Shown here: positions 1 to 64,000 of the stretch, piece after piece
How the letters are laid out: every line of letters starts with the position of its first letter
Numbering within the stretch: position 1 is the stretch's first letter
From: Lingula anatina
Taxonomy: Eukaryota; Animalia; Brachiopoda
Length of the DNA: 64,000 bases
Assembly (NCBI GenBank): GCA_051362555.1
Contig: CM120643.1
Coordinates: forward strand, 9,238,001 to 9,302,000
Reading direction: 5' to 3'
Program-made: the position numbers and the translations under genes
The notes under the pieces: model-generated
The model's input: only the letters and a program-made list of their open reading frames with translations
What the model was told of the DNA's origin: nothing
Database searches by the model: none

Positions 1-663
1 GTAAATAATACACCATTCTTCCACAGTTTAAGTATCATGACCAGCATATAATCAATGCTGTGGTTTCTATCTTACAAATACATTAAAAAATAAGAATAAC
101 CCACATCCATCTGTTAGAAGTCTGACTCAGTCATAAATTTGAATTGTGCATAATATGACAACTTGGCGATCAATATAACTGTTCAGTACCTTTCACTTCA
201 TTCATTAATAATGTATAATATTACAAAGATGACAAATATGTTTTATAGACTTCAGGCACATAATGTGTAGTACATATACGATGTGTGTAACTTTTGGTAT
301 GTCAGCTCCTTTGCCTCACTGTGTTTTGTATGGTATTTGTTGGTGAATAAAACATCAAATGTCACTGTTAAAAAAACTAGTCCTCTTTTTTTTTTCTTTT
401 ATCATTTGACTATAAAAAGTGCTTTTAGTTTTATTCTAAAAGCATAAATTTGAAGCACCACTGTATGTTACAGATACAGAAGGTAACTTGAATATGAAGG
501 ACTAATTTTTTTTTTTTTTTTTTTTTTTGGGGGGGGGGGGGGGTCCACCTAATAAAGACATGTTTTTGAAAAGTTACAGAAAGAAACAGGCTATTAGTAT
601 TAGTATGACCCCACAAAATTTAATCTGGGTAGTGAAGTGATACTGCCTGACTTTGTGACTTAC

Positions 664-1594
664 CTCATACCCTTTCTCAAGAAGTAGTTCTGCTAAGTAT
701 GACCCATCCTACAAAAGAAAGAAAAATAGAAAATATGTTCAAAAATGATGAAATAATTTGTGAGTGTCACTTGTGCTTACATGAAATTAAAGTCACAATA
801 ATGAGGGCTATATACATACGGAGATTTCACTTGGAAAGTTTCCATCTAAACATTATATAATTTCATTGTTTAATCTATGCTGCTACAAGGACCACACCCG
901 AGTTAAGTGTCGGATAAATTCTCTCAGTTTGTTGTTACATTTAAATAACAAACAAGGGCGCGTCACTCTAATCAAGACCCCAAGTTGTCGAAATTTTGTG
1001 ACTTCGATTTTGAAAAAATAAAAACAATCAATAAAAAGCTGCTGCTTGCACAGGGTTTTTAGATGGTATGCAGCGTGGTTACATTTGTGAGTAAGTCCAC
1101 GGCTAAGTTTATAACTTAGGGCAAATTGGAAGCCATAGCTTGCATAATAAATTAAGATTTTTGATCCATTTAATTTGAGTGCATGGGCACGACACGAATG
1201 CAAAATGAACCCTCGATCAAACAATCGTAAGAGAAAAAACGCCGATTCTGTGAACAATGATGATTATCGAAACCTATTGCTTTCAGCGTTATTTCGAATT
1301 TTGTAGTCGGTCTACAGTAGCGTGGTCCCTGAATAAAGCAAGGTAAGAGATGAGGGGGGTATGTGGGCCTACCACATAGTACTACGGTAGCAGCACAGCC
1401 CATCTCCCTCATCTCATCAATATTTCATAACACTTTTAGCACCTCCGCATCTTTAAACCGATGAAGATCAACCTCAAGTCGCGTTCATCAAAGTTCGAGT
1501 AAATTACCTGTCCTGTGATTCCCGTCAGCAGAGCCACTTTTCGACCTCTTTTAGGCATCTTCGCTTTTGGTGGTGAACAATTCTCGCTCGCCAT
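664..1594 (-). CDS. GMDS: GDP-mannose 4,6-dehydratase, exons 1-2 (gene continues beyond the left edge)
   Basis: Exon 1 is 1594-1508 (MASENCSPPKAKMPKRGRKVALLTGITGQ, donor GTAATT). Exon 2 is 708-664 (DGSYLAELLLEKGYE, TAG acceptor, GTAAGT donor). Joined, they give the GMDS Rossmann signature KVALLTGITGQDGSYLAELLL. Not in the ORF track. Confidence 0.93.
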
Positions 1595-1965
1595 TTTTAC
1601 CGGCTTGGGCTAGCAGACACGCGTCACGTGGTGAACTACCCCGGAGTGTGATTGGCTGAGGTTGACCTGAACTTGGATTGCCTGACGTCACGGTGTAAAC
1701 AAATAAAATGTGCTCTGGGCAGCGTGCGTTGGAGCTGCCTGCCCGGGCAAGATGGGCTGACGCATTCCCTGACATTGGATAATCCCCGTAAATGAAAACG
1801 CTGCAGCCAATCACAAACCAACCCTGGGGTGTCGTCATGAATATCAAATGAGCATTTCGGGCATGTTGAGGCCACTCTAGCGTCACTCACTGTATATAAA
1901 TATATAGCATCCGTAGTAAGATATGCTCCATCATTATAATTTTACTTCGCGACACCAACATCACT
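1595..1965. promoter_or_regulatory. Bidirectional promoter between GMDS and the SAM-protease gene
   Basis: 371 bp separate the divergent ATGs. It is GC-richer than its surroundings. E-box TCACGTG 1624-1630, CCAAT/ATTGG at 1651, 1774 and 1807, perfect CRE TGACGTCA 1683-1690, TATATAAA 1893-1900 facing the + gene. Confidence 0.7.
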
Positions 1966-4900
1966 ATGAACTATGATGGTGTTAGGAATTTTCTACGGAG
2001 TTTGGATCTGTCACAGTATTTTGAGATGTTCAAGACGAAGGGATATGAACGGGAGTCCGATCTGGTCGATCTAGATGAGAAGGATTTGGATGATCTGTTG
2101 ATTACCAACCCAGAGCATAGGAGATTGGTGCTAGTTGCGTGTAAGTTAATTTCACTTTTCTCAGTACACATGGCCCACATTTATATATATAACTATATAC
2201 CGGCAAGTTAGCTTTAGGATGATTTCAAATACTAATATGTCACTCAGGACGTTGACTGTATAAAGAGACGATAAGTGCATGATCCATACTCGGCAACTTC
2301 CGCATTTTTACATATTTTTCTCACATCCCCCTCAACTTTGACTATGTAGCTTTCTTCTGTCTAAAACATTTTTTTCGTCTGTTAAACAGGATTTTGGTTG
2401 ATAGGACTTATATTTTTGACACAAACAGTCAATTCGATGTACACACGGAAAAAGAGCAATTCATCACAATCATTTTACTTGCCAAATTGCAGCAGAAATT
2501 CTAATACGGGAGTGATAAACGCGCACGCGATAATTGAATTTTATGGATAAATAAATTTTTTGTCTATTGTAATAATTTGAGCTCAATTCAGGCCCTAGAT
2601 TTCGACTCAATCTTCTACTATCCATTGTGAGGGCTAATCCACTATTTTAAAAATTCATTAAAAAAAAAAAATTTTTTTCGTTGTTTTACTATACATGAAA
2701 TAGAACAACCTGAGGCACCCCCGCTCTTATCTCTAAAATCTAACTTTTACCAATGATATCTCTCTCCGAAGTTTAAAGATTCAAAGATAAAACCAATTGA
2801 AAAAAATTGTCTTGAAATATAGGCCTAATAGGCACGAAAATCATCCAGCGCTAAAATATCGACGTTTTTTTTTTTCCTTGCCAGAGCTTGTTTAGAAATT
2901 TTAGTAAAATTCGCTTAGTAGGCCTGCTAAAATTGTATCAGTAGGCTCAGATGTTGTATGATTTTTATAAAAAAAACACAGTGGTGTCTTTTCAATCTAG
3001 CCTATAAAAACAAAATTATATATTATATTATATTACTGGTATTATAGATAACAAAACAATGCTTTGAAATTCTCCCTGATTCGACATATCTTTAACGCAT
3101 TAGAGTGTAAGCGTGCACGGGCATACATGTACAAATATTTTGATCACGTGCACATTCTTTACTTATCTACTACATAACAGGTTAATATTTGACTTACCAT
3201 TTTAAACAAGTATAAATTATAACCAGTTATTCCCTCTTGTGGTCATCAAAGTATACACATATTTTCAATTTTCTCAAATTCCCACTCCAGCTCAAGGTCT
3301 TGAAATTTCACCCGAGGGAGCTTTACTGGACTTTCTGGTGGCCAATGGGTTAGAGCATTACTACGAGAACTTTCTCCACGAGCACCGTGACATGGACATG
3401 ATTGAGAATATAGACACCACACAGGCGAGGTCCTTCCAAGAACTAGAGATCACACTGCCGGGACATAGAAAGCGTCTCCACAGGGCAGGTAGGCCCGGGA
3501 AGGGGAATGAAAGGGCGGGGGAGGGGCGGTTTAGAGAGAGGAGGTTGAGTCCCAAACTAGCCCAGCTTTAAATATTGAATATACATGATATAACCCAATT
3601 TTATTTAAGAAATAGACGAATACACTTTTACTGAAACCCAGGCTATATAAGTAATATTACACAAGATATTTTTGGTTGCTAGGGAGATTTTGGACATTGA
3701 TAACAAACTAATGTTGAACAAAATCTAAAACCTCATTTAATAAATGTACGTTATTTTGTTTTTGTATAGAACAGGTGTTTTGAATTTGGTGTTGGAGCTC
3801 ACAGCCTTGCAAAAATTATATTTCACACACCAAAGCGTCATGCATCATTTTGAAATCTGTCATAATTCTAAAAAAATTATATTTACATATATATTTCAAA
3901 AATGCTTTATTTTCTTCAGTATATTTTCTATGCGTGTTTTATTTTGCCTCTCCCGTATCAGTATGGAATACCCTGAATGAGAAAATATACTATTCACCAT
4001 TCTATAAATTATAACACAATGCGGATAAGATAGCTGGAATTGGAATTATGCCATTCGCATAAATGCATAAATGAATATAGTCTGAGACCTTGGGAAATTA
4101 TTACCAAGAATGCAGACTCGGTAGTATTGACGTGTGACTCATTATGCATGGGTCAGGTTTGCAGAGAAGTTTCACCAATCTCTGTCCGTAGAAAAAAGGA
4201 GTCATAGGTAAAAATGACTCAGTCATGACTGTTCCGATTACGTCAGCGATAATGTATGTTTAGCCAGCAAGGAGTTTCAATACATTGCACATATTGTGTA
4301 TATATTGTATACATATTTAATATACTGTCATTTGGTTGAAGAGACAGATTAGCAAATATTAAAAGATTTCGCTTCATATATGCACAGTAGCAATTTAGAT
4401 AGTTGAAAAACTAACCAATTAATTAATTAACCAATCAATTGATAAGTTAGTATAATTTCCCAATGTCATTTATCTGTCCCCATCTTTAACAATAACTTTT
4501 TAAATTTATTTGCTACTTGTGATAGCAATTGAAAATCAGTTACTGTATGCACGTTTTTACACATCTACAATATTTCTTTTTTTAATCAAATTCCTTTAGT
4601 GACACAGCTGCGAAAGCGGCGGAAACTAAGCGCGGAGGCAGAAGACCCCGTGGCCACTGGGTACTGGGGTAAACCGCGACCCCTAGCGGACGCCAAGAAC
4701 GACTTTCTTTGCATTCACGCTGCTATTAAAGGGGTTGGTGATGCAGACTACGAACAGATGCTTGGTACGTTGGATTTTTTCGTCATTTAATGTAATTTAA
4801 AAATCTTATGCTGTAGCTGACCTGTCTTTTACTTTTTCACTTTTCTTACGTTTGTTAAACCGAGACCCGTAGCTGTGTTTTACATGAAAGCCGTTCACAT

Positions 4901-6844
4901 GCATATTTAAACGGCTGAAAATTACCATGTATTTAGCAGGCATTTTCATCAGTTAATTTTAAAGTGAATTTTCCCCATAATCACCATGAGTATATAATTG
5001 TCGCGGTTAAATTTAATAATGGATTTCAAACAGTGACATATTTCATGAAACGGGCCACAAAATAAATACCATATTTTTTCACTAACTTTCTCATTTCGCA
5101 GAGTTTATGGTGGATTCCGGAAGTGACGTCGTAACGGTGGAAGAGAGCACGCTGTCACAGCTACGGCTGGAGCACCTGGGCACGGTAAAGAGCCATGGTG
5201 TACACGCCACGAAGGAGAAACAACTCTACAGGGCCATGCTAAGGATAGGACGGGAAGAGATTGAGATAGAGGTATATAAAATTATTATTATTATTTTTTT
5301 TTTATTTTTTTTTTTTTTTGACAATGATATTGATTCCAAAAAATTCCTATGTCTTCAAAACAAATGGGTGAAATAAGATATCACTTTCGCAAATGCTTGG
5401 ATATGTTGTTTGTTTGAGGCTTGCGAAAAGCGGATATACACTGATGCTCATAAGTTAAGCAACACCCCGATTTTTTCAAAAGTTTCTTCTATCATGATCA
5501 TTATTTCATTTGTTGGTGGGATTATGCATATTTCTTTCATATTTTATAAATAACTTATTCAAGTTGAATATTCCGGATAAAGAAATACACCACACAGCTT
5601 ATTGTAATAATCAAAATGACTTTATTAACCAAACGGTACTAAAATATGCCAAACCATATGTGTCAAAAAAGTATGCGCACACAGCAAAAAGTACGTGCTG
5701 ATTAAAACATGTGGGATACCGCGCTGTTGCAGAGCGTCTTGCACGGACCATGCTTTCTGGATGGACGCATAGTCCTGCACCAAAATGATTTTTCTTTCTG
5801 GATTTGCTTGAATGTGTGATTGTATGCACCCCAATGGTATTTCGTCTCTGTATTGTTGACCAGGGCGCCTCCCTTGAATGACGTACGGTGCCATTTTTCA
5901 TTGTTTGGCTGAAATGAACTGGTCCTGTTGGCATAATCGAACTAGATATCCTTATCTCTTGCGTCGGTTAATATTGGTCTACCAGAAAGAGGCTTGTCCA
6001 ATACATGATGAGTTTGGCGCCATTTTGCTACCAGCTTGGACACTTGATTTGGTGCTGCTTTTTTGTTGCCTTGCAATCTGTCTCTTTGGCACCCCAGCAC
6101 GATGGCTTCCCATTTTTTGCCATCTGATTACCTCGTTGAGTCCTCTTCTAACCATTTGTTGGTCCAAAATAACAAATTGTGCCCATGAAACTAGCCAAAC
6201 TGGAAGCTCCTCATGGCATGGCCAAACTGTGTTTTTCGCAAGTGGCACCCCCATTGCATATTCTATCGTGTCCAACAGTAAATAGTACTCTAATGTCACG
6301 GTCCAGTAAGTCACAGTAAAAACAACAGAAATATCTAGCTATTGTACAAATTTTGCCTCAATAAAAATTTTGGTTGCAGAGAAAATCGAGAAATAAGAAA
6401 GTGTTGCTTAACTTATGAGCATCAGTGTATATAAATCCGAAACTGAAATAATCTAAAACTAGTTTACAAATTATTATACTCAATGAGCTCAAATTCGGAT
6501 ATATTTCGTACAATTTAAGGTTTCATATCTCCGGTCTTAGATTTTTCGAACAAAAAAAGTAGTTTCCAACAAAAGTTCTGTGTAACAAAATTTTTAATGG
6601 CTTTCAGGTAATGGGAGAGACTTACAACTCCTTAGGAAGCCAAGTAATCCGCCATTTCAGACACTATATCAACGGCAATAGACACATTTGGCTGAAAGGG
6701 ACAAGGGACGATCCAATTGCCGCCAAACCACCGCCATTATTGTCTTCCTCATCATCAACGTCATCAACATCTCCTTCATCATCACCGCCTGCGGGTGTTA
6801 CGTCACCATCCTCAACTCTGACGTCACCATCCAAATCAACATAA
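1966..6844 (+). CDS. Tandem-SAM-domain protein fused to a clan AA (retropepsin-like) aspartic protease, 314 aa
   Basis: Exons 1966-2140, 3291-3488, 4600-4764, 5102-5271, 6608-6844 (945 nt; GT-AG; phases 1,1,1,0). SAM1: VRNFLRSLDLSQYFEMFKTKGY...LDDLLITNPEHRRLVL. SAM2: LLDFLVANGLEHYYENF...FQELEITLPGHRKRL. Protease: EFMVDSGSDVVTV...LSQLRL...YRAMLRIG...NSLGSQVIRHF. Ser/Thr/Pro-rich tail. Confidence 0.85.
5439..6427 (-). mobile_element. Internally deleted Tc1-family DNA transposon in intron 4 of the SAM-protease gene
   Basis: Perfect 27-bp TIRs CACTGATGCTCATAAGTTAAGCAACAC (5439-5465, 6401-6427) flanked by TA. Broken minus-strand transposase pieces: MVRRGL...GVPKRQIARQ, DKPLSGRPILTDARDKDI, YRDEIPL...IILVQDYASIQKA. 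Confidence 0.9.
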
Positions 6845-8204
6845 ACTTCTTTTAGATAAGATCACAAAGTTTCAATGTTTAACCCATTACAAGCATTGTG
6901 CAAGTTCAAATAAGATTCATATTTTTATATTTAGGAAAATCCACTAAGGCTTTTGCCATTATGGTCAAGATTTCGGTGCTTGAACCTGCAGTGCTATTTG
7001 CGATCAATTTTAGTCGTTATTGACTGAGTAAAAATCCTGTGATCTTAGAATCCAACCGTCAAAAAATCTTCAAGGAAAAATGTTTAGTGGCACATTATTG
7101 TCTTCCGAAAAAATTTTAATAGGTATTTCACAAAAATGAAATCACACCAAAAAGTATGTTATTTTAATTGACACTTTTGTGACTATGCAATACTCTGTAT
7201 CCAAGAGATACGGATTATTTATGGATATTATCCTTGATAGCGACTGCTAGTGGAAATGTGGTTTTTAGGAAGAACACATACCAAAATATGTTCTTAGTTA
7301 AAGACAGGATTGATGCTTTTATTTTTATATGGTCACACCAAATTTAGTGTGAATTATCGATCATTCTTTTTTTGTCGAACAGTCGTATTGAAAGATCAAC
7401 CCTCCTCCGCCTTCAACAAAAAAACCATAAAATAAACATGTGATATATATTGTGAGGTTTCCTTTGAAATTCACAAAGACAATTATCCGTATCTAACAAA
7501 ATAGGGGGCTGTTGCGTCAGATGGGGTGAGGAATGGGGGGGGGGGGTAAACCGTCAGAATTTGACTGCTTCAGGCCAGTAGCCCCCTCTCCCCCAAAACA
7601 AGCAGGCTCCCAATTAAATCCTTTACAGTTCTTTTATTAAAATATGCTTTATTTAACTTTTCTTAATGATCTCATTTAGGTAATATTTATAATATATATA
7701 TTTTAGTCGCACAAGTAAATGTGTAAAGTTGAAAATATCGTGAAACTGTATATTGTGTCAGTTGAAGAGACATAAATGGTAGAAAAGTGGAATCGCAAAG
7801 TTGGCGCAATGCTTTTGTCCTTTTTACTGGCTTTTTGCTAGCTTTATATTACTAGCTTATAATGCTATTGCCAGTTAGAAACAAGACCATTCAATGTTGA
7901 TTTTAAAAGATTCAATAAAGACATTCTATGCCATTTTAGTTGTCATTTCTTGCTTTTTTTTCAGTTTACCTTGGAATATGACCTTTTTACCTACTTTGCC
8001 GCCCTTCAAATTCCCTGCTCTCTCAACTGGCATACTTCTGATACTTGCATGTTTACAACAATTAAACTGGTTTGTGTTGCGCGTATTAAATTTTTCACTT
8101 CCAGTTGTACTATGACATCACAAGTTGAAAACGTCCGTCACGTTGTCAATAGCAGCGATGTAGCTAATCGATTTCTTGTGTAAACAAAAACTCTTCTTTG
8201 AATA

Positions 8205-8540
8205 ATGACAAGTCGCGGTAAAGATGTAAGGGGACCTCGATCAGATGACCACGATCGCATAACCAAGCAAAAACCTCTACAGGACGCACATAGCCTAAAA
8301 AGGGACGATAAAGCACCAGGATTTAAGAAAGTTTTACACAGTGAAGATACACCAAGAGATGAACTTCCCAGTACGTCTCAAGACGCCCCCTCACAATGTT
8401 TCCAGGAAAATGCTGAAAATGAAGGGACTGCAAATGAAACGCCATCTGGCGGCGATGGAGATTCACATCAGCGCCACAATGATGGTTTTCCGTTTAATTC
8501 ATTCGAGGAGATGTTAGACTTCATCTTGAATGGAATCTAA
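8205..8540 (+). CDS. Possible single-exon orphan gene, 111 aa, hydrophilic with a C-terminal amphipathic helix
   Basis: Intact ATG-to-stop ORF with coding-like composition. CRE-like TGACATCA at 8113 upstream, ATTAAA at 8659 downstream. No recognisable family. Confidence 0.35.
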   Translation: MTSRGKDVRGPRSDDHDRITKQKPLQDAHSLKRDDKAPGFKKVLHSEDTPRDELPSTSQDAPSQCFQENAENEGTANETPSGGDGDSHQRHNDGFPFNSFEEMLDFILNGI

Positions 8541-9068
8541 CCTTTAGATACTCTATTTTTCGAAATCTCGAAGTAATACATCTACATACTTCCAAGGAAC
8601 TGTTTATAAGATTGTATATAAACTGCATTGTATGTGTGTCTTTCAAATTTATTTCTGTATTAAATCATTGTAAATATTAAAATTAGAATTAAGTTTATTG
8701 GTCTACTGACATATGCGTATCTGCTTTTAAACAACATACTTTACATCAGCTTCACCGAAGACCCTTAAATAAATATAACAGTAAATATATCAACTCTTGT
8801 TTCGTCTTTTTTCCCCTTGGCTGCTGTAACATTTACGCAGTAGATCCCTGGTACTGTACATAGCGACATAGGCCCAATACGCCGAGGACAGGTTTACATT
8901 AATTGTCGATTTATCACTCGCGTAGGCCTAAACTCTTCCTTGGGAAAGTCCTTTTTCAATTTCAACTTGAATAATTTTACCCTTGTCCTAGACCCCTAGA
9001 CTTTTCAGTAACAATAAATCAATTATAATTGAAACAAGGTGCCTCTTGCTTATGAAAATTTGTCTTTA

Positions 9069-9119
9069 TGACGTCACCCCTCACATCCAAAATAGTTTCT
9101 AGATTCCTGTATGACGTCA
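9069..9119 (+). promoter_or_regulatory. Pair of perfect CRE palindromes upstream of the speriolin-like gene
   Basis: TGACGTCA at 9069-9076 and 9112-9119, about 95-145 bp before the ATG at 9214. Confidence 0.6.
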
Positions 9120-9213
9120 TAATGCTTACGCTGTCACAGCGTTACTTGGATACAAGCAGTTGCCGCGCAGGCAGATGATCTCTGCTACTCTTCCATGATA
9201 AAGCAAATGTAAA

Positions 9214-12200
9214 ATGACTGAGGAGAGCATAGAAACACCGCGGAAACAAATACAAAGCACGGACGACGAGAACTTTTTGTCTGCGGTCTCCGTGGCAAAT
9301 GCAACAGAAGGCGGTAAGGAAACTGATATCTTGAGAGACGATGGGAACCCGTCGGATGCGTATGGTGAAAGCAGCGATTGCGTAGAATTGGACACCCCAG
9401 ACTTAAAGAAACAAACCAGTGGGGAGAATGAAGAGATCGGTAATTTGGAAAATGTTGGAGAGGAGACGAAAGACCTGACCGCTATTTCCTCTGGAACACC
9501 GTCTCCAGTCCATATGTCAGAGCTTGACATAACAGCCACAGAAAGTGAGGGATCGCCCAATATTCCAACGGTAAACAGTCCCCATTTGATGAATGAACTT
9601 TCATCCGAGGCAATTCAGTCTGGTGGCTCAAGTTCGTTTATCGATGATTCTGAGGAAAGAGCGTCGACTTTACACATGGACGACCTGAAATCGGAGACTT
9701 TTCAGCCAGCAAACGAAGATGGGATAAAGGTCGGTGATCCAGTTGCAACAAGTACCCCAGTATCTGCCAAACCTCAAAATCTGGAAGATGAAAATGAAGG
9801 AGAATCCCCTGTAAGTGCTGCGATTCCGACGTTGCACGCAAGCGACTTGAATGATGAATTCGCCACTGATGTTGATCGCTCTGACGGCTCAAGCTCTTTT
9901 CCAGCGACTCCTAATCTAACTTCGGACAAATTATCCGACAGTTCTGTAGAAGGGATAAATGTCGGTCCCCCAGTTGCAACAAGTACCCCAGTGGCTGCCA
10001 AACTTAAAAGTCTGGAAGACGAAAATGAAGTAAAATCCCCTTTAAGTACCTCCATTCCAACGATGCACGCTAGCGACTTGAATGATGAATTTGCCACTGA
10101 TGATGATCGTTCTGACGGTTCAAGCTCCTTTCCAGCGACTCCTAATCCGACACCAGACAAATTATCCGATGGTTCTGGAGAAAGCGTTTCTACTTTACAC
10201 ACGGACGATCTAAAGTTGGAGACACCTCAGTCATCGGCCTTTGGTGAGATAAATATTGGCCCTCCCGTTGCCATGAGCACGCCCGTAGCTAAACGACCTG
10301 ATCGTGAGACGGAAACGCGCTCTCCTTCTGAAGTGATGGGCAAAGTCCAGAGAGTGCTGGAGTCTTTGACCGACGACACGCCAATTCCTTCAGTCGCTGA
10401 TGTGCACATTGATGAGAAGAAAACGACAACAGATCAAGACACTCCACTTGATAAAAGCGACCATTCACAAGGGCATGCGCAGCTCAACAACTTGCCTGAA
10501 AATATCCCAGAATCATCTAATTTTGCTCAGGGTGAATTGGAATGCTTGCCCCTAGAAGAGTCCATTGAATACCCCACAAATGCGTTGGTTATGAAAGACC
10601 ATGACGAACAGAAAAATATTTCAGTGGAAAACCTTGCTGCGTCTGCCAGCAATTTAACACCACCATTTCATGAAATACCCGAATTCATGAAAACAAACAG
10701 CAGCCACGAGAATGAAAGGAACGCAAAAAATCAGGAACACGAACGCGTTAAAGATGAAAATTCTCAGATTTGCAGGGAAAGCTACCCTGAATTCCTGAAA
10801 AGAGAAAACGCTCGCCTTCAAGCAGAAAACAAAGCTTTAGCTGAACAAATTGAGCTGAGAAAGAAGAATGCTGGGCTAAAAGCAGCCACCTTAGTCCTAC
10901 AAATAATGGAATGCTTTAACAGTGATACTGATACCGGTGAGTTAGCATAATAATTTTCTGTGAAAGAAAATCCCTCCAGATAAAGCTTTGCCGAGCATGG
11001 TTTCCACTCAAAACTGTCCAACATCTAAAGCATTTATTAAAACAGAATTCATTACAAAAAGCAGTATCGTATCTAGTGCCATGTGTGTATAATTCGTTAA
11101 TTTTTCCCGTTTCTGATATCGATATAGATACCATAAATGAACTGCACAAAAGCAACTTCGAATCCTTCATTATTCGTCGTAAAACCAGCGTGACAGGAAT
11201 GGTAGTCCGCTAGGAACTGTAGTCCATTCTCCATTACTTGCTGCAGGTGACATTTGTTCCATATACTAACCCTATTACTCCGGCTAACCCTAACCTGAAC
11301 TTAACATTTGGGACCCGGGCTTCCATGCCTAGGCCCACCATTCCTGCCACACAGTCATAATGTATGACTCACAAAATATAATTAATGCACCTTACAGTTG
11401 ACAAGGCAGTGTTCCCTGGAATGCGACAGAAGGTTCGTGACATAATTCCTCTCTCAGAGCCAAACCAGCTCTTCCTCCAGAGCGTCAGAGGCAGAACTAG
11501 GGATCTCAGCAAAGGAGGGTGTGATGAGTACTTGGGCAGCTTTCACGCATGTACAGGTAAAAATCCTTTTACTTTACCTGTCTTTTTATCCTTTTCAATT
11601 GATGGTATTACATGAGCACATTTCGAGTTCCAAATTGAAGCATCTATTGGTTTTGATTGATTGATTGATTTGCAGAGCAAATGGAGATCCACCGTTTCTC
11701 TTTTTTCTAAAGATATAAGATATTAAGATTAAAATATAAAACCTAAAGAAATAGCTGACATTTTTTTTACAACATTTAAAATCAAATTTTTCCAAAACGC
11801 TACCCACAAATTACACGCAGGAATGATGAATCAGTACTAATACATCAACAGCACTTATGCAGAACTGATTTTTTATTGAAGGGTTTCAATTTTATTATTT
11901 CAGAGTCAATAACCAAAGCAGGGACTCCTCTTTTCAAAATAGCAGACGTCGCTCCATCAAGGCGTCTAATCGGAGAAATTGCTTTCCAGCTGGACCGACG
12001 TATCATGGGTTACGTATTCAGCGGCAAGCCAATGAAAGGCGCTCCTCGCACTCGTTTCTATGGTTATAACGTGGGCAACCTGCAAGACCTCATTATCATA
12101 GAATCTATAGACCCCATAACGTCGAGACTAGACACAGAAAAGAAGTACGCTTTGAACTATCGCTTAGAGTATATTTTCCGAAGTCTTGGTCCGCTGGGTT

Positions 12201-12433
12201 ACAGGAAAGATTTCCACCCACGTTTCACCGCCGAGCTTGTTAACAAATATGGCGTGATTGGTTACCCACCGAGACGCAAATATCAATGCGCCGAGGAGTG
12301 GAACCAACCAGATGCCCTGCGTGATTTTGCCACAAGAATAGCCCCCAGCTCAAAATTGAAAAACGTGTTGGTTTTGATTGACTGTCTGGCATTACTTGCA
12401 AAAGATGACGGCGGACCATTATTCTTATTTTAA
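9214..12433 (+). CDS. Speriolin/SPATC1-like protein, 803 aa, with long acidic N-terminal extension
   Basis: Exons 9214-10936, 11398-11556, 11904-12433 (phases 1,1; 2412 nt). C-terminus RLIGEIAFQLDRRIMGYVF...RFYGYNVGNL...LVNKYGVI...DCLALLAKDDGGPLFLF matches the speriolin C-terminal domain. Coiled coil LKRENARLQAENKALAEQIELRKKNAGLK resembles the speriolin N-terminal region. Confidence 0.85.
9661..10292 (+). repeat. Coding tandem repeat (231 bp / 77 aa) within speriolin-like exon 1
   Basis: Units start at 9721 (GIKVGDPVATSTPV...) and 9952 (GINVGPPVATSTPV...), with related partial units STLHxDDLKxET...PVAxSTPV on either side. Confidence 0.9.
11189..11351. mobile_element. Small MITE-like element with internal TAACCC-like repeats
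   Basis: Imperfect terminal inverted repeats GTGACAGGAATGGT / ACCATTCCTGCCAC. No clean TSD. Confidence 0.4.
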
Positions 12434-15400
12434 TATAAAACTTTTGAAGTACCTTACTCTTATAGCTTTCGAAACGTTTTTATGACGTCAGTGACTTTAA
12501 ATACTTCCTCAAAGTTTTGATCTTTTACTATTTGTGACTAAACGAAGGTTCATTATATCAGTCATGTCAATTTTTTCAAAGCTATTTGTTTTCTTATTTC
12601 GTGGATGCGAAGATTAAAATGCATATTGCTTGAAATCGAAAACATTGTGCTTGATTACATTTTCTACCTGTCGTATCCATCAGTGCTTATAAACTTAGCT
12701 TGATATCACCAAATATATTATGTGTAATTAAGCTATTGAAAATTTGAAATTAGGGTGAATTGCTTTATGTGAGAAAAACCGATTAGCAACAGGCACAACT
12801 ACCACATTCTTAGTGCATCATTCTTTCAACCTCAGCGCAACAACCACAATCCTGTTCTCCATCTTTAGCACCACTAACTACACTTGGCCCGCCACACTAT
12901 ACTTGGCTTAACAATGATTCATTGGTGTGCATTTCTGCAGTTACAATTTTTTTTTTTTGCCCTACTCAACAAACTTTTCTTAATTTTTTGCTATAGATAA
13001 GTAGAAAATGCAAGTGAATTTTTTAGTACGGTTGATGCAATTTGAATATTTTGATATTAGAGACTCAAGTTACATCTTCCGTTTTACATAAGAACCTCCT
13101 GGCGCCGTTCATTGCCTTGTACGCCCCTTCCTTCCTCGACTGAAAGCCAGAATGAAGTTATTTGGACGAAAATCAAGCTATGGTTTGCATATCCCTATTT
13201 TTGATACCCTGAGTCGAGAATATTTTGAATTTCGAGGCTAAACGGTCTATACTTCCCCCATCTCTCTCTCTTTCTCTCTCTCTCTCTCTCGCTAATAGAC
13301 AATGCGAAGAGGCAGCAGAAAAGATAAACAAATAAAAAAACATAGTATGGTTTCCATCACAGACATTCCACAAAGCAAAATGGCATACCGGACAACATTA
13401 AGTATTTAGTCTGTAATTTATACGTGGTCAGTTACTGAGCGACTCCAGACACATTCTCCAGCAATTAAATGTTGATTTATATTGGTTATACACAGCGACA
13501 ACAAACTGAATTTTCAACTTCAAAACCTTCGGTCGCTTTGATAAAGTTGTTGGGTTTGCGTGTCAGAACCGATGCTCTAGCATTGTTTCGTAGATGTGAG
13601 GAGTAAACTTTATCCTCGTTTCAAAACTCAAACCTGTAAACATAAACCATCAATGTGAAAGTTACGTAACGCCTCTTTGTGCTGCTGCTGCTTTGGGGGG
13701 TTAGTTTCCTTCATGCCTACATTCATTTCCTATTCTTAATATCGAGAAATGCAATTATGACAGCCTACATTGCTGATATTGCTTATAAGAACGAATATTG
13801 GATTAATGTATTATGTATATAGGTTCTGATATCCTTATGTTCAAAATTCCCAGTTTCTTCCTTCTTGCGTGCACAGTGCTCTCGTACTCTTAAAGTCAAG
13901 TGACTAACAGAAATCCTCTGTAACAGCACATTAAGCTTACCTGCCATCTTTGAGTTTCAATGGCGATGGCAAACGCAGCGATGGCAAACGCAGAGCCTGT
14001 GTTTTACACCCCGAGTTTCAACAAGAACCCCCGACTCTCAGTGCTTTTGTAGTTTTTATGGAATAGGTCTATATCTTAAAGGTAAAATGGAAGAAAATAA
14101 AATAAATAAATAAACAGATAAATGGTTTCAAATAACAAGAATTACCCCCCACCCCCACCCCTCCAAAACAAAAAAAAAAAGGCAGTAGGTGTAATCTTCT
14201 AATTTGTTGGTTATCGAGGCAAAGAAAATATTTACGGTCGGCTAGATAAAAACAAATTTAACGCAAAAAGCAGAATACTTGCCAAAACAAATGCGAGAAA
14301 GCAGGAAGGTGGGGGTAAATATAACCTCCCATTTTTCAGCTTTCCTGTTTTCAGTATAAAACCCACAGCCGGTAATTTCTAATAGGCAATATTTTCAGGA
14401 AAGAGACTTCCCTCCTACAGACGCTTGGCGACAACTCCATATTGGTTTCCATCGGGTTAAAATAAAGCCTATTTCAAATACACGAAGCTGATTATCTTGT
14501 TTTTGATTTTCAAACAAAGTTGTTTTTCTTTTCTTTGTAAATAAAAGGTCTGACACAGTCAGGTTCTTTGGCAAACTTTTTCTGCTTTCACAGGAAGAAA
14601 GGATTGACACTTGATAGTTGGCTAAGATTTCTAAACAAAAAGAATGAGAATGAAATACAAAGGCTTCTCAAGGTTTTTAAAAATTACTGTGTATCTCGCC
14701 TTCTTTCAGTAGACATATAAAAATAGGATTCGTACAACCCAAAGAAAGAAGTCAGTTAAATAGAGGGGTAAGTTGACCCTAGCTTGTCCTTTAGAAATTC
14801 TGTGACTCTTCAGCAGTTAAAGGCATGAAAAAACACGAGCAGACGACTGAAGAAACCTTGACGAAGCCAAATGACTTTGGTAAAAAAAACGGCATTTGAT
14901 AAGCTTGGTGACATTGTGAGTCTTTTCTCCGAAAAGATGATCAGTTGTTAGTTTTTGACCAATTTCACATCTTACTAGTAGAATAGCAATGCTTGTTTCA
15001 AAGTTTTAAAAAAATCCTCCCATGTTTAGGCCTAGGCCTACTCTACAAACGTGTTAGTCGGTGGTTAATGCTAGGTATCTAAAATCAAGATGAATACAAG
15101 AAAATTTATCTGACCTTATATAAACTGGGCCTTGATTCCACTACATGCTAATGATTTTCGTTAAATATAAATAATTAAAAGAATGCAATGAAAATCATTA
15201 AAGCATTGGCCTATAGTGTTACACTAAGCTGCTCAGGCCTATATAGGCCTACTACAGTGTATTATTATTTTTTTGACCACACGCTTGACAAGCAAGAACT
15301 TTAACTCTATTCTTTGACTAATCGTATAATTTTTGATTTATTGAAACTTTTTTTGTATGTGAAACAGAGCTAGTAGCTCTCTTCGAGGCATAGGAACAGA

Positions 15401-15462
15401 CTGAACAGACGCATAGAAAGGGATTAATACGGTACACCACGGAAAGCACCCCTTACATCAGA

Positions 15463-15474
15463 GGTCACGTGACC
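15463..15474. promoter_or_regulatory. CLEAR/USF-type E-box palindrome upstream of the aquaporin
   Basis: GGTCACGTGACC, a perfect 12-bp palindrome about 290 bp upstream of the ATG at 15761. Confidence 0.45.
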
Positions 15475-15760
15475 CGTTCCCTAGATAAGTTGCCCCTCCC
15501 CCGCCAACAGAACGCTCCGAGATATTCAACGGCCCAGTGGAGTTGGCAGTGGAGTTCTCGCACGCGGCATTCCATAGGGTGTTCAGCTGTTAATGCTGAG
15601 ACGGTTTTTGCCACAATAGGTCTTTGAGACGCCGGTCGGATCAGTAGCGAGGACAGTCGGTGGCAGTTGTTAAAGGGAGCCCAGCCAGATAAAGATAGGA
15701 GGTTGATAAGCGTTCATCTTCTTTGGACAGTGCATCTTCGTTTAAAGTCCCAAAAGAGTC

Positions 15761-18700
15761 ATGGCGACTAGTGCTGAGGATATCCGCTCCCCAGGGCTGT
15801 ACCGGGCCTTGCTGGCTGAAATGTTAGGTGTCCTTTTTCTCGTGCTCGTCGCGTGCGGCGCCTGCACCAACGTGAAGGCCCAGCAGAATCTCATCACCAT
15901 CTCTGTGTGTTTTGGCCTTAGTGTGGCCACCTTGGTGTGGTGTATTGCTAACGTAAGCGGGGGACACATCAACCCGGCTGTCACCATCGGGTTTCTCGTC
16001 ACCCGCAAAATCAGCATCGTACGTGCTCTCTTCTACTTTGTGAGCCAGCTTGTGGGCGGCATTGCGGGTGCGGCTATACTGATGGGACTTACCCCCACGG
16101 AGTACAGGGCTTCGCTAGGAACAACCCAGCTTACCCAGGGAGTCTCCGTGGGACAGGGGTTCGGCATCGAGTTTATGGCCACGTTCGTGCTGGTGTTCAC
16201 TGTGTTTGCCACCTGCGACTCCAATAGAAATGATCTCAGCGGTTCTGGACCTCTGGCGATTGGCTTGTCCGTGGCTATGTGCCACCTGTGGGCGGTAAGT
16301 CCTGCTTGCCTGTCTGTTTGTTTGCCTGCCTGAATATGTTTGTTTGTTTGTTTGTTTGTTTGTTTGACTTACTGGCTGACTGAAAGACCGAATGACTGAC
16401 GTATTGATTGTCTGTGTGTCCGTCTGTCTGTTTTGAGGCCTGCCTCAATATATGTCCGTTTGTCTGTTTGTCTGACTTTCTGGGTGATTATAAGTCCAAG
16501 ATTGTCTGTGTATCCGGCTATCTGTCTGCCCTGTTTGCATGTCGGTCGTAATGTAAATGTTTTCTCTCGGAGATAATGTAAAAACTAATCATTTCTAGCT
16601 TAGTAAATTATACTCAGACCCCCTCAACGTCCAGTCCTGGACACAAACAAGTCTTATCAAAATTCAATGTAAATATCATTAATGATCGTTATTAAAATGA
16701 CAATGGAACCGAATCATCTCTTAGTATTCCAGGCATTTTAAATGGATTTAAGAATGACATCGAACGTTTATCTGTTGAAACTTAAAACTGAGCGACGATA
16801 TGTTCCTAATTGGCCTGTTTTTCCACAACATTCTATTTTCATGATAAACATCTTATTCGGACGTGCCTAGTATTTCATTGCGTCACGTGTGCTTGGGCGT
16901 GTCATTATATTTGAGACGTATAAAATACACGTTTGGAGAAATCCAAAACAACATGAGTCTTATTTCTGTGCCTCTGTAATCCCCATTTATGATCGCGAGG
17001 CCTATCTAAGAATGTCCAGGCGCGATATCCTGGTTATTAAGTCATCAAGTCATATTCTGACCAAGGTTTACACAAAAGTTCTAGGATTTATTTAAGAGCA
17101 AAACCGCTTGGTTGCACCCCCTTTATTAAAACCATCTATCATAACACTGCGTTTTATTGAACAAAACGCTACAGTATGTATTTTGACAATTGTTTATAAT
17201 AAATTGTTTACTTGATGAGTGTAGCTCTAAAACGCGTTTTGTTGATACCGATTAGAACGCGTCTTCGAAGTGTGTATCTTTACCCATCGCCGTGTAGTGC
17301 GACCCACCCATTTAAAGCATCGAGATCAGTAATTCACGTGTATTAAGATAAGTAGTGTATACCCTGAGATTCACTGTGCTGTTTGCAACACCCCTTGACC
17401 AAACATACACGATACGGTTTGCTATATGGGTATGCAGGTAGTAATGGCGAGTTTTCAGTAGACGTTGATACACAGGGTGTATGTCAGTGTTGTCACTGGA
17501 ACTAGATGGCATTATAATTTTTAAAACTGTATTATTAACATTAGAAGAAATGACAGTTCAAAACTGTTATCATCAAAAAAGGTAGACATCCATCGCCCCC
17601 GTATCACTAATATGAGGAAGCATTCGTGAGGAAAGCGATTCAAAAGGGCGTGATAATGACACGTGCTAAGTGTACTGCTTCATCATAATTGGTCAAAATC
17701 ACCACTTCACTTGTGTGTACATATTTATTTACAGTAGAACACCTCCTGCTCATATATAAAAATCAGTAGTCTGTTGGCTTATTGTCAAATTTCCTGGAGT
17801 ATTTTATTTTTTCAATTTAGCAACTCTGTTGCAAAAATAGGCCTTTAATATACAGACTTGACATTTAATATGGAATATTTTTTCCAAATCATTTTTCATC
17901 AGTTTTTTTCCTATTTTACTGACTGATAAATGAAAATAAGGATTAAAATCGTGTTCTAATAACTTTTAATCATCTCTTTGATGTCATTGTGACATCAGTT
18001 CATTAATGGAATTCACCAGAGAAGCAAACAAAAACACATTGCCTTTTCTACGTCATACGGCAACCATTAAATGAGATATTTTAGATCTCCATATTTTCCA
18101 AATTATTGTCTGTAAAAGAGTTACACGCTCCACAAAGGACCCTCATGTCAGTGTCTAGTCACAGTAACAGTCGCTGTTACGCCTGACCTCTTCTGGCTGC
18201 TACCAGCGCTCTCAAGCGGCAAGGCATTCCTTGGGATATGGTTTTAGAGTTCAATCTGGAATAACATTCCAGGCATCGGTCGAAATCTGTCCAATTTGGC
18301 TCAGTTTTGTTGTAGGACATGTAGGCCATTCATCTGGCGAGTAATGGCCTACCCACATATTGTCTACGTGGTTCAAATATGGCGGTTTTGATGACCAAGG
18401 TAGCTGTTCATTCCCTTGGTTCTCTAAGTAATCTGTTATTAAAAGTGCTCTGTGTGAACCGGCAATCCCACCCTACAACCTAAAATTGTTCTTAAGGTGC
18501 CCCCTATCAAATGATAGTCAAGTGGTTCCCAGATTATTCCTTTATTTAATCTGGTTCAGGTTTTCGTCGATGACTGCCATTGATGTTTTGGCACCAATGT
18601 GGTATCCACTTCAAATACTGACGCTGTTAATGACCTAAGTCACTTTAGAGGCGGCACACACTTCGTCGTTGGCCTCTTCTGGATGTCTGTAAACTCTGTT

Positions 18701-21700
18701 TTGACTAGTTGAGCGGTACAGGTGAAATCTGACCTCAATAAAGAAAGCCACGAGGTTTCAGTGTTCAACCCAGAAACGGTCATGGTCCCTAATTCATTAG
18801 AGAAACATACAACGATGTTTTGCTGTTTACAGTGGGTTCCTCGGAGGTCGTCTGGTATGCTAACCTGCAAAAACCAGTTTGGCGTCGCTAAGGGCCTTGA
18901 AAAATGCGTTTTGATGGCAATTTACCCCTCATTCTGAACGGACTGGGTGGTTTTTGTTTAGTTGCAACGGCATATCCTGAAAGACAGTGGGTCCTGTACT
19001 CTGGTGGTAAGATTTTAATACATTGGGTGTGGCCTCTATGTAGGTACATCAGTCTGGGCATTATTCTATAAAACTGTGCAGACCGTTTCGTTTGGCGCAA
19101 TTAACTGTTTGGCAATGTCTGTCTTTTTCGCGCCATTTTGCCACAGATTAACAAACTTGCAAAGCACTGCATAGCTCATTTTACACACTGCAAAACCGAC
19201 CACTTGCATGCAAAATTTCAATTTCTTCTATGCAGTAGTTGCCGACATATGGATACTTTTTTGACAGAACCGTGCTTTGCCAAAGCCAAGCTTCGACCTG
19301 TCCAAAGGAGCACTACCCAATTAAATTACTTCATATTACATAATGCAGCAGCGTAACAAACCTGGTATTCAGTTAATTGGAAGCGACACACCTGACTACA
19401 CACTTCTTCATTCAAATATCTTTTATGAGATATTAGTTTTTTGAAAAAAGAACGCATTTCTACCTAGGCACACCTTCGAAACTGAAATATTCCATATTAA
19501 ATGTCAAGTCTGTATATTTATTCAACATGGCACTATGCATAGCCCCCATCTGACACGTATTCTTCGGGGCTCAACGTTATTTTGCTAGATGCAAGCTCCC
19601 AGAGTTTGAAAATTTTATGAAAATACACCGTTTCCAATTAAATTAAACAATCAAAAAGCGTATGTTTGAAACAAAAGTGTCAACGATAGTGTTCTGATAC
19701 CCTGTGTGCGCTTGAAGTGCTACATGTGGTTATCTTCATATATATTTTCCATCACAAGAAATGCGTGAGATTGTGCGTGTGTGTGTGTGTGTGTGTTGGG
19801 GGGAGGGGGGAGGAAGGGGTAGACCGAGGTTTGACCTTTTAATCATTGCATTATGATAAGAGAAGATAAATGCGCCGACAAAAACCATGCGCTGGCTTTA
19901 AGGACGTTGAAGAGATGTTGGATAAGACAAATAAGTTGGCATTTGTATAGGCTGTCAAACAGGACAAGCTTGATAATATTTTGCATATTTGTTAATTTCT
20001 TATGCATCTAAACGTTGAGCGAATCGAGACAAAAGAAAATTGCAGCAAGTCGTGAAAATTGCGGGGTTAATTTAAGCACAGATCAATTAGCTGTAAGCTA
20101 ATTGATCTGTGCCAGTGTTGGTGCCATTGATCTGTGTCAGTGTTCTCGAATTTTTTTTTTTTGCTAAGCGCTCTTTTTTTTTTTTTTTTTTTTTTTTGCT
20201 AAGCGCTCTTGGCGTTGGTAATAAATCACCAAATGCTGCCACATAATATGTCATTTCATGCTGTATCGCCCTAACAATATAAAAATACGAGTAATAAGGT
20301 GTTCAACACAGAACAGTAGAACACAGCTGTGATTTAGTAAATTTGGCCCAGATCTGGGTCTTTCTGGTTCACTGGTTACACCCAGAATTGCCGCTCTAAG
20401 GAAGAACATTTGAGAAGTACTAACACGAAGCGAAGTGAAGAGCCGCGATAAGCCTAAAACTTGTTCGTGAATATAATTATTAGCGAAAGCACGACAGGCT
20501 TAAAAAGCGGTTAATACCCTCTCTTTAGTGTGGTCGAGCAATGTCAAGCGCACATTAAAGAATTCCAATTGTCGAAAGTCGTGATGGTTGACTTTGGCAC
20601 CGTAATCAGTTTGTGGTCAATGAATGAATTAATATGCTACCCCCATATTGTAAATAATATGTTCCAGCCATTTTCAAAATATCGATATTAAACTTTATAT
20701 GACTCTGCTAATGACATAGAGACGATGCTTCGTTGTCCGGTGGAAATCTTATAAATTATAATCTTTAACGCTAACGCGAACTTTGCATGGTCATGTCGAA
20801 GTATTTGAATGGTGGTGCGGAGCATTTGAGTCTTCAAATGACTTCAAAGCTGTCACAATTACTCAAACACAAATCTTATTTATTAACTAAGTAGTTGAAA
20901 GTGGCATTTTGGATAATTTTAATTGGCAATTGTTATCCAGATATTTTAAGGTTTGCTGTTAAATTTAGATTATTCAGAGAGTGAAATTCGAAAGTGCAGG
21001 TTGAGAATCATTGTATACATATCTTATGAGATTCTTGAAGCAAAAAGAAATTAGTAGCAAATTTGAGCTAGCTTTTTAATCAGATTATTTTGTTAAATAT
21101 GAAAATATGTTAAATTTGTTCAACCAAAACCTCTTTTGGATGAAAAAAAAAAATGAATCTCTTAAGACTATATTATACATAATACATCCAGATGAACTAT
21201 TTTAAAAAAAAACTTATCTTGTTTAGTGAACGGACCTCACATTTCGACGTTAAAAGATGTAAGTATTGAACTTACAAATCAGAAGCAATAACAGCATACC
21301 TGGCAAGCGCTTCTACTTTTAAAAGCAATGCGACCAATTATCGTTCTGTAATTTAAAACCCTGTTTTGAACATTTCTGTTGCTTTTCTTGGCTCGGGTAT
21401 TTCGAATAAGGCTGAACACACTTAATGACTTTGTTGTATTTTTTTCCTTTCTTTTTTTCCCTTTTTTTTGTGTGTGTTAAAATATCTCTTTGATCCAAGT
21501 TCCTGTGTGCTTTTCCTATCATAACCCCCAAGTTTCCGAGGCTATCGAAAAAGCACCCATTTCACACAAGCAACTCACTCTCTGAAAAAAAAAAAGCCTA
21601 TTAGGAGAAGGTAAATACCCCGACACCCTGTCTGGTCTTTCGGATGGGAATCATACATCTCTATTTTTGGGGTTACATCAAAGGCTCAGTTATGTAAGAA

Positions 21701-24700
21701 CACTTAGCGGCGATTAATCTCCCTTCAACATTTACGTCCATTTAGCCAGGAAAGCTGGGCAAGAGATATTCATATATAGAGCGACAAAGCGTTTCTGGCA
21801 TTGCAGACGGATTGATTCCGTAACAGGTGCGCGTGCGTGACGTAAAATACGAGAAGGTAAAGCCCGTTTACACACTCCAAAGGATTTCAGGGCGATCTCA
21901 ATGTACCTAAGTTAGGTGTTTTTGTGTTGCCGCCTGAATAAGCTGAACATCTGACTTGACAAGCTGTATGGTATCAGATGTATATTAATTGAAGCCAAAG
22001 TTAAAGCCCTATTCGGTTTAGCCATATTTTTATTGCAGAAGGAGGCGGGATACTATCTTCCTGTATTTTTTTTTCACTAATACCGAATCAACAAGTTTAC
22101 ATTGGTCCAATTCTGGTAAAACAAATGACCTGTCACAGCCCTAAGTCACCCAGTGGTCAGCAACATTCCCTTAATGAGAGGTAAACAATGGCAGGATTGA
22201 TGGGGTCAAGCGACTTAACCAGTGATGAATGACACGGAATATAGTTAATGAAAGTGCTAACAAAAAGCACGGAAAAAGGAAAAGCGGTAGGAACTACAAT
22301 GAAACAGAAATTACAACTAGAAAAATAATAAAATACATCTTGTGAAGAAACTTTCTTGACTTACGTTAGGCTGAAAACTATAGTTTTAGTTTTTTTTTTT
22401 TCGGGGAAAATTATTTTTTTAATGATTTGATGTATGATATATTTCATGTTCTCAATATTTAATATCAAGTGCAAGCATTTTGGTATCGAACAAAAATTAA
22501 AAAGAAAAATGACTGCAAAATACCACAAGCTTGGTTATGTAATGCAACCGTCCAAAGACCAAAGAACAGGGTAGACCAAAATGAGAAGTGGGTGACCATA
22601 ATGGTCAAGATATGTGCTCGTGAGTGCGCATTACAAGTTGCACAACAAGACTACCGGAACGTAATCGACATTTTTTCAGTCAAAATCCGTTTCTCTCTGG
22701 TGAGCGTTATGGTCAGGGCATTCGGACACGTGGCGCTCTCGCAGAGCCGTCTCAGCGTCGCCAGGGCGCCGTGCTTGACCAATGTAGATCAAAGGCTTTG
22801 TCCTAATCAATACAGATCACGCAGAAACTGAATTTCTCTTCTCTTAATACTTTTATCAGGGAAAATATAATTTGTATTCCCCCTTTTGGTCTTTTACTTT
22901 TGATTTTTTTTACATAATTTATATTAAGTCAAAAAATGCGTGTATGAATTTAGTTGATATCTCGATGAAAAGGAATATGTTCAAATACTACGACGAGGTA
23001 GCAAAAGAACTGAACCTTAGAGCCGGTGAAAGCAATGGCCTAGACAATCAAAATGTTTGCAATAAATGCCCTTCCCTCCCCTACATCTTCTGGGAGAATT
23101 TCAAAAATGTTATTGGGTATTTATCCTTGTATACATGCACGTGACAGATCATATCACAACGGGGAATTCTTATTTTAACAACCTAGTATCTTTTAGTTTA
23201 TTGAGCCATGCTATTGGGACGCTGTGAGACCAACAGAGTTTTCTTACCCCACCCTTAATGTTCTTTGTAGCGTTCCGGTAACTGGCGTAACCACGCCGTT
23301 GTTTGATATTGGAGAGGCGAGGATTTAACGAGCATTTTGGTTTGTGGGAGAAATGAGAGCGTTCAAGATTTATTGTACTAGAAACACCCGCTTTATGTGC
23401 AATAGCGCTGGCAGTTTTCTCGAATTGGACTATTAGCTGAGAACTGGTGTGTCTTTGGCGTTTTTTTTTTTTTTTTTGGGGGGGGGGGGGGGTTGGGGGG
23501 TGACATTTGACTTTTTTTTTTGGGGGGGGGGGACATTTCAGGAGTCATGCAATGATATGGGTAATGAAAAGAATCGAAAAAAAAAACACGGAATTTCACG
23601 AGGATGCACAATAGTGGTTTAGTGGTAATGTTAAAGTGCCCATGAAATCAGGATCCTGTTACTTCTTGCACAGCGCACCCCCATGCAGAACCAAGCTTAA
23701 ACGCAAGGAACCCATTTGAGGAAGGTTTTAGGCCAAGTGTGTGTGCTAAATTGTGAAATGTATTTACTAATCCACAAGGGTGTGTCTTGATGTTCTGGAG
23801 TATGATGGAATAATTTCCTGGAAGCGCAGCGAAATATCTGAAATAACGTGCGAGTGCCAAAAAGTGATATGAATCTTCATAGGGCCCATCCACAAGAGAG
23901 TGCATTGATATTTTAGTGTATGGTCATATAAATTTCCTGGAAATCCAGTTACATCTCCGGAGTAAATCAAGAAATCTAACGAGTTCTAATGTCCACTTGT
24001 GCCTGGGAATGAATAATATCTCATTTTAGATACTGCTGATTTCGTGGGCTTATCCCAGGAAAATACATTAAATTTAGCTTAGCTATTCCCCTGGAGAGTC
24101 CGATAGCCTCATATATATAATAACGTCCAGTTTCTAATTCTCTGATGAATTGAAACGAGTAATTTGTAAGTAGAAGATGGTGCGCTGGTCAGCTTGAATG
24201 CATATACGCTGTGCTGTGATCATTGCGATAAGGATCCAATCCATCTACAGTGCAAATGCTGTCGTTTTCCCGAAAACTGAAAACTATAATAATGTGTATC
24301 AGATGAACTATAACTTGTCCCAATTTGTTGTTTTGAAATCGGGATATTTTGAAATAATTTTATAAAAGAAATGCAATATAAGAGGTGCGTTTATATCGAT
24401 TGAGAACAGATTGATCATCAACTGGATGTTAGCACTAATGGAGCTACAGAGATCAAGAACCTAAAGAAAGTCCCTTGGGTTTAATTTTGGGGCAGGCATC
24501 ATTGCTGTTCTCAAATTTAGTAGATCTATTGTTTTCCGTACTATCATCAATACATAAACATCGGGGATCGTGCTACGAATCCTTGTATGATAACTGTTAG
24601 TTATCCGTAGAGCTGGTTACCTTGAGATTTTGTTGCAGTGAATTGTCACTAAGATCACTTTCCGTAGGGGCGTAAGTGACACGGAGATTGCTGGGAAAAG

Positions 24701-26384
24701 GTCCACTCTGGGTATATTTGATCTACATAAACTAAGGTTTTATGACAAAAGGTCCACATTTTCAGACCCCACCCCCTTTTGCAATAGCTAGCTACGGACC
24801 TGCATAGTTCAATGGGTGAACTGGGTACTGAAGAAACTCCCACAAAACATAAGGCACTGTGCCACAGGAGAGGTAACCGTTATTTTGTGGGCAGATCTAA
24901 TCGTACAGATAACAGTGACAGAGCTGTCAGATAGGCCTACTTGTCCACTCCCCGTGAAAATATTGCAATAAAGGTAGGCCCCCTAAATGCCCATCAACAA
25001 GTACCAAGGTTCCTTATCGATTTTATTAAATTCAGAAATAGATCACCATTTTGAATGACACGGGTAATCAGGTTTCGTTTATTGGCTTGTGCAAAATACC
25101 CATTCACTGAACATAACATGGGAACCCAACTAAACGACAAAAAAGAAAGAAAGAAAGAAAAAGTAAGAAAAAAAGAAAGTATGAGAGAAAGAAAGAAATT
25201 AATAAAAAGAAAAAACTAAAATTTGGAGGTCCAATACGCGTATGTGAGATCTACTTCGCGATGAGTGAGGCACAATTAACTGTATGTGACATTATCCCCA
25301 GGTGTAAGATTTCTCGGGTCAGCATCATAATAGAGACCACTTTATAGTGCATTGCCATACTCAGAGTATAGTAAATGATTATCTAATTCCCACCTTTAAT
25401 CGTATTTGATTAAGCCGCGTTCCTATATACTCACACCAAGATAAAGATAACTTAGTCCCCATTCCCAGAGATTAGATCGATCCAACTAGATCGACCTAAC
25501 TCCCTGGGGGTTCACGCTAAATGGCTGTCAGCCGAGCGGGCACGAAAGTTAATTACCCACTTACAGCTTGAAGTAGACGGGACGGACATTTAAGCCGGAT
25601 TATCTGACAGTAATCTAATGGGACTCCCCACGGGGATAGATCGATCTAAAATCTATGGGAATGCGCCCTTAGTTCAGGTCGTGTGCACACACTTGGTGGT
25701 TGAGTGATAAAAACTGTAAACGAACTCCACATTGTTATATCACATTTGCAAACTAAAATCGCTGATTGTTCGAATCCTCTGTTCAAACGTGTGTGTTTCG
25801 TCTATTGATTTGAGATATGTTATGCAATTTTCAGTAAGATATAACGCGTATTTGTTTGTTTTTTATGTGTGCGCCTTAGAGTGCGTGCGTGCGTACTGGT
25901 GTGTGTGCGTTCGTGTGTGTGTGTGTGTGTGTGTGTAAACGCCTGTGAATGGGAAATGATTAAACGTCTACTTTTTTTCTCACCTATTTTCCTGAGCAAT
26001 TTTTGCTTCTTTTTTATGTGTAGTTTGTTCTTCCAGGTCCCATATACCGGCGCTGGCATGAACACTGCTCGTAGCTTTGGGCCTGCTGTTATATTTGGAG
26101 GTCCTGCTTGGGATAACCATTGGGTGAGTACTTCTTACTTATAACTTTTTTACTTGTTATTACGTCTATGAGTCGTCGATCTATCTGTCTGTCTGTCTGT
26201 CTGTTCATTTACCTTTTCATCCATACATGTATATTATTCCTTTTAATCATTCATCCATCATTCACTCAGACTCGCTAGTTTGTTATTCCATCATTAACAT
26301 TTTAAGTTTAGGCTTATTTTTACTGCCATCCATCTATACTGTATAGTTTCTGCGGGCGCGTGCCGTGTATGTGTGGTGTGTGTT

Positions 26385-26419
<35 letters not shown>

Positions 26420-26655
26420 TAACACAACGCATATTGTTCATATTTCCATAATCATAATTTCAGGTCTACTGGGTTGGGCAGTTGTTGGGCGGTGTGGTCG
26501 CCGCTCTCCTCTACGACCTGCTGTTCGCCGTCAACTCCTCCGTGGACAAGCTCAAATCATGCGGCACCTCCCGCCATTACAACGAGAGCGACACGTACGC
26601 CGTCAGCGACGAGAACCACTCCGAGATGAAAGATATGCCACCTGCTAAAGTCTAA
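15761..26655 (+). CDS. Classical (AQP4-type) aquaporin, 270 aa
   Basis: Exons 15761-16294, 26037-26123, 26464-26655 (phase 0,0). Motifs SGGHINPAVT, GIEFMATFVLVFTV, PYTGAGMNTARSFGPA, WDNHWVYWVG. Predicted ar/R filter F-H-A-R. Confidence 0.95.
17853..19512 (-). mobile_element. Full-length (1.66 kb) decayed Tc1-family transposon in aquaporin intron 1
   Basis: Perfect 28-bp TIRs CAGACTTGACATTTAATATGGAATATTT (17853-17880, 19485-19512) with TA TSD. Minus-strand remnants SHRALLITDYLENQGNEQLPWSSKPPYLNHVDNMW (the Tc1 WPxxSPDLNPIE region) and GMPCRLRALVAARRG, interrupted by stops and frameshifts. Confidence 0.9.
24687..24802. mobile_element. Truncated, diverged copy of the 5-bp-TSD MITE family
   Basis: GCTGGGAAAAGGTCCACTCTGGGT...AAAAGGTCCAC...GCTACGGACCTG matches the copy at 45866-46033. 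Confidence 0.7.
25455..25668. mobile_element. PIF/Harbinger-like MITE, copy 1
   Basis: Termini GTCCCCATTCCCAGA / TATGGGAATGCGCCC, TTA TSD. Closely similar to the copies at 36774 and 46908. Confidence 0.8.
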
Positions 26656-29600
26656 CAAAATTACATGATGGGACATCAATTTCTTACTGCAAGAAAGCGA
26701 CAGAACGTGTTGTGTATTGAGTTTGCATTGCGATAAATCTGCTGAGTTGGAACTGCGACAAATATGCTTTGGGGAACGAAGAATTAGCTGTAATTTGATA
26801 CCGTTCGTTAACTATGTTTCAAGTTGGCACGAATCAAAAGGACATCGGTTAGATGATCCTTTTTTCTCCTTGAAAAAGTCAGTTATAATTTAGCTCAAGA
26901 AGAAAACCCTTCTCATAGCTCCTCTCCTGTAACATTCAAAGTTTGGATTTTTATTCGAACTTATCTTGAAAGACTGGGTATAAAGGGAAACTGGTGAAAG
27001 TTGCGGTTACTAGAATTGTCACAGTCTTGATTCGATCTCTTCCTAGCCAATTTGAGGCATAGATAATGAACGGCACCTCAATTAATATATTCTGGCCTTT
27101 TTAACCATTAGAGTAAAGCACGAACAGAAAGAAAGAAGGTAGACTATATTCTTTGGAAAAAATCGTAAGATTTACCTGTACTGACTTCGTATTGAAGTTT
27201 TTAAAGAAGTTTTTTGTATGATTTAGCAAAGGTGTTGCTTTCGATAATCAAACCGGGCTTTGCTCACAATCTAAGGCAATCGTAACTGTTTTCTGCAAAC
27301 CCAAGCCCGATGGTGCTGGACTCTGTAATTCCATGAACGATTTTTTTTTTTTTTTTTGTTTCAGCTTCTGAATCGCGAAACCAAATTCATTAAGCAGCTG
27401 TATGTTTATTTTCGTAAGCTGCCTGTAGTAACTAAAGTAGAAAAGGCCACCAAGAACTTTTTAAGTTCACAATCCCTAACAATCTCCAAATCTGTGTCTC
27501 GTTTTCGGCTAACTGCCAGACTTGGTTTGAACTGGTACAACATTATAACAAATGCATACAATCTTTCAGACTGGGATTTCAGTAAATTCATAGTGTATTT
27601 TTTTTAAATCACATTTGCCTGTTTCGAATTAATATAGTGAATTTTACCTGTTACTGCCGGAATTGTACTATTATATACTCATTTCATGAAAAACGTTAGT
27701 TGTAGTGCCCAGAACGACAATACGTACAACACAAACTTCTGTGCCAAATACACCATTCAATCATCATGGCTATACAGCAACTTTCACATTAAAGCGAGTT
27801 CATTAAAAGTAATCATTTGGTGTGAGCTGTCATTACCCAGAGCTTCAAACGGTTCATTTAAAACTTACATACCAAGTCACAATATATGCAAAGTTGCAGT
27901 CTCTCTGTTGGTGCGAGGAAGAGGACCACACGCAATGCTGTGTTACTCAGGGTGAACAGCTCTTGATAACTGGCAGAGCTACAATCGAGACGAGATCCAT
28001 TGTTAGTAATTTTATTTCAGTGACATACATATTCAAAATTACTTTTAATATTTTTTTAATCGGTAAAATAGCGCATGGGCACAAAAGGAAAGTGAGAAGG
28101 GAAAAAGAGGGTGTATTTATCCATTTTGAACAATTACAGAAAACGGACCAGAACACAGGACACCCTGAATTCCACAGCAATATCGGTGACTTTCCTCTAC
28201 CCAGAAGCCCCTCCAAATCACAAGTTCAGTGTATAGTTATGAGGGTGTTTCCAATAGACTCAAACATTCAAGGTGTGAGTTACTTGCAAGAAAAACAACA
28301 ACAAACTTGGTATTAAACTTATAGTATGTTAACTAAAGCATTTATTTCATAATTTGTACATTGTTATTGTACACAATATTTTAATATATGTATAATATAT
28401 ATATACACAATTTAGCTTAAAAAACATGTATGAGTAAACAGCTAGTAATTACATATGCTTACATGTGTATGGGACCATAGGTTCCACATATTGAAACTGG
28501 GCTTTGTTCTTAGCTTAATTATACTCAAATATACAGGCATGCATTGTAGAACTAGTTTTGTATCATCATAATAATTATCACCAGGGCTATATTACATATA
28601 AAATGAAAAAAAAAATTGTAATAAATATCGGAGGTCTACAAGTTATCCAAGTATTGTGTGAATATATTGGCACCAAGTAGTAAGCTATGATGGCAATTTG
28701 GCACCCTGTTTGAGAACAGGGCAAAAAAAGGCCTTTTTGTTATGACATTACTCCTCTACAACAAGAAGTGTATGCCAACACCATCCATCTTGCCATAAAC
28801 CATAGCATATGACATCACTACCCTGTGGTGTCCTCTTTGTTGATATTATCTAGTTTTAATGCACACGAAGTTACGTGTGACATTTTGACAATTACGTATA
28901 ACTACGAGTCACAGCACCGTATTTATGTTTATCAGAGTTACAGTCAGAAGAATTAAGATTCTAGGTGGAAAAAAAAAAAAGAAAGAGAGAATTCATGCAC
29001 ACATTTAGAAACCATGGGCAAAGTAATAAAGCATATACATGTACAGTAGCAAGTGCCTGAGAAGAACTTTGCTAATGCTCGTCTGTATTATACCCTGTAA
29101 CAGAGATGTTCATTTAAAACTATTCATTTCATCATCTACATCTGACTGTTCTAACATTGATATCATTTGTAAGCATCCTAAAAACAAGCATTTTTTGTAG
29201 CTAAAGTAACACCTTATTGCCCCATATAATATATGTAACAATATATTTCCAAGTGCAAGAGAACTGGAAAAGGATTAGAGACCCCAATGTATACTTATGG
29301 TTCTGCTCTACCACCTATGAACACATTAAAGACAGAAGCATTATCCTGCACGCTGCCAAGCTGTCGAAAACTACGGCTTAATAGTTGTATTTGTAACAGT
29401 CTGGGACTTTGAGGTTCTTTTAAGCAAAATACAGGCTTTCAGTACAGAAAACCACTTCATTCCATTCTGCTGTTAATGTGCTAACCCTTTGCCTGCAAGC
29501 ACATGGTACTATCATTGACAGAAAATCTGGACAGCCAGAAAACAGATTGTCCTTTAAGAATAACCATGTGTTCAGAAACCACCAGGTCTGGTACTGCCAG

Positions 29601-32320
29601 ACAATTACCTTGCAATGGCTTTAACACTACCCAATGTGAAGTTGGTGTGAAAAATATAAAATGCAATGCCTTGTAGGGAGAACATTTTTGTATAACAAAA
29701 TGAAGCAGTTTTTTTTGGCTGTTAGTCATTCAAGGACTACTCTAGCAACATTTTCGAATTAGCAAATTATAGAAAAAGATCAAAACTTGAGATCATGAGC
29801 AGAGGCTTCTAACAAAGAGATTTTATAATAATTATCGTCCCACACAAAATTAAAAATATTTATTATCCAGAAAACAATCAAGTGATGAAGTCAAGCCATA
29901 AGGGCATCAAAGATTTTGTCCAATTTTTTTTTTTTCACAAAGTAGTCTGTACCCTTCACTCGTCCTCTTTGCCCTTAAAAGTAACTGAGAAAGTATAAAC
30001 AAGCACTGGTTGAACTTAATATTTGGAAGAAAACTCCCCTTCCAGCATGAGATGATTTTCAAAATTAACCTTCACACCATATGTTGATATCTCCAAATAA
30101 GACTAGCTTATGCCAGTTGATCACATTAATTTATGAGAAAAAAAATATCAAAAAAGAGATGAAAAGGTTTTCCAAAATTGTTGCTGGTTATCACACAAAA
30201 ACCTTCCCCTGGCATATGAAAGTCGTTCATTGCCAATTAAATGTTGCCCCACACTGCCACAACTTGTTTTCAACCAGTAGTTCGACAGCACATTTCAAAA
30301 TTCCTTCACACAATAATAAGTATATGTCATGGTACTAATACAGAAAAACAAATCCGATATCGAGATATTTCATAACATTCATTTTTTACAAGCAGTAACA
30401 ACAAACTGTGGGAACTTCTCAAGATAAAATATTCAGATGCAGATTTCTAGCAATAAATATTAAATTGATAGAAAGAGGGGGGGGGGGGGGGAGAATAGTC
30501 ACTTTGCAACTTTTTGAATTCTTGCATAAAAAAGGTTATCCACAGAAGTGTCTTAATAAAATCCTACACCATTTAACAAAATATAAATACGTATACCCTA
30601 AAGAGGAACTATATATCGTTTGCTTCTTGATGGACACCCACCACTTGCAAAGAAAAAAAGCAGGGTTACCAAACACTGGGAAATATAAAAACAGGCACAC
30701 TGCAGTAAGTAAGACCTATGTCAGAGAAGTGGATTTTACACTGAATATTCAGGGTATTCCCAGATCAAAGGTGTTTAAATTCTGACTTGTCCATATCATT
30801 GCACCATACTCAACAGTACTGCAAAAATATTTTTTCGTCTTATCTTATCACACAAATACTACAAAGGGTAGGACACTGTATCACTTGGGGAGAGAGGAAG
30901 TTTGAAATGCAAGTGCAAGTTTGCGGTAAGGACACAGAGGGCAATAACCACAGCTCCATGCATCAAACTAATATAACAAAAGTCCTAATGTAAACCAGTT
31001 GCCGAGGGTTCAGTTTCTATGACGACACCATGGTGACACTATGGTTTGCCTGCTGGGGGCCTGCCAAACCACTGCCAACGTAAACACATTATGTTCACTA
31101 TACTACTTGGTGTGTGAACAATTTGGAAATTATTTCCATTACTAACATTTCCTTTCACCCCAGTAAAGATCATTTACTTCTTGTATTTGCACAATCTGAA
31201 GAACTACTGAAATCTAAGCGCCCTGTAGTAAGCAGTGCGTTTTAATTTAGAAGTCTTTAAAACTGATTGGCTTATCATGTTTTAGTTAAGGTGATACAAA
31301 CGTAGTAAAGGATTAGAATTCAAATTAAAACTTAATTTTCTTTCATAGAACACTGATATTTTATACCATTTTAACCTGCTTTCCAACAAGGCAGTCTCTT
31401 GTACCCTGTGTCTCTAGCTTAGAAGAGAAATTAGAGCTAATAATCTGGATCCAGAATAGCTATCTCTATGTAACCCGAGCCATTAAAAGAAACTGTTCTC
31501 ATACAACAAGCCACCTGACATGAATTGTTCTACATCATGCTATTATATTCAATTTATAAGTACTGCATCCTGAATAACTGAGACTTGCTGGACATAGAAA
31601 TAAATTTCATTTAAATAGATTGCACCCTGCATCTCAAATGAGAGAGCTGAGAATCTTATTCATAAGGAGAGATACATGCATAGATGGGTAATTCAATAGA
31701 CTACCCTAATATTAAAAAAAAAAAACATTAAGAGTTTGCTATATTCTTGGGATAATGAGAAAATGCAGTATAATTTAGTACAATACTTAAAGATAATTTC
31801 AGTGTCACTCTCACTGTGGGACTCAAAATATTCACCAGCTAATAACTCAACATGGGCAAAATAGCCAGAAAACCCATATTTCAATAGTGAAATTGAAAAA
31901 GATACAGATACATGGTCTTCTTATGGATTAAATATTGTTGCAGAAGACTTTTTTCTAGCCTCCTAACAGTACTTTTATAAAGGAGAAAAACCTCTTTGTT
32001 GTTGTAATTTTTCTTCACAATAAACTTCAACTAAATTGTTAAGTTAAGTTACAGTATTTCTAGAAAATACGGGCTATAAATCAGGGTAGCTCTTCAGTCA
32101 CCTGTTGTTCTCATTTTATTTCTGAAAGATACTAGAGTCACTTGCAGCAGATAGCTATTGGTCAGGGTAGTTTCATAGCCAGATTTACTTTTGCCCTGTA
32201 GTTCTGCTTTGCTACGTTATTAAAAAAGAAAAAAAAAAACAAAAAACTCAACAGCCTTGCATTCTGATCATAAATTGGGGAAGTAAGCCAGCAGTGGTTC
32301 TTGCATCATCTGACTGTCAC

Positions 32321-32500
32321 TATCAGCGCGTTCAGAACAGCAGACTAACAGATCTGCAGATCAAATATGGCCGACCCACTTGAATGCTTCTTGTGTAATA
32401 CTTGTGGGGAAGCTATTCAGTGTCTAATCTGGAATTAAGTGGCAAACTTTTTAATGGGTCGCCATATTTGATCTGTGGATTTGTTAGAATGCGCTCTATA
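32321..32500. mobile_element. Palindromic MITE-like element downstream of the C39-like stop codon (probable 3' UTR)
   Basis: Inverted arms CTAACAGATCTGCAGATCAAATATGGCCGACCCA and TGGGTCGCCATATTTGATCTGTGGATTTGTTAG, with outer arms AGCGCGTTC / GAATGCGCT. Confidence 0.6.
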
Positions 32501-33070
32501 AGATGATCCGCAGCCAGTTGTAGGCAGTTCTTTCAGTTTTTGGCTAAAAGCTCATAGTAAATCTGAAGACCTTGCATGTTTTGGGTGCTTAGACAGATCT
32601 GTAGCCCAAGTTCTTGCAGCTTTGGCTACAAACTTGGGAGTAGATCTGCAGATGTAGGAACTAAAACAGATCTATAGCCAGTTGTAAATCGTGACATGTT
32701 TTGCCTCTTAGACATGTCTGTAGCCAGCTGTTGTTCTTGCGGTTTTTGGCTACACACACAAGGAAGATCTGTAGATCTTGTTTGTTTTTGGTGCTAGGAC
32801 AGACCTGTAGCCACCTGTAGTTTTTCGGCTTTTGACTAAACTCCGGGATAGATCTGTCAATCTTGCATGTTTTTCAGCCAGTTCTGCAGTTTTATGCTAC
32901 AAACCTGGGGCAGATATGTAGCATTTGCATGTTTTTGACAACAACTAAGGGCAAATCTGTTGCCAGTTGTAGTTTTTCTTTTTTTTTTTCAATTTTGGGC
33001 TTTAACTTACAGCAAATCTCTAGGTCTTGCATGTTTTTGATTTTATCTCAAGGCAGATCTGTAGCCAGCA
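32500..33070. repeat. Degenerate tandem repeat overlapping the last codons and 3' UTR of the C39-like gene
   Basis: Recurrent GATCTGTAGCCAG...TTTTGGCTA...GATCT...CTTGCATGTTTTT units. The last unit encodes ...ATDLP*. Confidence 0.65.
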
Positions 33071-36000
33071 GCAGCTCCTGCAGTGCATGGCTGTCACTCC
33101 GCAGTACAAACAGGGTGATCCCAGGTTTGTAGACGGCTGGAATGGTGACGTGGGACGTCAGCTGTGGGCGAGACGGTGGGACATGAGGAGTGAACTCTTC
33201 TCGTATCACATTGATTACTTGACCTGAGTAGAAAACACAACAGGATTAAAAACAACAGTTAATAAAATAAAATAAAATAACATAAATAAATAAACAAATC
33301 ATAAATGCCAAATGGACATTTTTTTTTCAAATATCTTATTGTACATCAAATTAATGTTAATCCAAACATTTCGGGAGGCAGACTGCTGTCACTGTGTGAA
33401 TAATAATTAAATGAGTTTCATCACAATGACTAATGTAATATTATTCTGATGACAAGTGCGGACGTCTGCCTATCGCCACCACCCCTCTACCATCACATTC
33501 TCTTAATGCAGTGAATCCAAGGCCAATGTTTATTTCTTTACACACACTACAGGGAGCATAACTTCTTTACAATGTCTCAGCAATTTATAACACTCAGAAT
33601 GCCCATTAGACAGACAAAGGTGCATGTACAACTGCCATGGTTATCATAATACAATACAACCATTTATCATTCCTGATAAATTATAACTCATCAGATATCT
33701 AGTCATAAGACTTCTAGTTAGACATGCAGAAATTTCTAAAATTGACACCCCAAGAGCATTCTTAAGACATAGAATTAAAATGTGGTTGTAAAATTTTACA
33801 AGACCCCCCCCCCCCCCCCCAACCTGTCAGCATGAATTGTTCTATGCTTGGTTTAATATCACACACACACGCACGCACGCACGCACACACTTTGTTATTG
33901 CCTCACTGAATTACAATTGAATCATAGGTGGAAATTACCTAGACAAAGTGTCAATACAATTTCTGTTATTAATTGTCCTTCAAAAAATCTACTATCACTT
34001 AACTATAATACCTAAACCAGAGAAAAAGAAAGAAAAAGTTCCCATTTTCTATAATACCAAAGTTAACATTTATCTTACAGTGCCATGGTAACAAGTATAA
34101 TATAGTCCTTGGAGACTTGTGTATTTTCAATCAGTTAAAGAGACCACATGCAAAGCAACTACCAAAATTTAACTGGCGTCACCAGCTGGGAAGTGAAAAT
34201 TAATCAGCAAATAACAAACTAAACAGTTATTTTCCACATATATCATTTCAACTGGCGGAAAATGGGAAGGGAGTAGAGATAAAATTTTTAGAGGAAAAAC
34301 TTGGTCTTTTTTTTTTTCACCCCAACATGAGAAAAGGCAAAATAAATTATAACAATAATATTAATAAATAAATAAATAAAATAAAAAATTTAAAAAAATA
34401 ATTAAAAAGAAATAAAATTCTCATGAACACCAGACCTATTCTGGCTAAAAGGGCAGTTCTCTCCCCCCCCCCCCCCCCACAAACACCCCCACCCCCACCC
34501 CCTTGCAAGGGCCTGCAATCAGGCTAATCAACAATTCCATATGAATATTTTCACTTCACATCAGATCAGATCTGAATACAGCTTCTTGTGTTGTTGTCCG
34601 GGGTCTGACAATCTCCAGGAGACTGGCCTTACAGTGTACAGACACTGATTAGTTCATATCCCAGCAGGCAGCCATTAGAGTTCATGTCTCTGGTCCCCAG
34701 TGGCCAGCTCTCTCCCTTCATTCACTGGAACTTACTCTACTCATAACTTGGCAGGTTAGATTTTAATTGGACGTTTTGGTAGTGCACAGTGTGTAGAAAT
34801 AACACAAGCAAGAGGCGAGCATCTAATCCCCCCCCCCCCTTTTTTTTCTTTAAGATGAAATGCTAAAGATAATTAGCTTAGATAAAAAGATTTAAAATTC
34901 ACATTTCGCGTATACTGTGTGTGTGTGTGTGTGTGTGTGTAATTTTTACTCATCTTTTTAACTTGGCTAAAATATTTCAGTTTTTTAGGATAAAAAAAAA
35001 AATCCATGCTTGAATGTGCCGAGACATGGCTGTCACAGCAAAATATTTCATATGAGGTATATTGACATTTTGCTGACGCAAACCAACTTTAAGAATCAAA
35101 AACTCCCTAACTAATATTAAAAAAAAACACTTCTAAGAGAAGATTTAAAACATTTTTCAAATTCACTTCATAATTCAAACGTCAGATTTAATTAGGCCTG
35201 CTCATGTTAAAATTCATCCTATAACCTTGAATTTGTAACAGAAATTAAACTGTGAAATCCTATTCACAATTTGCTAATCCAACCAGACAACTGTGCAAGA
35301 CTTTTAGCTCTTGCTAATGCCAACCCAGCACTTTTTTTTATGTGCTCAATAAATACTTCAACTGCTGGCTGCTAGTTTTGGCAAGGAGTAAAGTCCTTAC
35401 GAAATACATTTCGAATCTACATTTTACATGTTCAAAGTTTCCATATGTGAAAAATTAAGAAAAATGTATACACATTTGTTGTGTCTTTATCTTTCTTTTT
35501 ATTTGATGACATAAGGTCAATATTACAAAAATTACTGACTTAAAAACAATATTCTTCACAGGAACATATTCAGATGGTTTGCCCCTCTTGAAAGTGCATT
35601 ATTGACTCAAAAATAGTGCCAGGCACTGTATTTGCTGACATAAAATCAAATATTTCAGAATTTACAGTAAGCTGAAGTCCATACTGCATATACTTTCTGT
35701 CCTGTTAAAAAAAGACAAATTTTTCACCAATTCAGCTAAAATGCGTCAGTCTGAAAGACCCAATCCTCAAAGCATATCACAGATAACAGAAGTGGTCATT
35801 TTCATATGAAGAATTTCATTGAAACATCACTGACTGTCTAAATGCATTAGTCTGAGAACATCCTCTCAACCACCCATCCTTTTAAAATTCTTACATAAAA
35901 CCACACATCACATACATCTAGAGTACACAGATGCCAGTTTGTGACAACTTTAAGAGGACATTTTTAAAAACATAGCTCACTGCCTACCATCTCAGTTCTA

Positions 36001-37919
36001 ATCAAATTATTACTCTCTATCAACAGGCTGGTATCAACTATGATTACTTTTATTAATAAATCTGACCCTGTTCATAATTTTAAGTGAAAGTTGTGTCATA
36101 TGTTATTTTCTAGTGGCGCATGAGACTAAGTTTTTATATGGTAAAAAGGCTGAAAAAATGGAATGGCAATGCCATCTGAAAAATTCAAGAAACAAAGATT
36201 CCTGAGGAAAAAAAAACAGGGTCAGAAAAATATTTTAAGTGAGGAAAGCAGTCAACAGTACTTTCTGTATTTCTTCTGGTCATGTCAAGAAAAACAAATT
36301 GAAATTTCAAACAAAACAAAAGACACAACAGCAAAAATCTTTTACTCAATTTAAGTTCTAACCACTATAAAATGTATGTACAAACCTGTTATTGGGGAGA
36401 GATGCCAGATTGTACATCTACTTTTACTTTGAAAGTTACCCATGTAGTGACAGATTGGGATCTGTAGGATTATTTTGGGGTAATAAAATCATCAGTTAAT
36501 TATTGGAAATCCTCCTTTTTTTAAAATACTGACAGCTGCCTTCTTTTCAGTGATAGTCTAAGTAAATAAAAGTTTCATAAAAAAAAAAAAATTAAAAACT
36601 TGCTTTGTTTCAACATTCTGGTCTGATATTCAACAGTAATTAAACTGCAATTAAATACTATAGCCATCTGCTTACATTTAAAACACATGCTGACCCTTGA
36701 TCAATTCAGGGTAACACAAACATTTGAGAACAGTTTCAATCAGGCCAAGGCTGCATTCACAACAGCAGACTAAGGGTGCTTTCCCAGAATTTTAGATCGA
36801 TCTAATGATTAAGATTGAGATCGACCTAACTCCCTGGGGGTTCACGCTAAATTGCAGTCAGTCGAGCGGGCACCATAGTTAATTACCCCCTTACAGCTTT
36901 TAGTAGGCGGGACAGACGCTTAAGCCGGCCAAGCTGACAGTAATCTAGTGAGACTCCCCACAGGGATAGATCGATCTAAAAATCTATGGAAATGGGGTGT
37001 AACAGATCCCTGGATCAAGTATGGCAACACTGATAAAAGTAATCCATAATAGACACTTAATTGATTCCCTGCAGGATTTACGCAACAAGCATTCAATTGG
37101 GTCAGCCATATTTGATCCATGGATGTGAATGCAGCCTTAGACATTACACACTCCTTTTATGTGTTAACATATTTCTAGTGGGTGGTATTGAGTTGTTTGT
37201 AACAAGCTTTCAAGGGGTTTACAGTAAAACTTGAACATAAATGTTTAAAACTTACAAGATAAATGGTTAGACAATAAAAGTACAGTTAAAGTGTAAAAAC
37301 AGCAACCAAGTTGGTGTACAAACATCAAACTGTGGGTTAGAAATCCTCACTCACTACTTTTTTTTTCAGTCCAACTGCGGCTGCATTTAAAATATTTTGT
37401 TGTTTTACTTTATTTCATTTTTCATTCCTCGAAATATTTATTTATTACATCAGAAACAGTGGTTAAATTGGGTAATTGAAGAACATCTGCATTCCCATCG
37501 CCATAGTGCGAAACTCAAAACTGTACTGGAACCTAGACAGATAAGTGTTACTTAGAAAATCTTGAAATTCCAGAGACCTTGATATCCCATCATAGTAATC
37601 ATTTGTCTGAAAGTTGTGACTGAACTGGAGATGGAGAGTGTCACTGCAAAATCCAAGAATTGTACCAGACATTTTTATCACACCCGGACTCATTCAAACT
37701 GCAGTAAATGTCAACACACATTATTTTCATTTCCAAATCTGAAGATTTTACATTTACAACAAGGCGACACTTCTTATCTTTTTCTTTTTGTCCTTCTTGT
37801 GTGCATTTCTTAAAATGAAAAACTTTTCCACAAATGTAGACAAATGTTTTTCTTTAGTAGTAAAAATGTTGCATTTTGTGTCCATTCCTTTTCATTTTTC
37901 TATAATTTTTTCCCAATCA

Positions 37920-37957
<38 letters not shown>

Positions 37958-40900
37958 AAACATTCTCTTATATAAGATTAGTTTTCAAAGTTAAATATAA
38001 CACAGTTTTCTCAAAAGTCCAAAGAAGAAAAAAAGAATGAATTTCAACAACTAAGAGAAGTACCCCACTAGCAGGCAATTGCAACACCCTTCACTACTTT
38101 GTACTCTGCTATATAGCGTCTCTTTCCACCAATTTGATTTATTTCAGGCATTTGCTTATTCATAGTCTAAGCACTCGAGCAAAAAACTACCACACTTCAA
38201 AGGCCGTGCCAATATAGTTACAACACTTTCGAATACTTTGCACACAACTTTTTCTACTGCATCAATACCTAAAAGGTAATGCGTTGTAGTGGCACCTAAG
38301 CAACTCTGGGGAATATTTTGTACTTCACTGAAGTAAACAGGGATAAAATGGGCTAAAAAGGTTTAAAGAGCAACTTGAATAACATGTTGCATCTTCTGGC
38401 AACTTATGAAATGAACTGAAACACTGTGACATAAAAACTCGTTTTTTGAAGTAATTTTCAGCAAAGTTGCCAACTCTGGTCATGTAGATTTGATGCTTTT
38501 CTGGCCAGCAACATTAATTGCTTATTTCCTCATTTCATCATCTTACACGGAATTTCTCATTATGATGGCAGCAAGCTTGTTTTGGCTTTAAAAAAGATCA
38601 TGTTCTCTGTTCCCTTAGTGCCTTTCCCCAAAAGGAGGTTTTTAAGTTGGCATTCAACAGGTTTCATGTTGGCAGCTAAATAAAAATAGAACTCTTAGCT
38701 GGTTTCTGCCAGATTCTGTTGCTGGTTTGGGCTGGGTGAAACTGGTCTGGGCTAATTCTTTCAGATCCCAATTAGCAAACTTTCAGCTGTTGCAATATTG
38801 CACATGGATATATCTTATGCTGCATTTTCCAGACTGTAACTTACTAGAGTCGTGTAATATCTATCTAATAAATGGGAAATTGTTGCAACACTTACTCAGA
38901 GCACACTGTTTGGGCCTCAATCACTACCAATTAGTCACAATGTTGTATTTCTAACAGCTGGAATAGGCATGTAGATTGCAAATAAATAATTTGGTAGTAT
39001 ATTTCATTAATAGAGGTCCTGCATTAGCTGGTATTAGCCGGTTCCCATGCAACAACTACCTGTTCCACCTGTTTGTGAACAAACACCAAAACTTTTCTGC
39101 ACCAACTCAATTTCACAGTAAAGTCAGTAAATGAGCTTTGGGGAAACACAAAATTGGCAAGATAATAGTATTTGTCATTAACATCATCAGCCCGATCCTC
39201 TGCATATCGAATATTGTCGACACACACACACAGCATTATTAAGAGTAAATTTGTAAATTTTGAATTACTTCATGATCATAATTCCAGTAACTTTGCAAAT
39301 TAGCAAATTGAGTAGATTCCCGTTTGGCCTTGAAATTCACCTATCAAAACTATTTTTGTTGGTTGTTAACAACAAGTAGCACCATCTATAATATAAATAT
39401 AGTTTATGACCTAACCCTTCTCATACTGATGAAGGCAATTTTTTTTTTTTAGATATTTGATATCATGTTGTTGCTACCTAATAGAATTCATTAACATTCA
39501 TTCTATATACTAGTAGTTCACTCAATTCTCACCCATCTGAAAATTCATTTAGTGAAAATTGATGCTGGAATCATAATTCAACTTCAATTATCCAAGCAAT
39601 GCATCTGTCTACTGAGAATTTGAAAGTTGGTTATCATGGACCCCATTCCCATACCTATATCAATCTAATAGGATCGATTTATCTCAGGGAGGTTTCTCGC
39701 TAAATTGCATTCAGCTTAAGCGGCTCTGATCTCAGGCAGGGCTTCTGAAGCTGTTAGGGGGTAGTTAACTTTCATTTGGCAGCTTCAGTAGGCGTGCCAG
39801 CCATCTAAGCCGCTTAAGCTGAATGCAGTTTAGTGAGAATCCTCTCAGAGATGGACCGATCCCGCTAGATCGATCTAGGTATGGGAATGAGGTCATACAT
39901 AACCCAAGGCACTGATGCCACTTATGTATCAACCTACTCATGCAGACTTTTTGGCAAACCATTTGACATTTACATAACATGGTAGTCAAGGAGGTGTTAC
40001 AGCATAAAAGGATAAGTAAATATGCTTTACAGACTCTCACCAAAACCAGCTGTACAAAGCACAATAACAATTTACTCATTTATATTTGTTATTATATAAT
40101 GAACTAGAAGTTTTCTTTTAGAATTCCGACAGAGACCAAAACAGTTAGCCATTCAAGTGAGGGATCCCACATATGACAGAGGAATGGAGTTGGAATCAAG
40201 TGTATATTTCTCAAAGTCAAAACAATGAAGATTTAAGTCAAAACAGTTCTAAGTGCTGGTTATGTTTCTTTGCATTTTGTTGTAAAATATTCCACAATAA
40301 AACATCCAGGATTTTTCAACATAATGCTATATTCTTAACCATTAAATACTTGGGACTCTGTCTCATTCTGTTTTTGAATATTCTGTGTAGATAACCTTCA
40401 AGGTATTCAATATCTCATTTTGTTGTCAAATATTCTACAATAAAACATCCAGGGTTTTTCAACATTATGCTATTCCCCTTAAGAATTAAATACTTGGACT
40501 CTGCCTCATTCTGTTTTCAAATATTCTGTGCAGAAAACTTCCAAGGTATTTCAATGTGCCACAAGTATTCAATATTTCATCCAACACATTCAAGGAATGC
40601 AAAGCTTTCTACCAAATGTTACAAAACAATCTCAACAAGCACAACAGACTTTCTCTAGTTTGGCTCAAAACACAATCACCAAGCACATCCAACGCCCCCA
40701 AGCCAAAGATTTTCCCAGCAAACCATCCAGCCATCGTTTGGACGACTGCCAGCAACAAGAAGGCCTTATTTTCTAAGACAGCTGGACAGCTTACGTCCTC
40801 CATCTGGGGTCAGCTTGTATAAGAAGTGGTCTAAAATCAAAGTATAAAGACCACTGTTTCAATGACCCCCCCCCCCCCACACACACACACACACACACAT

Positions 40901-41022
40901 CCATTGCTTTCAACATAATCTCACCAAACACATTCAGTGCCCTCCATCTCGAGTCTGCTTTTATAAGAGGTCTCAGATCTAAGTTCATGCTCCACTGTTT
41001 AAATGAACCCCCCCCCCCCCCC

Positions 41023-41055
<33 letters not shown>

Positions 41056-44000
41056 ACACTGCTTCCAAACACAATCTCACCTAGTACATTCAGCGTCCTC
41101 CATCTTGGGTCAGCCTGGGTGAGGAGAGGTCTGAGATCACAGTCTACACTCCACCTCTTCACAATGTCCTCCCTGCGGATCAGCAGCAGGGACTCACAAC
41201 ATAACTGGGCCAGCATGGTCTCTTCAGGGACTAGCTCTAGAGGGTTGGTTAGATAGATACCTGGAATGTAGGAAATATTCTTAAATTATATTATTTCACA
41301 TAAATGTAGTATCTTCAGGGACTAGCTCTAGAGGGTTGGTTAGATAGATACCTGGAATGTAGGAAATATTTATAAATTATATTATTTCACATAAATGTAG
41401 TATCTTCAGGGACTAGCTTTAGAGGATTGGTTAGATAGATACCTGGAATGTAGGAAATATTTATAAATTATATTATTTCACATAAATGTAGTATCTTCAG
41501 GGACTAGCTTTAGAGGATTGGTTAGATAGATACCTGGAATGTAGGAAATATTTATAAATTATATTATTTCACATAAATGTAGTATCTTCAGGGACTAGCT
41601 TTAGAGGATTGGTTAGATAGATACCTGGAATGTAGGAAATATTTATAAATTATATTATTTCACATAAATGTAGTATCTTCAGGGACTAGCTTTAGAGGAT
41701 TGGTTAGATAGATACCTGGAATGTAGGAAATATTTATAAATTATATTATTTCACATAAATGTAGTATCTTCAGGGACTAGCTTTAGAGGATTGGTTAGAT
41801 AGATACCTGGAATGTAGGAAATATTTATAAATTATATTATTTCACATAAATGTAGTATCTTCAGGGACTAGCTTTAGAGGATTGGTTAGATAGATACCTG
41901 GAATGTAGGAAATATTTATGAATTATATTATTTCACATAAATGTAGTATCTTCAGGGACTAGCTTTAGAGGATTGGTTAGATAGATACCTGGAATGTAGG
42001 AAATATTTATAAATTATATTATTTCACATAAATGTAGTATCTTCAGGGACTAGCTTTAGAGGATTGGTTAGATAGATACCTGGAATGTAGGAAATATTTA
42101 TAAATTATATTATTTCACATAAATGTAGTATCTTCAGGGACTAGCTTTAGAGGATTGGTTAGATAGTTACCTGGAATGTAGGAAATATTTATAAATTATA
42201 TCATTTCACATAAATGTAGTATCTTCAGGGACTAGCTCTAGAGGGTTGGTTAGATAGATACCTGGAATGTAGGAAATATTCATAAATCATATTATTTCCC
42301 ATGAATGTGCTATTCTCAGGGACAAGTTCTGGTTAGAATGACACCTGGAATATATACAATTTTTAAAATAATGTATATAATATTATATCAAATAAAAGCA
42401 TGGTCTCTATATATCAATTTGGAAGACTTATCTCTACACCTTGTCAACTATTTGCTAATGCCAGCCATTGGTGATAAGGATGGGTCCCACTCTTTTGGTC
42501 CCACTCTTTAGTGATGCCAGGCCCCAGTTTCACAAAAAAAAAAAAAAAAAAAAAAAGGGTCCCTGGTTAAGAACTTTGCCAAGGTTACATGGTCACACCT
42601 TACCCTATCAGCAGTGTAACAGCACTCTCATGGAAATTCTAGTCAACTAAGCCAGGGAACTACTGACTTAAGTTTTTTCGTGAAACTGGAGCGAGGAATC
42701 TGCGACAAGGACCTGTTCACCAGGGGTTGGGAAGAGACAATTCTATACATAGATGTTATAGATAGCTAACTTATTTTAATTATACACCCACCTTTTGGTC
42801 CCACTCCGTAGACCATCTGGTGATGCCAGGCGTCTGGGATCAGGTTCTGGCCACCAGGGGGCGTGCCACACTGGAGGTTGAGGGTGGCGAGGGGAACAGC
42901 ACCTGAGGCAGCAGTTTCAGCAGAATTAGATATATATTATGGGTGGCAGTATTGTTTCATTATTATAACTTTTACCATCATTATCATCATCACCACTGTT
43001 TTCATTATCAAAGAGGAAAACAAAAATGCAAACAAGACCACTTTGTTCTATCAAAAGAGCAAATTGTAATAATAATAATACCAGATTCACCCCTCTGGTT
43101 AAAAAATCAGCTTTTTGTCATTTTCTGTTGATTTGGTCCTGTTTTAATATATCAAGTTACATACAAACCATAGACAAATCCCCTTTGATCAACATCAAAG
43201 GCTTTTTACATGGAACTGCTGCCTTTTATCTCATAAAAACATTTCAGTCACTGCTCTGTTCAGTCAAAATGGGACTATATCTCAATACAAGAGTAAATTA
43301 ATTCAACTGCACATTTGTTAGCTGATGACTGCTTCCACAAACTAAATACTTGTCAACTGAGACTAAGGACAGTTGTCAAAACATCTTACACTCCCTCATA
43401 CACATGCACGCACACGCACATGCACATACACAAACACGCACTAACCTTTACAAATCCAGGCACTCAGCCAGTGAAGTAGCTTGATGTCTTGGTGGGGATG
43501 GAACTGGAAGAACCTGCCCTTGACATGACCCTCTGTCACCTGCTCTATACCTGCTATCAGGTCTTCTGCTGTGGTGCCTAGGATTTAGAAAACATTTATG
43601 TGCTGGGATCATTTAACCCATAAAGAAATACGTACAAAACAAATGAAGAATGATGGGAATTTATCGAATGTCGGGTAATCTTCAAAATCTACACTGACCA
43701 AGTCTACAAAAAATAGATGCTGGGATCATTTTAACACAAACAGAAATACTTTCAAGGCAAATGAGAAATGGTGGAAATATGTGAAATATTATTCACGAGT
43801 CCACACATTATAGTTGTATCACAGCACAACAATAATATTCATATGTTTCATCAGGAATGAGAAAAGAAAATGAAAGACAGATAACAGAAAATGATGACAA
43901 ACAGATAAAACCCTACTTCTCCCTTAATCTCTACTTATACACCTTCCCTTCACTTTTGAATGCTTAACATAAAAAATCCTGCAGCTTATGATTATTTATG

Positions 44001-44657
44001 ATAAGAAGTAAATTCTAAAACAGAGTAAATTTGCAATAATTTCATCATCCACTCTGTGCAAAAGTTCAAAGCTTTCAAATTAGCTATGTCATACGAGTTA
44101 TCAACATTAATTTAAAAACAGAAAGGTCACATATTAATACCTGCCACACTCCTGGAGAGGAGATATTCAGCAACTGGAGCTGTCTCTGCCCTCAGCCGAG
44201 CCCTGATCCGGCTGCTCACCATCTCCTGGTCCATCTCCACCTTTAACGCTTGCTACAAGAAATACGAACATACGTGTCACATACAAGGCTACTTTTTTTT
44301 TTTTTACAAATAAACAAGTACAAAGAAATAGAAAATATGTCAGAATAGAGTCAGTGTGATCTTACTGGATCAAGCCCAATGTCTTCAGGGGGATTGAAAA
44401 AAAGGTAACTATTGCACAGTTGGACAGAGCTATTACTAATTAGGTGTTATCATTTTGTTAGAAAACAGTAACAAATTGAGCCTGTCCACTTCAGTTTTTT
44501 TTTTTTTTTTTTGGTCACCCTCATGGGGTTATTATTAGTGATGGTAGTCTTGAATGCAAGATGGAGTATTTAGTAACACAATTACTAAGGTCCTCAACCT
44601 CCCCCCTCCCCCAATTCCAGTCCTCTCTGTGTGATCATGACAAGTCCATGATGGTGA

Positions 44658-44700
<43 letters not shown>

Positions 44701-47700
44701 AACAGACAGCAGACAGATACAATAACTGGATCATCCTATTAGAATTTATTCTCTTCCCAATACATACCAAAAATCATTCATTCTCTGAAAAAATAGCATT
44801 GATTTGACTCAATGCATCATTGACTTAATTATCAAAATAATGAACTTAAGAGCTTTATCAATGAATCTTGTACTTAGTCTTATTGTATCTTACCAGGACA
44901 TTAATAACAGCAGTTGGTCCGCAAGCCGAGGTTCCAATCTGTTTGACTTGTAAAGACAACGCTTCGTACTCTTTCCATATCATTGTTTTCTTCACTTTAG
45001 GGTCCTGTTGCTTCTCCTTGAAAATGACAATAGTTATAGTGAATGTCATTACATTTATTATACAAAATTTTATAGGAAATTGGTACATCAGGACACAAGG
45101 GTCTAGGAATTTACCGACCCTGTGCAAAAAAAGTGACACGCACGTATGCAACATACACCATATCTAGAACTTTTGTTCTCCACAACCGCCATGGTGTAAA
45201 TATAGACACTGTTTTGTTTGTTTATATTTCACCTATGTTCATCATGTACATACAATCATAGTTTATGGCATTTACAGTAACTGTGAACAGAGCAACAGAG
45301 CTGGGTGAAAAACTGAAGAGTTTTACCAATACAACTGATCAAATTGGGGACAGATCAAGAAAAAAAAAAAACAGTAGTGGTAATTGTGCATGCAACAAAT
45401 AAATATGAGTGCAGTTGCCACAGGAGCAATAACTGAACATCATTCACTGGCTATATGTGCTGTTTTTATAGACCTTGTCTATACTGGTGTAATAAATGAA
45501 ACAAAGGCTGCATAATATCCTCCAATTATTGTCATACATGTTTCAAATTGCCAAATGAGTTCATTTTCATCACCAGTTGAATTAGAGAAGCACAAAGTGA
45601 AGTCCAAACTATATGTTACATTAAGCCACAAAAGGCAGGCCTGTAGCCAGCAATTTCTAAGTAAGTGTTCAAGAGAAAGTTTTAATTCACAGAGGACTTT
45701 TTTATCAGCCAAACAGGCAGTTCTTTTTCTAACCCCCGAAACCCTTCACCTCTCTAAAGACCTGTAAGGTATCATACATACATACATAATAATATATATA
45801 TATATAATCTTTATATATATATATAATCTTTGAATCTCCCTCCATCACTGACATAAGTATAACATCAGACCGTAGCCAGCGGGGGTTCGGGGGGGTTCCA
45901 AAGGACCACCCCTTTTGCTGGGAAAAGGTCCACTCTGGGTAAAATTTGATCTAGATACATGAAGTTTTTATGGGAAAAGGTCCACTTTATCATAAAAAGA
46001 ACCCCCCTTTAGAAATTGCTGGCTACGGGCCTGAACATCTACATCAATATTACTACATACCTTCAAGGCAAACAAAAGCTTACTGTACCTGTATCATGTG
46101 ATTCTGCTGCTGCTTCTGTTGCTCCGACTGCTGACTGTGACCCAGATTGCCATCAATGCCCTCATCATCAATATTGTCACTGGAATAATACATAGAACTC
46201 TGTGTTGGAAATATGGACATCAAAATTTCATGTCAACACAGGCATGTGTACGTTTATACTTAGCTCGTCACAAAGACAGGATGGCACACAAAAAAATGAT
46301 GTTCAGCAGAAAATCATTTTGCTGCTGGTTTGTTGATGGTTTTAAATACAGAAAAGAAAAATGTAAAAAAAATCTAAAATTATAATAGCAATAATCAGGA
46401 AACAGCAGCCATTATTTCCACTGAAGAGTAAATATGCTATACCATTAACACAGTCTTTTAAATATTTCTCAAGCAACAGGTTTTTGTAAAAATTAGAAAC
46501 TCATGATAATAGACCTCTAGCCATTAAATAGTCATTTGGAATTCAGGAGGTAAATCTCCACTGTTTATATTAGTTGGTGTAAGGGCATAAGAAAAGGCTG
46601 TCTACTAAAGAACTATATCACTTAAGGCTGTCTTGTCAAGATTTTAAACACTTCTTGTATAAGAAAATTAAAAGTAAAATGAATATTGTTGGCCACTTTA
46701 TATTTACTTGCTTATACGCTGAGAAAAAAAAAATGAAAAAAAAAAAAAACACTTTAATAATTCTCACATCTAAATACTGATGAACTATGTCAGCATTAGT
46801 GTTATCATTTATTAACCACATCATTTCACTTCATTATAGTTCAGCCATAATGTTGGCCAGAGAATGTTCATCATATTAAAGTACATTGCACATCAATGTG
46901 TATCATAGACCCCATTTCCAGAGATTAGATCAATCTACTTTAGATCGACCTAACTCCCTAGGGGTTCACGCTAAATAGCTGTCAGCCGAGCGGACACGAA
47001 AGTTAATTACCCCCTTTCAGCTTGTAGTAGGACGGACATTTAAGCCGGATTATCTGACAGTAATCTAGTGAGACTCCCGAGGGGATAGATCGATCTAAAA
47101 GCTCTGGGAATACACCCATAGACATTAGGGTGCACCTATGACTATGCATTATATTCCAAAGCTGTGGACACAAGTGCTTCACAAGTAATACTATTCCACA
47201 CATAAAAAAAAATTGATAGCTATGCTGGACTCCATTATGATGATGTATGTTCTCCAATGCCGGTGTACCATGAAAATCTGACTCCCCTAAAATGTGACTC
47301 CCCAGTCAGATTTTCATTATGAAAATGTGACTCCCCAGTCAGATTTTCATAATGAAAATGTGACTCCCCCTATGAAATTTTGACTCCCCCCAAAAAACAT
47401 CCATTAATCTCATTTTATTTGAGTAAATGACTATGATTTTGTAGTATGCATAATGGATGATACGTTGGCACTTTTTTGTAGTTTGCAGGTGAAAATTTTC
47501 ATAAAAAAAAGAAAAATTAAATATGTGCACATAATGAAAATGTGGTTCCCCTATGAAAATTTGACTCCCCTACAAAAAAACATGCATTAATCTCTAATTA
47601 ATTTAGTATATGACTGTGATCTAGTAGTATGTAAAATGGTTGATACATTGGCACATTTTTTGTAGTTTGCAGTGAGAATTTTAATGAACAAATAAGAAAA

Positions 47701-50700
47701 TTAAAAATGAGCACATAATGAAAATCTGACTCCCCCATGAAAATTTGACTCCCCCTCCACAAAACTTCATAAATCTTATTTTATTTTGAGTATATGACTG
47801 TGATCTTGTATTATGGAAAATGGATGATACATTGGCACATTTTTTTGTAGTTTGCAGTGAAAATTTTAATGAAAAAATAAGAAAATTGAAAATGTGCACA
47901 TGGTTAAAAAATTGAGAGAAAAAAGTAACAAAACACATGAAAGTAAGAAAAATTAAGGATTTGTTTTCTAACACCCAATAGCTCCCCTATAAAAAGCTAT
48001 TTATTTGATGTTTGATGATCCTTCTGACAACTTTTCTTTTATGATACTTTATGAAAAAAAATTATTGGAAATATTAAAAAGTTTTATGGTAAAATACTGC
48101 ATGAAAATAAATGAAAAATGGATAATAAATTTGCATTCTTGTACCCGTAGGATTTTGACTCCCCTGGTTAAAAAGCACTTATTTCATATTTAGCACACAT
48201 TTAAATGTTTCTACTTTTTAGTTTTCTTATGGAGAACAGAACGTATGTGGAATATTTAAATTTTGTGGGTAAAATTTTTTGCAATAAGTGTTTGAAATTT
48301 AAAAATAGTGAGAAATTCAGTATCATATTTATTTTACACCCATGAAAAGGACAATTATTTTTTATTCAGTCATTATATCACTATTTTCCACATACTTTTC
48401 ATTGTATATATAATGATAACTCTGCACACTAAGCTATATGAAAATAAAAATTGTTTTGTGTCATATCAGAAAAGAATATTTTTTCAATGTAGTGCATACA
48501 ATATCAACAAAATGTAGATGAATGTAAAAAGGATCCACTGAGACAAGAAAATTCTGCTTCTCTTCAATATTTTACCTTGTGGCAGTGAAAACTTAATGAT
48601 TACTTTGCACACTAGGCTAAATCAAAATACTTTTGCCCCTTAACTAAAAAAAATCATATTGGAATTTAAGAACACAATAGTAAGGAAATATCACCAACAT
48701 GTGAATAATGCTGCTAAAAAATTCTTAATTTTGACAAAAGTTATCACCACCAAACTTTCAAATGTGATAGGACTGTGACATGCTTGGTGGTAACTTATTC
48801 ATATGTCGTAGCTTAAAGGAAAAAATACTAAATATGAAACATTTGATTTGTAAGATGGGTCGTCAAAGTCCTATGGGCGCAAGAAAGCACACTTATTATC
48901 CTTTTTGCTTAATTTACCCCCATCTCTCATCCAGCTTTGGGGAAAATAATGGGAAAACAAAAGCAAGTGTTTTGTTGGTATGCTATATAAGAAGAATTAA
49001 ATAAAAAGGCGATGTGGCCAATTTCTTGTGTTAAAAAATGTAGTGTTTTGACATGGGAGTGCAAAACCTACAAGAATAAAGATGGATACTTGTTTTAAAA
49101 ATATTGACCAAAATTTTCATCATCACACTTTCAAATAATGATAAAATATCCATCTCTATGCAAAAAATGTGGAAAACAGTGGTATGGTGACTGAATATAA
49201 AATAGGTCCTTTTCTCCATGGGAGTCCAAATCTCATGGGTGTAAAAATAAAGATTTTCATGATTTCTTTTCCATGCTTTCACTATTTTATCATCAAACCT
49301 TTAAATATTTCCAATATATTTTTCATAAAGTATCCTAAAAGAAAAGGTGATGAAATGATCATCAAATATTAAATAACTTTTTCATAGGGGAGACAATAGG
49401 CGATTAAGTGGACATTTTTAATTTTCTTACTTTTTCACATAATTTTTCACCTGCAAACTACAAAAAAATGTGCCAATCTATCCTCCTTTTTACATACTAC
49501 AAGATCACAGTCATATACTCAAAATAAAATAAGATTTATGAAGTTTTGTGGAGGGGGAGTCAAATTTTCATGGAGGAGTCAGATTTTCATTATGTGCACA
49601 TTTTTTAATTTTCTTATTTTTTCATTAAAATTTTCACTGCAAACTACAAAAAATGTGCCAATGTATCAACTATTTTACTTACTACAAGAACATATACCCA
49701 AAATAAAATAAGATTTATGAAGTTTTATGATGGGGGAGTCAAATTTTCATGGGGGAGTCAGATTTTCATTATGTGCTCATTTTTAATTTTCTTATTTTTT
49801 CATTAACATTTTCACTGCAAACTACAAAAAATGTGCCAATGTATCCTCCATTTTACATTCTACAAGACCACAGACATATACTCAAAATAAAATAAGTTTT
49901 ATGAAGTTTTATGATGGGGGAGTCAAATTTTCACGGGGGAGTCAGATTTTCATTTTGTGCACATTTTTAATTTTCTTTATTTTTCATTAAAATTTTCACC
50001 TTCAAACTACAAAAAATGTGCCAATGTATCCTCCATTTTACATACTACAAGATCACAGACATATACCCAAAATAAAATAAGATTTATAAAGTTTTATGAT
50101 GGGGGAGTCAAATTTTCATGGGGGAGTCAGATTTTTATTATGTGCTCATTTTTAATTTTCTTATTTTTTCATCAAAATTTTCACTGCAAACTACAAAAAA
50201 TGTGCCAACGTATCATCCATTTTACATACTACAAGATCACAGTCATATACTCAAAATAAAATAAGTTTTATGAAGTTTTATGATGGGGGAGTCAAATTTT
50301 CACGGGGGGAGTCAGATTTTCATTATGAAAATCTGACTGGGGAGTCACATTTTCATAATGAAAATCTGACTGGGGAGTCACATTTTCATGGGAGTCAGAT
50401 TTTCATGTTACACCGGTGTTTCTAATATTTAGTTAGATTTTTTAACAGGTTTTTACATGTCATAAATTATTTATTATAGAATAATTTCCTATTTTCAAAG
50501 CTGTTTAGAAGTAGTTTAAACTCATAATAACACAAGACACATTGGAACAAGGAACAAGAATTCATTCCTATTTGACTGCTATTCAATGTTTTTTTTTTTT
50601 TTTAAATCTAACTTTTCATTAAAAAAAAAAAAAAAAAACATACCACAAGTAATTTGTTCTATTTGGGTATTAATAACAGAATAATGTCCAAGAAATAAAA

Positions 50701-53231
50701 TTGATCAATTCTGTTCAAATGCCATTTATTATCCCACTTTTACTCCATTGCCACAAACTAATATCTATAGCACCTTACCTTGCTCCCACATATAAATCTT
50801 CCTCTTCCTCCTCCTCCTCATCGGTATCAGGCAGAGTATGCAGCAGCTCCTGGCGCTCTAAGAAACCCAGCAACTGAATCTCATCGCCCCCAAGGTCACC
50901 CTGGTCAAAGTTCACATTGTGCAGCTGCCTTGCTGTCTGCTCAGCCCAGCCTGCTGGTGCTGCCAGCTCGTCCTCGTCGCTGTCTCCATCCCTCTCCTTG
51001 CGACACGTTTGCTCACTTTCCTCCAGGTCCTGGGGGATCTCAAACTGAAAGCTGTTCTCGTCATTGTCAAAGTTCGACGTCGATGTCTGCCTAGACACAT
51101 TGGACTGCTCAAAGCTGTGGCTCGAGGAGAACTCCTCGAACCTGAAATCTAAATTGTTAAAACTGACGGCAGGATCGAGCTGCAGCACATCCTGGATGTC
51201 ATGTTCTCTGGAAACAAAGTCTATGTTACCCCTCACCCTAGGGCAATGACCCCCACCAAGGTCATCCACCTCTCCATGACCTCCATCTGACCCTGACATT
51301 GTCCACTCACTTGACCCGGGGTCAAGGTCAAAGTCAAGAAAGTCTGTATCTGGACTGTAAAAGGGGGAGGACTGGTAGCTCTCCGAATTTGAGGACGCCT
51401 GTGCCTCGTGTGCATCGTTTAAATTATTTTGGTGCTGCTCCTCATAGAAATTGTTTTTCCTTTTGTTAGCTATACTGCTGGGAATCTTTGGCATGGGGCT
51501 ATTGCACGTGCAGGAGTGCACACAGCCAGCGGGGCAAGGGAAGGCACGAGGCCTGGCACTAGCACTGGCACCACTACAACTGCTACCACTATTTACAATA
51601 TTGCAAGACAATTGCTGGGAGTCACTAGGGACAGTGGCACCAGCACCGACCACCATTAGCTCTCCGCGTTGATGTCTAGTCCGAGGTAAACCTTCATCTT
51701 CAGAACTACACGACGCTGCGTCGTCCTCTCCTAGACCAATATCACCGTTCCTGAAAGACAGCGGCAGATTGAGTGGCTGCTGAGGAAACCCCTCATCAGA
51801 AGAGGAATCGTCATTCAAGCCAGACTGGTCTACTGAAAGGGAGTATGCAGTCCTGTAACTAGCCGAATTCACCAATCCGTTACACACTTGACTAGAAATG
51901 TCTGTGTCAATAAAATCCAGCACATCATTTTCCAGGTTCTGAGCAGTGCTACTGGTATTACTTGGTTCCCCTGCACTGCCACCAGAATCACCACCATTAC
52001 TACAGTGAACACTTGTTCTGGTGCTACTGACACTGGTGGCTTGTTTGTCAGGTGGGTCTAAACCATTAGCATTACACACATGGCACTGTGCATTGCCATG
52101 TGTCACCTGCACACCTTGAATACCACACCTGTCACAGCCATGTGCATCCCTTGGTGACACGCTAGCACCTGTTGTACCTGTCACTTGTTCCCTCTTATTG
52201 TAACTGCCATGGTCTGTAGGACCATTCAAGGTGGCATACAGAGTTCCAGATCCTCTACTCCGTAAATTGCTCTCTTTATCCGACCAGCTACCATGGAAGT
52301 CATGGTCTGAAGGATGCCCAGTTTTATGACTAAGAGATGCAGTTTCCTGTGAAGTCAGTACAGATCTGTGGTTATTTTCATCTGAAGTGGGTATTTCCCC
52401 ATGTCCTATGTGCGTAAACATATGAGTAGTTGTTAAATCAGTATTCATATTATCATTATCTGACCCGTCAGTCGAAGGCCTCACCACAGTCTGTGTCACA
52501 CTTGTATTTTTTCTACCTTTAAAAATTTGGCCACCTTTTGAAGAATTTGACTTGCATTTTGTATCTTCTGAATTCACAGTATTAACAGGTATGTTCGCAA
52601 CATTTGAGTTTCGTTCCAATTCTTCCTCACCACCATCTATGGCACAGCTGTGTCTTTCAGAACCAAGGCTTTGCATCGAGGTTTCTCCACCATTAACAGT
52701 TGCAAAAGAGGATTTTGGCATTATAGGTTTGTCGGACTGGCCTTCACCTTGACCTGTATTAGAGTGACCTACATCCTGGTCAATATCCCCCTGCCCAGTC
52801 ACTTGACCAAAAGAATGAGATATCACCTGGATGTTATTCCTTCTCACTGAGGTCTCTGTACCACTGGGTCCTTCCTGTACACGTAAATGTTCTAACAAGT
52901 GTAAGTTTGATCTAAAATAGTTCTCCATATCATCCCCAGGTGTCTCCACATTCACTCCAAGAGAATCCTCCTGACTTACTTCCCCATTTAGCGCGTATGT
53001 TCCATGTACAGCACTGGGGTCAACATCACTGCTGAAGTAATCCCAGTCCACAGCACCAAGGTCGCCAAAGGCACTTGAATGTCTGGGCTCCGACTGAGCC
53101 ACTGGTCCAAACTGGGAGCAATGAGTCAATGTGGCGGGTGTCCCAGCCTTCCTCCTGCCTGGCTCCAGTGTCTGCTGGTCTCTGCTTAGGCTGCTGGTTC
53201 TAGACTGTGACATGGCCAGTCCTCCTTCCAT
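33048..53231 (-). CDS. Uncharacterised 1125-aa protein: disordered acidic N-terminus plus C39/papain-like cysteine-peptidase domain
   Basis: Coding exons 53231-50779, 46179-46089, 45016-44894, 44252-44141, 43577-43446, 42902-42792, 41260-41081, 33223-33048 (3378 nt; all GT-AG; phases consistent). Motifs KQIGTSACGPTAVINVL, YLLSRSVAGTT, AVPLATLNLQ, DAWHHQMVYGV, IYLTNP, WRTLNVLGQ, HVTIPAVYKPGITLF. A non-coding first exon probably ends at 53845. Confidence 0.85.
36774..36999. mobile_element. PIF/Harbinger-like MITE, copy 2
   Basis: Same core as the copy at 25455 (AGATCGACCTAACTCCCTGGGGGTTCACGCTAAA...GATAGATCGATCTAAAA). TAA TSD. Confidence 0.8.
39639..39894. mobile_element. Related Harbinger-like palindromic MITE (different subfamily)
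   Basis: Termini GACCCCATTCCCATACCTA / TAGGTATGGGAATGAGGTC. Long inverted arms CTAAATTGCATTCAGCTTAAGCGGCT / AGCCGCTTAAGCTGAATGCAGTTTAG. Flanks ATG/ATA. Confidence 0.7.
40274..40555. repeat. Intronic tandem duplication, about 142-bp unit, 2 copies
   Basis: CATTTTGTTGT.AAATATTC.ACAATAAAACATCCAGG begins at 40274 and again at 40416. Confidence 0.8.
40790..41080 (-). repeat. Two diverged duplicates of the 3' half and donor of C39-like exon 41260-41081
   Basis: WSMNLDLRPLIKADSRWRALNVF|GTGAGA and WSLYFDFRPLLIQADPRWR..|GTAAGC, versus the true exon WSVDCDLRPLLTQADPRWRTLNVL|GTGAGA. Copies are separated by (GT)n/poly-G tracts. Confidence 0.85.
41221..42352. repeat. Minisatellite, 91-bp unit x12 plus a degenerate 13th, containing a splice acceptor and 40 nt of exon
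   Basis: TCTTCAGGGACTAGCT(C/T)TAGAGG(G/A)TTGGTTAGATAGATACCTGGAATGTAGGAAATATT... recurs at 41221, 41312, ... 42222. Confidence 0.97.
42520..42693. mobile_element. Harbinger-like MITE
   Basis: Termini GGCCCCAGTTTCACAAAAAA / TTTTTTCGTGAAACTGGAGC, inner arms TCCCTGGTT / AGCCAGGGA. Confidence 0.6.
45866..46033. mobile_element. MITE with CAGG-type TIRs and a 5-bp TSD (hAT5-like)
   Basis: CAGACCGTAGCCAG ... CTGGCTACGGGCCTG, flanked by AACAT on both sides. Confidence 0.8.
46908..47117. mobile_element. PIF/Harbinger-like MITE, copy 3
   Basis: Same family as the copies at 25455 and 36774. ATA TSD. Confidence 0.8.
47264..50412. mobile_element. Non-autonomous Ginger1-like foldback element (3.15 kb)
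   Basis: CCGG|TGTACCATGAAAATCTGACTCCC ... GGGAGTCAGATTTTCATGTTACA|CCGG: TGT..ACA ends with a CCGG target duplication. Inverted subterminal arrays of ~183-bp units (about 3 left, 5 right). No transposase ORF. Confidence 0.8.
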
Positions 53232-53844
53232 TACATGGAGACATTAGTTTAGGGACCTGGAAATAGGTTATAAAGAATATCAATTTTCATTTGTAATTAA
53301 TAAACATCTTTAGGCCAACCTCACATCTGTTATTTGGTCCACTATGTTTGCATATCAGTAGGATTAGCTGCACCCAGTAAGAAGCCATCAAAATATATCT
53401 GAAACTCAAATTTTGTTACTTAGCTGACAGGTTTTCTCAATTAAGTGTGATGCACGATGTCTAGTTTTTACTATCAACCTTCACAATTTATACAGCGGAA
53501 TTCCCCTTCTTTAATTTCTGTCCAAAATACCCCCAAAACACCAATACCATGTTTTTTCACATTATCATATTGTGTTTGCTGAGGTTCAAAAAGGTTTTCC
53601 TGGTCAATTTTTGTTCAAAATTCTGCCTTCCTGATGTGAGCCCTCATTTCTCTTCTCCAACCCCTTACCCTCGTATAATCATCTTTGCAATAATAAAATT
53701 GGCCTAGTTCTTGAAACGCTGAATCAAACGCCATATAAATGGTAGCCTTAACAAAATTTTCAATTAAATGACAAAATTATACATCGCCACAATTATTTGT
53801 TTATCCACTTTGTTTAACATCTTACTAGAAACACCACAGTTTAC

Positions 53845-54129
53845 CTGAAATTAGCTGTTTTCATGCAGTGATATGGAAAGTCTTTCCCTTGAACTTCCAT
53901 ATTGGATTTTACCCATAATGCAGTCGAGAGATTATCTAGCCAATTAAACAAAGCGTTAAATTTTGGCTACGGGAAAAAACGCATGCTCTGATTGGCGATG
54001 GGTATATGATAACTGGCTGGACGGACGGAGAAGTGTTTTCGATAAATTTCTGAAATAACTACAATCACGATGAGCGAAGAACAAGAACCAGAAATATGTA
54101 TAAACCTTGTTGTTATGGGAATCGTAAAG
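53845..54129. promoter_or_regulatory. Bidirectional promoter and first non-coding exons of the C39-like gene (-) and MBTPS1 (+)
   Basis: Divergent donors: minus CAG|GTAAAC at 53845 and plus AAG|GTGAGA at 54129. ZNF143/Staf-type TTACCCATAATGCA 53909-53922, CCAAT 53940, ATTGG 53901 and 53991, ACTACAA near 54058. Confidence 0.65.
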
Positions 54130-54474
54130 GTGAGAGTTTTAGCAATCAATATTATTCAACATCTAGTGTCACATTGTACTTAGTAGTTGAGTCTGTTTTT
54201 TATGTAGTGTAGTGGTAAAATATAGGCCACATGTTTTATGAAATAAAACATAGTGTTTTCCTCCACTGTAACGTTTTTTTATTCATTTTAAAGCGAATTA
54301 CCTCTTCTATTACTGTCAACACAGTGTAAGAGTATCGGTGTTACCTCCTTACTTTCTCTTTGTCACGTGATAAGAAAGAATAAAAGGAAAATTATGGTGC
54401 AAAATGACCCGTTTATTTATTTTATTATTTTTGTGTGTGTGTGGTTTGTAACTTGAAATAATGTGTTCTGATAC

Positions 54475-54625
54475 CAGGCCCGTAGCCAGCAATTTCATAA
54501 GGGGGGTTCTTTTTCTGAAAAAGTGGACCTTTTCCCATAAAAACTTCATGTACCTAGATCAAATTTTACCCAGAGTGGACCTTTTCTCAGCAAAACCCCC
54601 CCGAACCCCCCTGGCTACGGGCCTG
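54475..54625. mobile_element. MITE with perfect 15-bp TIRs and a 5-bp TSD (same family as 45866, opposite orientation)
   Basis: CAGGCCCGTAGCCAG ... CTGGCTACGGGCCTG, flanked by GATAC on both sides. Confidence 0.85.
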
Positions 54626-55091
54626 GATACTAATCTTATAATCATGCTATTGGTCACCAGTGGACTCGGTTGAATTGGACAGTGATGCTAGAATCATTGA
54701 CTTTGTGTTGCTGGACAATGTTTCACATAACAACTTGAGTCAAAAGTTAACCACTCTCAATTTGATAAATTTAAAGGATATTTTGCCTTTTTGATTTTGA
54801 TAATACTTTGGTAGTCTATTCATAAGTCTCAGAAATCAGTTGTGATAATTAAACACATTCTTTTAAGCAGGCAACTATTTGACTAAAATAGCATGTCAGG
54901 TGGACTCTCCCCTCCTCCCCCCTCCTCCCTCTCCCATGAAAAAAGTTCTTGAAAAATTCTCTGATAAGATTCATTTTTAAGGATTTTAAGTAAATTTGGT
55001 ATATTTTTGGTTTTATACATCTAGCCACAGTACATGACATAGTTTCTTTCTCATGCTAGGTTTAAGCACATAAAAAATACAATTTGCTATA

Positions 55092-57975
55092 TTTGTACCA
55101 CCAGCGTAGGCGCTGGCGGTACACATGGTTTTAGTCCCGACCCGTATGTTCCGCCGGCTCCGCTGGCTCCTGCGGCTCCGCCGCCAAGTCACCATTACCG
55201 CTTCTCCTCCTAGACGGTAAGGGCCTCCATACCCATCTCTTGGATTTAGGTCACCTATAATCTCAACTCATTCCATGTAAAATTTGGGCTTTGTCGGTAT
55301 TGGGGTCTAGGTGTGGCACTCATTGCAATGCACCCTTGTCCAAAAATGGCAAAATTAAATGCTAATTATCTCCCCTACAGAAGGAATTATGGGAAAAATT
55401 TCTACAGACAGCTTTCCAAAAGTCATATGTGTAGATTTCAAATATGCCCTTGGATTTGACCTTTGACCTTTATTTTAAGGTCAAACGGGCCAAAATTTTC
55501 AAAAAAACAAAATTTTTGCCGAAAAAAAAATTATTTGCGGTCTTATTCAGACACCACACAGACTTAACTAATAATATTAATGGAAAGTGTTACCCTTCAG
55601 GTCATCTTTCATCTCCGTGAATTTGGGGTCAATCGGTGCATTTTCACGGGAGTAGCGGCCATAAGATATCGAAACTGAAAAATGTCTCTAATTCGGGAAC
55701 CGTTAATGCTAGACACCCATTCTTTTTTGCATTATGTAGAGCATGTAAAGCCCAACACTGGAGGTGGTCTCCGTTTTTTTGTATTCCATACGGTTTTCGA
55801 GTTACGCTGTATCAAAAAGTACATATTGGTGGTGAAAGCAAAATGTGCAGTACGGTAATGGATAATAAATTTTGAACTCCGGAAAAATAAAACATAAGGC
55901 TTGGCAAAGCAGACAACTTGTGGTCAAAAATGACATTATTTCATCAAATTTGAACATCTGGAACTTCAGAGCACCTCCCATTTCAAGAATTTTGACCAAA
56001 ATGACCTTTTCTTTATTTTGAACTTTGCAAATTTTGCTTCCTTTTTATCTCCAAAACTGGCAGAGATAGGTCCATAGTTTCTATTGAACTTGAATAGGAA
56101 GTCATATACTGGCAATCTAAATGTGACCTTAAAATTGACCTTTGACCTACTTTTCACCATGAACTGAACTTTGCAAATTTTGCTTCCCTTTTATCTCCAA
56201 AACTGGCAGAGATAGGTCCATAGTTACTATTGAAGTTGAATAGGAAGTCATATACTGGCAATCTAAATGTGACCGTAAAATTGACCTTTGACCTACTTTT
56301 CACCATGAACTGAACTTTGCAAATTTTGCTTCCCTTTTATCTCCAAAACTGGCAGAGATAGGTCCATAGTTACTATTGAACTTGAATAGGAAGTCATATA
56401 CTGGCAATCTAAATGTGACCTTAAAATTGACCTTTGACCTACTTTTCACCATGAACTGAACTTTGCAAATTTTGATTCCCTTTTATCTCCAAAACTGGCA
56501 GAGATAGGTCCATAGTTACTATTGAAGTTGAATAGGAAGTCATATACTGGCAATCTAAATGTGACCTTAAAATTGACCTTTGACCTACTTTTCACCATGA
56601 ACTGAACTTTGCAAATTTTGATTCCCTTTTATCTCCAAAACTGGCAGAGATAGGTCCATAGTTACTATTGAAGTTGAATAGGAAGTCATATACTGGCAAT
56701 CCAAATGTGACCTTAAAATTGACCTTTGACCTACTTTTCACCAAGAAATGAACTTTGCAAATTTTGCTTCCCTTTTATCTCCAAAGTTACGCTGTATCAA
56801 AAAGTCATATTGGTGGTGAAAGCAAAATGTGCAGTACGGTAATGGATAATAAATTTTGAACTCCGGAAAAATAAAACATAAGGCTTGGCAAAGCAGACAA
56901 CTTGTGGTCAAAAATGACATTTCATCAAATTTGAACATCTGGAACTTCAGAGCACCTCCCATTTCAAGAATTTTGACCAAAATGACCTTTTCTTTATTTT
57001 AATTAATTTTTTCTGTAGGAAATATATGGCACATTATGGTAACTCCAAAATTATAACATTTAGTCCCTTATATCTCCAAAACTGGCAGAGATACGTCCAT
57101 AGTTACTATTGAAGTTGAATAGGAAGACATATACTGGCAATCTAAATGTGACCTTAAAATTGACCTTTGACCTACTTTTCACCATGAACTGAACTTTGCA
57201 AATTTTGCTTCCCTTTTATCTCCAAAACTGGCAGAGATAGGTCCATAGTCTCTATTGAACTTGAACAGGAAGTCATATACTGGCAATCTACATGTGACCT
57301 TAAAATTGACCTTTGACCTACTTTTCACCATGAACTGAACTTTGCAAATTTTGCTTCCCTTTTATCTCTAAAACTGGCAGAGATAGGTCCATAGTCTCTA
57401 TTGAAGTTGAATAGGAAGTCATATACTGGCAATCTAAAAGTGACCTTAAAATTGACCTTTGACCTACTTTTCACCATGAACTGAACTTTGCATAGTTTGC
57501 TTCCCCTTTATCTCCAAAACTGGCAGAGATAGGTCCATAGTTACTATTGAATGTGAATAGGAAGTCATATACTGGCAATCTAAGTGTGACCTTGAAATTG
57601 ACCTTTGACCTACTTATTATCATGAACTGAACTCTGCTAATTTCTTTCTCTTTTAACTCTAAACCTGGCAGAGATAGGCCCATAGTTACTATTGAAGTTG
57701 AATAGGAAGTCATATACTGGCAATTTACTGTGACCTTGGAATTGACCTTTGACCTACCTTGCGATGAACTTAACTTTGATTGTACCATTTTTAGTAATAT
57801 ATATATTTTTTGCATATTTTGAAAATTCTTGTTGATTGCATTTTTACAGCTTGTCAAGCACAAGACTGGTGGCTGTGTTCCTTATTTTGTATATGTGGGG
57901 GTCTATATGAATGCGCTTGCTCCAGCTGGTGGTACAATATTCGGAGGCGGTATCGCCTCTCTGATCCTCTAGTTT
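55092..57975 (+). mobile_element. Helentron-associated (HINE/DINE-1-like) non-autonomous element with central satellite
   Basis: 5' subTIR TGTACCACCAGC (55094-55105) with nearby IR GCTGGCGGTACA (55112-55123), a CCG-rich microsatellite, a 146-bp tandem array, 3' subTIR GCTGGTGGTACA (57925-57936), hairpin GAGGCG-GTAT-CGCCTC (57944-57959), and end CTAGTTT. T-rich insertion site. Confidence 0.8.
56020..57780. repeat. 146-bp satellite array, about 10 units in two blocks, inside the HINE-like element
   Basis: GAACTGAACTTTGC recurs at 56161, 56307, 56453, 56599 and so on. The blocks are separated by a duplicate (56786-57000) of 55801-56020. Confidence 0.95.
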
Positions 57976-58072
57976 CCTTTCAGTTTTGATGATGATGTAG
58001 CAGCTACTACTTAGAGGGACTCCTTTTCTGGCACTGACTGGACATCTCTAACAGAATGCAATACTATATAAC

Positions 58073-63881
<5,809 letters not shown>

Positions 63882-64000
63882 GTATGTGACAGCAGTGCAA
63901 TGATTCAGTGCCTAATTGTATTCATCTTTGACTTCAGGCTTTTTCTGTTTCTCTGGAGATTCCACAGCAGAAAGTGTGCATCAGCTACAGTCTTGGGTTT

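Follow-up and report, generated by a model that had tools for sequence, protein, structure and literature searches.

A family of animal proteins that joins an ANKS1/Caskin-like SAM pair to a predicted retropepsin-fold protease domain

Results

A spliced and transcribed host gene

The window, a 64,000-nucleotide stretch of Lingula anatina DNA, carries a five-exon gene that encodes two SAM domains followed by a putative aspartic protease (Table 1). All exon boundaries are GT-AG, with phases 1, 1, 1 and 0, and the 945 coding nucleotides yield 314 residues and a stop, with no internal stop. The RefSeq model LOC106159430 (P0001) from Lingula anatina is the same 314-residue protein; the three residues that differ by eye from the window protein are identical to three variants in the reads. 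RNA support was drawn from eight raw-read runs labelled as the same species, at low depth and with a threshold of three reads per joint. Six reads cross the joint 2140/3291 between exons 1 and 2, and five cross the joint 4764/5102 between exons 3 and 4. For the exon 4-5 joint, three and four loose read ends stop at 6606 with letters matching the end of exon 4. The exon 2-3 joint is absent from the joints listed in all eight runs at this depth and threshold, so that three of the four junctions are supported by RNA. The clean five-exon structure proposed by the first-pass annotation is thus borne out, apart from RNA reads at that one junction, and the gene is a genuine spliced, transcribed host gene.

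Table 1. Features of the SAM-SAM-protease locus (nucleotide positions in the window; aa, residues of the protein)
Feature	Position	Strand	Content or basis
Short promoter region	1595..1965	.	Head-to-head with a GDP-mannose 4,6-dehydratase gene; common to both genes
Candidate promoter motifs	E-box-like 1625; CRE-like 1683; CCAAT boxes 1651/1774/1807; TATATAA 1893	.	Letters
Exon 1	1966..2140	+	SAM1 (aa 1-58); conserved acidic head surface D32, D40; degenerate tail
Exon 1, SAM1 tail	E50 at position aligned to Gly	+	Sequence alignment
Exon 2	3291..3488	+	SAM2 (aa 59-124); conserved basic tail PGHRKR (115-120)
Exon 3	4600..4764	+	End of SAM2 helix 5 with RKRRK, variable linker, protease strands 1-2 (conserved GxWxxP, FL)
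Exon 4	5102..5271	+	Catalytic core FMVDSGSD (D184 codon 5113-5115) and flap region
Exon 5	6608..6844	+	SLG psi-loop partner (244-246), predicted dimer strands (253-266), stop
Exon 5, disordered Ser/Pro tail	aa 270-314	+	Sequence/model
Likely 3' UTR	6845..7800	+	Sparse same-strand reads 7328-7528, 7596-7802; AATAAA at 7431, 7914

The TATA promoter noted earlier does contain a TATATAA, and the promoter is not the gene's own, being used by the divergent dehydratase gene as well. The names E-box-like, CRE-like and CCAAT are our presumptive labels for elements of putative function. Synteny with the dehydratase gene was not seen in 10 loci, most of which are too short to tell.

Domain content and predicted fold

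Both SAM domains passed the Pfam SAM_1 cut-off (exon 1, E 3e-10; exon 2, E 5e-9). The protease fared less well in the same check, exon 4 matching Pfam Asp_protease_2 only weakly (E 0.007, under the cut-off), and databases miss the protease domain because its score falls there. NCBIfam gave no match for the five exons, and a whole-protein feature search of the Atlas returned no usable match. By contrast with this Pfam score, the predicted model of residues 139-267 matched known proteases. The best PDB match was APRc/RC1339 of Rickettsia conorii (5c9b; Z 10.8, rmsd 3.0, 110 aligned), tied with the EIAV protease (Z 10.4, rmsd 2.9, 99 aligned), and the Toxoplasma Ddi1 protease domain also matched (Z 9.1, rmsd 3.1, 101 aligned). 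Small prokaryotic stand-alone clan AA proteases, as Atlas models, gave TM values of 0.77-0.83, about 0.8 over the whole domain. The C-terminal domain is therefore predicted to have a retropepsin fold, as the first reading of the gene had held.

The motifs named in that reading, an intact FMVDSGS and a C-terminal SLG, lie at residues 181-187 and 244-246. Each chain has one clan AA motif of the form hydrophobic-hydrophobic-D-S/T-G-S/T/A, as defined in PMC4140852, satisfied by MVDSGS at 182-187 and shared with APRc. The second motif reads S/T/C-[ILV]-G in 40 of the 42 aligned family members; its first residue is polar, versus the canonical hydrophobic-hydrophobic-Gly. The basic RKRRK patch is present at residues 129-133 and had been taken for a linker; it is instead the end of SAM2 helix 5, and this second basic cluster of the helix is kept in 20 of 42 members.

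An old and conserved animal family

Among 72 candidates 27 matched, with named members from molluscs, hemichordates, a nemertean and an annelid. A wider search gave 119 matches at E<=0.001 among 1.84 billion representatives; three of these, the long matches P0061, P0124 and P0135, were unrelated repeat proteins and were removed ahead of the motif counts. The same SAM-SAM-protease layout was found in sponges, cnidarians, molluscs, nemerteans, an annelid, hemichordates, a crinoid and amphioxus; a look-up of 30 clusters supplied the names of the sponges, cnidarians, crinoid and amphioxus. No vertebrate, arthropod or nematode appeared among the names seen in these 30 clusters and the first named set. 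Scanned members contain SAM and aspartic protease Pfam models only. A profile search for forms of 393-2000 residues passed none of 7,986 scored candidates, although such members exist elsewhere; because it missed known long members, this search is insensitive and mute on other fusions. Several members carry misleading database names such as 'SAM-containing' or 'ANKS1A-like'; unlike ANKS1/Caskin proteins, the Lingula family lacks ankyrin repeats.

The catalytic Asp is present in all 42 aligned members, and the segment around it, D-S/T-G-S-D/E in 41 and DSASD in one, is among the most conserved parts of the protein. The catalytic Gly is replaced by Ala, Leu or Arg in 7 of 109 motif-bearing matches, including the Actinia protein. 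Identity in the protease domain is 50-64% among well-covered named bilaterian matches. Of 10 other loci, 9 share the place and phase of the acceptor that precedes the catalytic exon, and 7 of 9 informative loci share the donor that follows it. In the best-resolved pair this exon has dN 0.02 versus dS 0.62; dN/dS is saturated in most of the 45 pairs and informative for close pairs only. Judged from these rates, the catalytic exon is under purifying selection. A tree of 34 selected rows with trimmed tails, whose deep branches are unresolved (9 of 31 open) and which cannot place the origin, groups the rows by animal lineage. Taken over this range, the SAM-SAM-retropepsin proteins are, by their shared layout, an old animal family extending from sponges to amphioxus, and the Asp, whose loss in orthologues would have told against the first reading, is conserved.

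Relation to known clan AA proteases

Three eukaryotic single-domain clan AA families are described in PMC2642776: DDI1/2, NIX-1/NRIP3 and SASPase/ASPRV1. Like DDI1/2, NRIP3 and ASPRV1, the Lingula protein comes from a host gene, has a single catalytic Asp in each chain and folds, in its case by prediction, as a retropepsin. Unlike them, it carries tandem SAMs instead of ubiquitin-like domains or a propeptide, and the word 'SAM' is absent from that survey. Searched with the family protease profile, the PDB yielded no Ddi1 chain at E<=10. Neither PF09668, which we take to be the DDI family, nor ubiquitin Pfam models matched any of the 32 and 24 proteins scanned.

APRc shares only 17% identity with the Lingula protease. 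It is a membrane-anchored enzyme of demonstrated activity (PMC4140852), unlike the Lingula protein, which begins with a SAM domain, is encoded with introns and is a putative protease. None of 15 matches to one narrow pattern in prokaryote genomes was confirmed as a close relative, and for that reason a bacterial origin is a lead only.

We found no paper on the SAM-retropepsin architecture or on six gene ids, in a literature search to which subscription journals, MEROPS, InterPro and supplements could add a mention. Within that scope, the family is conserved and without a description found, in line with the earlier proposal of an undescribed architecture. Two leads were discarded: a Lymnaea 'ankyrin repeat and SAM' phosphopeptide occurs in none of the fetched family proteins, and a Biomphalaria literature lead concerns another gene.

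An ANKS1/Caskin-like SAM pair

The SAM-pair profile matched AIDA-1 and Caskin over both SAMs at E 3.6e-20 to 1e-17, AIDA-1 being best, versus 2e-6 for SARM1. As in Caskin2, Caskin1 and AIDA-1 (4is7, 3sei, 2kiv), the SAM1 head is acidic and the SAM2 tail is basic and contains Gly-His. By sequence kinship, the pair is an ANKS1/Caskin-like tandem. Those proteins are non-enzymatic scaffolds, unlike the Lingula protein with its protease domain. The SAM pair of an orthologue folds alone in prediction (pLDDT 94.7, pTM 0.85), and this model does not overlay on the closed tandems of Caskin1 (rmsd 12.3-12.5) and AIDA-1 (13.1), or on the SARM1 tandems (12.3-12.5). Its chain geometry also differs from that of Caskin2 (rmsd 9.8). 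The SAM-SAM linker is 6-8 residues shorter than in Caskin/AIDA-1 tandems, and 8 shorter than in AIDA-1.

The clearly conserved SAM surfaces are one head, that of SAM1, and one tail, that of SAM2. Within the Caskin2 swapped dimer, contacts between SAM1 Asp and SAM2 Lys hold the two chains, and the SAM1-tail change G537D was predicted, and used, to stop oligomers while keeping the dimer (PMC4994250). At the family position aligned to this Gly, 2 of 42 members have Gly and 22 have Asp or Glu, and the SAM1 tail lacks sequence conservation and has a median net charge of 0. Thus the SAM1 tail that serves Caskin oligomers is lost in the Lingula family, and an ANKS1/Caskin-like pair without the glycine needed by Caskin2 oligomers argues for a reciprocal dimer clamp over a ring or filament. 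The SAM2 head is acidic, with a median net charge of -6.

The predicted homodimer

The homodimer prediction scored 0.55, the best of three controls scoring 0.00, and the runs shared at least 89% of contacts with pLDDT of at least 83. Among solved homodimers, 21 of 30 from microbes and 17 of 29 from eukaryotes reached this mark, as against none of 23 microbial and none of 30 eukaryotic single chains; of seven eukaryotic dimers without an older solved relative, one did. Solved retropepsin and Caskin2 dimers known to the predictor may account for the pass. The two DSG loops pair in the model, residue 184 with 184 and 185 with 185 (the catalytic Asp and the Ser/Thr grip), alongside predicted SAM contacts between chains; pairing of these loops was the check proposed with the first reading. 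Interface residues in both copies are 25-28, 32, 39-40, 43-44, 75-78, 114-117 and 119-120; the 25 best listed contact pairs all lie in the protease, and the pairing of SAM1 head with SAM2 tail was read from the residue list. The model is symmetric, using both SAM surfaces in both chains, and covers two copies; the same surfaces may also build an open chain. A swapped dimer is known for Caskin2 and predicted for Lingula. Conservation at the 14 polar SAM interface positions was 0.72 versus 0.46 in the pool of 78, equalled by none of 20,000 random sets, a test inflated because G26, D40 and H117 belong to the general SAM consensus. The family alignment used for this test played no part in folding the dimer.

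Alternative readings

The first-pass annotation had favoured a SARM1-type higher oligomer. In the Lingula protein, as in SARM1 (ARM-SAM-SAM-TIR), the SAM tandem lies on the N-terminal side of an enzyme that has to self-associate, and SAM multimerisation is essential in SARM1 (PMC10252437); the SAM1 head and SAM2 tail predicted between chains would also fit a head-to-tail chain. The SAM pairs could then form an open chain, ring or condensate, SARM1- or Caskin1-like, whose signal-induced assembly turns the protease on; the role in immunity or stress suggested with it would be hypothetical. Against this, the profile lies at least 12 orders of magnitude nearer AIDA-1/Caskin than SARM1, the tandem geometry is not that of the SARM1 octameric ring, the SAM1 tail is near neutral and has lost its Gly, the two-copy model is symmetric, the enzyme is different and there is no sensor domain such as the SARM1 ARM. 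We consider such an assembly unlikely. A different use of the SAM pair is suggested by AIDA-1, its best sequence match, in which a nuclear localisation signal is buried in SAM2 helix 5 (PMC10252437). A self-closed pair hiding a basic import signal would only target the enzyme, and the protease would dimerise alone like Ddi1. Two basic clusters on the Lingula SAM2 helix fit this, as does a SAM1-SAM2 spacing fixed in 33 of 42 members beside a protease link that is free. The short linker, a confident monomer model that is not closed and the second cluster's restriction to fewer than half of the members all speak against it, and we hold targeting alone to be rather improbable.

Whether the domain cleaves anything can also be questioned. 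The protein might instead serve as a scaffold or peptide binder that dimerises and folds like a retropepsin but catalyses little or nothing. Such a role would accommodate the non-canonical first residue of the second motif, the lack of an Arg directly after its Gly, and the members, Actinia among them, that have replaced the catalytic Gly. It is very unlikely in view of an Asp kept without exception and a D-S/T-G kept in 41 of 42 members from sponges to amphioxus, in one of the most conserved segments of the protein, and of the pairing of these Asp residues in the predicted dimer. The fold shared with retroviral proteases might point to a retroelement protease, or a recent domestication, wrongly joined to an unrelated SAM gene. 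We regard this as extremely improbable: conserved introns flank the catalytic exon and lie inside the protease, unlike the intronless gag-pol polyprotein of LTR retroelements with its RT and integrase, tree rows follow animal lineage, full-length members are encoded by single ORFs on contigs of 1.2-2.3 kb and among sponge transcripts, and none of 17 matches to one narrow pattern in viral contigs was confirmed as a relative. A simple pattern scan of window positions 1-12000 found no RT, zinc-knuckle or integrase-type motifs, and eight neighbouring ORFs had no match to RT/integrase-type Pfam families. The host-gene reading made at the outset stands.

Discussion

The reading we somewhat favour is that this host gene of an old animal family encodes a probably intracellular homodimeric protease, clamped by reciprocal contacts between the SAM1 head of one chain and the SAM2 tail of the other. 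The SAM pair is predicted to be rigid and not closed on itself. In the dimer, D184 would meet D184, with residues of the SAM head and tail in contact between the chains, and the clamp would lend dimerisation strength to a protease with one Asp per chain. Because the SAM1 tail is degenerate, assembly would stop at the closed dimer as its end point. Across members, between 10 and 41 residues separate SAM2 from the protease, so that tight allosteric coupling is disfavoured. A partner or substrate that bears a basic SAM tail may bind the free SAM2 head, and since this head stays acidic, other assemblies are possible.

The family would add a further cellular single-domain retropepsin family of animals to the three described in PMC2642776. 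A bolder reading, which we think doubtful, would make it a fourth cellular HIV-protease-like family, present from early animals on, whose members act as proximity-gated signalling proteases in which SAM pairing builds the active site. Other SAM proteins, with Eph-receptor-type tails as candidates, would switch the enzyme or bring substrates by competing for the SAM heads, a caspase-like logic from an aspartic protease. If the SAM clamp is real, the family offers a natural one-Asp protease with its own dimerisation device, and control by SAM pairing could therefore be tested directly in Nematostella, snails, oysters or amphioxus.

Gene structure and transcript

All five proposed exons occur in the sequence; their boundaries are GT-AG, they encode an open protein of 314 aa, and their GC content is 43-56%, against 32-36% in the introns. 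Exon 4, used as a query, matched a RefSeq protein of Lingula anatina with equal length (LOC106159430, here P0001; 314 aa), on which all whole-protein analyses were run. As a transcript check, reads of 8 RNA runs were aligned to the locus, where depth was low, reaching about 8 over the exons. Six reads with 5 distinct starts crossed the exon 1-2 joint and five reads from two runs the exon 3-4 joint. The exon 4-5 joint lies inside a skipped repeat, and loose ends at 6606 (3 and 4 reads) correspond to the end of exon 4. At this depth of about 8 at most, the exon 2-3 joint was absent from the joints listed for all 8 runs. The predicted splicing was borne out at two joints, with loose-end support at a third, and not at exon 2-3. 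The RefSeq model and single-ORF orthologues (contigs of 1.2-2.3 kb and a sponge transcript set) support, by sequence, the placing of the SAM domains and the protease on a single transcript. Among the 40 variant rows shown, beside 133 further rows, 8 of 11 exonic variants were synonymous.

The gene stands head-to-head with a GDP-mannose 4,6-dehydratase gene, the start codons being 372 bases apart. Intron 4 holds a DNA-transposon remnant of about 1 kb with perfect 32-nt terminal inverted repeats, whose longest ORF had no Pfam match; some RNA runs contain many diverged copies from elsewhere. Further along, an acidic ORF and a Speriolin_C ORF are possibly one gene.

Features of the window
Feature	Position	Strand	Pfam match
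SAM-SAM-protease gene, five exons	1966-6844	plus	SAM (exons 1 and 2)
GDP-mannose 4,6-dehydratase gene, first two exons	1594-1506, 708-660	minus	
Transposon remnant, intron 4	5434-6432		
582-aa acidic repeat-rich ORF, then Speriolin_C ORF	9202-12433	plus	none (acidic ORF); Speriolin_C, E 9e-36
Aquaporin exon	15746-16333	plus	MIP, E 1e-49
822-aa low-complexity Ser/Asp-rich open frame	50775-53243	minus	none
Subtilase exon	62169-62525	plus	Peptidase_S8, E 2e-5

An old family of animal retropepsins

Exons 1 and 2 each exceeded the Pfam SAM cut-off, in line with the two SAM domains proposed by the first-pass annotation, and exon 4 matched Asp_protease_2 below threshold only. From 72 candidates, a search with the protease region retained 27 proteins; SAM domains were present in almost every full-length one, and none of the 27 had a precomputed protease domain annotation. 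The missing annotation is explained by the cut-off of Asp_protease_2, which only 3 of 32 scanned proteins passed. An exhaustive search gave 119 matches at E<=0.001 (60 at 1e-10), three of the 119 being unrelated repeat proteins. The same architecture was found from sponges to amphioxus: the named members include sponges (two Oscarella species), anemones, corals, many molluscs, two nemerteans, the annelid Ridgeia, two hemichordates, a crinoid and amphioxus.

The catalytic Asp was conserved in 42/42 aligned members and D-S/T-G-S-D/E in 41/42. The motif region was covered by 109 of 135 family matches, 102 of which had D-S/T-G; the remaining 26 are confined to exon 3 or the final exon. Gene, transcript, family and conserved active-site motif are established. 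Five proteins (P0044, P0052, P0080, P0092 and P0096, one of them named from the anemone Actinia) have D-S/T-A-S in place of D-S/T-G-S. Three SAM-less relatives of 166-196 aa (P0097, P0148, P0149), in which Leu takes the place of the catalytic Gly and whose branch is very long, are likely an inactive offshoot.

The gene is an old, inherited host gene. A 34-row tree recovered molluscs, hemichordates, amphioxus and sponges as separate groups, all with full or near-full support; cnidarians formed two groups, and deep branches were not resolved. The acceptor before the catalytic exon had identical place and phase in 9/10 metagenome loci, as had the donor after it in 7/9 informative ones. For the catalytic exon, the best-resolved pair gave dN 0.02 versus dS 0.62. 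Shared intron positions, lineage-wise groups and low dN/dS uphold the earlier view of a host gene rather than a retroelement. Among the metagenome loci, L001 is intronless across the protease and L002 is missing the last intron, reflecting intron loss or RNA-derived contigs. Mollusc orthologues (e.g. P0010, P0014, P0017, P0020) have long, variable C-terminal tails of up to 436 residues, and those of bivalves have in common two conserved blocks, both short and close to the end.

Predicted protease fold and dimer

The AlphaFold2 model (mean pLDDT 80; tail 270-314 disordered) best matched the Rickettsia retropepsin APRc (Z 10.8, rmsd 3.0, 110 aligned) and EIAV protease (Z 10.4), followed by Toxoplasma Ddi1 (Z 9.1), in agreement with the retropepsin fold proposed. 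In the Atlas, the domain has as neighbours small prokaryotic clan AA proteases that stand alone (TM 0.77-0.83). Its first motif agrees with the retropepsin definition in PMC4140852; the second, S/T/C-hydrophobic-Gly in 40/42 rows, departs from the retropepsin pattern at the first position. Pfam scans of family proteins and a protease profile run against the PDB found no sequence relationship with the DDI family. The chain begins directly with SAM1, so the protein is likely intracellular.

A model of two copies of residues 1-270 reached a score of 0.55, the best of three controls staying at 0.00, with at least 89% of contacts in common between runs and pLDDT of at least 83. Solved homodimers reached the dimer mark in 21/30 microbial and 17/29 eukaryotic cases, and single chains in 0/23 and 0/30. 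Of the eukaryotic dimers that had no older solved relative, only 1/7 reached it, so the pass may reflect solved dimers known to the predictor. The top-ranked pairs fell in the catalytic loops (184-184, 185-185) and in strand 254-259; the expected pairing of two DSG loops thus appeared in the model. On both copies, the interface also listed the SAM1 head (25-28, 32, 39-40, 43-44) and the SAM2 tail (114-117, 119-120). These SAM positions, taken from a dimer model given no alignment, scored higher for conservation than the rest of the polar SAM positions (0.72 vs 0.46), though in part they are general SAM consensus residues. Fold, open SAM pair and three-part dimer interface are predicted features.

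The SAM pair and its proposed assembly

The first-pass annotation had likened the SAM pair to that of SARM1, a comparison that was not supported: the family profile placed AIDA-1, ANKS1A and the Caskins much nearer (E 4e-20 to 1e-17) than SARM1 (2e-6). The SAM surfaces are asymmetric. The acidic SAM1 head is kept (D32 41/42, D40 39/42), as is the basic SAM2 tail (G116 36/42, H117 41/42, R120 42/42), and the SAM1 tail is not (Gly 2/42, Asp/Glu 22/42). According to PMC4994250, Caskin2 forms a swapped dimer via a SAM1-head/SAM2-tail contact, and its SAM1-tail Gly serves higher oligomers, which G537D was used to suppress. The dimer surfaces are therefore present in the family, which by alignment resembles the oligomer-blocked Caskin2 mutant, and an open chain or ring built by SAM pairs appears unlikely.

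Spacing between the SAMs is fixed (22 residues in 33/42 rows), and the link from SAM2 to the protease spans 10-41 residues. A confident model of a nemertean orthologue's SAM pair (pLDDT 94.7, pTM 0.85) resembled neither the closed Caskin1 and AIDA-1 tandems nor that of SARM1 (rmsd 12-13), and its SAM-SAM linker is 6-8 residues shorter than in Caskin2 and AIDA-1. The prediction is therefore that a chain's own head and tail do not touch, and we hold it rather improbable that the pair, though nearest by profile to such proteins, is closed on itself and serves targeting only.

The reading we lean towards, with modest confidence, is that two half-sites would be clamped together by reciprocal SAM contacts to form an active enzyme, that assembly would halt at the dimer, and that the acidic SAM2 head would stay free for a partner. 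The protease may also be a regulated switch; no finding ties the gene to the immune or stress role that the first-pass annotation had suggested. Among the solved folds nearest to SAM1 are SAM domains from crystals with Eph receptors (SAMD5 Z 12.4, SASH1 Z 10.0), a lead to possible partners and no more.

For eukaryotes, a survey of 2009 names DDI, NIX-1 and SASPase as the three single-domain non-viral families, and its accessible text has no occurrence of the word SAM (PMC2642776); that of a 2023 multi-SAM protein review has none of 'protease' or 'peptidase' (PMC10252437). A literature search of main texts, mostly open-access, found no description of a SAM-SAM-retropepsin family. This is a real animal retropepsin family with a new domain partner, apparently undescribed so far.
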